Source of the DNA: Eledone cirrhosa
Taxonomy: Eukaryota
Reading direction: 5' to 3'
Assembly: GCA_964016885.1 (NCBI GenBank)
Contig: OZ024742.1
Span: 318,370,001 to 318,434,000, forward strand
DNA: 64,000 nucleotides
Part shown: piece by piece, positions 1-64,000 of the stretch
Layout: the number at the start of each line of letters is the position of its first letter
Position numbering within the stretch: position 1 is the first letter of the stretch
Position numbers and translations under genes: made by a program
The notes under the pieces: generated by a model
Seen by the model: only the letters and a program-made list of their open reading frames with translations
The model's database searches: none
What the model was told of the DNA's origin: nothing

Positions 1-576
1 AAACAAATCAAAACAACCTGAGTTACCGCCCTTTTTTTAATGTGGGCACGAATGTAAATTAATGCTTGCGGCCCGTCGGATGATGAGCCATATCGCATGC
101 GGCCCGCTTCTCGAAAAAGGTTGCCCATGCCTGATATATAGTAATGTAAATGCTAAAGGGTTAAACACCAGATTCTGGGGAAATACAGACATTTCTAAAA
201 GCCCCTACCCCAAAACTGGTTAATGTCACATTCACAGGGTTATAACGAGATAAATCTTCAGATATTTCAAATTGTTTCATTTCAGATTTTCTTTATCTTT
301 ACACTCATTCTACTCTCAACATTTCTTCTCTCATTCGTCTACTTTATTCTTTTTCTCTTTCAACACCCAATAATCGCTTACTCCATCGCTATTATTTACT
401 CCACCGCTCATATTTTACTCTCTTTTAATTCCACGTAAAATATTTGTTCTTATATTTTCAATAAAAAAATTAAAAAAATTAAAAAAAGTTTTCCCCCAAT
501 ATCTCCAAAATGAACACCTATGACAGTCACAGAAAATAATATTTCTACTATCTGTACTTCTCTCTCTCTCTCTCCG

Positions 577-607
<31 letters not shown>

Positions 608-675
608 TTACACAGAGGAGAAAAGTATATATTCTCAGCTGTCTTCTAGTCCAGCAGTCGCAAGCGGTGGGAGGG

Positions 676-719
676 ACCGTCCTGACGAAGGCCAGTTAAG
701 TCTGAAATGCATAGACGGT
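676..719 (+). ncRNA. Minimal type I hammerhead ribozyme (PLE/retrozyme-type)
   Basis: ACCGUC-CUGACGA-AGGC(caguuaa)GUCU-GAAA-UGCA-UA-GACGGU. It has a 6-bp stem I, an intact core and a palindromic stem-III loop, and sits at the tip of a longer hairpin (646-750). Confidence 0.8.
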
Positions 720-1095
720 TGTCCCCCTTGCTTCTGCTGGACATCACTAGAGGGCGTTAGCCCCCCCACCCCCCGGTGTTTGCATAGCTACGGCTACCTA
801 AAACTGTATTTCTTTGGAGATACGAAATATTTATACATATTGTATAAAGCTATACTTGAAGCAAAATCCTATTTCTCTTTTATATATATAAGTATGTATA
901 CGTACATACATATATGTATACAGACGTACAGTAGTATGTATATATATATACATACATGCACACATATATATATGTACGTATGGATTCATCGAACATTTAT
1001 TATAATTCTCGGTGTGTTTGTAAACAAACATCCCGAATTAAGCCGCACGGTGTCTAGCAACCATCGTTGCTCATTTGTTCAACACTGACAAAGGA

Positions 1096-1138
1096 ACGCT
1101 GTACTAGTTTCAAGCTTATTAGCTATCGTCAGCAACGT
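1096..1138 (-). ncRNA. Minimal type I hammerhead ribozyme
   Basis: Minus strand reads ACGUUG-CUGACGA-U-AGCU(aaua)AGCU-U-GAAA-CUAG-UA-CAGCGU, with a palindromic CUAG loop. Confidence 0.78.
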
Positions 1139-1347
1139 ATACCTTCCTTCCAGATGATTGAACGTCTGAAAGTATATACTTTCCTTATGCATATTAACGG
1201 CTGAGCAGCCGTTTCATTTTTTCCGTTTATCGTTTTCGTTACCCCGGCCGATTAACTCACTCGATATGCAAATTAGGCTGCTCAGCTGTTAATATGCATA
1301 ATGAAAGTATATACTTTCAGACGTTCAATCATCTGGCAGGAAGGTAT

Positions 1348-1390
1348 ACTATGCTGACGATAGCTAATAAGCTTGAAACTAATACAGCGT
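1348..1390 (+). ncRNA. Hammerhead ribozyme, second-arm copy (partly decayed)
   Basis: CUGACGA-UAGCUAAUAAGCUU-GAAA-CUAA-UA-CAGCGU. Stem I and loop III carry substitutions relative to 1096-1138. Confidence 0.65.
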
Positions 1391-1657
1391 TCCTTTGTCA
1401 GTGTTGAACAAATGAGCAACGATGGTTGCTAGACACTGTACGGCTTAATTCGGGATGTTTGTTTACAATCACACCGAGCATTATAATAAATGTTCGGTGA
1501 ATCCATACGTACATATATATATATGTGTGCATGTATGTATATATATATATACATACTACTGTACGTCTGTATACATATATGTATGTACGTATACATACTT
1601 ATATTTAAGTAACAGCCGTACTAAGAGTGAGAAATGAAATTTCGTTTCATTTTTTCC

Positions 1658-1703
<46 letters not shown>

Positions 1704-1849
1704 AGTGTAACGTGGAGTTACTGTAGATTCACCCAGCTGAGCATTCGATGTTTAGGTTCACGTCAGTGGCGAGGTGTAGAGCTAAACAGAGTGTAATATA
1801 ATAATACAAGGACGATTTGTTAAGTCTTGATTATGTTTATTGATTGGTG

Positions 1850-2035
1850 CAGTGAATTGGCAGTATCAGTAGAAGGTCAGACGCCATGCTTTCCAGCATA
1901 GTTACGTCCCTTTACGGCCTGAGTTCAAATCCTGCCAAGGTTAACTTTGCCTTTCATCCTTACGGGGTCGATAAAATAAAGTACCAGTAATGCACTGGGT
2001 AATTTCTGGCCTTGTGCCAAAAAGTACAAACAATT
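1850..2035 (+). mobile_element. Octopod tRNA-derived SINE (representative copy)
   Basis: Core ctgagttcaaatcc..ggttaactttgcctttcatccttacggggtcgataaaataaagtaccag. Further copies lie near 2350(-), 7558, 7798, 8812, 9050, 13760, 17480, 22538, 28575(-), 29337(-), 30225(-), 31570, 34410(-), 36790(-) and 49370. Confidence 0.8.
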
Positions 2036-2578
2036 ATGTTTATTGATTGATGACGCGCGTGTCGCTGGCCGTACCCTAAAAGTGCATCAAACTCTATAAT
2101 CTGACAATCGATTGCAATACTCTTAGCAGAGTTTGCAACCATCATGTATGTATGTATTTATGTATGTATGGATGGATGGATGGATGGATGGATGGATGGA
2201 TAGATGGATTTGGAGAAAATGAAAGTAAAAGACGCCTAGCTCATGACACATTTTAAACCTGGCTGAACTGAAGTCGATTCAGAGTCGATTTCCTCCAGAG
2301 AATGAGAGAGTGTGAAAGAAATTGATAGAAAAAATTTTTTTTTTAAATAGAAGAGTCGACTCCAGTACTGAACTGGTACTTTATTTACCGACCTTGAAAT
2401 GACGAAAGGCAAAGTCGACCTCGGCAGTATTTGAACTCTGAGAACAGACAGTCGGAACAAAATATCGAGGTATTTAATCCAAAGCTCTAGCAACTCTGCC
2501 AATTCGCCGCTGTTATATATATGCATATTTGAAGAAAAAGAAACGTTTTTACATATGCATTATATGCTCGTGCATACT

Positions 2579-2616
2579 CACACACACACACACACACGCA
2601 CACGCACACACACACG

Positions 2617-2699
<83 letters not shown>

Positions 2700-2716
2700 C
2701 ACACACACACACACAC
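2579..2716. repeat. (CA)n microsatellite
   Basis: Directly visible. Other simple repeats: (GTT)(CTT)n at 4680-4787, (TG)n at 22176-22238 and (CT)n at 26730-26800. Confidence 0.97.
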
Positions 2717-2836
2717 GTAGTATGTATGACCTAAATATGAAAACAACGATTGACTCATTCGGCTTATACTTGAACTGATTTCGTAGAAAGTTTCACAATG
2801 TTTTAAAATTGACTAATGTAGATGAGACTAAGTTTT

Positions 2837-3240
2837 ACTTCTTCTTCGCCCACTTATTCTTGAGAGGGTCGTGGAGGCATAGTCCTCAAACACTCCTCCA
2901 ACGGGTCCTGTCAGAAGCAACCATCTCCAACTGATCCGACTGGATCCCCAACCGTGGATGTTATCCAACCATCTTGCTCGGGGTCTATACCTGGATCTTC
3001 TACCAGTTGGTTTTACCTGTAAAATCTGTCCAGCGATTCTTTCCTGAGACATTCTAACCACATGCCCATAGTATCGGAGTTGTGATCGCTCAATTCAAAG
3101 AAGATAAAAACAAAATTAAGTAATGAGAAAAAAGGGGATCTTGCCGTATAGGAAATTACAGGAGGGGACTATAAATGAGAGGAAGAGGAGGGAAAAGGCA
3201 AGGACTCTTGAGACACATAAAAAAGGGAGGGAAAGGGAAT
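2837..3240 (-). mobile_element. RTE-type LINE 3' fragment plus extra 5' sequence, with a 29-bp target-site duplication
   Basis: Encodes ..KPTGRRSRYRPRARWLD and ends in a (GAA)n tail. attgactaatgtagat.agactaagtttt occurs at 2808-2836 and 3241-3269. Confidence 0.75.
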
Positions 3241-3419
3241 ATTGACTAATGTAGATTAGACTAAGTTTTGAAATGTTTTAATTCTGAAACCACTTCTAAT
3301 GACTGAAATGACAATAGAATTCATTGACAATTGAAAAGAAGTGAAAAGAAAATGAAACTAAACCGCAGGATTGACACACCACTGTAGTGGCACAAGGACT
3401 CACTGGATAATATGATACT

Positions 3420-3975
3420 GGGTCCTCAGACTCGCCTACCAGAAAAAATCCAATCAGAAGAAACCCTCATCAATTGATCCAGCTGGATCCCCAAGCGAGA
3501 CAATCAAGCTTAAGGATGTTATCCAACCATCTTGTCCGTGGTCTTCTTCTGCGTCTCCTGTCAGTTGTTTTTGCCAGCGATTCTTTTCGTTTGCAATTCA
3601 GACCACAAGTCCGTAGTATCGGAGCTGGGATCTTTAAATCCAGAGAAGTATTGGTTCTACCTGGAGTGTCTCCCTGATCTCCGAGATACGCATTCTATCG
3701 AGTAATGTTATTCCAAAGACCATTCGGTGCAACCATATTTCGGCTGTTTATATACGAAATCGTATCCTTCCAGTCATTACTCAAGATTCATAACAAGTAA
3801 GGGAAGGCACGAACACCGAATTGAAGATACCGAGTTTAGCTTTTACACCTACCTCCCTTCTTCTGATGATCGAATACTGAAGCTGGTGCATAGCTGCACC
3901 AGCTCCTGCAATTCTTGCGATTAATTCAACATCAAGATACCCGAACTTCTTCTTCAGTTGAACTCTACTCATATG
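3420..3975 (-). mobile_element. Degraded RTE-type LINE RT C-terminal fragment
   Basis: KKFGYL...ELIARIAGA...KAKLGIFNSVFVPSLTCYES. Same family as the 2837, 10918, 17905, 27368 and 51136 fragments. Confidence 0.7.
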
Positions 3976-4477
3976 CAGGGTACACTACCTAGACTTTCTT
4001 GAGGGGTCGATATATCCCAGAACACAAAAAATAAAATGTGGGTTATTACGACGACAATGAAAACGAAGACGACGTGCTCGATGTGACCGACTGCAGCCAT
4101 CACAATAACAACGACAACACACTGTCACAGTAGGTAAATCGGTTACCTCTCATCAATGATACATATAATACAGACCCCCACTCGGTCACGAATGACCATG
4201 GTTTTGCATCTAGAAAGTTTCTCTCCGAGGCACAAGCCTGGACAAGGTTTGTTTTGCATACGTGTCTATTAGTCTACAAAACTCTGAACGATATCCTTTC
4301 CTTAAATATCAGATTGGATTTTTATTCAATAAAAACTTTTTTCAAATACTATTATATTGTTTTTCCAAAAATCTTCCACCAAAATAAGGGTGTCTTATAC
4401 ACCGATGCATCTTATTAACCGAAAACCTCGTTACAATTTTTATTTTAATTATTGGTAATTCTGTTTTTTTCTTGTAG

Positions 4478-4648
4478 CTAGGGGTTGTAGTCCAATGCAG
4501 TTCAACCACAGTATTCTTGACATAACTTACACCCGCCGTGGGGCACTGGCCACCTTCGAGTGCAAAGCTGGTTATGTAATGGAGAAGAAAGAGAACAGAG
4601 TGTTCTGTGATGGGTTCTTTTGGAATAAACTACCACCAAAGTGTATAA
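4478..4648 (+). CDS. Exon: Sushi/CCP domain
   Basis: cttgtag acceptor and gtgagt donor, phase 1-1. Reads RGCSPMQF...ATFECKAGY...VFCDGFFWNKLPPKCI, with the four Cys and W..P.C of a CCP module. Confidence 0.9.
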
Positions 4649-7600
4649 GTGAGTATTTCTTTAATTATACCGAAATCTTTGTTGTTGTTGTTGTTGTTCT
4701 TCTTCTTCTTCTTCTTCTTCTTCTTCTTCTTCTTCTTCTTCTTCTTCTTCTTCTTCTTCTTCTGCTGCTGCTGCTTCTTCTTCTTCTTTTAAACAAAGGA
4801 TCAGTACCGAAACGCCGATATTACTCTTTTCCTTGTGGAATAAATAACTTAACCAAACTAACGAACTTCAATGTATAACTTGTATTTACAACTTGTATTG
4901 ATAACCAGACATGTTTGTAAGGTTAAGGGGTTAGCTTCACAACCAGGCGTTGATAGTGTTGTTCATGTTGTTGTTCTTGTTGTTGGTGGTGGTGGTTGTG
5001 ATGGTGGTGGCGTTATTGTTTAGCAGCAGATTACTCTTAACTGAGCAAACCTGATAGAGCTTCCATCGGTTTCGACGATGACCATTTAGATGAACATTCC
5101 GTTATTTTTTTCGTTATTAATTACCATGTAAATGGCTGAGTATTCCGCATATACGTGTATCCTTAACGTAATTTCCAAGCTGACTCAGCTCGACATAATA
5201 TGATACGACTGAACGTTTGAATAACAGGTACAACCCACCTTACGGGCTTCTACACAATTTTGGGCAACCCAACCTTGTGTCTAGAGCAGTGGTTCCTAAC
5301 GTGGGGCGCACACCCCACAGGGGGACAATTTGAATACTTAAAGGGGTCATTTGAAAATCTAAACTATAATAAAGTAAGAAGTGCGGGACTGTGTACGGTT
5401 TATCATTTTTTTTATCCCATTAGTAAAATAAGTTGGATTACTTTGAATAAATAATGAATTAATATTACATAATTTATCTACTAAATTTCGTGGCTGTTCA
5501 TTAAATATATTTTATTATTTATTTAAAGATTCACTTCTTTAACATTTTCAAATGACAACACTTGCGGTGTCGATCGCTTAAATGAACATATTAATTTTCT
5601 GTCACTAATTTTCTCCTAATGCATTTTATATATAATATCGTCTTTTTTTTAATGTATCATGGATTACGTTACTGATTACATAAAACAGTGTAACAACGTC
5701 TTGGTTCAATTTCTGTTTATATTGTCAATTACGTTTGTATTTGATGTATCATATCTACATGTATATATACTTGCGTATAATATCAATATACACACTACAC
5801 ATGCTAGCAGAAAACCACCCGAAGGATGGTTTTTCTGACGGTGATGTTAATGAGAACAAATTTCAGGTTTTACCTTATCACTTTGACACTAAGGCAACTT
5901 TAGTACATATCACTGTCAGAAACTCCTGTATCACCTCCACCTCCTCCACCACACATGTTACTGTATGTATCTGGTACCACCTATATGGTACATGTTACTG
6001 TCAGAAACTCCTGTATCACCTCCTCCTCCTCCACCACATATGTTACTGTATGTATCTGGTACCACCTATATGGTACATGTTACTGTCAGAAACTCCTGTA
6101 TCACCTCCACCTCCTCCACCACATATGTTACTGTATGTATCTGGTACCACCTATATGGTACATGTTACTGTCAGAAACTCCTGTATCACCTCCACCTCCT
6201 CCACCACATATGTTACTGTATGTATCTGGTACCACCTATATGGTACATGTTACTGTCAGAAACTCCTGTCTCACCTCCTCCTCCACCACATCTGGCACAA
6301 CCTATATACCAATTTATTTGTACTTTACAGCTTATCCTTGTTGTTTTCATATATTTTTTGGGGGGTGGGGGGTATATGTGGGGGGTGGGTAACAATTTTT
6401 GAGATGTTGAGGTGGGGTGTGGTGCACAAAAAGCTGGGAACCACTTATCTAGAGTCTAGACAAAACTGTGAGGAAACTCATTAGATGAATTGCGCCTGTA
6501 ATTAAAAGAACCATTCTTATCACACAGTGTCACGCTGAATTGACTTGGGAATTTTTTTAATTACACGCGTTTGTGGAATACTCAACCACTTGCACATGAG
6601 CAAGAACAAGCTACTCATGAACAACTGTATGGGATTAGACAAATACACTAAAACGTTGAAACCGACGGAGATCTATGCCATTCCGGCAAAGGTCGTTATA
6701 GTAGTGATAGAGAGGAGACAAAAATATGACAGCACGTTTGTATTGGTAAGTGAGTATATAACAGTACGTGGTTAAGTGATTAGGGTGTTCAGCTCACGAC
6801 CAGGTGGTTTCGTTGTTTGAACACTCAACGTTGGAGCCGACGGAGATCCAACATCATGTGACAGTCTTTCAGATGGTCTCTATATCGATGCGATCTAAGA
6901 TGTGTTTGTGCGAAGCTGGTCTTTCAGATATTGTTGTTGTTATTGTTGTTTCAGGTATCTAAGGATTTATCTCCAGTCTACTGAATCAAAATAAGTTTCA
7001 GTTGTAATGTTTCAGTTGTAATGGGTAACAAAGAAATAATATAAACAAATTATGTTTACAGAGACTGCTTTAGAAAACGACTGCGATTTTGAAAATGGAA
7101 GGTGTGGTTGGCTACAAGACCATACAGATGAATTTGACTGGATAAGACATTCACTGGATACTAATACTAAATACACTGGACCTTCAAATGACCACACATA
7201 TGGAGATATAAAAGAAGGTAACTATAAACTTAAATTTTAATTTCGTGGTGCAGCTTATAGAAAATCTATTTCTTGTACTATTAAGTATATACTGCAATTG
7301 TAATTATGTTGATTACTCCCAGAACCAGCTCAGTGCTCCTAGAAACGTCTGAGTACGCCTAGAAACGACTAAGTACTTCTAGTGTTGTGGATGGACAACT
7401 AAAATATCGTGATTTTGACCTCACTGGATCTCATCAGCTTCTATATTGTCATGGTCACATATTCTCTTTTGCTCTAATTTTATGCAATCTGAAGATATAG
7501 ATACATGTTAAATGTCTAAATATTAGGGAATTGTTACTGTTAATAAGATTATACTGAAGGACGGTGGATTGGCAGAATCATTAGAAACACCGGGTAAAAT

Positions 7601-10600
7601 GCTTTGCGGCATTTGTTCCGCTACTTTACGTTCTGAATACAAATCCCGCGCCGAGGTTAGCTTTGCCTTTCATCCTTACTAGGTCGATGGAATAAAGTAC
7701 CAGTAATACACTGTGGTCGATTTAATCTACTTTCCCCCTTCCCTTCAAATTGCTGGCCTTGTGCCAAAAGTAGAAACAATTATTAAGATTATACTGAAGG
7801 GCGGTGGATTGGCAAAATGCTTTGTAGTATTTGTTCCACCTCTTTACTTCCTGAGTTCACATCTCACTGAGATCGATTTGGCTTTTCATCTTTCTGAGAT
7901 CGATAAAATAAAGTACCTGTCAAGTAGCAGGGTTTATTTAATCAACTTTGCCTTTCCACCAAATTTGCTGGCCTTGTGTCTAAATTAGAAATCAATTTTG
8001 TCACCGACAGTACACTTTGTAAATCTCAAATGGTTCCATTCATCTAGCTCAGAGGTTCTCAAACTTTTTGGGCCACTGCCCCTCCCCCTCACGGTCACGT
8101 AATACCCTCAGTGTCCCCCCTCACCGCTTTTTCCAGAAAAACCTGCTTACACGTAAATTGTAAATAATATATAATAAATTAAATCGTTAATTTATATATA
8201 ATAAATAATATTATATATTTTTTATTTTACTATACATATAATATGTATCGTTTGATATTTAATATACTATTATATCATCTCTACCGCCACTCCAACGCCC
8301 CCTCAGGCCTCAGTGTTTCCTGGACACCTGATCTAGCTGGACACCTGATCTAGCTGAAAATAAGTACTATGGTATAGGAAAATAAGTACTATGGTATAGG
8401 AAAAACTCACCATCCTCAAAGAAACGATAGTGCTGAAAAATCGACAAGTAGTTTGTTAGATTGCTGTGCTGAGTTCAACTTTTCGTTAGATTATTGCTTG
8501 GAGAGGGTTAGTTTGTGCCAAGCCAAAAAATATGCTTCGTGAAATGACAACCCTGTAATTCAATGGATTAAGTGAGTTGCCATAGAGGGTTAAAACATGT
8601 TCTTTCTTGTAGAACTGGGTCAATTTGCACAATAATATCACTGAAACTGAACCTATTTTGGAGCTGAACTTATTTGGCAAGTGATATGATGTGAGGCCAT
8701 CTGTTGAAACTAAGCAATTACTTCGTGGAATAATCAATTTAGCCATTTAAAAAATGTTAAATTCACTTTACATTTATCATTTATCTATTACATCTATTAT
8801 TTAGTGCAAGAAGGGCGGTGGGTAGGCAAAATCGTTAGTGTGTCGGAGAAAATGTTTTGCGGCATAGAGTTATGACCCTTTACGTTCTGAGTTCAAATCC
8901 CACCGAGGTTAGCTTTCCCTTTCACCTTTACGGGGTCGATAAAATAGAGTACCATTCATGTACTGGGGTCAATGTAATGACCATTTCCCTCCCTACATAA
9001 TTGTTGGCCTTGTGCCGAAATTAGAAACCATTATTTTTTTGTCACCTGTACGATCTGAGTTCAAATCCCGCCGAGGTTGACTTTGCCTTTCATCCTTACA
9101 GGGTCGATAAAATAAAGTACCAGTAATACACTGGGTAATTGCTGGCCTTGTGCCTAAAGTAGAAACAATTATTTTTTTGTCACCTGGTCACTGAGAGTGT
9201 TCTATTGCAGTTGACTATTTCACAAACAGCGTGACGAAGATTTTGACACCAAGAAATAACTGATAAGTGTAAAGTGAATTTGCATATTTTGTTAATGGGA
9301 AAAATGACCTTTCCACCATATAATTGTTTAAACTCTTACATTTTATATTTAATTTTTTTTCTCAGGTTTCTACATGTACATAGAAGCCTCTTCGCGGAAA
9401 ATCGACAGCAAAGCAAGATTATTATCTCCCTTATTTGTGAAGACCAACATCACAATGTGTTTTGAATTCTGGTACCACATGTGGTGTCAAGGACTGAAAG
9501 GTAGGGTGGATATTTTATTTTCATTTTTCAACTAGGAAGATACGTGGCATATTGCCTAGAGCTGAGGTTCTCAAAGTGGGCGCTACCGCCTCCATGAGAA
9601 GGTCCAGGGGGCGCTGGAGTCCAAGGGGTGGTAGAGATGATATAGTACATTAAATATCAAATGATACATATTATATATAAATATAGTAGAATAAAAAATA
9701 TACTATATTTATTTATACATAGTATATATTATACTATTTATTATATATAAATTAACGATTTAATTTATATATTATTTACAATTTGCATGTAAGCAGGTCT
9801 CTCTGGAAATAGGGGTGGGGCGCTGAAGGTATTACGTTGTCGTGAGGCGGGCGGTGGCCCAAAACGTTTGAGAACTTCTGGCCTAGAGTGTTGGTCCCAC
9901 GATTATAAGGTCATTATTTATCATTGCTCCAGTCCAATCTAGTGATAATAAAATTAGTACCAGCAACTATTAGAAGTTAACCTTGTGATTCTAATTCTCG
10001 AGCCAAATGATCTATATACATACAACACTTATATACGTACATACAGCACCTATATACAAATACTTATATAAGTATATAGGTGCTATATATATTTATATAC
10101 ATGCGCCGTATATAAGCACAATTCACCTACAAGTACCTCCACTGCTTATTAAATTTTGTCATAATTCTCCGACGAAATTTTATTGTAAATGATTCATATT
10201 GATACAGCAGCTGGAGAATCTAATAATTATTTTATTTTATAATTTAAAAAAAAAACATTATATATGTCAAAAAAGAACATCACAAGAGATCCCATATTTA
10301 CGAACATACACTATACAATTACTGACCCCACCCCCACCCCCGTTTATTTCAAACTTCCGGTTATAAGAATTTAAGCAAAAGTCCAACCCCTTCACTTATC
10401 CCCTCCCCCTATTATTTGGGACCTGAGAGTATTGCATAAGTGGTGGTACTTTGTAACGCTAGAAGAGCCTCTATGTGGCCATTCAACCTGCTAGAAATAG
10501 CAACAAAATTTTCTCAAATCCCATCTTATATAAAAGAATGGCCAGATTGGAAATTGATGTCCTAGATATGAAAAATAGACAAAACAGTTATTGCTGGAAT

Positions 10601-13600
10601 TCTCTTACCCATATGTCTCTCGATCAAAATTAACCTAGGAATAAACAACAACAGAAACAATATATATAGCTATTTGATAATGAAACGTCTGAACAAATTA
10701 TTGGAATACAAACCGTAAACATTTTGGTCAGCAGATCGATATTCTGATGACTTGACCGGATGTCATCTAGAAATTAACTTGAAAGCAGTATTTTGTTTGG
10801 GGGGGGGGGTATATTTAAGGAATTTATTAGGAAATAAGACAGTAAAACTGAAATGTTTACGTTAAAAGATAAAAAAAAAAAGAAAATGGAGACGTTATAA
10901 AAATGAAAAGGAAAGATCTTTTCTTCGCCCACTTATTCCTGAGAGGGTTGTGGGGGCAGTGTCCTCAAGCACTCCCTCCAACGGGTCCTGTCAGAAGCAA
11001 CCATCTCCAACTGATCCGGCTGGATCCCCAACCGTGATCAACCAAGCTCATGGATGTTATCCAACCATCTGGCTCAGGGTCTACCCGTAAAGTTTCGCCC
11101 GTAAAATCTGTCCAGCGATTCTTTCCTCAGATATTTTAACCACATGCCCATAGTATCGGAGCTGTGATCTCTCAATTCGGAGAAGATAAAAACAAAATTA
11201 AGTAATGAGAAAAAAATGGGATCTTGCCGTATAGGAAAGTATAGGAGAGGACTATAAATGAGAGGAAGAGGAGGGAAAAAGCAAGGACTCTTGAGGTACA
11301 GAAAAAAGGGAGAGGAAAGGGGAGAGGGTGATGGGCTCAGGACCTAAGGTGGGGTGGTGTTTGGGCTGCAAAAATTGTATGGTATTCTTGTGATTTTATT
11401 TTCTTAACATTATTGATTTTTTTTAATTCCAGAACCTGGTTTTCTCAAGGTGTATCTGCGTCCAATAAGTAAATTCTTAAACCAATCCAGGATTATCTTT
11501 AATGAAACTGGTGACCATGGAAACAAGTGGCACCAAGCTGAGATTCAGCTGGAAAACATAACAGAATCATTCCAGGTAAAATAAAACTATCAAATTATTT
11601 ATTTATTTAATTTATTTAATTTATTTTTCCCGACATGGAATTTATTTTCCATCTTTTTAAGCATTTTGAATAAAAATTGACTTTTGTGTTCTTAATTTAA
11701 ACTATACTTCGATTCTTCGAGTGCTATATTTATATCTGTATATATATGGTCGCATGTGTCGTTATGTAGCTGTTAAAGAGTTCGCATCGCATGTTGGCGT
11801 AATTGTTTGGCTGTAAAGTGATTTAGCTCTGGATGTATTTCATCCCAGTGTGGCTTCATTCTGTTCTTATAGCCAACGGAGGAATTATTTTTCTCGCTAT
11901 TTTATAACAATTAAATAAATCATCATTAAGTTCGCAACACCAAGAGAAATGCAATTTATAATTTCGGTTTCTTCTGTAGCTACAACTCAATAAATTTTGT
12001 TTATCTTTCTCATTGATTTTCTCACTGGTTTTCTTCGGTAAATTGTTTTCGTTCTTTGTGTTCGGTAAATTATTATTGTTGATGTTGTGTCCATTCATGC
12101 TGTTTGTAGCAAATCCTTGTAAAATGAATTATGTATATCTCTACGAATTCGAATAAAAGGTGTCTTCAGTGGATATAGTTAGAAGAATATCCAGTTATTC
12201 AACACGACTAGTAGTTGTGGCATTACTGTCGCAGATAGTATTCATCTTAAATTCGATGAATAGTCTCCCACGCCAAAATGTGCAACTGATCGGGTTGACT
12301 GACTGTCTCTGTAAGTATATATGTATGTATGCATGCATGCATGTATGTTTATTTTGCTGAGCGAGAGACCCTCTAGTCTTCATTAAGACATCTCTCTAGG
12401 AGGAGGTCACTCTGATATAAAACCTGCGACTTCGTTAGTATCCAATGATGTAGACCAGTTCTACTTTTTGGGCAAATGCATTCGATCTCCAGAAAGTGGG
12501 ATTGGCCCCATGCAAAGCCTTTCCTCACTTAAAAAATCTTCAAGCACTGTCATCGCTTGATATGTGATAATGTTTGCGATGCAAGACATGGCTGGCCATA
12601 GGCAAGTTCCTAGCAGGACTAAAAAGCTACGACCTTGATTCTCATGCTTAAGTATCAAGCGATGGCATTTCTAGAAATCGAGTTGCGGCCATCATGTATG
12701 TTATACATATGTATATATACATGTATGTATGTAGTATGTATGTATGCATGTATGTATGTATGTATACATGTTATGTATGCATGCATGTATGCATGTATGT
12801 ATGTATTTATGTATGTATGTATGTATGCATGCATGTATGCATGTTATATCTGTATGCATGTACATTTGTATGTACATTTGTATGTATGTATGTATGTATG
12901 TATGTATGCATGTATGTATGAATGAATGATGAGTCACAGTCGCAACCATGTTCAAAGAGAACCAGTGAACTATGATCTCTACGGTATTGTGAGGGTTCAC
13001 AGGCAACCTGATGCAAGACCTCAGGCCAGGGAGATCCATAGTTGTCGTCAGTGTGCGAAGGAATGCAAGTCTCTAGCAGGCTTGAAAAGCCATATCCGAG
13101 CATCCCACATCTGAATCTGACAAGCGATTGCAATACTCTTGACAGAGTTTGCAGCCATCATGTATGAATGTATGCATGTTATATCTGTATGTATGTTTGT
13201 ATGTATGTATGAATATATGCATGTTATATCTGTATGTATGTATGTTTGTATGTATGTATGAATGTATGCACGTTATATCTGTATGTATGTATGTTTGTAT
13301 GTATTACTGTCTTATGATTTTATATACTATCTATTTAATAGCTTGTGTTCGAAGGAACAACGAAAAAGAATTACCAAAATGACATTGCAATTGATGATGT
13401 TCGACTGTGGCATGTTGCCTGCAATGGTAAGTAAAACAGCTTTTGTCAAGAAGTCAATCTTAATTTGTTTGTGAATTATTTTGTTCTCATGTGTTGTGGT
13501 ATTCAGTGAACTTATTACGAGTTTAATTAGTGCCTGGGTCATTCATTAAAGCTTAAAGGAGTGAGGGTGGAGTAGCTTCAGCCCAGATTCCACTCTCTCT

Positions 13601-15229
13601 TTACACTCCTTTCCTCTGCATCCGCCATAACCTCCACACCTTACATGACTCTACTTCTTAATCACAGTCAATGTAACAGCACCAATGTCTCTCTCTTCAT
13701 TCTAAAACCAAAGGCAAGAGCTCGGAACATTATATTGCTTTTCACTCCTCGCTGCAACTGAATAGCGAATTAGTGAAATCCTTAGAACATCGAACGACGC
13801 CTTGCGTTCCGGGTTCAAATACCATCGAGGTCAACTTTGTTTTTCAATCTCCTGAGGTCGATAAATAACGTACTAATCTAGGGCTGTTGACTGACAAAAC
13901 CTTTAGAGCGGCGAACAGGATGCCTTGCAGCATTTGTTTCCGCTTTTGCGTTCTGAATTCTGAGTTCAAATGCCGTTGCTTCTCCTTGCCTGTCCACTGG
14001 TTCCGGGGCCATTGGAAGGGTCCCGAACACGACACTTCCTCCTGACTAAGAAATAGAAAATTAAAATGTAGCTATAGATTGTTAAATTGGAGTAAATTTG
14101 AGCAGAATTTTGCCACAAATTATGGCGATGCTGTCTACTTCTAGGAACTGTCCTGTTAGGGCTTATCTTAACTTTGACCCTATTAAATGGGATTAGGCCT
14201 TGTTGTAATGTTTAAGAGGTTCGCTTCGCATTACATGGTTCCTCGTTTGATCTCACCGTACGATACCTTGAGCAAATATCTTCTACCATAGATTCGGGTT
14301 GACCAATGCCTTGTAGACAGAGACTACGTGGAAAAGCCCTTACTGATACTGAATTGTTAATCAATTAGCAAGCAGCTCAAGGTGCCGCCTTCCTTCATAC
14401 TGGTTGTTAGTTCTTCATTTAAGATTTTATCATTATAAAGGTAATTCAACTGTATTTCTAACTTGAATATAAATATTATAATGTATTGTGATAAGACCAT
14501 TGTCAATTCTTCCCTGTCTTTTTTATTTTATTAGATACTACATCTAGAAGTTGGCATATGCCGGCATCTAAAAGTGTCTCATATGCCGTGACAGTACCTT
14601 CCAGCATCCGTCCATTTCCGTCTTCATCAGATTCTTCAGAAAAACTCACTACATTAGATACAGAAAATAACTCAGATAGACCAAAATTTATCTCAAAATC
14701 AAAAGATTTTTATTCAAAGGCATCAAGGGGTGTAACCTCGCCAAAATTTGATAAGCATACTCAGACTGGTGCACCTGATACATCTCGATTTTTGTCACGT
14801 GATAAACTGTATGAAGCAACAACATCAACAACACCAACACAAGTTAATACTCGAATAGGGACAAGGAAGTTCACGGAAGTAAATGAGGAATCGAAACTTT
14901 TCCAGTCTTCAACAACACTGAAAATGACCATTGAAATAGAAACGATAGCAAGTGTGACGGGAAGTACACATGACAGTAACAACACAGTTCGGAAAATTAA
15001 TGCAATACCTTCTCAAAATGAGCCCCTTAACAGAAATGCCAAAGAAAATTACACACCTCTGGCAATTGGAATTACGGTTGCTTTATTATTAGGAGTCTGT
15101 GTTATATTCTTCATTGTTTGGTTATGGGCATGGAACCAAGACAAAAAGAGAGCTGAGGCAGAAAACGAAGAAGAGACACATCCCATTACTAATGCAGCTT
15201 CCAACAGTAGTCTTCAAAATGCTCTTTGA
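4478..15229 (+). CDS. 5'-partial multi-exon gene for a Sushi/CCP + MAM + Ser/Thr-rich stalk + single-pass TM protein (class C scavenger receptor-like); exons 4478-4648, 7062-7217, 9366-9500, 11433-11575, 13342-13426, 14535-15229
   Basis: All six exons have a polypyrimidine-AG acceptor, and the five internal ones have GT donors with matching phases (1,1,1,0,1). The joined 1385 nt stay open for about 460 codons to TGA at 15227-15229. CCP, MAM, stalk and TM motifs are recognisable. The family name is inferred from domain order only. Confidence 0.9.
5287..6446. mobile_element. Non-autonomous hAT (Charlie-like) element containing an 85-bp minisatellite
   Basis: Ends are cagtggttcc / ggaaccactt, with 8-bp flanks gtctagag / atctagag. 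Confidence 0.7.
5905..6305. repeat. Minisatellite, 85-bp unit, about 4.5 copies
   Basis: tgttactgtcagaaactcctgtatcacc... recurs at 5993, 6078, 6163 and 6248. Confidence 0.9.
7062..7217 (+). CDS. Exon: MAM domain N-terminal part
   Basis: tttacag acceptor and gtaact donor. Reads CDFENGRCGWLQDHTDEFDWIRH...TGPSNDHT, the MAM signature. Confidence 0.92.
7558..7995 (+). mobile_element. Two tandem tRNA-derived SINE copies
   Basis: Each begins gg[a/g]cggtggattggca and ends ..gctggccttgtg..aaa.tagaaa. The sequence taagattatactgaagg precedes both. Confidence 0.75.
8050..8330 (+). mobile_element. hAT MITE
   Basis: Starts cagaggttctcaaact; 8-bp TSD atctagct at 8042-8049 and 8331-8338. Confidence 0.75.
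9366..9500 (+). CDS. Exon: MAM domain middle part
   Basis: tttctcag acceptor and gtaggg donor. Reads GFYMYIEASS...ARLLSP...CFEFWYHMW. Confidence 0.92.
9562..9880 (-). mobile_element. hAT MITE, same family as 8050-8330, opposite orientation
   Basis: TIRs ctgaggttctcaaa / tttgagaacttctg; exact 8-bp TSD gcctagag. Confidence 0.85.
10918..11322 (-). mobile_element. RTE-type 3' fragment sharing extra flank with 2837-3240
   Basis: Colinear similarity to 2837-3240 across both the LINE part and the purine-rich non-LINE part. Confidence 0.75.
11433..11575 (+). CDS. Exon: MAM domain
   Basis: ttccag acceptor and gtaaaa donor. Reads PGFLKVYLR...GDHGNKWHQAEIQLENITESFQ. Confidence 0.9.
12360..12695 (+). 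mobile_element. Short RTE-derived non-autonomous retroelement (5'-UTR-like head plus 3' tail); second copy at about 51575-51905
   Basis: ctaggag.aggtcactctgatataaaacctgcgac head; ends gc.gccatcatgtatg into (ATGT)n. Two similar copies occur in the window. Confidence 0.6.
12926..13160 (+). mobile_element. LINE 3' fragment with C-terminal C2H2 zinc finger
   Basis: CRQCAKECKSLAGLKSHIRASH, then a short UTR and an (ATGT)n tail. The 3' end is also present at about 2050-2145. Confidence 0.6.
13342..13426 (+). CDS. Exon: MAM domain C-terminus
   Basis: aatag acceptor and gtaagt donor. Reads LVFEG...DIAIDDVRL...C. Confidence 0.9.
14535..15229 (+). CDS. Terminal exon: Ser/Thr-rich mucin-like stalk, TM helix, short cytoplasmic tail
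   Basis: ttattag acceptor, phase 1. Ser/Thr-rich run, hydrophobic LAIGITVALLLGVCVIFFIVWLW followed by KKR, then a stop. AATAAA lies at 15563-15568. Confidence 0.9.
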
Positions 15230-15564
15230 TATTTTACTTCGATATTTTTTTTCACTGTGAAGAAGATATTGTAAACATTACAATTGTTGATACAACATAG
15301 CAAACATTCAACTGATATAACAGTTGCATGCATGCTTTCTTGCCTGTTGTCTCTGTATGTTGCCAGAAAGATAATATTGTATCACGTCTGAACAAATGTG
15401 TATAATTTCTATATACAGAAGTACTGCTTATCTATAGATGAGAAGTATTTCTATAGAAGAGTGTATATAAATGTGGGAGGTTACAGGGAACAACTTGTTA
15501 TGTGTATGGTGTAAATAAGTGTGTGTATGTACATACATTTATATGTACGAGTATATAAAAGAAA

Positions 15565-16122
15565 TAAAATGGAGCTGTAGACTGTTATATTGGAGTAAAT
15601 TTGAGCAGAATTTTGCCACAAATTATGGCGATGTCGCCTACTTCTAGGAACTGTCCTGCTAGGGCTTATCTTTATTTTGGCCCTATTAAATGGGATTAGG
15701 CCTTGTTGTAATGTTTAAGAGGTTCGCTTCGCATTACATGGTTCCTCGTTTGATCTCACCGTACGATACCTTGAGCAAATATCTTCTACCATAGATTCGG
15801 GTTGACCAATGCCTTGTAGACAGAGACTACGTGGAAAAGCCTTTACTGATACTGAATTGTCAATCAATTAGCAAGCAGCTCAAGGTGCCGCCTTCCTTCA
15901 TACTGGTTGTTAGTTCTTCATTTAAGATTTTATCATTATAAAGGCAATTCAACTGTATTTCTAACTTGACTATAAATATTATAATGTCTTGTGATAAGAC
16001 CATTGTCAATTCTTCCCTGTCATTTTAATTTTATTAGATACTAGATCTAGAATTTGGCATATGCCGGCATCTTAAAAGTTTTCAAAACACTCTTTGATAT
16101 TTTCCTTCGATATTTTTTTCAC
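15565..16122 (+). repeat. Local duplication of the last intron end and terminal exon with a large internal deletion; candidate alternative terminal exon 16038-16075
   Basis: About 15565-16079 closely matches 14062-14576. It is followed directly by 16080-16122, which matches 15211-15255. The AG acceptor is retained at 16036-16037. Confidence 0.85.
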
Positions 16123-16668
16123 GCCAGCCGCTGTTTTGCTATAGATTGTTCACCATCCCCTTCCTTCCTTTTACAAACATACATTCACACAAACTCTCTC
16201 TCTCTCTCTCTCAAACACACACACACATTGTGTGACGGACGGAAGTCGCTCAAATTTATACATAGATAGCGTTTACAGAGATAAGACTATACTAAATGTA
16301 TTGTCTATGTTGCCCATAGTTGATTACTAATAGTTCTTGAATTTTAGTATCACCATTTGTCACTAATTTATATTACCTATAGCCATTTAGTATAATCCAT
16401 TGAATAGAAAAAAACGGTCCATGTTGTTTACATAGCCAATTTGGGGGACACCAAAATATGCACCGAAATTACTCAAGTCCATCTCAACGACCGATGACCA
16501 TGGAGTTCTGTGTTCTTCGTTTGTATTTTTTTTTTTTTTTATTATTTTTTAAGGTTTCTCCTTTAAAAAATTGTTTTTTCTTTTTGTTTTGTTTTGTTTC
16601 CGTTCGTTGTCTTGTCCTCTCTCAGTTGATTTTCTTAAGTTTATCATTGGTCACTACTTTCGCACTAA

Positions 16669-17100
16669 TTGCCTACCCGTTTCGGCCTGCACCCTCTGTC
16701 TTGCCGCCAGAGCGCAGGCCGGTTCCCCCGACACACCGCTCTCAACAACATATTGAGAATAATCCTGGGCGCAGCGGGCTTTCCATCTCAACTGAAGCCA
16801 TCAAGCCTAAAGTGCGGAGATGGCAAGCGCCCCGACGGAATCACCCTCTTCCCATTCGAAGGACGTAGATCCCTCATCTGGGACACCACCTGCTGCGACA
16901 CGTTCTCCGCCTCCAACTTAGACGCTTCGGCCACAAACCCCGGCATCGCAGCCCGCCTCGCAGAAGAACGTAAAATAAACAAATACCGGGGTTTGTCCGG
17001 CCGCTTCCTCTTCACACCGTCGATACCTCAGGCGTACTTGAACCACGTACTGCCGAGTATCTCCGCAACATCGGAGCATCGGCAGCCCGTCTGAGGAGAG
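16669..17100 (+). mobile_element. CRE-like non-LTR retrotransposon fragment (restriction-like endonuclease region)
   Basis: GC-rich island encoding HPLSC..RH..LNNILR, DGKRPDGITLFPF..GRRSLIWDTTCCDT, AARLAEERKINKY. Confidence 0.75.
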
Positions 17101-17303
17101 AGCCCCACGAGGTTGGGTGGCTGTTACAGCGGGTGTCACTGGCCATCGTCCGGGGGAGTGTTTTTGCCATCTTGTCAGCGGGGCGCATCACTTCTGCCCC
17201 CTTGCTCTAGACCCAAAGCCCAATCACCCTCCCCCTTTACCCCTCCCCTCTCTACTGCGACACCAGAGCTCTTGTCATCCCCTCCCTTTCCCGTTCTTTT
17301 TCT

Positions 17304-17351
<48 letters not shown>

Positions 17352-17904
17352 TCCTTCTCCTTTTTCTTTCTAACGTGACAACGAAACAGAGTTCAATGCC
17401 TCCTCCTATGTCTCTGATTATCACTTTTGTCTGGCGTTGCCCCATGTACTGGGATACAAGTTTATGAGGAAGTGTTTCGTGATGAATTGGCAGTATCGGT
17501 AGAGAGTCGGACGCCATGCTTTCCAGCGTAGTTACATCCCTTTACGGTCTGAGTTCAAATCCCGTCGAGGTTAACTTTGCCTTTCATCCTTACGGGGTTG
17601 ATAAAATAAAGTACCAGTAATGTACTGGGTAATTGCTGGCCTTGTGCCAAAAGTAGAAACAATTATTATAGGCTTCCTTTTTTATATATAAATATTATAT
17701 CAGCCGGGACATCTAACAGATTTCCTTTTAATTCGTTTTCTCAGTGCACAGAACAAAAAAAAAAAAAAAAATTCAAGCCAAGACATACTTCCGAAAAAAA
17801 CTCTATGTATTCAAAGAATAGATTAATTCTGTTTTCTGTTTGTTGAAATACTAGTATTTTTGTCTCATCGGCGGGTGTGGTTTTGCTATTTATATTATAT
17901 CTGT

Positions 17905-18204
17905 CTTCTTCTTCTTCTTCTTCTTCTTCTTCTTCTTCTTCTTCTTTCTTCTTTCTTCTTTCTTCTTCTTCTTGAGAGGGTAATGAGTGCAGAGTCCTCA
18001 AACATTCCTTCTAGCAGGTCCTGTCAGAAGCAACCGTCTCCAACTGATCCAGCTGGATCCCCAAAGCGAGACCAGCCAAGCTCAAGGATATTATCCAACC
18101 ATCTTGCTCGGGGTCTATCCCTGGGTCTCCTACCTGTTCGTTTTGCCCGCAAAATCTGTCCAGCAATTTTTTCCTGAGATATTCTACCACATGCCCATAG
18201 TATC
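17905..18204 (-). mobile_element. RTE-type 3' fragment with long (GAA)n tail inserted in the satellite edge
   Basis: Same family as 2837-3110. It separates one diverged satellite unit (17828-17904) from the main array. Confidence 0.7.
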
Positions 18205-21200
18205 AGATCTGTTTTCTGTTTGTTGAAATACTAGTCTTTGACTCTTCGGTGGGTGTGGCTTTGCAGTTTATATTATATCTGTTTTCTGTTTGTTGAAATA
18301 CTAGTCTTTGACTCTTCGGTAGGTGTGCTTTGCAGTTTATATTATATCTGTTTTCTGTTTGTTGAAATACTAGTCTTTGGCTCTTCGGTGGGTGTGGCTT
18401 TGCAGTTTATATTATATCTGTTTTCTGTTTGTTGAAATACTAGTCTTTGGCTCTTCGGTGGGTGTGGCTTTGCAGTTTATATTATATCTGTTTTCTGTTT
18501 GTTGAAATACTAGTCTTTGGCTCTTCGGTGGGTGTGGCTTTGCAGTTTATATTATATCTGTTTTCTGTTTGTTGAAATACTAGTCTTTGGCTCTTCGGTG
18601 GGTGTGGCTTTGCAGTTTATATTATATCTGTTTTCTGTTTGTTGAAATACTAGTCTTTGGCTCTTCGGTAGGTGTGGCTTTGCAGTTTATATTATATCTG
18701 TTTTCTGTTTGTTGAAATACTAGTCTTTGACTCTTCGGTGGGTCTGGCTTTGCAGTTTATATTATATCTGTTTTCTGTTTGTTGAAATACTAGTCTTTGG
18801 CTCTTCGGTGGGTGTGGCTTTGCAGTTTATATTATATCTGTTTTCTGTTTGTTGAAATACTAGTCTTTGGCTCTTCGGTGGGTGTGGCTTTGCAGTTTAT
18901 ATTATATCTGTTTTCTGTTTGTTGAAATACTAGTCTTTGGCTCTTCGGTGGGTGTGGCTTTGCAGTTTATATTATATCTGTTTTCTGTTTGTTGAAATAC
19001 TAGTCTTTGGCTCTTCGGTAGGTGTGGCTTTGCAGTTTATATTATATCTGTTTTCTGTTTGTTGAAATACTAGTCTTTGGCTCTTCGGTGGGTGTGGCTT
19101 TGCAGTTTATATTATATCTGTTTTCTGTTTGTTGAAATACTAGTCTTTGACTCTTCGGTAGGTGTGCTTTGCAGTTTATATTATATCTGTTTTCTGTTTG
19201 TTGAAATACTAGTCTTTGGCTCTTCGGTGGGTGTGGCTTTGCAGTTTATATTATATCTGTTTTCTGTTTGTTGAAATACTAGTCTTTGGCTCTTCGGTAG
19301 GTGTGGCTTTGCAGTTTATATTATATCTGTTTTCTGTTTGTTGAAATACTAGTCTTTGACTCTTCGGTAGGTGTGGCTTTGCAGTTTATATTATATCTGT
19401 TTTCTGTTTGTTGAAATACTAGTCTTTGGCTCTTCGGTGGGTGTGGCTTTGCAGTTTATATTATATCTGTTTTCTGTTTGTTGAAATACTAGTCTTTGGC
19501 TCTTCGGTAGGTGTGGCTTTGCAGTTTATATTATATCTGTTTTCTGTTTGTTGAAATACTAGTCTTTGGCTCTTCGGTGGGTGTGGCTTTGCAGTTTATA
19601 TTATATCTGTTTTCTGTTTGTTGAAATACTAGTCTTTGGCTCTTCGGCGGGTGTGGCTTTGCAGTTTATATTATATCTGTTTTCTGTTTGTTGAAATACT
19701 AGTCTTTGCCTCATTGGTGGGTGTGGCTTTGCAGTTTATATTATATCTGTTTTCTGTTTGTTGAAATACTAGTCTTTGCCTCATTGGTGGGTGTGGCTTT
19801 GCAGTTTATATTATATCTGTTTTCTGTTTGTTGAAATACTAGTCTTTGGCTCTTCGGTAGGTGTGGCTTTGCAGTTTATATTATATCTGTTTTCTGTTTG
19901 TTGAAATACTAGTCTTTGGCTCATCGGTGGGTGTGGCTTTGCAGTTTATATTATATCTGTTTTCTGTTTGTTGAAATACTAGTCTTTGGCTTTTCGGTAG
20001 GTGTGGCTTTGCAGTTTATATTATATCTGTTTTCTGTTTGTTGAAATACTAGTCTTTGGCTCTTCGGTAGGTGTGGCTTTGCAGTTTATATTATATCTGT
20101 TTTCTGTTTGTTGAAATACTAGTCTTTGACTCTTCGGTAGGTGTGGCTTTGCAGTTTATATTATATCTGTTTTCTGTTTGTTGAAATACTAGTCTTTGGC
20201 TCTTCGGTGGGTGTGGCTTTGCAGTTTATGTTATATCTGTTTTCTGTTTGTTGAAATACTAGTCTTTGGCTCTTCGGCGGGTGTGGCTTTGCAGTTTATA
20301 TTATATCTGTTTTCTGTTTGTTGAAATACTAGTCTTTGCCTCATTGGTGGGTGTGGCTTTGCAGTTTATATTATATCTGTTTTCTGTTTGTTGAAATACT
20401 AGTCTTTGCCTCATCGGTGGGTGTGGCTTTGCAGTTTATATTATATCTGTTTTCTGTTTGTTGAAATACTAGTCTTTGGCTCTTCGGCGGGTGTGGCTTT
20501 GCAGTTTATATTATATCTGTTTTCTGTTTGTTGAAATACTAGTCTTTGGCTCTTCAGCGGGTGTGGCTTTGCAGTTTATATTATATCTGTTTTCTGTTTG
20601 TTGAAATACTAGTCTTTGGCTCTTCGGTAGGTGTGGCTTTGCAGTTTATATTATATCTGTTTTCTGTTTGTTGAAATACTAGTCTTTGACTCTTCGGTAG
20701 GTGTGGCTTTGCAGTTTATATTATATCTGTTTTCTGTTTGTTGAAATACTAGTCTTTGGCTCTTCGGTGGGTGTGGCTTTGCAGTTTATGTTATATCTGT
20801 TTTCTGTTTGTTGAAATACTAGTCTTTGGCTCTTCGGCGGGTGTGGCTTTGCAGTTTATATTATATCTGTTTTCTGTTTGTTGAAATACTAGTCTTTGCC
20901 TCATTGGTGGGTGTGGCTTTGCAGTTTATATTATATCTGTTTTCTGTTTGTTGAAATACTAGTCTTTGCCTCATCGGTGGGTGTGGCTTTGCAGTTTATA
21001 TTATATCTGTTTTCTGTTTGTTGAAATACTAGTCTTTGGCTCTTCGGCGGGTGTGGCTTTGCAGTTTATATTATATCTGTTTTCTGTTTGTTGAAATACT
21101 AGTCTTTGCCTCATTGGTGGGTGTGGCTTTGCAGTTTATATTATATCTGTTTTCTGTTTGTTGAGATACTAGTCTTTGCCTCATCGGTGGGTGTGGCTTT

Positions 21201-21627
21201 GCAGTTTATATTATATCTGTTTTCTGTTTGTTGAAATACTAGTCTTTGGCTCTTCGGTGGGTGTGGCTTTGCAGTTTATATTATATCTGTTTTCTGTTTG
21301 TTGAAATACTAGTCTTTGCCTCATCGGTGGGTGTGGCTTTGCAGTTTATATTATATCTGTTTTCTGTTTGTTGAAATACTAGTCTTTGGCTCTTCGGTGG
21401 GTGTGGCTTTGCAGTTTATATTATATCTGTTTTCTGTTTGTTGAAATACTAGTCTTTGGCTCTTCGGCGGGTGTGGCTTTGCAGTTTATATTATATCTGT
21501 TTTCTGTTTGTTGAAATACTAGTCTTTGGCTCTTCGGTGGGTGTGGCTTTGCAGTTTATATTATATCTGTTTTCTGTTTGTTGAAATACTAGTCTTTGCC
21601 TCATCGGTGGATGTAGCTTTGCAGTTT
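18205..21627. repeat. Satellite array, 70-bp unit, about 49 copies
   Basis: Unit atctgttttctgtttgttgaaatactagtctttggctcttcggtgggtgtggctttgcagtttatattat. Variation is mostly confined to a window of about 12 nt. Confidence 0.97.
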
Positions 21628-22167
21628 CAATAATCCCATGATTAATGTAATCGAACTTAGTAAAAATTCAAAAAGACTATAGTTTGGTTACTTTTTACGA
21701 AAGTCAATTAATTGAAAGGGTACATATCTCGTATAAAAAATAAAACAAAATAGTGTTATATAACTTATAAAACATCCAAAAACTGGGAAAATTAAAAAAA
21801 AAAAGAACATGTCAAAGTTTGTCAACAACGGAAACAAAGCAAAAAACATGTGGTCAAAAATATGTGGTCAAGCCAAAAATGATGACGATGACGAAGGGGA
21901 GGAAGAAGAAGAAGAAGATCGTGACAATGATGATGATGAATTTTGTTTCGGAATGTTTTAGTTTCGAAAAAAAAAGCAGCCGGTTAAACGGAACAACTGA
22001 CATCTGTTTATTCAAACTATCTAATACATTATGTATGAAAATCTTAATCTTCTCATTTGTTGATTGTCAACACACACACACACACACACACACTGTAAAC
22101 AATCATCTCATTATCATTGCTGTGACCATCAACATCATCGTTATTTTACACACACACACAGACACAC

Positions 22168-22241
<74 letters not shown>

Positions 22242-22829
22242 CCCGGGTTCAATCGGGAGTAACCACAGTAAGTAAGGTACTCAATACATAGCAGAGTATA
22301 AAAATATAGAAATGGCTTCTACAGGGCTAGAACTATTTCATTCGAAGGTTTTCATTAATGATTGAAAGGGAAAACATTAATAAATCTGTGAATATTGCCG
22401 ATATTTTTCAATTTGGGTTGTGTAGGTTGCTTCTGAAGCAAACCTGTTTTCACATGCTATAACAAGGATTTTATTTCTAAGGGGGATTTATCTCCCGACT
22501 CACCGGTTTCTATTCATTTTTAAATGGCAGAAGTAAGTGGTGAGCTGGCAAAATCATTAGGGCGTGGAACAAAATGCCTTGCAGTATTTGATCTATCTCT
22601 GCACTCTGAGTTCAAATCCCACCAAGATCAAATCTGTTTTTCATTCTTTTGGGATGGATAAAACAAAAGAACTAGTCTAGCGAGGTGGATTAGCGAAATT
22701 GTGAGAGCGTCACACACACACACTCCTATATATGGTTGACTACACACGTGCTTTTTGTAAAAAAATATTTTCTATTCTTCCCTCTTCTCACTCTCTATCT
22801 TTCTATTTCATATTTTATTTCTTATTCTA

Positions 22830-22868
22830 TTTTCTGATGAAGGACTAGTGTCCGAAATCCAAAGAGTC
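22830..22868 (+). ncRNA. Decayed hammerhead motif
   Basis: CUGAUGA-A-GGAC(uagu)GUCC-GAAA is intact, but stems I and III are not convincing. Confidence 0.45.
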
Positions 22869-24256
22869 TTTTCTTACAGTATTATAGCGAGATTACTGAG
22901 GTTGTATGAATGTAACAAAACGAGACATGGTTTGTGTGTATAATATTTAATTAACAATGGTAGATAGTATACTTGACATGTCAAAGATGAGGATGTTGTT
23001 AGAATGAAGCAAAGTTAGTAGTTACCGTTTTGATTGCCAGGCAAACGCGGCTGGCAGAGGACGCCTGGCTAAGGCCAGGCGCCTGTTGGCCAAATTAATG
23101 GCGGAGCCCAATGAGAGGCTCTTGACCTGGTGCCGAAAAGGCAAAGAGAGAAAGGAAGCTTAAAGTTGTTAGTTTTATAGGGCTCTGACCGGAAGTTGCA
23201 GAAAGGGTTCCACTTCCCGTCTAGATCCTAATCAAAACAAGGGAGACAACCGCTACAGTATCAAGCGCGTTAAGCTAATATATTTCTCCATTGTAATGTG
23301 TTTTTTGCTTTATTGTTTCCATTTAATTTTTGCATGTATACACACACACATGTGTGTGTGTGTGTGTATATATATATATGAAATTACTCGAAGCGGATTG
23401 CTTCGCCCCGCAGCCCGCCGCGTCGCCGGTTTTGACCGCCATATAGTACCTTTAAATTCTAGGCTTAATCATAACTATTAGCTGTATCATGCCTCCCTCT
23501 TCTGGCACGTAAACAAATCCCCCTCCTGTGTGAATTAATAGTATTCGTTGGTATAGCGATGGCCTAACAGCAATGGCAGACTTCCCGCTAGCACACCCGA
23601 AGCCTAAGACAGCCACATTCCTAGAGTACTCGGAAAAATTAATTTCCATCTATTTCGCTAGACGATATCACTCGGAACGGCTGACACGTGGTTAGAAAGG
23701 GCTGGCCGGAGTCTGCAGTCGTCGCGTGTTATTGACTGCTAAACAAGGGCTTAATCTATTCTCTATATCCCACCCTGAAAACTTATCGAGAATCTCTATA
23801 ATAAACTTAAACGTTTTCACATAAGACTCTCTCTGTAAAATCTTTAACTAAATCTCACAACTCGAACCTTAAACTTTTTTTAATTTTTTAATTCTTTAAT
23901 TTCATCCTATAACTCTCAACATAAGTTTAACGTTCCAATTTTCTGTTCACACATTATACCATACAGACACCCACTATGTTAAGATATAGGTTCTTTGGAA
24001 AAACAATTTCTAGCCTGATTGTAGCATGACCTTAACGCTGACTTTTCTTCTTTCTTTCTTCTTTTTTCTCTTTGACGGGAAGGTAGCAGTACATTATAAG
24101 CTTTCGCCCCCTCACCAGATGGTCATAAGTAGACCGAATAGCCAACACTTGAGGGCGACCGACTAAGGTAGAAGATGCTAGATGGTCGATCGTCCTCTTG
24201 TTTATGATTTTCAGCCCCATGAATTTCGTCTGTTATATTCCTTTGTTATATTTCGA

Positions 24257-24314
24257 ATACCTGATGATATCACCGGATTCATACGGAACCCGGTCATTGA
24301 AATGATCATAGTAT
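24257..24314 (+). ncRNA. Type I hammerhead ribozyme with long stem II
   Basis: AUAC-CUGAUGA-[U-AU-C-ACCGG..UUC/GAA..CCGGU-C-AU-U]-GAA-AUGAUCAU-A-GUAU. It has an 8-nt palindromic stem III and is followed by AATAAA. Confidence 0.72.
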
Positions 24315-24418
24315 AATAAACCTTTCAAGGATTTACACAAGTCCAGCCTCCTGTTATTTTATTATATATATATATAAGAATCTAGCTTCTATAAGTCTCG
24401 GCGGAAGCGAAGGGATAT

Positions 24419-24463
24419 GCAATCTTGATAACCGTTAATGAGCGAGAAACGGCCGTCGGTTGC
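24419..24463 (+). ncRNA. Decayed hammerhead at the tip of hairpin 24394-24486
   Basis: GCAAUC-uUGAUaA-...-GAAA-CGGCCG-UC-GGUUGC, with two core substitutions. The outer stem is AGUCUCGGC/GCCGAGACU. Confidence 0.55.
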
Positions 24464-24620
24464 TTCCCTTTGTTTTTGCCGAGACTAAGTAAGTGACATA
24501 GTCACTACTTTAAAACTCATAGCGAATAGTCTTCAAAATGTTTTAAAATAAACATACAGTATATTATCAAATATACTATACATACATTCATACATACATT
24601 GCTATTTCAGAGCACTGATA

Positions 24621-24674
<54 letters not shown>

Positions 24675-24682
<8 letters not shown>

Positions 24683-24785
24683 GAAGCCAGGAAAATCCGT
24701 CATCACTGATCTACTAGCCATCATAGGTATTTCTTCGCATGGCTAGAAGATCACTGATGACGGATAGTCCTGGCTTCTATTTCTA
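24675..24785. repeat. Foldback hairpin with about 47-bp arms
   Basis: tagaaatagaagccagga..atccgtcatca.tgatct.ctagccat is followed by its reverse complement. One arm contains CTGATGA-C-GGA-TAG-TCC. Confidence 0.75.
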
Positions 24786-25033
24786 ATTCTTCTACATTTG
24801 CAACAACACAGCACGCCATTTTTCATTCCTATATATATATATATATATACAAATATATTACACAGAGAGAAGTGTGTTACACAGTGAGATGTGTGTAAAG
24901 AATTATTACATGTGGGTTTAACCGTTACTGTATGGAAAACAACACCTACAGGTTAGCAATTAGATAGAAAGAACCCTAAGTCAGAATCAAATCTCCGAAG
25001 TAGAGTTTTAAATTACTAACCTTAGAACTATAA

Positions 25034-25111
25034 GCTTGCTGATACGAATTTATTTCGTTTCGCCACTGAAATGTGTAGCGTACAAAACCACAGGCTCCTC
25101 AGTCAACAAGC
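25034..25111 (-). ncRNA. Complete canonical type I hammerhead ribozyme
   Basis: GCUUGUUGA-CUGAGGA-GCC...GGC-GAAA-CGAA(auaaa)UUCG-UA-UCAGCAAGC. It has a 9-bp stem I, a 5-bp stem III and a GUA cleavage triplet. Confidence 0.88.
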
Positions 25112-25367
25112 GTGGAATTTCTCGTCACACATCTAGCCTAATGGCCTAATTAACGAGCTCCAAATTGTTGAGCTAATAAATTCGAATGGTTGGGCTGCTC
25201 TCTCTAGCATTTCCCCAATTCATGAGAGCCGTTATTTGATGCAAAGAAAACGTGTTTTCGCCCTCTCTGGGCAGCGTGTATATTTGCGTTCTCTCTTTCC
25301 ATTAGGCTAGATGTGTAGCGAGCAATTCCACGCTTGCTGACTGAGGAGCCTGTAGTTTTGTACGCTA

Positions 25368-25652
25368 GGTGAGACAGCTCGTAGTATAGGGGAACGGATA
25401 AATGAACACTGGCGAGACCTTCAAGATAGTAAAGAATCATCTGTACTCTACCAACATGCTAAAATAGAACATAAGGGTAAATTAGAGAACATAGAAATAA
25501 AAATAGAATCTACACACAGAAAAGACACAATGTTTAGACAAATCACAGAAGCAATAAACATAAAAGAATTACAACCAAAATTTTACAATTATGGACAAAA
25601 TGAAAACACACACGCACATAGAACAAACAACCAACCAGTAACATGTAAATAA
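25368..25652 (+). pseudogene. 5'-truncated GIY-YIG endonuclease C-terminal fragment of a Penelope-like element
   Basis: Open frame GETARSIGERINEHWRDLQDSKESSVLYQHAKIEHKG...FRQITEAINIKELQPKF matches the PLE GIY-YIG pattern (GET.R...R..EH, S.L..H, R...EA..I....P). It has no ATG, so it is missing from the ORF track. Confidence 0.82.
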
Positions 25653-25792
25653 ACAAATAAATAAACGAATATAAACACACACAGACACCCGGATGTGGCG
25701 CATGCGCAGACTGAGCACACAACACACACACAGAAACAAGATGGCGTAGGACAGAACAAAGGGGAGGCACAAAAACAAGAAAATAATCCCCA

Positions 25793-25835
25793 GTCACTGA
25801 AGAGGTCATAGAATGTGTGACGAAAGAACTTTGAC
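25793..25835 (+). ncRNA. Minimal type I hammerhead in the 3' UTR of the GIY-YIG fragment
   Basis: GUCA-CUGAAGA-G-GUCAUA(gaaug)UGUGAC-GAAA-GAAC-UU-UGAC. Confidence 0.72.
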
Positions 25836-26035
25836 AATATATGAACAACCATCTGGTTGTGGAACCAACCGGAAATTTATAAATTCCTAAATTTATAAAT
25901 TTATTATAATAAATTGAAGTGAAAGCAACTGGTACGTGTGTTTCTTATTGGCAACATGACCCTCCCAAAGTATAACAATATCGGTTTCAACACACGTCTT
26001 CAGATAAAGAATCTTGCTAAACAAATTCAGAAACG

Positions 26036-26100
<65 letters not shown>

Positions 26101-26727
26101 TGTTTTCTTAGTTATCTGATATATTTTTTTAGAAGTGTTGATCAAATTGCTAGGCACCCGCCGATAAGCTACATCTACAATATGGATTCTTCACTTATTA
26201 TAGCGAAACGTACTCTTATTTGAGCATGTCCGGGTGTTATTGTTATAATCGAATGGTTAGTATACTTTAATATATTCTTTTTATTGATTTATATTCACCA
26301 TTCCTTCGTAGGTAATATGTTCGTCACTCTGGTAGTTTTTGATACCCTATGATTGAACACATATCTCTATGTGAACTCTCTATATGTTGATTTATATATA
26401 TATTCCTTGAGCTCTCTAAATTATAGGGGATTAATGTGAGTTAACTCCGTTTTTTAATATATATATATATATTATGGAATACTGTTATATTATGGAATAC
26501 TGTTGGCTTTTTGCTACAATGTTTTCTATACCTTTCATTTATATATATATATATATATATATATACAGAGAGAGAGAGAGATGTATGTATGTGAGTTGTG
26601 TATAACAGAATCTGTACTCATGGGACGCTCCAATATTGGAACAACTTCATCATATCTTATCGCTCTATATCACACAAATGCCAAACCACAGTGTTTTCCT
26701 GTTATTCAGGTTAACTGTTAACAAGTT

Positions 26728-26803
<76 letters not shown>

Positions 26804-26904
26804 ACATCCCAAATAAAGGAGTGATGACGTATATGCTCTTTTATACCTTACACCACATTCCACACTACCAAATCTCATAGACTATAGAGTGCAATGAAAT
26901 GGAC

Positions 26905-27100
26905 TTCCGTCGGTTTCGACGATGGGTGTCTCAGTTATTAGATCAACGTGAGGGTACTCGTGTAATTAACGTGCAAGTGGGTGAACATTCCATAGACGCG
27001 TGTACTCTTAACGTAATTCTCAGAAAGATTCAACGTGAATTACAGGTACAGTCCATCCAACAGGCTTCCAAGTAGTTTCTGTCTACCTAATTTCACCCAG
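26905..27100 (+). mobile_element. Nin-domain-like cephalopod SINE fragment
   Basis: cggtttcgacga..aattaacgtgcaagtgg.tga.ca.tcca.agac.cgtgtac.cttaacgta.ttctc. Related pieces lie at about 5060-5260, 6490-6605(-), 50720-50870 and 62320-62410. The family name is from recall. Confidence 0.6.
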
Positions 27101-27977
27101 AACACAGAAATACTGACCAATCACTGATAAATTTAATCTAACATTCTAACGATTCTGCCAATTTGGCGCCATTATCTACCACGCATCAAATAAACTCAAT
27201 CTGCATTATTTCTCCAGACACAGCCCCAGACCTGTCAACTCTACCCGTCCAACGCGAAGAACACCCTCCCACTTATGGGTGGCTGAGAGCTGTCTTCTCT
27301 TGTGAAAATGGGTATAGCTTTCATTATGTAAAATCTCCTCATTTTGCCTCATTTCTCCCCGTGTTTTCTTCTTCTTCTTCTTCTTCTTCTTTGCCCACTT
27401 ATTCGTGGAGGTGGGGCAGAGTCCTCAAACACTCCTTCCAGCATGTCTTGTCAGAAGCAACCGTCTCCGACTGAATCCCGAAACGAGACCAGCCGAGCTC
27501 ATGTATGTTATCCAACCACCTTTCTCGGGTTCTACCCCTGGGTGTCCTGCCAGTTGGTTTTGCCTGTAAAATCTCTCCAGGTTCTCTTGTCTTGAGAGTT
27601 GTTAACATAATCCCATCTCCAAGAAATGTGATTTCTCTCTTCTTAACGAGTACCAACTTGTTAGTGTCGTATCCAATGGTTATTAGATGAGTAGATTAAA
27701 ATAAAACACCTAGATCCGCACATTGCATTCGCTGATCTACGTTGGTAAAATCAATTCAATAAAGCTCGCGAAATTATAAACAGGTTCACGGGCCATTAGA
27801 AGAGAATTCTAATGTTTTATCTATGTTTCTTCGTCAGAAATAAAGATGACCATCCACCATCGGCTTTTACATAACTGTGGATTGTTTTGTTTATTAACCT
27901 TCTTCAAAGACAAATCTATTGGTTCCCTCCAGCTGCAATGATCTCCTGTCATTGAGAACTTTAACGAAAGCTAGGAT

Positions 27978-28147
27978 CAGTGCTGGATTTAAGACAAATG
28001 TGGCCCTGTGCTAGTTAAATTATGAGACCCCGTACTTAGGCTCTGAAGGAGATAATAAAGATTTTTGGTAGGAAGATGACCCCACCACCCCAGCCAACGG
28101 AGCCCTGTGTTTAACCATACCTAAGCATAATGGTAAATCTGGTACTG
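27978..28147. mobile_element. Short MITE (hAT-like)
   Basis: cagtgctggattta / taaatctggtactg ends, with diverged 8-bp flanks gctaggat / gctgggag. Confidence 0.5.
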
Positions 28148-28744
28148 GCTGGGAGGGATGCTGCTGCTCTTGACATCAACAAAGCCTTTAACCATGTCTA
28201 GCGCAGGCCAAGAAGCTCAAGCGTAGTGGCTCAAACTGCTAGAAATACCAGCCAAATCTCTCTCAAACGCCATCGGCTGAGTCCCGTCAGTGGGATCTGT
28301 CATTCAAAAAACAGAAAAAATAATTCCCCAACAAGAAATATCGACTCTCTTTTAGTACCGTCTCTTTTATTACCAAATTTCTGGCAAATAATAACTCTTG
28401 GATTACTTTATTCTTCTTTTATAAACCAAACGTAAGCTTACAGTAAAACTTAAGTAGAGTTGATTCTTTCAGTCGTAACGAAAATTAGATTGTATAATGT
28501 GCCTTTTGCATCCTTGTTGTTGTTGTTGTTGCTGCTGCTGTTGCTGCTGCTGCTACTACTACTACTACTACTACATTTGGCACAAGGTTCGCAATTTGAA
28601 GGGAAAGGGAAAGTCGATTAAATCGACTCCATTGCGTTTCTGGTACTTTATTTTATCTACCCAGTAATGATGAAAGACAAAACTAACTTCGGCGGGATGT
28701 AAAGAGCTGACATTTTTTTTTTCTGGCGTGGTTATGTATATACA

Positions 28745-29155
28745 TACTAGCTGACGTACCCGGCTTCGTCCGGGTAAACAGATGATAAGGGAAGACCGGT
28801 AGAAGATAAAACGTCTGTATTGGATGCATCGTCTGGTTTACAGTATAAATGTGTTTTGTGTGTATAAACCAGCGTTCGATTCAGAAACGCTGGCCATAAA
28901 ACACGATCATCACTGACAACGAACGCGCAGAGAGAATCCCTTATGGTTGATCTCTAACCTGCTAGAAGTAGCAGTCAGTTTGGTTAGCATACCTGGGATA
29001 TTTTTCTTCTTTGATGTTATAAAATAAGTATCAAGAAACCTTCCTGGATATACCCTTATTCCATTGCTGTACTTACTTTTCAATTGTCACTTTTTGTTTT
29101 TGTGTGATGTGCGAAGGAACTAACGAACATCTCTCTTTTATATTATGTATAGATT
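28745..29155 (+). mobile_element. Helentron/HINE-like non-autonomous remnant
   Basis: Starts actagctga..acccggcttcgtccgggt (hairpin) and ends ctcttttatattatgtatagat. Confidence 0.45.
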
Positions 29156-29731
29156 TCTATAGATCATGTATATTTATATTTAAAAAGAAGTACTGCAGTT
29201 GTAAATATCTTAACCCTAATCAGTTTCTGTTTAAAAGACCTTTTTTTTTTTTAAATAATAATAAATAAAAGCATTTGTTTTAGAAAATTCCAAGACAAAA
29301 ATCCGAAGTTTATCATTTAAATGACAGCATGATAATAATAATTGTTTCTACTTTAGGGACAAGGCCAACAATTTAAAAGGGCGGGGGTCGATTAAATCGA
29401 CCCAGTGAGTGACTAGTACTTTATTTTATCGACCACGTAAGGATGAAAGGCAAAGCTAACCTCGGCAGGATATGAACTTAGATCGTAAAGGTAACTCTAA
29501 GCCACAAAGCACGGTGTCCGACGCTCTAACAATACTGCTATTAATAATAATAATAATAATAATTTACCTTTTTTTTTAATTATCGAAACAAATAAGTTTC
29601 GTTTTAGTGTACTTTTCTTTAATACTTGTACTTTTAAAATGAAATTAATTTTACATATACATAAAGTGTTAAGTATATCTTCTTTTCAAGGATAAACATT
29701 TCATTACAAATTCATACATGCATTTATATAT

Positions 29732-29915
29732 CAGACCTGCCAACCTCTAAAAACCCAAACATGGAGTACCATGAAAAAAAGTGACCCAAAACGGGGAGAA
29801 ATGAGGCAAAATGAGGAGATTTTACATAATGAAAGCTATACCCATTTTCACAAGAGAAGACATGTCTCACCCACCCCAAGATCTCTTCGTCGGACGGGTA
29901 GAGTTGACAGGTCTG
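29732..29915. mobile_element. MITE with cagacctg.caac TIRs; truncated inverted copy at 27227-27368
   Basis: cagacctgccaac / gttgacaggtctg, with TA-rich flanks. Confidence 0.7.
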
Positions 29916-30081
29916 ATATATATTTTTAAAAAGTTAGCATTTGTAATGAAATTTTCATTCTTGCAAACAAAATAGATTTAACACTTCCATTGGTAGTTCA
30001 AGAAAGTTAAGCATTTCATTTTTTTACATTCTCAAACGACATATTACCAAAATTACCCACATTGAATAATGGGTAAAAGTA

Positions 30082-30762
30082 CAGGGTGTTCCGATAGTCT
30101 TGTCACCCTCTACCAAAAAGTACTGAGAAACAGTTTATGTTCCCATCGCAGTATCGTCCTCTTCGGAGGAGCTGGTTTGCCGAATCTTGCAGTGAAGTCA
30201 TGTCGCACATCCTTAATGCTCTTAATAATAATTGTTTCTACTTTTGGCACGAGGCCAGCAATTACTCCAGTGCATTACTGGTATTTTGTTTCATCGACCC
30301 CGTAAGGATGAAAGGCAAAGCTAACCTCGACGGGATTTGAACTCAGAACGTAAAGGGCCATAACTCTATGCTGCAAAGCATGGTAGCTGACGCTCTACCA
30401 ATACTGCCAACTTAATAATATTTATGCCACAATGCACACGATCATGTGTCCATACACTTGCAAGCAGCCGCTCTTCCAAACTAGGAGCTCGTGTCAGCCA
30501 TCTGAAAGAGAAAATTATATTATTATTTTTATATATTATAATTAATTGTTTCTACGTTAGGCACAAGGCCAGCAATTACGCAGTGCATTACTGGTACTTT
30601 ATTTTATCGACCCCGTATATTATAATTAATGATATTATATATTATATTATTAAAATAAAAAATAATTGTTTCTACTTTAGGCACAAGGCCATCAATTACC
30701 CAGTGCATTACTGGTACTTAACAATATGTGACAAGGGGTGACAAGACTTTCGGACCACCCTG
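30082..30762. mobile_element. Tc1/mariner-type MITE with nested SINE pieces
   Basis: TA-flanked TIRs cagggtgttccgatagtcttgtcaccc / gggtgacaagactttcggaccaccctg. Confidence 0.75.
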
Positions 30763-31029
30763 TACAAGTTTGCAGTCATACATTCTCCATGATGTAGATT
30801 AGGAATATCTTGATAATATATTTTTTAAATAATTCAATATTTTATATACTTTCATTATTAGGGGTCGATAAAATAAAGTACCAGTAATGCACTGGTGCAC
30901 TGGGTAATTGCTGGCTTTGTGCCTAAAGTAGAAACAATTATTATATATAGTTCCATTCGTTAATGCTTTCATTTACCAAATACTTTCCATTTGTTAATGT
31001 CATAGGCTAAACATAGACTCGGTAATTTG

Positions 31030-31505
31030 TTCATTTTCTAGCCTGTTGTGTTCGATACGGTTGGAGGAGTTAGGCCGTTGACAACAAAGTTCTTGTCGTT
31101 GGCGGCTCACCTTACTGAGGTGTTGGGTGATGCTCGTGTGGGTGCTTGGTTGTTCCAGCACCTTAGCCTCGCGATCACCTTGCCTTATCCAGATTTCAGG
31201 TGATGTCCGTGAGGGTGCTTGGTTGCTCCAGCACCCTAGCCTCGCGATCACCTTGCCTTATCCAGATATCAGGTGATGCCTGTGAGCGTGCTTAGTTCTT
31301 CCAGCACCTTAGCCTCACTATTAACTGGCCTTACTGAGGTATCAGGTGATGCCCGTGAGGGTGTTTGGTTATACCAGTACGTTAGCCTCGCTATCACCTG
31401 GCCTTACAGATGTACCAGGTGATGCCTGTAAGAGCGCCTGGTTGTTCCAGCGCCTTAGACTGGCTATTACCCGCAGTAACGTTGCCAGTGTTTTGGCTTG
31501 CCTCA
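31030..31505 (+). mobile_element. CRE-like 3' end expanded into a 73-bp minisatellite (about 5 copies)
   Basis: caggtgatg recurs at 31197, 31270, 31343 and about 31417. The last unit reads AWLFQRLRLAITRSNVASVLAC. Confidence 0.65.
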
Positions 31506-31839
31506 AAAAGTATTACAAGGTTTCGGCACCCTTCTTTTGTTTAAAAACTATGCATTATTAAGAAAGTAATGGGTGGTGGATTGGCGGTAGAGGATCGGAC
31601 GCCATGCTTTGCAACATAGAGTTACGGCCCTTTACATCCTGAGTTCAAATCCCGCCAAGGTTAACTTTGCCTTTCATATTTACGGGATCGATAAAATAAA
31701 GTACCAGTAATGCACTGAGAAAATTGCTGGCCTTATCCCAAAAGTAGAAACGATTATTAAAAAAGTAATGGGGAAATAAAATCGGGAAGATGAGCACTAA
31801 ACTGTAGTTATGAAAACAAAACGGATTGGTCACGCCTGG

Positions 31840-32005
31840 AAAGGCTTTCACAATAGGACTGCTCACTAAAGATTGACCAAAGACTAAACAACAATAACAA
31901 GTGGATGAGATTCTTCTTATAGGAGGCTCAACGGTTTCATATTCACGGAAACCTCTCCCAGCTTTCAGTTCTATCAACTCAGGTGTTGCTTCTATCAAGC
32001 AGTTA
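31840..32005 (+). pseudogene. Possible heavily decayed HSP70 fragment
   Basis: QVDEILLIGGST at 31898-31933 resembles the HSP70 motif IDEIVLVGGST. A downstream SIN..G.A piece follows, with stops and deletions. Confidence 0.4.
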
Positions 32006-32679
32006 TCTCCGTTTGACTCTCAACTTTCGCGGCATTAATTTTCTAATTGATAAAAATCGTAAAGATAAGATAATTAATTTCGTATACCGTGGAGAGTGGA
32101 GTGGTGTGTCTAACGTTTCGGCGAGGGCCTTTCTTCGAAAAAAAAAAAAAATCTCATTGGTATCTTTTCAGTATTCATTCAATCCGACACAGACACGCGT
32201 GATAATCTAACAGCCCTCTCCGCCCCCTTCGTTCCTGCCTCAACCTCAACATCTGTTAAACCTACGCATTTTTTATGAATGGAGAATTCAAAAAATATAT
32301 TGTAATGGAAAACATAAATACCGAGTTACATTCACGCAGTACCAAAAATAAACATAATGCACGGCAAGACAAAATAAACTTTAGGTAGTTCGGAAAAAAA
32401 CCCCACCATATCCACTACTTATATCACGTACACGTTTACCTGTGTATATATATATATATGTGTGTATGTGAAATATAACTATGTATTGTCTATGCGTCGT
32501 TACACACACACTGTCCGACGGTGCAGTTCTTACACACACACATGTAAACATATATATATATATATATATATATCAAAGGTAACCCTATGGGGAAAATATT
32601 GTTTACGTTGCGGTATAAAAACATAAAAGTGCTCAATGCAACTTTATGTTGGAAGTAGGTGAAGTGTTATAAATGTTAA

Positions 32680-32740
<61 letters not shown>

Positions 32741-33199
32741 GAAAGGTATAGAAATTGTTTTAGCGATAAGCTAATAGTATATATATATATATACTTTTAG
32801 TAACAGACACGTGGTTTACTTAAGTTATGAAATGTTTGGTTTAAGCGCAAAAACAAATAAACTTGAAAATGTGATGAAAAAGATGAAAGTAACATTGTTT
32901 TGTTTTTTTTAAATGGAGGAACGAAAATGAAATAAAACAACTCCCAATAACGGCAAAACGTATACAGTATAAGTGTGCTTTCAGGTAAACTAGTGAGAGA
33001 GTTGTAATAAAGATATGTGAGTGAGTTAACGTATGAGTATAGCAATACACAATGATAGGACGGCGGGACAGACTGTTACGTCCCACATATACACGCTTAC
33101 ATATTCACAAGCATACACACAACACCTAGGTAAATAGAGGTATATATTCGCTACGTACAATCTATAAAAACTACACTACGACTTAACTGAGAAAGTAGG

Positions 33200-33619
33200 C
33201 CAGTCTGGGACCGTGTAGGGTACCCCTTGAGAGAGTGTGTGTGTATGTGTGACAGGGAGAGAGAAAGAGAAAGACATTGCGGGGGATGACATATTGAAGG
33301 TGTAAAAAGGACGGTAGAAACGGAAAGAAGGATTACAAATATTGAACAAAGTTGGTTTTGAGATACTACACAGAGCTCATCAGCAGGCAAGCCCGCCACT
33401 AAGTGTTATTGTGTGTGGATATATATACATATATACATGTATATATTTATTATATTTTAAAGATTTTTCTTCTTATGTTATTGTTAATACTTTGTGGACG
33501 GATTATTACAATATCATAACTATTTCGGAGGAATATATGAAGCATGTGGAACCCTACCCATGTACAATTCACAGGTAAGAAGGGAACATTTATCAACTTT
33601 TTGGTTTCTTATGAAAAAG
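33200..33619 (+). other. Candidate first exon of a second gene
   Basis: Non-repetitive stretch with two strong donors, cacag|gtaaga (33574) and aaaag|gtaagt (33620). ATGs lie at 33537 and 33545. No partner exon was found downstream. Confidence 0.3.
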
Positions 33620-35825
33620 GTAAGTCTGTGTGTAGTTATTGAGTTGATTGAACGGGAGAAAGAAAAATAGATAGACGGAGGTAGGAGGTAAAATAACGGA
33701 GGGAAATGAAAGAATGAACAAAATAGATAAATGAATGGTTGGAAATTATATGAATGACCTTTTTCATTTTGTTAAAACTCAACCTAGATTTTATATTATT
33801 GACTTTCTACAAATATTACAAATCAATACCTGTTTTATATAATCCCAACAAACTGTTGATTCTAGTGTAATTTCTGTGCGTGTGTAATATATCTATGTAT
33901 ATATAAAATGTGTGTGTGTAATGATAAAATAATTGGTTTTAATTTATTTTCTATATAAAAGTGTTTAAAATATATTTCAATATAACTTTGATAATTTTCG
34001 GCAAGTACTGGCGCAGGCCAAGTCTAACTTAACAGCACAACTCGTAACACATGCACACATGTATGTATATATGATGGATGAAGTGGGCTCTGCCGGTGCG
34101 TCGATCCAGGGCCGGGAGAAACAATGGAAAGACTATGAATATCTGCTGCCACTCCTAAAAAAATAAACTTTCTGCCTTTCTTGAATTATGAGGGGTCCCG
34201 TACTATTTCCCGAAAGCTGTTGTTCTACTTTGAAAACTTTCTCTCGGAAGCACTTTGTGTAAGTAATATATACAAGGTGTTCCCCAAAAATGTATATACA
34301 CTTCAACAGCATTCTAATTAATATTGTATACATTTTTATGACACCCCGTATATATATATATATATTGAGAGGGAATATTCAAACACATTTTCCTCTTCCA
34401 ACAAATACTGGTTTCTGATTTAGGCACAAGGTCAACAATTTGGAGGGAGGGGAAAGTCGATTAAATCGACCCCAGTGCATTACTGTACTTTATTTTATCG
34501 ACCCTTTAAGGATGAAAGACAAAGCTAATTTCGTCGGAATTTGAACTCCCTCTTCCAACAAATAATGCAATACATAAAAGCTATAACCCACACATTTATC
34601 TAAATTATAATAATTCATACTAATAATGCACAAACACAATTAATAACCGTCTTTTATTTGACGTGTTTCTTTTTTCCCCCCTTATTTTGTGCCTGGTCCA
34701 TCTTAATCTTATTCGTCGGACTATTTTCATCATATGGGTCGAATCACGCAACTTTTGATCTGTTTTCTCCCCGATCATCTTTAATTGAAGTAATATTTGA
34801 GCTACTCAATGGATTGAAACCAAAGGTATTGTTTTACTTACTTACGTTGTAAGTAAAAATCCCACTTGTACCATTTGTTTTACATCATTCCTAGGACGAT
34901 GTGGACTAATGTTTACACTCACAATCATAAGGTCATGTGTTTGATTCCTAGACTCGGCGGTGCGTTGTGTTCTTGTGTATGATGCTTCATTTCAAGTTGT
35001 TTTTCATGGTAAAACTGAAACCACTATCATTAAAACAGCCGAGAAACATCGTATGAGGCCTGATAAGGGGTGGCCTGTATATTTCAATTATGAAACTAAG
35101 TACCTGTCTACGTGTACTTGTATCTATATAACCTACTATATATATCTGAAATGATTGCTCCAGTATGTCCACAATCCATTAGTTGAAACTGGTTGACAAA
35201 AAATATTATCATTCATCATCATCGTTAAATGATTATGATGAATGATGATTAAATGACGATGATGTGTAATCCGTGTGACATGTATGATACAAACAAATGA
35301 AGTATCTATCATCATCATCTATTTATTAGTATATTATGAATGTTATATACATAATCATCATTTTATATCCATTTTCTGTGACATTGGTTGGATGGGTCGA
35401 CACTGTCAGAGTCATCCTTTATTCGGAATTGTTGTCTTCCTAGATGGCATGGTATCTATAGTTGACAGGGCTTATGAGAGAATGGTCCAGCCAGTATTTT
35501 GTTCCGGAGCCCAAGAGATAAGAAGGTTCTACAGCAACCGTGCAACATACATTTTGAGAAAAATCTTTGCCTGCTTCGGGCCCGAGAGTGGTCTTGTACC
35601 ACCTTACAAAATTTCTTTTGGGGGCCCTGGTGGTTGGATAGCCTTTCCAACACCAACCAGTTTACAAAGTATACTGGGTGCATTTTTATTATGGCGCCTG
35701 CACTGGACAGTTTGTTACGTTCTCAACAAGACTAAAGAATTTTCCTTATTCTACATTGTCTTTATTGGAAACAACAAAACCGATTCAATACATATCTTTT
35801 GTGTGTGTATATATATATATATATA

Positions 35826-36708
35826 CGAGGTGTGTCAGAAATGTTCCAGGACTGATGTCACAAAAGATTTATCTCAAACCCAAACTTCACACTAAGAGTT
35901 TTCTCCTTCAAAGTAATCCCCCTGGAGTCTAATGCACTTTTCCATCCTTTTCTGCCACGCTTGCATGTACTGCTGGAAGGATTCTTCCGGGATCCTCTGC
36001 AGTTCCGTCGTCACGGCCTTTTTGATGTCGTCCACGTCTTCAAAACGGGTCCCCTCCGGGTCGTACTCGAAAATCCATGACTCATCACCGGTGATGACTG
36101 TCCCTAGCAAGTCTGTTTCGATTTCAAGACGCTCGAGGATGTCCTGGCACACTTGCATACGTCGACCCTTCTGGTCATCGTTCAGCAGTTTTGGCACCAT
36201 CTTCGCGCAGACTTTCCGCATGTCCAAATCTTCAGTGAGAATCTTCCAGACGCTGTCCCGATTCATGCCCAGCTCATTTGCCATCAGTCGAACAGTCAGC
36301 CGACGATCGCTACGCACCATCTGCCTGACGCGCTCAACGTTGACTTCAGTCCTGGTTGTTGAGGGTCTTCCGCTCCTGGGGTCATCTTGCACCACTCAAA
36401 AACACGTGAGCGTGACATCGTCTCATCTCCATACACTTGCTGCAGCAATCCCTGTGCTTCTGACGGGAGTTTTCCCCAACCGTACCAGAAACTTCAAGTT
36501 TGTTCGTTGCTCTGCTCATTGCTTGACGACCTGAAACAGAGACCTGTATATAAAATTATGAAGAAAAAAGTTTGATCGCTGCAGAGAGCTAAGATTACAG
36601 TTACATACTCCAGGGGGATTACTTTGAAGGAGAAAACTCTTAGTGTGAAGTTTGGGTTTGAAATAAATCTTTTGTGACATCAGTCCTGGAACTTTTCTGA
36701 CACACCTC

Positions 36709-36709
<1 letters not shown>
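35826..36709 (-). mobile_element. Internally deleted mariner transposon
   Basis: TIRs of about 100 bp (cgaggtgtgtcagaaa..) inserted in (TA)n. The ORF has DDPRSGRP, KMVPKLL and TGDESWIFEYDPE fused directly to GTRFED...CIRLQGDYFE. Confidence 0.92.
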
Positions 36710-36752
<43 letters not shown>

Positions 36753-37124
36753 ATACTTGGGGAGGGTCATATTATTGTAATATTACCAGAAATAATTGTT
36801 TCTACTTTAGGCACAAGGCCAGCAATTATCCAGTGCATTACTGGTACTTAATTTTATCGATCCCGTAAGGATGAAAGGCAAAGTCAACCTCGGCGGGATT
36901 TGAACTCAGATCGTAAAGGGACGTAACTATGCTAGAAAGCATGGCGTCCGACCCTCTACCGATACTGCCAATCCACCAGAAATAATAACAGTACACACTC
37001 ACTGTTTGGTTGGTTTTCGCTTCTGTATCTTTTATATCTCCATAGTTAATTTATTTGGCAATGTTTATCATTGATTGACCAGCGGTTAAAAATACAGATA
37101 TAAATGTATATATATATATAGTCG

Positions 37125-37166
37125 ATCAAAGTTCTTTCGTTGCACATCTGCAACATTATCAGTGGT
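37125..37166 (-). ncRNA. Decayed hammerhead related to 25793-25835
   Basis: ACCA-CUGAUaA-U-GUUGCA(gaug)UGCAAC-GAAA-GAAC-UU-UGAU, lying between (TA)n runs. G8 is substituted. Confidence 0.6.
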
Positions 37167-37213
37167 ACTATTATTATCCCTCCTATTGTATTGTAATGTC
37201 TACGCCATTTTTA

Positions 37214-37263
<50 letters not shown>

Positions 37264-37266
<3 letters not shown>

Positions 37267-37515
37267 TCATCATCGTTTAACGTCCATCTTCCATGCTTGC
37301 ATGGGTTTGGATGGGAATTTTCCCACTTGAGGCAAGATTGGTTGTCTTGCTCGTATAGGACTGTCTGGCGGGTTTTCTACGGCTGGATGCCCTTCCTAAC
37401 ACCAACCACGTTTACAGTGTGGACTGGGAGGTTTTTACCGTGTTACCTACATGGCCACATTACAGCGTGGACTGTGTGTTTTTTGTCGTGACACCTACAC
37501 GACCTCATTTGTTTT
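37264..37515 (-). mobile_element. 3' UTR fragment of the RTE family seen at 45423 and 55854
   Basis: ggctggatgcccttcctaacaccaacc core and (GAT)n tail; closely similar to 55854-56110. Confidence 0.75.
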
Positions 37516-38079
37516 GGAATATATATATATATATATATATAAAATTAAAAAAACGAAGTTAGACTCGCGTTAATATATATCTATATATATATATATATAT
37601 ATAAGTTTATCCCGGGTTCAATCGGTGTTAACCACAGTAAGTAAGGTACTCAATACATAGCAGAGTATAAATATTTAATATATATTATCTATAAACGCTT
37701 GCTGAAGAAATGCAACCGGTGCCAAATTACATAATGTCGGTAGATATTACCTAATTGCTGTAAATGGTGATTCCAATTGACAGACTGGAACACAGAAACT
37801 GCTTATCAGTCCAGGTATATATGATATACACATATCATTACCCACACGTCTTTTATTTTACTAATTAACGTTTGTGTACACTCTGAGTAATGGGTTTGTA
37901 TTTCTATCATGCAAACCTTATATCATTGTGTGAATAAGTGACGGCTGGAGCTGTACTGATTCTCTTCAACTAGCCTCGTAAATTGATATATATGACTGGT
38001 GAAGCAGAGTATAATTATTAATTGCTTCAAGGGAAAAGGTGAGGCTTTAGAAAAGAGCAACTATGGAAGGATAAAACTT

Positions 38080-38995
38080 ATGATTTGGTCCTCACAGCTG
38101 AATCTGTGGAAGAACTACAGAATAAATTCCAGCTGTGGAAACAGAACTTAATCAAAGGGTTTAGAGTAAATTTAATAAAAACCAAAATGGGAATAAGTAG
38201 GGAAGAAGATAGGGCACCAATCTCATCAGTGAAGTGGTCTTGCTTCGTATGTAGAGAAGTGTACACAATGCAAATCTTAGATACGCATGAGGTGTAGTGA
38301 GATAACATGTAAACTAACAGGAAAGGACAAGTCTGTATGTAGATGTAGTTGATAGTAAGAGCACCAATAATAAAATACTAAATATAAACCTTTTCCAATC
38401 CTAGGAAGGATCCATAGAAGTGGTTGAGAGTTTCTGCTACCTAGGTGATATAATTAGCAGTAGGTGAGGGTGCTTGGAGAGCATAGTAGTTAGAATAATG
38501 ACAGGATGGAAGAAATTAGGCAACTTCTACCTCTGCTAACAACAAAAGACTTCGCCCAATGAATGAAAGATCGGCTGTATGACACTTGAGTGCGAAGTGC
38601 CATGCTGCATGGTAGTCAGACATGGGCAGTAAACGCAGAGGACATGCGGAGGCTGGAGAGAAATGAGGTGAACAAGCTTTGATGGATGTGCAATGTTATG
38701 TGTGAATGATGGATGAATTGAGGGAGAAACTGGGTATAAGAGAAATCAGAGGTAGTGTGCAGGCGAGGAGACTGTGTTGGAATGGACATGTGATGTGCAT
38801 AGATGATAATCACTGGGTGAAAAAGTGCCAATAGAGGGAGGCTGCTGTAGAGGAAGACCAAGCAAGACCTGGATGGAAGTGGTAAGAGCTGACCTCAGTT
38901 TGCTAAAGCTCACAAAGGAACACAACAAGTATGGTGTCCTGAGAAAGACCTGTCCAGCCTATGCAAGTGTGGAGCAATGGACATAAAATGATTAT
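38080..38995 (+). mobile_element. Degraded RTE LINE 3' portion
   Basis: DLVLTAESVEELQNKF...KWSCFVCR, then FCYLGD and MLHGS.TW remnants with stops. Confidence 0.8.
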
Positions 38996-40602
38996 ATATA
39001 TATGAGAAATGATTATATATATGAGAAAATAGAGAGAGAGAGAGAGCAATGATAGAAGAATCATGGTGAGTGATTGAAGAGTGCAAGAGTATAAATGAGA
39101 AGAGAGTGCTTGAAGTGGGAGGGTTGCAGAACTGGTTGTAATGAGAGAGAGACTGTGCTAAGGGGAGTAATGAACTCAGAAAGTTATGCTAGCTACATGT
39201 CTATTGATGTGTGTTTGTGTGAGTAAATGATGGATTGTAATAGAGATGGATGTCCATAAGAAGTGTCCTTGAAGAAGGTAGGCTGTGTCAGATTTAAACA
39301 AATTTGATCACTCATTCATATCCTGTGTGATGGCAGTGGACACAAAATAACCAAATGGTTACAAAGTTTACTTTGCAATCATTAGGTTACAGGTTTAATC
39401 CCACCACATGGCATCTTGGACTAGTAATATCGAATCTATGAGATTTTGATGTTATTTATTTTGAGAACAATACCTTAACATCAGTATGAACAGCTGGTCA
39501 TGGCCGGTTTGAACAGAAAGAGGTGAAAGAATTGTGTCCGGATATGGCCAGTTTAAATACTAAAGGGTTAACACAGCCTCTGGTCAACCTATGCTTTTGG
39601 AAGCTTGTCAGATACACAAGAAATTACAATACACAGCACACACACCCCACCCCACCCCCCACACACAGCACACAATTTTACATATCAAAGTTAGCTTGGC
39701 GCAAGTAATTGGAATTGAAAAGTTATACATACAGGTATTAAATTCAAAAATTCTAACCATACTAAAACTAAAAAACCCAGCTGAGGACACAAATAAATTT
39801 CTCTGGCCGTCGTTGGTGGGACACCCACTGCAGGGGATCCAGGGTAATTGCTCTTCATTAAATCCAGCCCTACTCATGTAAGTGGCATGGCTCTGAATAG
39901 GTTAATGGTTAATATCTCTTGTTAGTGACATGGCTCTGTGAATAGGTGAATAGTGGTAGAGAAATGAGAGGAATGAATGAAGTGGGAAAAGTAGATGGAG
40001 ACTGAAGACTCATGCAAGTGTAAATATATTATATCTCCCAGCTTCTATCATTGCCACTTTTAACATTCAACTTTGCTAAGTTAACTATAAGATATTTTGC
40101 TTCATTGTCTGGAATATGTTTTTTAAATCTTTAGATTTTGCTAAATAATCAGCATACAGGAGTTCCCATGAACAACTGGTCCTATATTCCTCTGCTATAA
40201 ATTGGAGGACAATAAATATGAAGGGGATGAGAATTGAGTTATGATAGACCCCCACCAACACACTAAATCCTTGCTGATCTCTTTTCTGACTCCCACCTTA
40301 CTGATTGTCCCTCTATACATAATTTGTACAGCCCTCATAGACCATTTATCAACCCTAGCTTCCTTAGCGACTGCCTCAGAGAGTGTGAAACCCTGTTAAA
40401 AGCCTTCACCAGATTAAATGAATACTAACTAGTAGTTGTCTCACTAGGAAGATGGCATTGGTAATACCTTTCTTCAGCAAAACGCTGAACTGTATCTTAT
40501 CGAAGCTAATTCTGTCCCTAATCAATTGTACTATAATTCTTACACTATCTTTCATAATGTGGTCCAACAATTTGTTGCATCTGTAATTTTTACTCTCTTG
40601 TG

Positions 40603-40769
40603 CAGGGTTTCCCAAACTTTTTCAAATGTGGAGCCCTTTTTGGTTCAGAAACTTTTAGGGGAACCCCAGAGTCTAATACTGTTATATGGTTGTAATATAA
40701 ATATACTCCTCTACCTTTTTTCATAGAACCTCAGACACTCCTTTGTGGAACCCACTTTGGGAACCACTG
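40603..40769. mobile_element. hAT MITE
   Basis: cagggtttcccaaac / tttgggaaccactg ends. Confidence 0.65.
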
Positions 40770-40796
40770 CTCTAATGCATCTCCTCTACCCAGGTA

Positions 40797-41140
40797 TCAT
40801 CACCATCATCATTTTACGTTCGCTTTTCCCTGCTTGCAAGGGTGGAACGGGTCCTATTCAGCACAGCATCTCTCCACTTGTCACGGTCCTTTGTCATCTC
40901 CTCTGTGAGCTTCAGCGATCTGAGGTCTGCTCTCACCACCACCGCCCATGTTTTTCATGGTCTTCCTCTACTACGTCTTCCTTCAACTGGCATTTCTTGG
41001 CACCACTTCACCCATCGGTCATCCTCCATACGCATCACATGTCCATACCATCGCAGTCTCCTCTCTCGCACACTACAATTTATCCCTCTCAGACACAGTT
41101 TCTCTCTCAACACATCCATGCTCAATCGTTCATGCACATT
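40797..41140 (-). mobile_element. RTE LINE 3' end
   Basis: VRERRLRWYGHVMRMEDDRWVK..GRRSRGRP, with a (GAT)n tail. Confidence 0.85.
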
Positions 41141-42788
41141 GACTATGACACATGGCTAACTATGCTACATGGTTAACCATGCTACATGGTTAACCATGCA
41201 TGTGACTAGCATGTGTCATACTCCATCAGATGTTTTAATCATCTCAGCAATTAACCCTAATAAACCAGCTGCCTTCATGTCCTTAATTATGCTTAGTACC
41301 ATACTATTGCCACCTCAGATAGTTAGTCCCTCTATTGGGTCTTCTTATTCAATAACTTCTCATATTAGCACTTTCCATACCTCTTTATTTTTGTAAGTAC
41401 ACCTGATATCTAGCTTCTCTTCTAGCTACCTTCTCCCACTTCTTTAATTCTTTCTAAGCTGGACCACTTCATTCTTCTGTCCCTCATGTCACAGAGGATT
41501 GACAAACCTACCTCTTACTTTACACTCCTCTCTTTGCTAAATATACCTGACATTTAGCTTCTCTTCTAGCTACCTTCTACATCATCAATTCTTTCTAAAC
41601 CTAATCTCTTAGCTTTTGTGGCTCTTTCTACCACGTCACATTCTGTCTTTCTGGAATGTAACATGAAGATGCTTAACATTTCCATTAAATTCACCAGCCA
41701 TAATAACTAGGTTGCTGTCATTTATTATTGAGGTAGTCTGCAAGAGGGCCGCAAAGAAATGGCGCTTTTGCTGAGCTATCGGTACAGACTGTGGTGCATA
41801 TGTAAATATCACTGTTGTAGTAGTTGTTTTGACTATGATTATTTTGTTACATATGCTAATTTAATTACTTTATCTATTTCTTTGCCAACTATATGCCTAC
41901 TCCACCTACTTCAGTGCTGTTACCGACCCAGAATTGCTACCTATGTCCTATGATAAGTCTGACTGAGTCTCCTCTCCATTATATACCTTGTACACAGCTC
42001 ACATGCATTTGCCTCCACTTCAAGAACTCTACAATCTCTCCTGACCTTTCTTTCATCAAACCAACATTGATAGTGGCAGACCTGAAGTTTTGTACCTGAC
42101 AGGAAGATGGGAGGCTGCTCTGGTAGATGGGTTGTTTGATGTCTGCAATCATTTGATGATGCTTAAAAAGTTCTCACCCAACCTTCTCACTACGATATGC
42201 AACACTAACCTGATAAGTTTAGTCCTCTATACACAATTAGGTTTTCAATTATATTTGTGACTCAAGATTTTGCCATGATTATATTGGCTGGATACCCTTT
42301 CTATTACTAACTCCTTTATAGCATTGACTAGGTGCATTTTATCATGCCCTCTGTCTTTCAGGACAGATATGTCCCTTCTGTACTGTGTCAGCTTTTATTC
42401 AGTTACTGTTCTCTTGGATGGGTTGACTTATTCAGAACCCTACACTGGATAAATAATGATGACAGGCAACCATATTTGAAATATTAATCTCTTTATATTA
42501 CTTAACAGCCCAACATAATACACCTCTGCAGTTTATATTTCCAATATAATTCTTCCAGAAGCCAAACCATCCATTAATCTATAAATAGTGGTTACTCTCC
42601 TTATTTGTCAACTTATAACAGAGTGACATTTAAACCACATGCTTTCTTTTGAATTGTTTATCGTTTATGCTTATCTGCATCTCCTGTGGGGGAGGGAAAT
42701 TTGAGAGAAGGAACAGAAATAGGTTAATGTTTATTCATAACAAATATGAAGATTCCTATCTATTTGCGTTACTGTTTATTTTTTATCA

Positions 42789-45222
<2,434 letters not shown>

Positions 45223-45422
45223 TCATCATTTCATCTTACGTCCGTTTTTTCCCTGCTTGCAAGGGTGGATATGTATGTATGTATATATGATAAGATGAGA
45301 TATTTTTACACATATGCTGTAGCATGGTATGTACATACACATAAAGAAATGTGGTTTGACTAGACTGATATACAATACCTGCCACTAATAAATTAACAGT
45401 GTGTATATATATATATATATAT

Positions 45423-46781
45423 CAGGGCTCTGTTCTTAGCCCTCTCCTGTTCATCATAGTCCTGCAGGCAATAACGGAGGAGTTTAAGACCGGATGCCCA
45501 TGGGAACTCCTGTATGCTGATGACCTCGCACTCATAGCTGAATCTATGGTAGAACTAGAGAAGAAATTCCAAACCTGGAAGCAGGGACTAGAAAGAAAGG
45601 GTCTCAAAGTCAACATGACAAAGACTAAGGTCCTTGTAAGTAGACGAGAAAACAGAACCCAGATCCCCTCAGGGAAATGGCCTTGCTCAGTATGTAGGAA
45701 AGGTGTAGGTAGGAACTCCATTCTCTGCCCCAAATGCAAACAATGGGTACACAAGAGATGTAGCGGGATCTCAGGAAGCTTAATTAAGGATGTAGGATTC
45801 ACATGCAGCAGCTGTGCTGAAACAGCAAGCAGCAAACAGCCACAGGAAACAAGTACCACCAATCTCTGGGAGGGCCCTGTAGAAACAGTAGACAGCTTCT
45901 GCTACCTAGGTGACCGAATTAGCAATGGAGGTGGGTGTTCAGAAAGTACAATAACTAGGGTAAGAACGGGATGGAAGAAGTTTAGGGAACTACTACCACT
46001 GCTAGCTGCAAAAGGCTTCTCCCTCAGAATGAAAGGCAGACTGTATGATGCGTGTATCCGAACAGCGATGTTGCATGGTAGTGAGACCTGGGCGCTGAAG
46101 GTGGAAGACTTACGTAGATTAGAGAGAAACGAAGCCTGCATGCTCTGATGGATGTGTAACAGTAATATACGTGAACGACAAAGCATAAATGAATTGAGAG
46201 AGAGACTGAGCATAAGAGGAATCAAATGCTGTGTGCAGGAGAGGCGGTTGCGCTGGTATGGACATGTGATGCGTATGAAGGATGACAGCTGCATAAAAAG
46301 GTGCAGAGCACTAGAAGTTGATGGAAACCGCGGAGTGGGGAGACCCAAGATGACCTGGGATGAGGTGATAAAAGTCGACCTTACCCAATTACACCTCTCA
46401 AAGACAATGACACACGACCGTGACTTCTGGCGTCACGCAGTAATACAGAGTACCCGACCTCCCATGGGTACAAGCTGAAGCATATAAACAATATGCCCCC
46501 ACACCCCCCACCGCAAGGTGGTCGTGGAGGTGCCACGGCAAAAAAAGCACCCAGCCCACACTGTAAAGTGGACGTGTAGGCGCCACGAAAAAGCACCCAG
46601 CACTCACTGTAAATGAGGTTGGTGTTAGGAAGGGCATCCAGCTGTAGAAATCAAGCCAGATCAGTTCCTGTATGAGCAAGGCATGGTCAGCCGACCAGAC
46701 ACTGCCCACAACAGGACAACCCGTCTAACCCATGCTAGCGTGGAAGAACGGACGTAAAACGGTGATGATGATGATGATGAT
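45423..46781 (+). mobile_element. 5'-truncated RTE LINE (RT C-half with embedded Cys-rich finger)
   Basis: QGSVLSPLLF, LYADDL, GKWPCSVCRKGVG..CPKC..HKRC, FCYLGD and RRLRWYGH. One in-frame stop at 46146-46148; (GAT)n tail. Confidence 0.93.
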
Positions 46782-47193
46782 ATATATATATATATATGGA
46801 ATAGATAGACCTCAGCTAGTTTTGATAGTCTTGGTTACCTCCATTTTGTATATATACAGATATAAAGATATCATATACTTTGGCTGCTTAGTGCACAACT
46901 AAATAAATATCTTAATTAACTACCAACATGACTGCTAATAATATGCAAATTAGTACATACATTTTAGGATATTACTGTAATTGATAGGGTGTATAAGCGC
47001 TTAGATTATATGTGTGCATTCTGATGAGGTATTCAAGTAGGTTTGTAAATCGATTCAAGATATCTCCCTGTAAAGTGAAAAAAATGAGAACTTTGTATAT
47101 TTGGCATGTTTACATGACTATATACTAAAATTATATGTATACATTTATACAGTCTCAGTTACCTCTATTCTGTATATGTACAGATATAACTTT

Positions 47194-47240
<47 letters not shown>

Positions 47241-48529
47241 CGTAATCCACCTGGTTGTGGTGGGGCTGATAACATTGTTAGATCTCAATGTGTCCTTGGA
47301 AGGATGGGTGCAGCGAGTTAACCCTCTGAAACAATTGTAAAACAATGAACTATCTACCTACACCTGACTTGTGTTTTGTTATTGTTCTTTGCACAAACAC
47401 ATATATGTACACATATATATATATAGATAGATAGATATAATGCTTACCAAAAAAGGGTTGGGAGGACCCTTCAGTTGTCAAGGACAGTGTTGGTGATCTA
47501 CATGATAAACACATCCAGCACACAATGTAAAGTGGTTTGTGTTAGGAAGGACATCCAGCCATTAAAAGCTTGCCTAACAAAGGATTGGGAGGACCCTTCA
47601 GTTGTGTCAAAGATATGACAACTCCTGTGCACTCAGTAGAATGTGAGACCGTATGTAAGCAAGATGCAGATCCCTAATCTATCTGAGAGGTCAGTAACCC
47701 TGCTTCAGTACTGACTTGGTCTATGTAGACCTATCCAACTCTTGCAAGCAAGGAAACCGGATGTTGAAACGATGATTACATTGAAATTTCTAAATAACAT
47801 TGTTTAATCTTTAGCACGCTGAAGATTGATTACATTGAAGGGAGTTTACATTGGCGACATAATGCACCTAGAGCGCCCAGATGGTTAACTGAAATACATT
47901 TAGTGGTTTGAATGTTTCTAGTTTTGTATTCAGATGTTTCTTAGTCTGATGTTTTTATAATACATTCTTACTGTTTAGTTTGTGTGGTTAGGTGTAGAAC
48001 ATATCGAGTTTTGTTTTCAGAGTGTTTTTTTCTTTTATGATGTATTTCTCCATTCTGTAACTAGGTGTGGTGTGTGTGTTTTACTGGGCGTTGTATCAGT
48101 TATATCAGATTGGAGAGGAATGTTTTTATATTATTTTACAGTTTTGTCTTTGTCTACAAACATGTCCAAATATCCATTCTTGATTAACATCAAATTAGTG
48201 TTAGATACCTGTGTGTATCAAGTTTAGAATAGCTACACCAAATCTTTGTGCATTGTAAGAGGTGACTAAAAGTCCATCTGGTTGTAAATCATAGTCATGA
48301 AAAGTACTCTTATCACAGGTATGAAGTTTGTCATGGGACCCACAAGGCGAATCCCTGTTTTATCTGGGAAGATGGCCTTAGAATGCTTGTTGTGTTGTAC
48401 CAAACTAGAATTATCATTTTATGTCCTTTTTTGTTCAGGCTTTGTATGGGTTGTATAGAGCTTATCCTGATTTGATGGGTGTTAAGTGATGAAGAGTACA
48501 TATCTACTGGTAGAAAAAAACCAGGCCAA

Positions 48530-49345
48530 TTCTCATCAATTTTATCCTTTAGTGATCTGCCATCCTTAGTCAATATGCATTTTAGATAGCTGAAGGTGTC
48601 CACTTCAAGTTTTTCTCCATTCAGTTAGTTGCTGTATTTTGATTATAACTATTAATCATAATCTTGCTCTTTTCTGATCTCATCTCCATTCCATATGCTC
48701 CTGATACTTTATCTAGTCTAGTGGTGAGCTGCTGGAGTTCTGCTTCACAGCTTTCTAACAGGTCAATATCATCAGCAAAGGGCAAATTGGCCATACTTCA
48801 ATGGAAACTGAGGTGTGGAAGTCTTGGAGTGTCTTTTGTGTGATGTTCTCCAGGAAGATGTTGAAAAAGCATGAGAGAGGCAAGACAGCCTTGTCAAACT
48901 CCAACTGTGTTGTCTTGAAGAAGCCTCTGATTTTGTTATTCAAGAGAACTGAGCTGTTTGAGTTTTTGTACAGTGCTTGAATTACTTGAATGAGGTTGCT
49001 GTCGAAGGTGTAATCCTTCCTCACCTGCCACAAACCCTCATGCTAAGCATAGTCAAAGGTTTTTTTAGAAGTCAACAAAAGTTATTGGTTTTGCAAATGT
49101 TTTACAGTTAGCAGTCTGATGTTAAATATTTGCTCCACTATACTCCTTTTGGGCCTAAATCTTGCCTGTTCTTCTTCAAAGATTTCTTGAACCTTTGTTT
49201 TAAGTCTGTTTAGAAGACTGTAATACTGGCAAAGTAGATTCTTAAGTCGTCTTTCGGTGATTGGGTCCATTCCTTTGGCCACTGTTGTTTCCTATATCTT
49301 CTGATAAGAAACTGTCAGTGTCTTGATAGGTTTTGACACTCCATG
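48530..49345 (-). mobile_element. Degraded LINE RT fragment (RTE-like)
   Basis: EEQARFRPKRSIVEQIFNIR, LIQVIQALY, FNIFLENI, an FADD remnant and TFSYL. Confidence 0.8.
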
Positions 49346-49664
49346 GTTCAGGATAGTTATGGCCTGTTGTGAGTTCAAATCCTGTCAAGGTTAGCTTTGT
49401 CTTCCATCCTTACGGGGTCGATAAAATAAAGCAGGAGTAATGCACTTGGGTCGGTTTAATCGATTTTCCCCTCCCCCCAAAATCGCTGGCCTTGTACCTA
49501 TAGTAAAAATCATATGTCTGTTTATTTTAGCGAAACTCAGAAATAAACAGTCACTACACACACTATATGATTCCTTTATTCAGTGCATGTTTTGTGTTTT
49601 TGTGTTTATTACACAAACCTATAAAACAAACATTTATATACATATATATATAACCATGGGATCA

Positions 49665-49694
<30 letters not shown>

Positions 49695-49696
<2 letters not shown>

Positions 49697-50075
49697 GGTG
49701 GCTGCCAACTCGTTTTCGAGTACGGCCACTACTTTATATCAATGTAAGAGAACCCCTACCGATGCGCTGAACGAGTCAAAGCCAGTCTCACTCTCTTAAC
49801 CAAGATGATATTTACCAAAAAGAAGAACAAGTCAACATCATTGGATACCATCAGGGTTGCAGGTGTTATATCAGTTTTCCTTCTCCTAGAATTCTGCCTT
49901 GACAAAGGCTAAGGGGTCATCTCTCCCGGTGATTTTGGATGGCTATTGACTCTTAAGAGCTCCTTTGCCCTTGGACAGGTTTTGGTTTTAGTCCTGCAGG
50001 ATGTCCAAAGTCACCCTCCTCACCAAGAAACGTTGGTGGGGTTGCCAGTTTAGTCGCCAACGACCCGACCATGAG
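49695..50075 (-). mobile_element. RTE-like LINE 5' UTR fragment
   Basis: Minus strand has ggcgactaaactggcaacccc and ctaggagaaggaaaactga, motifs typical of RTE 5' ends. Confidence 0.5.
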
Positions 50076-51922
50076 ACATATACACACACACACACATATC
50101 TCAGTTCCATGGTTAACCCTCAGTCAATTGAGTCATCTATCTCTGTGTGATCATATATGACTGGTTAAACCAGTATTAGATTAACAATGTGTTGTATACA
50201 TTTTCTTCAATAATATGAATCATATATAGATAAATGAAATATACTTTTTTATTATTATTATTTGTGCTCTTTTCGTTTCTTTATTTTTTTCTACTGTTTT
50301 GTTTTTATGTTTTTATTTTATAGTTAATCATGCATGTATAAAGAAATTATTGATTTCATGAATTATTTTAATTGTTCTTAGATATCTGTAGCTTTTATGT
50401 GAAATCTTGGAATTTATGTAGGAAGTTGTTCAGGATAACTAAGATTAACTATTGTCAAATTATAGATTTATATACAACTAGATGTTTCTTTCTCTAAGTT
50501 GCATGTACTAGGGTTTGTAAACCAGTAGCTTTCAGGGTACATTACTGCTGATACAGTTTATGATGGATGTGCAATAAGTACAGAAGATCATCCTATCCTG
50601 TCCTATCCTCCTGCCCTCTGATAGTCAAGGGTGAGGAAGGGTGGATCATACCTAGCTACATTACTATCATTTACAGCACTAACATGCTATTAGTCCTGCT
50701 ATGTATATATGTTCATATATTTCGAGTTAGCTCGTGTTTTGAAGAGTGAATTACATCTAGGCAAGCTCTTTAATCAGCACGACACAGTGTGTGACAAAGC
50801 CAGACCTTTAATTATGGGCACAGTCAATTTGACAGGCTTCTAAACAGTTTCCATCTACCTAATTTTATTTACAAGGCTTGGGTTGATCTGATGCATTGAT
50901 AAAAGACTCTTGCCCAAGATACCATGCCGTAGGATTGAACCTGCACCTCCTAATTACAAAGCAACTGTCTTAACCCATTCAACCCGGCTGCATCCATTTG
51001 ATATTTATAGATGGAATACTGCTAGAATATTCTTATTGAGCCTTTTAATACCAAACCACCTCAAACCACTGATGGTTTTACAATACCAAACAGTTTAACT
51101 GATGTTTATATTTATCTAAAAACTTTTCATCATAATCTTCTTCTTCATCACCCACATGTTCCTGGGGGACAGAGTCCTTAAGCACTCCATCCAGTGTGTC
51201 CTGTCAGAAGCAACCATCTGCAATTGATCTGGCTGGATCCTTAAGCGAGACCAGTCAAGCTCATAAATGTTATCCAACCATCTTACCTGGGTCTACGCCT
51301 GGGTCTACCCACAGTTGATTTGGCCCATCAAATTTGTTCAGAGATTCTTTCATGTAAAAATGTTTGTTCCAAACAACTACTAAATCACTCCATTTCTTTT
51401 TTATTATATTCAAAATGATATAAAAATGCACACACATGCACATATGTGTGTGTGTATTAGTGCTTTTGTATGTATAATGTATGTATAGGTGTATATATGC
51501 ATGTATGTATAATTTGTGTATGTATATATGTGTATGCATGTATTTGTGTATGTTTTTGTTTTCTTTTTGTGGAGCGAGAGACTCCTAGTCTTCATTAAGA
51601 CATCTCTAGGAGAAGGTCACTCTGATATAAAACCTGCGACTTCGTTTGCATCCAATGATGGAGACCAGTTCTTCTTTTTGGGTAAATACATTTGATGTTA
51701 AGAGAGTGGGATTGGCCTCGTGCAAAGCCTTTCCTCACTTAAAAAATCTTCAAGCACTGGCATCGCTTGATATGTGACATTTTTTGTGATGCATAGCATT
51801 GCTGGCCATAGGCAAGTCCCTATCAGGACTAAAAAGTCACGTCACTGATGCTCATGCTTAAGTATCTAGTGATCGTATTACTCGAAATCAAGTTGCAGCC
51901 ATCATGTATATGTATGTGTGTA

Positions 51923-53142
51923 TGAGGTTTGTCCCAAAAGTAAGGGTAACACAGCACCTCATTGATGTATCTAGGCATGTTAATTATTGCCTTGGCTGCA
52001 CGTACATACTTGTGTCAATATGATCGATTGAGTCAGTCGTGAGTTATTGTTGTTTATGGACAAACGTGTTTATAACCTCTGTTAGGTTTGTGATGCAGGA
52101 AAATATTGAACAACTGTACGCGATAAAATTTTGTGTGAAACTCAACTAGTCTGCCACCGAAACATTTAATTCTTTAACACAAGCTGATGGAGATGCCACT
52201 CTATCGAGAAGTATTTAAGTGGTACAAAGCTTTCGAAGAGAGTTGAGAAAATGTTGAAGATGAACCTCATTCTGGAAAGCCAATCTCGTCAACAAATGAA
52301 CAAAATGTGGAAGTGGTGGAAGAAGTGAAAGCGGTGATGGTGAAAGATCACCGATTAAGTATTAGGATGATTACAGAAAAAACGGGCTTGAATAAAGATG
52401 CAGTTCACACAATTTTAATAGACCACACTCACATGTGAAAAATGTGTGCAAAACTGTGAACCAGTTCGAAATTTGTCAGGATTTTCTACAAAGACTCGAA
52501 ATGGAGCCAAATTTCTTTGATAAAGTTATAGCAGGAGATGGATTATGGGTGTTGGAGTATGATCCAGAGACAAAATAGCAGTGAGAAGTGGTACACGAAA
52601 AATTCTCATCAGAATATGAGCAGATTCAGGGTGAAAATGATGATTATCATTTTTTTTTTTTTTTTTGACAGCCGTGGTATTGTTCAAAGATGTTTTGGAA
52701 TGACTTAAAAAATAAGTCCGAGTCCAAAAGGACCAAATCTCCTGTAGAGTCCAAAAGGACATTAGAGGAGATTGGGTACTGCAGTACGATAATGCACCTA
52801 CTCACACAACACTTTCAATTAGAGAATTTCTGGCAAAGAGAAACATTGCAATTCTTCCTCATCCTTCCTTCAGCCCAGACCTAGTGTTGTGTGATTTCTA
52901 CCTCTTCCCTAAGTTGTAATTTAAGTTGAAGGGTCGTCATTTTGGGACTGTAGAAAACATACAAATAGTTGTAACCAATGAGCTAAAGACATTCACAGTA
53001 AATGACTTCTAGTACTGCTACAATCAATGGTAAAATGTGATTTCCCAAGGATATTATTTTAAAGAGATAACTTGTAATTTCATGTACGTTTAATATGCAT
53101 TTAAATAAAACATCAGTATCCTTACTTTTGGGACAAACCTCT
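51923..53142 (+). mobile_element. Near full-length degenerate mariner transposon
   Basis: TIRs gaggtttgtcccaaaagtaagg / ccttacttttgggacaaacctc. Transposase remnants (IKFCVKL, EDEPHSG, YDPET, DNAP.H, HP..SPDL..CDFYLFPK) carry stops and frameshifts. Confidence 0.9.
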
Positions 53143-53583
53143 GTGTATGTATGTGTGTGAATCTATGTTTGTATGTATGTATGTATGTATGTGTGTATGT
53201 ATGTGTGTATATATGTATGTGTGTATATATGTATGTATGTGTGTGTATAAGTATGTATATTTATATATGTATGTGTGTATATATATATGCATGTGTGTAT
53301 ATATATATGCATGTGTGTGTATATATATATATATACACACACATATATATACACATACACACACGCACACACATGAAAGCTCCAGAAATTGAAATTAGCT
53401 CCCGGACATTGCCTCCGTTTATACTTTATAAATTAGATTTTATTTATTATTTGATAGGAAATTAAATATAGTTTATCCCAGGTCAGCTATTATTTATCTA
53501 TTAGAGATATAGAAGAGAGCTGTTGACAAGGGCTGAATGGGGACTTCTTTGTAATATCAGGTGCTACATCTTAAGACAACCAG

Positions 53584-54590
53584 CAGCTGTGTGTCCTTAT
53601 ATTTGTAGGTGTGGGCAGCTGTGTCTCCTTATATTTGTAGTGTGGGCAGCTGTGTCTCCTTATATTTGTAGTGTGGGCAGCTGTGTCTCCTTATATTTGT
53701 AGTGTGGGCAGCTGTGTCTCCTTATATTTGTAGTGTGGGCAGCTGTGTGTCCTTATATTTGTAGTGTGGGTATCTCTGTGTCTTTATATTTGTAGTGTGG
53801 GCGGCTGTGTCTCCTTATATTTGTAGTGTGGGCAGCTGTGTGTCCTTATATTTGTAGTGTGGGTATCTCTGTGTCTTTATATTTGTAGGTGTGGGTATCT
53901 CTGTGTCTTTATATTTGTAGGTGTGGGTATCTCTGTGTCTTTATATTTGTAGGTGTGGGCAGCTCTGTGTGTCTGTGGGTGTTTATGTGTACTATCTCTG
54001 TGTGTACGTGTGTGTGTTTGTGTACGTGTGTGTGTGTATATCTGTGTGTGGGGTTGTATGTTTGTGGGTGGGTGTATCTCTGTGTCTGGGTAGTTGTTTA
54101 TGTGTACGTATGTGTGTGTATATATGTGTATATTTGTGGGTGGGTGTTTATCTATGTATATCTTTGATTGTGTGTATTTGTGTGTGTATCTCTGTGTATA
54201 TATGTGTGTGTCTGTAGGTGTGTTTATCTGTATGTGTGTGTGTGTGTGTGTATATATTTGTGGGTGGGTGTATCTACGTGTCTGGGGGTAGGTGTTTATG
54301 TATGTATATCTTTGTTTGTGTGTACGTGTGTATTTGTGCGTGTATATCTGTGTATGTATGTTTATATTTGTGTGTATTGGTAGGTGTTTGTGTGTGTGTG
54401 TATCTGTTGATGTGTGTATTTGTATATGTATTTATGTTAGGTGTGAATGTGTGTCTGTGTATCTGTTGCTTTGTATATTTGTGTTTATTTGTATGTGTAT
54501 CTGTATGGGTGGGTGTGTCTGTATATCTGTTGGTATGTGTATGAGTATCTGTGTGTGTGTTTATATATATATAATGTGTGTATGTGTATC
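53584..54590. repeat. About 31-bp minisatellite grading into degenerate (GT)-rich low-complexity DNA
   Basis: gtagtgtgggcagctgtgtctccttatattt repeated about 12 times to about 53965. Confidence 0.9.
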
Positions 54591-55249
54591 ATAGGGGGTG
54601 GAGGACTTCTATAGTATACCTGTCACTTTGAAATACTATAGCTGTGGCCATTAATCCTGTATTCCTCTCCCAAACACCACTCACTCACCCATGTGTTTGG
54701 TTTACATGTGGATCAGTCCAGCAACTACTGGGACCCCACTCTTACATTCTTAACATTACAGGATAGCTCCCTTTTCATACAGGGGGGACACTTGACTAAC
54801 TAGATGCCAGAGCAATTTCCTGCATTATTGTGTGACTGACTGTACCTGAGTCTTTATAGAAAGGGCATTAGTGGAAAATAGGTGGAGAAAGGTTGGAGTA
54901 TTGCTTTTCTTAGTGGGATTGAGGGTAAGGGGTCAGTTACTTATATATAACAATTATACCTTTATAAAAACCTTCTAGCGTATATGTATGTATGTAGTTA
55001 CATATATATGTATTGTAGATACATATATATGTACATATGTAGGCATGTATGTACATATGTATGCTCATATGTATGCAAGTATGTATATATGTATGTGTGC
55101 ATGTACCTATGTATGTATGTACATATGTATGTGTGCATGTACCTATGTATGTATGCATGTACCTATGTATGTATGTACATATGTATGTATGTACATATGT
55201 ATGTATGTACATATGTATGTATGTACATATGTATGTATGTACATATGTT

Positions 55250-55590
55250 TTCTCTTTCTCTTAATTTCGAGTATATTTTTTGACCGGCCACCTTCCTGGT
55301 GGCAAGGTTGTAAAAGAAAAGAAATTGTCATCCCTTGAATCGCAAGAATGTTTTGCATATTTTGAAGGTGCCAGCTATCGCAGCCATTTGTAGACTATGA
55401 ATTAGGGAGCTGCGCTTTTTGTCCGCAAATCCAAGTTCGGTCATACTTTGGTCCAAGCGGGTTGGTATATAACCCGTAGCACCAATAATGATGGGTATGA
55501 AGCTAAAGGTGTATCTTGGATACTGGATTTGTAAGCTCCTCATCAATGGTCCGTAGATGTCCTCCTTCTCCTGTATTTTTCTGACAACGC
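55250..55590 (-). mobile_element. R4/Dong-like (RLE-type) non-LTR retrotransposon 3' fragment inside an (ACAT)n-type tract
   Basis: KIQEKEDIYGPL....IPIIIGATGYIP...LQMAAIAGTFKICKTFL resembles the RLE C-terminus. It is flanked on both sides by tatg repeats. Confidence 0.65.
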
Positions 55591-55853
55591 ATATGTATGT
55601 ATGTATGTACATATGTATGTATGTACATATGTATGTATGCATGTACCTATGTATGTATGCATGTACCTATGTATGTATGTACATATGTATGTATGCATGT
55701 ACCTATGTATGTATGTACATATGTATGTATGCATGTACCTATGTATGTATGTACATATGTATGTATGCATGTACCTATGTATGTATGTACATATTTATGT
55801 ATGTACATATGTATGTATGTATGTACCTATGTATGTATGTACATATGTATGTA

Positions 55854-57096
55854 TCATCATCATCATCAACGTTTAACGTCCATGTTCCACGCTTGCATGG
55901 GTTTGGACGGGGGTCTTCCCACTTGAGGCAAGAGTGATTGTCTTGCTCGCATAGGACTGTCTGGCAGGTTTTCTACAGTTGGATGCCCTTCCTAACACCA
56001 ACCACATTTACAGTGTGGGGCTGGGAGGTTTTTACCGTGTTACCTACACGGCCACATTACAGCGTGGACTGTGTGTTTTTTTGTCGTGACACCTACACGA
56101 TCTCATTTGTTTCGGCCTGGATGTTGTGGCACCAACATAACTTTACATAGGAGGGGGTGGTGTGGATGGGGGTGTGGGTGGTGGGACGGGGGTGTATTTT
56201 GTTAGAGATGCCTACTGGCTGTAGTAGGTTTTACTATGTATTTAGGTAAGGCTGGTCTTCTCTGTTACTGAGTACCGCCAAAGGTCTCGGTCCAGTGACA
56301 TTGTCTTGGAGAGGTGTAAGTGTGTGAGGTCGGAGTTTATCAGCTCGTCCCAGGTTTTTCTAGGTCTGCCTATTCCGTGGCTACCGTCTATCTTTATTGC
56401 CCTGCACTTTGTTATACAGCTATCGACTTTCATGCGCATCACGTGTCCGTACCAACGTAGCCTTCTCTCGAGTAAACAGCATCTGATCCCTCTTATTTCT
56501 AATTTTTTCCTTAGTTCGTTTATGCTTTGCCGTTCACGTATATTACTATTACACATCCAGCGGAGCATGCAAGCTTCGTTCCTCTCTAGTCTGCGTATAT
56601 CCTCTGCGCACAATGCCCAGGTCTCACTGCCATGCAACATTGCTGTTCGTTTTGCAGGCATCATACAACCTGCCTTTCATTTTTAGGGAGAACCCTTTAG
56701 CGGCTAATAGTGGTATAAGCTCTCTGAACTTTTTCCATCCAGTTCTGACTCTAGCTACTGTACTTTCGGAGCACCCTCCCCCACTGCTGATTTTGTCACC
56801 CAGGTAACGGAAGCTGTCCACTATTTCTATAGAGCCCTCTGTGCAGTTGAAAGAGCTAGTATTTTTTGGGCACTTGCTGCTACTTATTGCACCAGAGCAC
56901 CGCCCACATGTAAAATCTAAGTTCTTAGTTAGCTTACCTGTGATCCCACTACATCTTTTATGCACCCATACTTTGCATTTGGGACATAAAATGGAGTTTC
57001 TACCTACGCCTTTCCTACACACTGAGCATGGCCATTTCCCGGAAGGGACCGCCGCCTTATTTTCTTTCCTACAAACTAGAACTTTAGTCTTAGCCA
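55854..57096 (-). mobile_element. 5'-truncated RTE LINE, same family as 45423-46781
   Basis: GKWPCSVCRKGVGRNSILCPKC, FRYLGD, MLHGSETW and RRLRWYGH, with one frameshift near 56650. Confidence 0.92.
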
Positions 57097-57941
57097 TGTA
57101 TGTATGTACATATGTATGTATGTATGTACATATGTATGTGTGCATGTACCTATCTATGTATGTACCTATGTATGCATGTACCTATGTATGTATGCATGTA
57201 CCTATGTATGTATGCATGTACCTATGTATGTATGCATGTACCTATGCATGTATGCATGTACCTATGTATGTGTGCATGTACCTATGTATGTATGTACACA
57301 TGTATGTGTGCATGTACCTATGTATGTATGTACACATGTATGTGTGCATGAACGTATGTATGTATGTACATATGTATGTACACATGTATGTATGTTTATA
57401 CAAACATATGTATTTATATATACATATACCTATGGATGTATGTGTATATATGTTAAGTTCATATATATATATATGATGTGTGTCTATGTATTTGAATGTG
57501 TATTCGTTTTCATGATAGAATGAATCATCAGCTTCAAGCAAATAGCTTAACTCTACTACATGTCATAAGTATATTTTCTCTTTGTTGTACATATATCATC
57601 ATCATCATCACTGTTTAAGGGCTATTTTCCTTGCATGCATGGGTTGGATCGGCTGTCATATTATGAGGCTAGACAAGTCAGGTTACCATGTCATCTTGCT
57701 CATATAATTCGTTTCTTTGGGTTGGTTTCGTATAGCTGGATGCCCTTACCACCTTACAGCTTGGGTTATCTATCTATCTTTCTATCTATATTTATAATAT
57801 AATATGAGAGTAAATATATTCATTTACTAGGTGTCTTTTAGCTCAATGCAATTGTCAGTTAATAAATGTCTTAAATTCTTTGGTTTGTAAACAAACTGTA
57901 ACTATATATATATATATAATGTGTGTGTGTGTGTATATATG

Positions 57942-57984
<43 letters not shown>

Positions 57985-58415
57985 TCTGTATACTAAATAA
58001 AAAAGTAAAAAATGAGTTGAAAATCTTTGGTCATGGGAGATTGTCTAAGTAATTAGTATAATATAGTAATTAGTATATGTATATATTTGTATGTGTGTGT
58101 GTTTCTGTATGTGTAGAATCATTATCACCATTTCACATCTGTTTTCCCTGCTTGCATAATTTAGATGGGTTGCCAGTCACATTTTGAGGCTAAACCCATC
58201 AAATGACCATATGGCCTCATGACCACATCTAGCTCACACTTTTTTACTCTGGCATGATTTCTATGGTTGGATGACCTTCTTAAAGCAACCTTCTTCACAG
58301 CATGTACTGGGTGTGTTTCATTGTGGCATCAGCATTATTATCACCTGACAGCATGAGGTGGGTGCATTTTATTGTGGCATCACTTTATAAAGTTGGCTTG
58401 GTGTATTTTATTTTG

Positions 58416-59278
<863 letters not shown>

Positions 59279-61959
59279 GAGCTTCTGTAGTTTCTGTCTA
59301 TCATAAAATTACACTCATGAGGCATTGGTCAACACAAATCTATGGTAAAAGACATTTTTCCCAAGTGGAATGAACCCAGAATCAAATGGCTGCAAATAAA
59401 TCTTTTTTAATACAACAGCCATGCCTGTATCATCTTAGACTTCTTTTTCTTTAGAGTTAGCCTTTCACATCCAATAGATCATGCTCATCTTGCTCCTGTC
59501 TAACTGTTGCTTTTCTAGATTCACTGTATGTCATTAATTGTGGACACAGTATAACTGAATGGTTAAGGAGTCATCTTTGCAATCATAAGAGTCTCTGGTT
59601 TGATCCCACAGCATGGTAGCTTGACAAAGTGTCTTTAACATAGCCTTGGGTTAACCCAAGTTATTCTGAATGCAATTTGAACCCAGAGAGGTGATATGCT
59701 GAAAAAAAAACAATCTAACCTTGCTTTAGTACTGAGGGCACTCAACTTTTATGATGAAAGAAACCAAGCATAATATAGTTCTAGACAGACACAGTGTCTA
59801 AGGAGGGAGGTTATGGTTGGGGATCATTAACTATAGGTATTTTTTATTGATAGGTGATGACATGGGGCTAAACAACAGCACCTTACAATGTTTTTATGAT
59901 GGAAGCCTGTCAGATGGATGGTACTTATAATTACAAAGTGCAGTCTTGTCATATATTGGGTCATGCTGATTAGCTTGTAAAGTACAATATATACTCGTGT
60001 CTTTGGCACACTCAGCCTTTAAACTGGCCATATCCGGCCAGAATTCTCTCACTTCTTTCTGTTCAAACTGGCTGTAACTCATACTTATGTTAAGGTATTG
60101 TTCTAAAAATAAATATCAAAATCTCGTAGATTCGATATTCTGTGAGATAATTATGTAAAATAAAGTGTTTACTGTGAAAATACAATAATAAATATAGAGT
60201 AAATGTAAATGCTAAAGGGTTAAAGAGCTGAATGTAAGTAACCTTGATGATTTATTTTTACAATAGATAGGTTCGTTATTATTTTTCTTTCATTTTTTTT
60301 ATTGTTTGTTAAAATTTTTATTTGTGTCGATTTTAGTTTTCATCCCTCCAGGGTTAATAAAATCAACACCAATTGATTATACTTGTTCTGCAACAAACCT
60401 GTGGTTTTGTGCCAATGTAGGAAACCATTTATTTACCTAGTATATACAATATTTAGTTCCTGTCTTTTCTTCCCAAATATAACCACTTCCCTGATATTGC
60501 TGGACGTTTATGACTCACTATATAAAAATCTAAATTTATATTCACTTGTTTTAGAAATATACAATAAAAGCCTTTAAGCATTAAACATATCTATTCATAT
60601 GTTTGAAGTGTCTGCTTACTTATTCATGAGAATTTTATTACACAGACAATATAGCAACTATGTCATATAGCTGTTGCTGTGTTATTTAGCTTCAGGCCAG
60701 CTCTGACCGAGTACACCTATGATGAAAGATGTTCCAGCCATGACCAACCTCTCCTTCACATGCCATATGTATCCCATTTAGAATAGATACACCATATCCC
60801 TTCATGTCATAAGAGTCAACTAAAAGGGTGGTGCCAAGAAAGGCATCCAGCTGTCAAACATTACCTCATAAATGGCCCCATGATTAGTATAAAGCTTGTC
60901 AAGGGGCCTGCAAGGATAACCCCTACTTTAGCTGGAGAAATGGTTTTAAAAAAACTTGTATATAGGACTAGATACATGTATGAGAGACCACATACAAAAA
61001 AAAAGACCATCCAACTGATTGATATGAAGTCATTCACAAATACACTCCTAACCTCCAAACCCACAGGTATTCCCTCTCCTCACTTAGCTTTTTATACCAC
61101 TATAATTGTGATCTCTACTCATAGGAATTGTGCCACCTCCACTCATGCACTTCAGATTTATTTGTCTCTCTCTTTAGTCATTCTATATCCTACACTAACC
61201 ACCTTGCTCTCAGCCCTTCCTCAGAATGTGAGCTATCTGGAATTTCCTACCTCCCATAATTTCTCTGCAGTTGTTCGAGTAGAATATTAATTATATTGAT
61301 CTCACCTATCTCACTGAGCCTGCAAAAACTAGATTCACAGCTTGTTCCTCCAAAATAAAGTATTAACATTTTTTTTAAGCATTCCCCAATAGCTTCTTTT
61401 GTTAAGACGGTAGGGTATAATTTAATGGAGATTTGGGTTAATATGCGGTTGTGATAAATGATGATACTTGTATAAGGTACTGCACAATGGGATTGAACCT
61501 AAAGCCCTTTGTTGATAAAGGAGCTACTTAACCACACAGCCATAAGATAATTAACCCTATGTCATCCCATAGCCTTTGTATTGTTTTTAATGCTTTTAAA
61601 ATAAAAATAGGAATAAGAGCCTTTTGAGAACCAGTGCCTAACTTGTGTTTCAAGACAGGAAGCAGATGGAAAATATTTCCTCCTGAATAGGATGGTAGTC
61701 TATTGGAGATAACCTCCCCAGGAGATCTTGTACCTATTTCTGACAACTTAGAATAAAGGCAGTGTACTTGGTTGCTCTATCTCCTTTAATATTGGTGGTG
61801 GATTTTAATGAATATTGTACTTATTTCTGACAACTTAGAATAAAGGCAGTGTACTTGGTTGCTCTCGCTCCTTCTTTAATATTTGATGATGAATATTCAG
61901 TTGTTCAGTCAACTGGATTCCTACGTGTAAAATTGGTATGTAAGTCATTGAGTAGTTCA

Positions 61960-62335
61960 GACACATTGAGTACTCCACAGGCACACTGAGTACTCCATAG
62001 TCACATGAGTACTACACAGGAACATTGAGTACTACACAGACACATTGTATACTCCATAGTCACATTGAATACTCCATAATCACATCAGTACTACACAGGC
62101 ACACTGAGTACTCCATAGTCACATGAGTACTACACAGACACATTGAGTACTTCACAGACACATTGAATACTCCACAGGCACACTGAGTACTCCAGTCACA
62201 TTGAGTACTCCAGTCACATTGAGTACTCCACAGTCACATTGAGTACTCCATAGTCACATTGAGTACTCAACAGACACACTGAGTACTTCACCAATATATT
62301 GAGTACTGCAGAGACACATGAGTACTCCAGACATA
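61960..62335. repeat. About 20-bp minisatellite derived from a Nin-type SINE segment
   Basis: gagtactcca[c/t]ag[a/t]cacatt repeats. The array continues into gacatatgtacctttaa..., the SINE continuation. Confidence 0.75.
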
Positions 62336-63682
62336 TGTACCTTTAATATAATTTTTCAGGCCAAATCAGCATATCACTGCGATAAGGTTAGCCCGTTCTT
62401 TCAATTATAAGTACAATTTCGAAAGACAGGGAGAAATAGATAAGAATCAACTCCAGGACTTGATTGGTCCCCAAAACATGAAATGCTAAGTTAACCTCAG
62501 TGGGATTTGAACTCAGTGTGGAGAGAGCTGGAACAAATATTGCATGAGCTATCTGACACTATAACAACTCTACTAATTCTTCACTTTTTTAATATTAGGG
62601 GGATGACAAAGTTGCCACAAAAGGCCAAACTCATATTTTTAAACTATGAAATTCCTCTGGAGTTGACTTCATCTTTTATCATTTCAGTACTAATAAAATA
62701 AGTACCTGTAATATTCTGGACACCAGTCAAACGTCAATATTGATTTAACTCTTAACATCCTGTAATGATTTAGCAGAAAATGTTAAAAAAATCAAAACAA
62801 GTTTGTGAATTAAAATGTTTATAGTATCTTTACTAATAGACAGAAAACTCCTCTGGAAAATTACATAAAGAGTAAATACTTTAATCTTTAATGTCTTACA
62901 GTCATAGTACTGTTATATGCTTTTCAAAACTGTGTTACTGATGTGATTTCTTGTACTACATTTAACAAAAAAAATTCTGATAAGGGTTAAAATCATAAAA
63001 ACTTTGTAAGGTGCTGTCATCATCACTGATCAAAAGAAAATACCTTTAGTTAACGATGCCCAGCCATGACCATCCCCCCTTTTCCTTAGACATTGTGTTT
63101 GTCTAGAACTATATTATGCTTGGTTTCTTTCATTTCTTTCTTTCACCATAAAAGTTGTGATTTTAGGAAGATTTCCTTGCTATTTCTAGCAGTTTGAATG
63201 ACCCTCAGTAGTAAAGTAAGATTAGATGGGGGGGGGGGGGTTGTTCTTTTTCTGTTTTTTTTTTCAGTATCGCCTTTCTAGAGTCAAATTACATTCAGAA
63301 TAACTTTTACTTTTATTTCATTTTCTGTTTCTTTTGTGGAAAGAGGGCGTTATGGATGTTTCAATAAATTTATGGCCAATTAACTCCCAAAATACTTGAG
63401 GTATTTAGGTACATCCCTTTGATTTCTAAGTTCAAATCCCACCCAAGTTTACTTTTCACCAATAAAATATATACTGCTGCCAATATAATCAACTATACCC
63501 TAGAATGCAGTGCTCCAGCATGGCCACACACCAGTGATGAAAGCAGTAAAAGAATGGAAGACTACTGCAATGGATATAAACATTCTGAAAGAAATATTAA
63601 CCCTTTTGTTACTATAGGGTTCAAATCATTTTGTAAATAATCAAGAATTTGGAGAGATTTAGTAATATAATTAACATTCTCA

Positions 63683-63881
63683 TTTAATCCATTAACATTT
63701 AAACCAGCCATGTCTGGCCAGAATTCTCTCATCTCTTTCTGTTTAAACCGGTCATAACTGGCTGCTCTTAATATCAAAATGTTGTAGATTCGATATTCTG
63801 TGAAATAATTATGTGAAATAAAGTTTTTACCGTGAAATTTCAGTAGTAAATATAAAGCAATGTAAATGCTAAAGGGTTTAA
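63683..63881. mobile_element. piggyBac-like MITE; other copies at about 60013-60223, 39430-39571(-) and end piece 141-164
   Basis: TTAA flanks and ..gtaaatgctaaaggg|ttaa terminus; shared internal ggccagaattctctca...tagattcgatattctgtg. Confidence 0.65.
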
Positions 63882-64000
63882 TCTGGTGTTTGAAACATAA
63901 ATTAACAAAGATTCTTACAAAAAATGATGATAGGTTTTTAGATAAATATGAACAGTTATATATCATAGAAACTGGAATGATTTCAAATGGTTTGGTATCA

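What the first reader, a model, noticed from the sequence alone, without database searches (positions are those of the whole stretch)
15565..16122. Duplicated terminal exon with stalk and TM deleted: possible soluble receptor isoform
Seen: about 500 bp of the last intron, its acceptor and the first ~40 nt of the terminal exon are duplicated downstream, then jump directly to the exon's end. Splicing exon 13342-13426 (phase 1) to 16038 gives DTRSRIWHMPAS-stop (TAA 16073-16075). That would yield CCP-MAM with no stalk, TM or tail. An AATAAA at 15563 lies just upstream, so poly(A) choice could switch isoforms. Established: Drosophila class C scavenger receptors include membrane and predicted secreted members. 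Inference: a secreted decoy or opsonin form born by local duplication.
Basis: partly seen in the sequence, partly recalled or inferred. Interest (0 to 1): 0.72.

Follow-up and report, generated by a model that had tools for sequence, protein, structure and literature searches.

The report
Truncated exon copy behind octopod receptor
A shortened copy of the last intron and exon of an octopus-type membrane receptor gene sits right behind the gene; the copy is real DNA and could in principle yield a secreted form, but it is likely a decaying leftover rather than a working switch.

Summary
The duplication is real. 15565-16076 copies 14062-14573 (21 differences in 512 nt) and is joined to a copy of 15209-15251; the ~636 nt coding stalk and membrane anchor are missing. 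Short-read DNA contigs bridge both new junctions. The gene is a single-copy signal peptide-CCP-CCP-MAM-stalk-TM protein, class C scavenger receptor-like. Splicing 13426 to 16038 would give a 317-aa anchor-less protein, but the only spliced contig available (one shallow run, depth 5) joins 13426 to 14535, the membrane form. That run is too shallow to test a minor isoform. The copy shows no constraint: both amino-acid differences are replacements, a stop follows, its pyrimidine tract is weaker, it ends in a cut-off repeat, and the next AATAAA is 900 nt away inside a mobile repeat. The AATAAA at 15563 straddles the duplication border. Verdict: likely a neutral relic (0.62), leaky minor product (0.23), selected secreted isoform (0.12). 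Deep RNA data would decide.

The parts
4478..4648 (+). exon, second CCP/Sushi domain (signal-peptide exon and first CCP exon lie about 58.5 kb and 0.75 kb upstream of the window)
   Evidence: Pfam PF00084 E 5e-7; borders AG/GT; upstream exons
7062..7217 (+). MAM exon 1
   Evidence: PF00629; borders
9366..9500 (+). MAM exon 2
   Evidence: PF00629; borders
11433..11575 (+). MAM exon 3
   Evidence: PF00629, below the curated cut-off as a single exon; borders
13342..13426 (+). MAM exon 4, phase-1 donor
   Evidence: spliced to 14535 in a contig of run X4
14062..14534 (+). 3' part of the last intron; template of the copy; branch-site-like CTAAC at -77, 17 of 20 pyrimidines before the AG
14535..15229 (+). 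coding part of the terminal exon: Ser/Thr-rich stalk, transmembrane helix (about 15062-15133), short tail, TGA
   Evidence: covered by the spliced X4 contig
15230..15574 (+). 3' UTR as far as the X4 contig runs; its true 3' end is not shown
   Evidence: table 8, record 25
15563..15568 (+). AATAAA straddling the left junction of the duplication
15565..16037 (+). duplicated intron segment (18 differences in 473 nt); acceptor AG kept, two T-to-A changes in the pyrimidine tract (15 of 20)
15610..15760 (+). 151-nt contig of run X4 (depth 2.5) with copy-specific letters
16038..16075 (+). duplicated exon start; would read 12 residues then TAA if spliced to 13426
16077..16119 (+). copy of the last codons and first UTR bases (15209-15251), 4 differences in 43 nt
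16121..16180 (+). 5'-truncated high-copy dispersed repeat abutting the end of the copy
   Evidence: 1039 first-look candidates in G000, 40 scored; two other copies inspected run further left
16974..16979 (+). first AATAAA downstream of the duplicated exon, inside a dispersed repeat
   Evidence: 2958 first-look candidates, 40 scored, 85-91% alike for nearly all

Best explanation
A local rearrangement left a truncated copy of the last intron and exon directly behind a class C scavenger receptor-like gene; the gene is spliced to its original terminal exon to give the membrane form, and the copy is likely a neutrally decaying relic rather than a used alternative last exon. The rearrangement was likely microhomology-mediated (template switching, or tandem duplication followed by two deletions). 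It removed 636 nt between two AGT triplets, and a likely later 1-nt insertion made the TAA. The practical effect of the copy is likely on the 3' end: the sequence just after the AATAAA at 15563 is now duplicated intron, so cleavage happens in, or transcripts run through, the copy.
For: Shown: the only spliced contig joins 13426 to 14535 (GT..AG) and runs to 15574. Copy and original differ at 25 of 555 positions (4.5%). The exon-derived parts differ no less than the intron part: 7 of 82 vs 18 of 473, Fisher p 0.077. Both substitutions in the 35 coding nt before the stop change the amino acid (T to R, S to I). In the copy of the conserved SLQNAL end, 2 of 3 coding-region changes alter residues that are conserved in the three octopod orthologues. 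The copied acceptor has two T-to-A changes, 15 vs 17 pyrimidines in 20, and lies 1.5 kb behind the original acceptor and beyond an AATAAA. No AATAAA or ATTAAA lies between 16076 and 16973; the one at 16974 is in a dispersed repeat. The copy ends in a 5'-truncated repeat. The 636-nt deletion model has 3-nt microhomology, the 635-nt model none. A short stop-ended tail is the default outcome here: intron read-through gives GK-stop, and several other cryptic acceptors give 2-25 residue tails. Four of 5 octopod proteins found, from 4 species, are the membrane form.
Against: The acceptor AG, the branch-site-like CTAAC and most of the pyrimidine tract are intact in the copy. A copy-specific 151-nt contig lies past the AATAAA in the spliced run, a hint of read-through. 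O. vulgaris has an annotated 327-aa anchor-less product leaving at exactly this junction. A 12-residue tail need not be conserved to work, so lack of coding constraint is weak evidence. The expression data are one shallow contig set.
Confidence: 0.62

Rival explanations
1. The copied acceptor is used at a low level whenever polymerase reads through the 15563 signal, giving a little 317-aa secreted protein with no selected role (leaky proto-isoform).
For: Near-intact acceptor; copy-specific contig at 15610-15760 past the AATAAA; the rearrangement replaced the sequence downstream of that AATAAA; signal-peptide exon present; the stop would be in a last exon.
Against: A stronger acceptor comes first; no near poly(A) signal for the distal exon. 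The read-through hint is a single contig at depth 2.5 and could be genomic DNA or a longer 3' UTR.
Confidence: 0.23
2. The copy is a selected, regulated alternative last exon that switches the receptor to a secreted decoy or opsonin.
For: CCP plus MAM are reported sufficient to bind bacteria (dSR-CI) and a viral envelope protein (shrimp MjSRC) (PMC5222524, passages). dSR-CIII and dSR-CIV are predicted secreted (PMC8721182, passage). An anchor-less isoform at the same junction is annotated in O. vulgaris, likely from an annotation whose alternative forms came from PASA updates with long- and short-read RNA (PMC10700109, passages; the link of this accession to that paper is my inference). 9 of 49 CCP/MAM relatives scanned lack a C-terminal hydrophobic helix, though several look like gene-model truncations.
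Against: No constraint on the copy; weaker acceptor; no own poly(A) signal. The O. vulgaris tail has no homologue in the window or in G000, so the two would be independent. The O. bimaculoides, O. sinensis and Argonauta records found are the membrane form only.
Confidence: 0.12
3. The duplication is an assembly or haplotype artefact.
For: The DNA runs that confirm it (X1-X3) are one sample and may be the source of the assembly.
Against: Contigs with 0 differing letters bridge the left junction (14489-15618 in X1 and X2) and the deletion plus right junction (15992-16169 in X1 and X2). In X1 the depth there is 14.2 against 13.6-15.6 on single-copy flanks. The copies differ by 4.5%. A second sample (X4) carries copy-specific letters.
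Confidence: 0.03

Closest known systems
Class C scavenger receptors (Drosophila dSR-CI, shrimp MjSRC)
   Same: Signal peptide, two CCP domains, one MAM domain, Ser/Thr-rich stalk, one TM helix, short tail. Insect proteins named SR-C are hit at 34-35% identity over 91-96% of the query (P0066, P0069).
   Different: No somatomedin B domain (also absent in MjSRC, PMC5222524). A single clade with arthropod SR-C is not resolved in the MAM tree. NCBI names the orthologues 'MAM and LDL-receptor class A domain-containing protein 2'. Ligands are untested.
Drosophila dSR-CIII and dSR-CIV
   Same: Predicted secreted SR-C forms (PMC8721182, passage).
   Different: These are separate paralogous genes; here one gene (single copy) would use an alternative last exon.
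O. vulgaris 327-aa isoform CAI9725707.1 (P0018)
   Same: Orthologous gene; leaves at the same MAM/terminal-exon junction; no TM.
   Different: Its 22-aa tail is unrelated to the terminal exon and has no homologue here, so it does not come from this duplication.
Membrane/secreted switches by alternative 3' ends (IgM heavy chain, soluble Flt-1; recalled) and homologous duplicated 3'-terminal exons (e.g. human capping protein beta, PMC3228551, passages)
   Same: Two mutually exclusive last exons, chosen by competition between splicing and polyadenylation.
   Different: In the recalled cases the secreted end is proximal. Here it would be distal, needing a complete upstream last exon to be skipped; use is not shown.

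Membership tests
Class C scavenger receptor (SR-C) | Two N-terminal CCP/Sushi domains | tested here: met
   PF00084 on the upstream exon (E 2.6e-6) and on 4480-4647 (E 5.3e-7)
Class C scavenger receptor (SR-C) | One MAM domain after the CCPs | tested here: met
   Four exons cover PF00629 positions 1-158 in order
Class C scavenger receptor (SR-C) | Signal peptide, Ser/Thr-rich stalk, single TM helix | tested here: met
   Signal-peptide exon scores 44.3 vs next best 23.0 among 38,362 frames. TM segment identical to the octopod orthologues, hydropathy 2.97.
Class C scavenger receptor (SR-C) | Somatomedin B domain (insect members) | tested here: not met
   No PF01033 in window exons or in P0001/P0018. 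Shrimp MjSRC also lacks it. Filed only as SR-C-like.
Class C scavenger receptor (SR-C) | One clade with arthropod SR-C | tested here: inconclusive
   Quick IQ-TREE of 51 MAM domains (careful search unfinished): cephalopod clade SH-aLRT 94, arthropod clade 85; they sit in an open fork (80) with oyster and nemertean CCP-MAM rows and 3 MAM-only rows
Class C scavenger receptor (SR-C) | Binding of microbes or polyanions; haemocyte expression | not testable with these tools
   needs bench assays and tissue RNA
Functional alternative last exon (membrane/secreted switch) | Intact 3' splice site in frame with the upstream exon | tested here: met
   AG, CTAAC at -77, 15 of 20 pyrimidines; phase 1; 12 residues then stop
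Functional alternative last exon (membrane/secreted switch) | Transcripts with the 13426-16038 junction | tested here: inconclusive
   One shallow contig set shows the 14535 junction; contigs cannot show absence
Functional alternative last exon (membrane/secreted switch) | Its own poly(A) signal | tested here: inconclusive
   Only variant hexamers at 16291 and 16403; first AATAAA at 16974, in a dispersed repeat
Functional alternative last exon (membrane/secreted switch) | Purifying selection on acceptor or exon | tested here: not met
   7 of 82 exon-derived vs 18 of 473 intron differences; 2 pyrimidine-tract losses; small numbers, low power
Functional alternative last exon (membrane/secreted switch) | Conservation in related species | not testable with these tools
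   No relatives of G000 are held

The most novel reading that the evidence does not exclude
The copy is a young, working distal last exon: read-through of a poly(A) site altered by the same rearrangement lets the 13426 donor skip to 16038 and secrete a 317-aa CCP-CCP-MAM receptor. It would have arisen independently of the unrelated anchor-less ending annotated at the same junction in O. vulgaris, so octopods would have evolved a soluble SR-C-like pattern-recognition protein twice from one gene.
Probability: 0.12. Interest if true: 0.62.

Novelty: new member of a known kind. Interest (0 to 1): 0.28.

Why it matters
As a relic it is an ordinary partial exon duplication, of interest mainly as a clean example of raw material for a new last exon and as a trap for gene annotation. 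The side result is modest but useful: cephalopods have a single-copy CCP-CCP-MAM-TM gene built like class C scavenger receptors, under a misleading database name, with an anchor-less isoform annotated in O. vulgaris. If the distal exon were used and regulated, it would be a datable birth of a secreted immune receptor and a case of convergence at one splice junction, testable with one RT-PCR.

Tried and rejected
No RNA holder listed: none of the 7 runs listed is on record as RNA. X4 is taken as RNA only because it holds a GT..AG-spliced contig that the three DNA contig sets lack. No 13426-16038 joint and no X4 contig on 16038-16119 appeared; at depth about 5 and with contigs that drop rare variants, this blank is not evidence. 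The X4 contig ends at 15574 with no loose end, so the 3' end is not shown. RAD-seq runs X5-X7 (three other samples) gave only stray reads: none across a junction, and about 1x over 15825-15978 in X6 only; uninformative on whether the copy is fixed. Search of 50%-cluster representatives with alignment A2: the best 150 of 12,546 hits were mostly multi-MAM proteins and added nothing. The O. vulgaris tail was sought ungapped in six frames of the window and gapped in three frames downstream of 13426 (best scores 26 and 28, chance level) and in G000: no homologue. A paralogous gene as owner of the copied exon was rejected: one locus only. Pfam found nothing for the ORF at 16669-17091. The careful tree did not finish. 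Lazzaro 2005 (Genetics 169:2023) is not held and was not read. Paper searches listed no report of a cephalopod SR-C or of this duplication; only listings and abstract starts were seen for most, and subscription papers are not covered. Earlier scan notes: none.

Full report
OBSERVATION. The duplication is there. Self-blastn gives 14052-14575 vs 15557-16079 at 95.4%. A global alignment resolves it into 15565-16076 = 14062-14573 (21 mismatches in 512 nt), followed directly by 16077-16119 = 15209-15251 (4 in 43), with nothing homologous afterwards. Splicing exon 13342-13426 to 16038 gives 12 residues and TAA at 16073-16075; splicing to 14535 gives a 231-residue stalk-TM-tail. In the 3.0-Gb genome G000 the terminal exon has one full copy plus these two fragments, and the protein search finds one locus with high-identity exons.

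NOT AN ARTEFACT. In short-read contig sets X1 and X2, contigs with no differing letter bridge the left junction (14489-15618) and the deletion and right junctions (15992-16169). In X1 the latter has depth 14.2 against 13.6-15.6 for single-copy flanks; in X2 it is 7 against 6.9-13.3; X3 lists no such contig among the pieces shown. X1-X3 are one sample and may be the source of the assembly, so they verify the junctions, not the spread of the allele. A second sample, X4, holds a 151-nt contig at 15610-15760 with no differing letter over seven positions where copy and original differ. Three RAD-seq runs were uninformative.

THE GENE. Exons at 4478-4648, 7062-7217, 9366-9500, 11433-11575, 13342-13426 and 14535-15229, plus a CCP exon about 750 nt and a signal-peptide exon about 58.5 kb upstream of the window, give an open frame of 536 residues: signal peptide, CCP, CCP, MAM, Ser/Thr-rich stalk, TM, tail. 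The hypothetical short form would be 317 residues. Orthologues are in O. bimaculoides, O. sinensis, O. vulgaris and Argonauta, with more distant ones in two unnamed transcript-derived clusters and a cuttlefish; the window protein groups with the octopods (SH-aLRT 99). The layout matches shrimp MjSRC, which has two CCPs, a MAM and a TM and lacks somatomedin B (PMC5222524, passages). The MAM tree (51 rows that I chose from the hits, plus the window protein; quick method only) does not resolve whether the cephalopod and arthropod proteins are one clade, so I call it SR-C-like. A recent replication study confirms that dSR-CI promotes binding to bacteria but found no major need for it in phagocytosis (10.1101/2025.07.07.663442, passage).

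HOW THE COPY AROSE (inferred). There are three junctions. The left one has short shared sequence on both sides and straddles the AATAAA at 15563-15568. The middle one is best read as a 636-nt in-frame deletion between two AGT triplets (3-nt microhomology; the 635-nt alternative has none), which on the original letters would have kept the native last six residues, followed by a 1-nt insertion that creates the TAA. In-frame is a one-in-three event and says little. The right junction runs into a dispersed repeat (1039 first-look candidates, 40 scored) whose left part, present in both other copies inspected, is missing here. This fits template switching, or tandem duplication plus two deletions. 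Either way the sequence after the AATAAA is now duplicated intron. Overall divergence is 25 of 555; I give no date because no rate was tested. One identical run of 161 nt is longer than uniform scatter predicts (p 0.006, 20,000 shuffles), which hints at gene conversion.

IS IT USED? None of 7 listed runs is on record as RNA. X4 holds a contig joining 13425/6 to 14534/5 over GT..AG and running to 15574, at depth 5.2, which the three DNA sets lack; I infer X4 is RNA, and that the membrane form is made. The run is too shallow, and contigs too lossy, to test a minor junction. The contig at 15610-15760 may be read-through, a longer 3' UTR or genomic DNA.

SEQUENCE SIGNS. The copied acceptor keeps its AG and the CTAAC at -77 but has 15 rather than 17 pyrimidines in 20; the gene's own acceptors range from 9 to 17, so it is not disabled. 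It would have to win against an acceptor 1.5 kb earlier and a complete last exon with AATAAA. Its own 3' end is poor: ACTAAA at 16291, AATAGA at 16403, first AATAAA at 16974 inside a repeat with 2958 first-look candidates. Exon-derived parts differ at 7 of 82 positions, the intron part at 18 of 473 (p 0.077): no constraint, with low power. Short stop-ended tails are the default after this donor, so 'removes the TM' is not a sign of design.

Among 11 members of 6 cephalopod clusters, one, O. vulgaris CAI9725707.1 (327 aa), leaves at exactly this junction with a 22-residue tail and no TM. The O. vulgaris genome paper annotated alternative forms by PASA updates from Iso-Seq and RNA-seq (PMC10700109, passages); that this accession comes from it is my inference. 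The tail has no homologue here. Nine of 49 CCP/MAM relatives scanned lack a C-terminal hydrophobic helix, including two oyster isoforms and two cuttlefish models; several may be truncated models. dSR-CIII and dSR-CIV are predicted secreted (PMC8721182, passage). So an anchor-less SR-C-like protein is plausible biology, but nothing ties it to this copy.

VERDICT. Relic 0.62, leaky unselected product 0.23, selected regulated isoform 0.12, artefact 0.03. Duplicated 3'-terminal exons and membrane/secreted switches are known kinds (PMC3228551, passages; IgM and soluble Flt-1 recalled). Interest 0.28; 0.62 if the isoform proves real and regulated. No supplements were read.

Noticed in passing
P0018 (O. 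vulgaris CAI9725707.1), orthologous locus: Annotated 327-aa anchor-less isoform that leaves at the MAM/terminal-exon junction with an unrelated 22-aa tail; its exon origin and read support are unknown.
   Followed up: partly
window 15681-15841 vs 14178-14338: 161-nt identical run between the two copies, longer than uniform scatter predicts (p 0.006); possible gene conversion.
   Followed up: partly
window 13427-13435: Reading through the donor gives GK-stop, with ATTAAA at 13545, 14060 and 14182: a simpler possible route to a secreted form by intronic polyadenylation; an oyster isoform (P0082) continues similarly with GK after its MAM domain.
   Followed up: partly
window 18201-21627: Tandem array of a 70-nt unit, about 49 copies, about 97% alike.
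   Followed up: no
window 16640-17190: High-copy dispersed repeat with a 141-codon open frame resembling the C-terminal end of a non-LTR retrotransposon (resemblance recalled; no Pfam hit; copy search).
   Followed up: partly
G000:C1:363.47-364.08 Mb and G000:C3:64.50-64.58 Mb: Dense runs of MAM-domain exons, probably large multi-MAM (MALRD-like) genes; the C1 run has near-identical repeated hits.
   Followed up: no
P0007 and P0037 (cuttlefish, contigs of equal length 528,441): Two CCP/MAM gene models without TM, possibly a tandem duplicate of the orthologue or broken models.
   Followed up: no
upstream of window, G000:C3 about 318,311,485: The signal-peptide exon is separated from the first CCP exon by an intron of about 57.7 kb.
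   Followed up: yes
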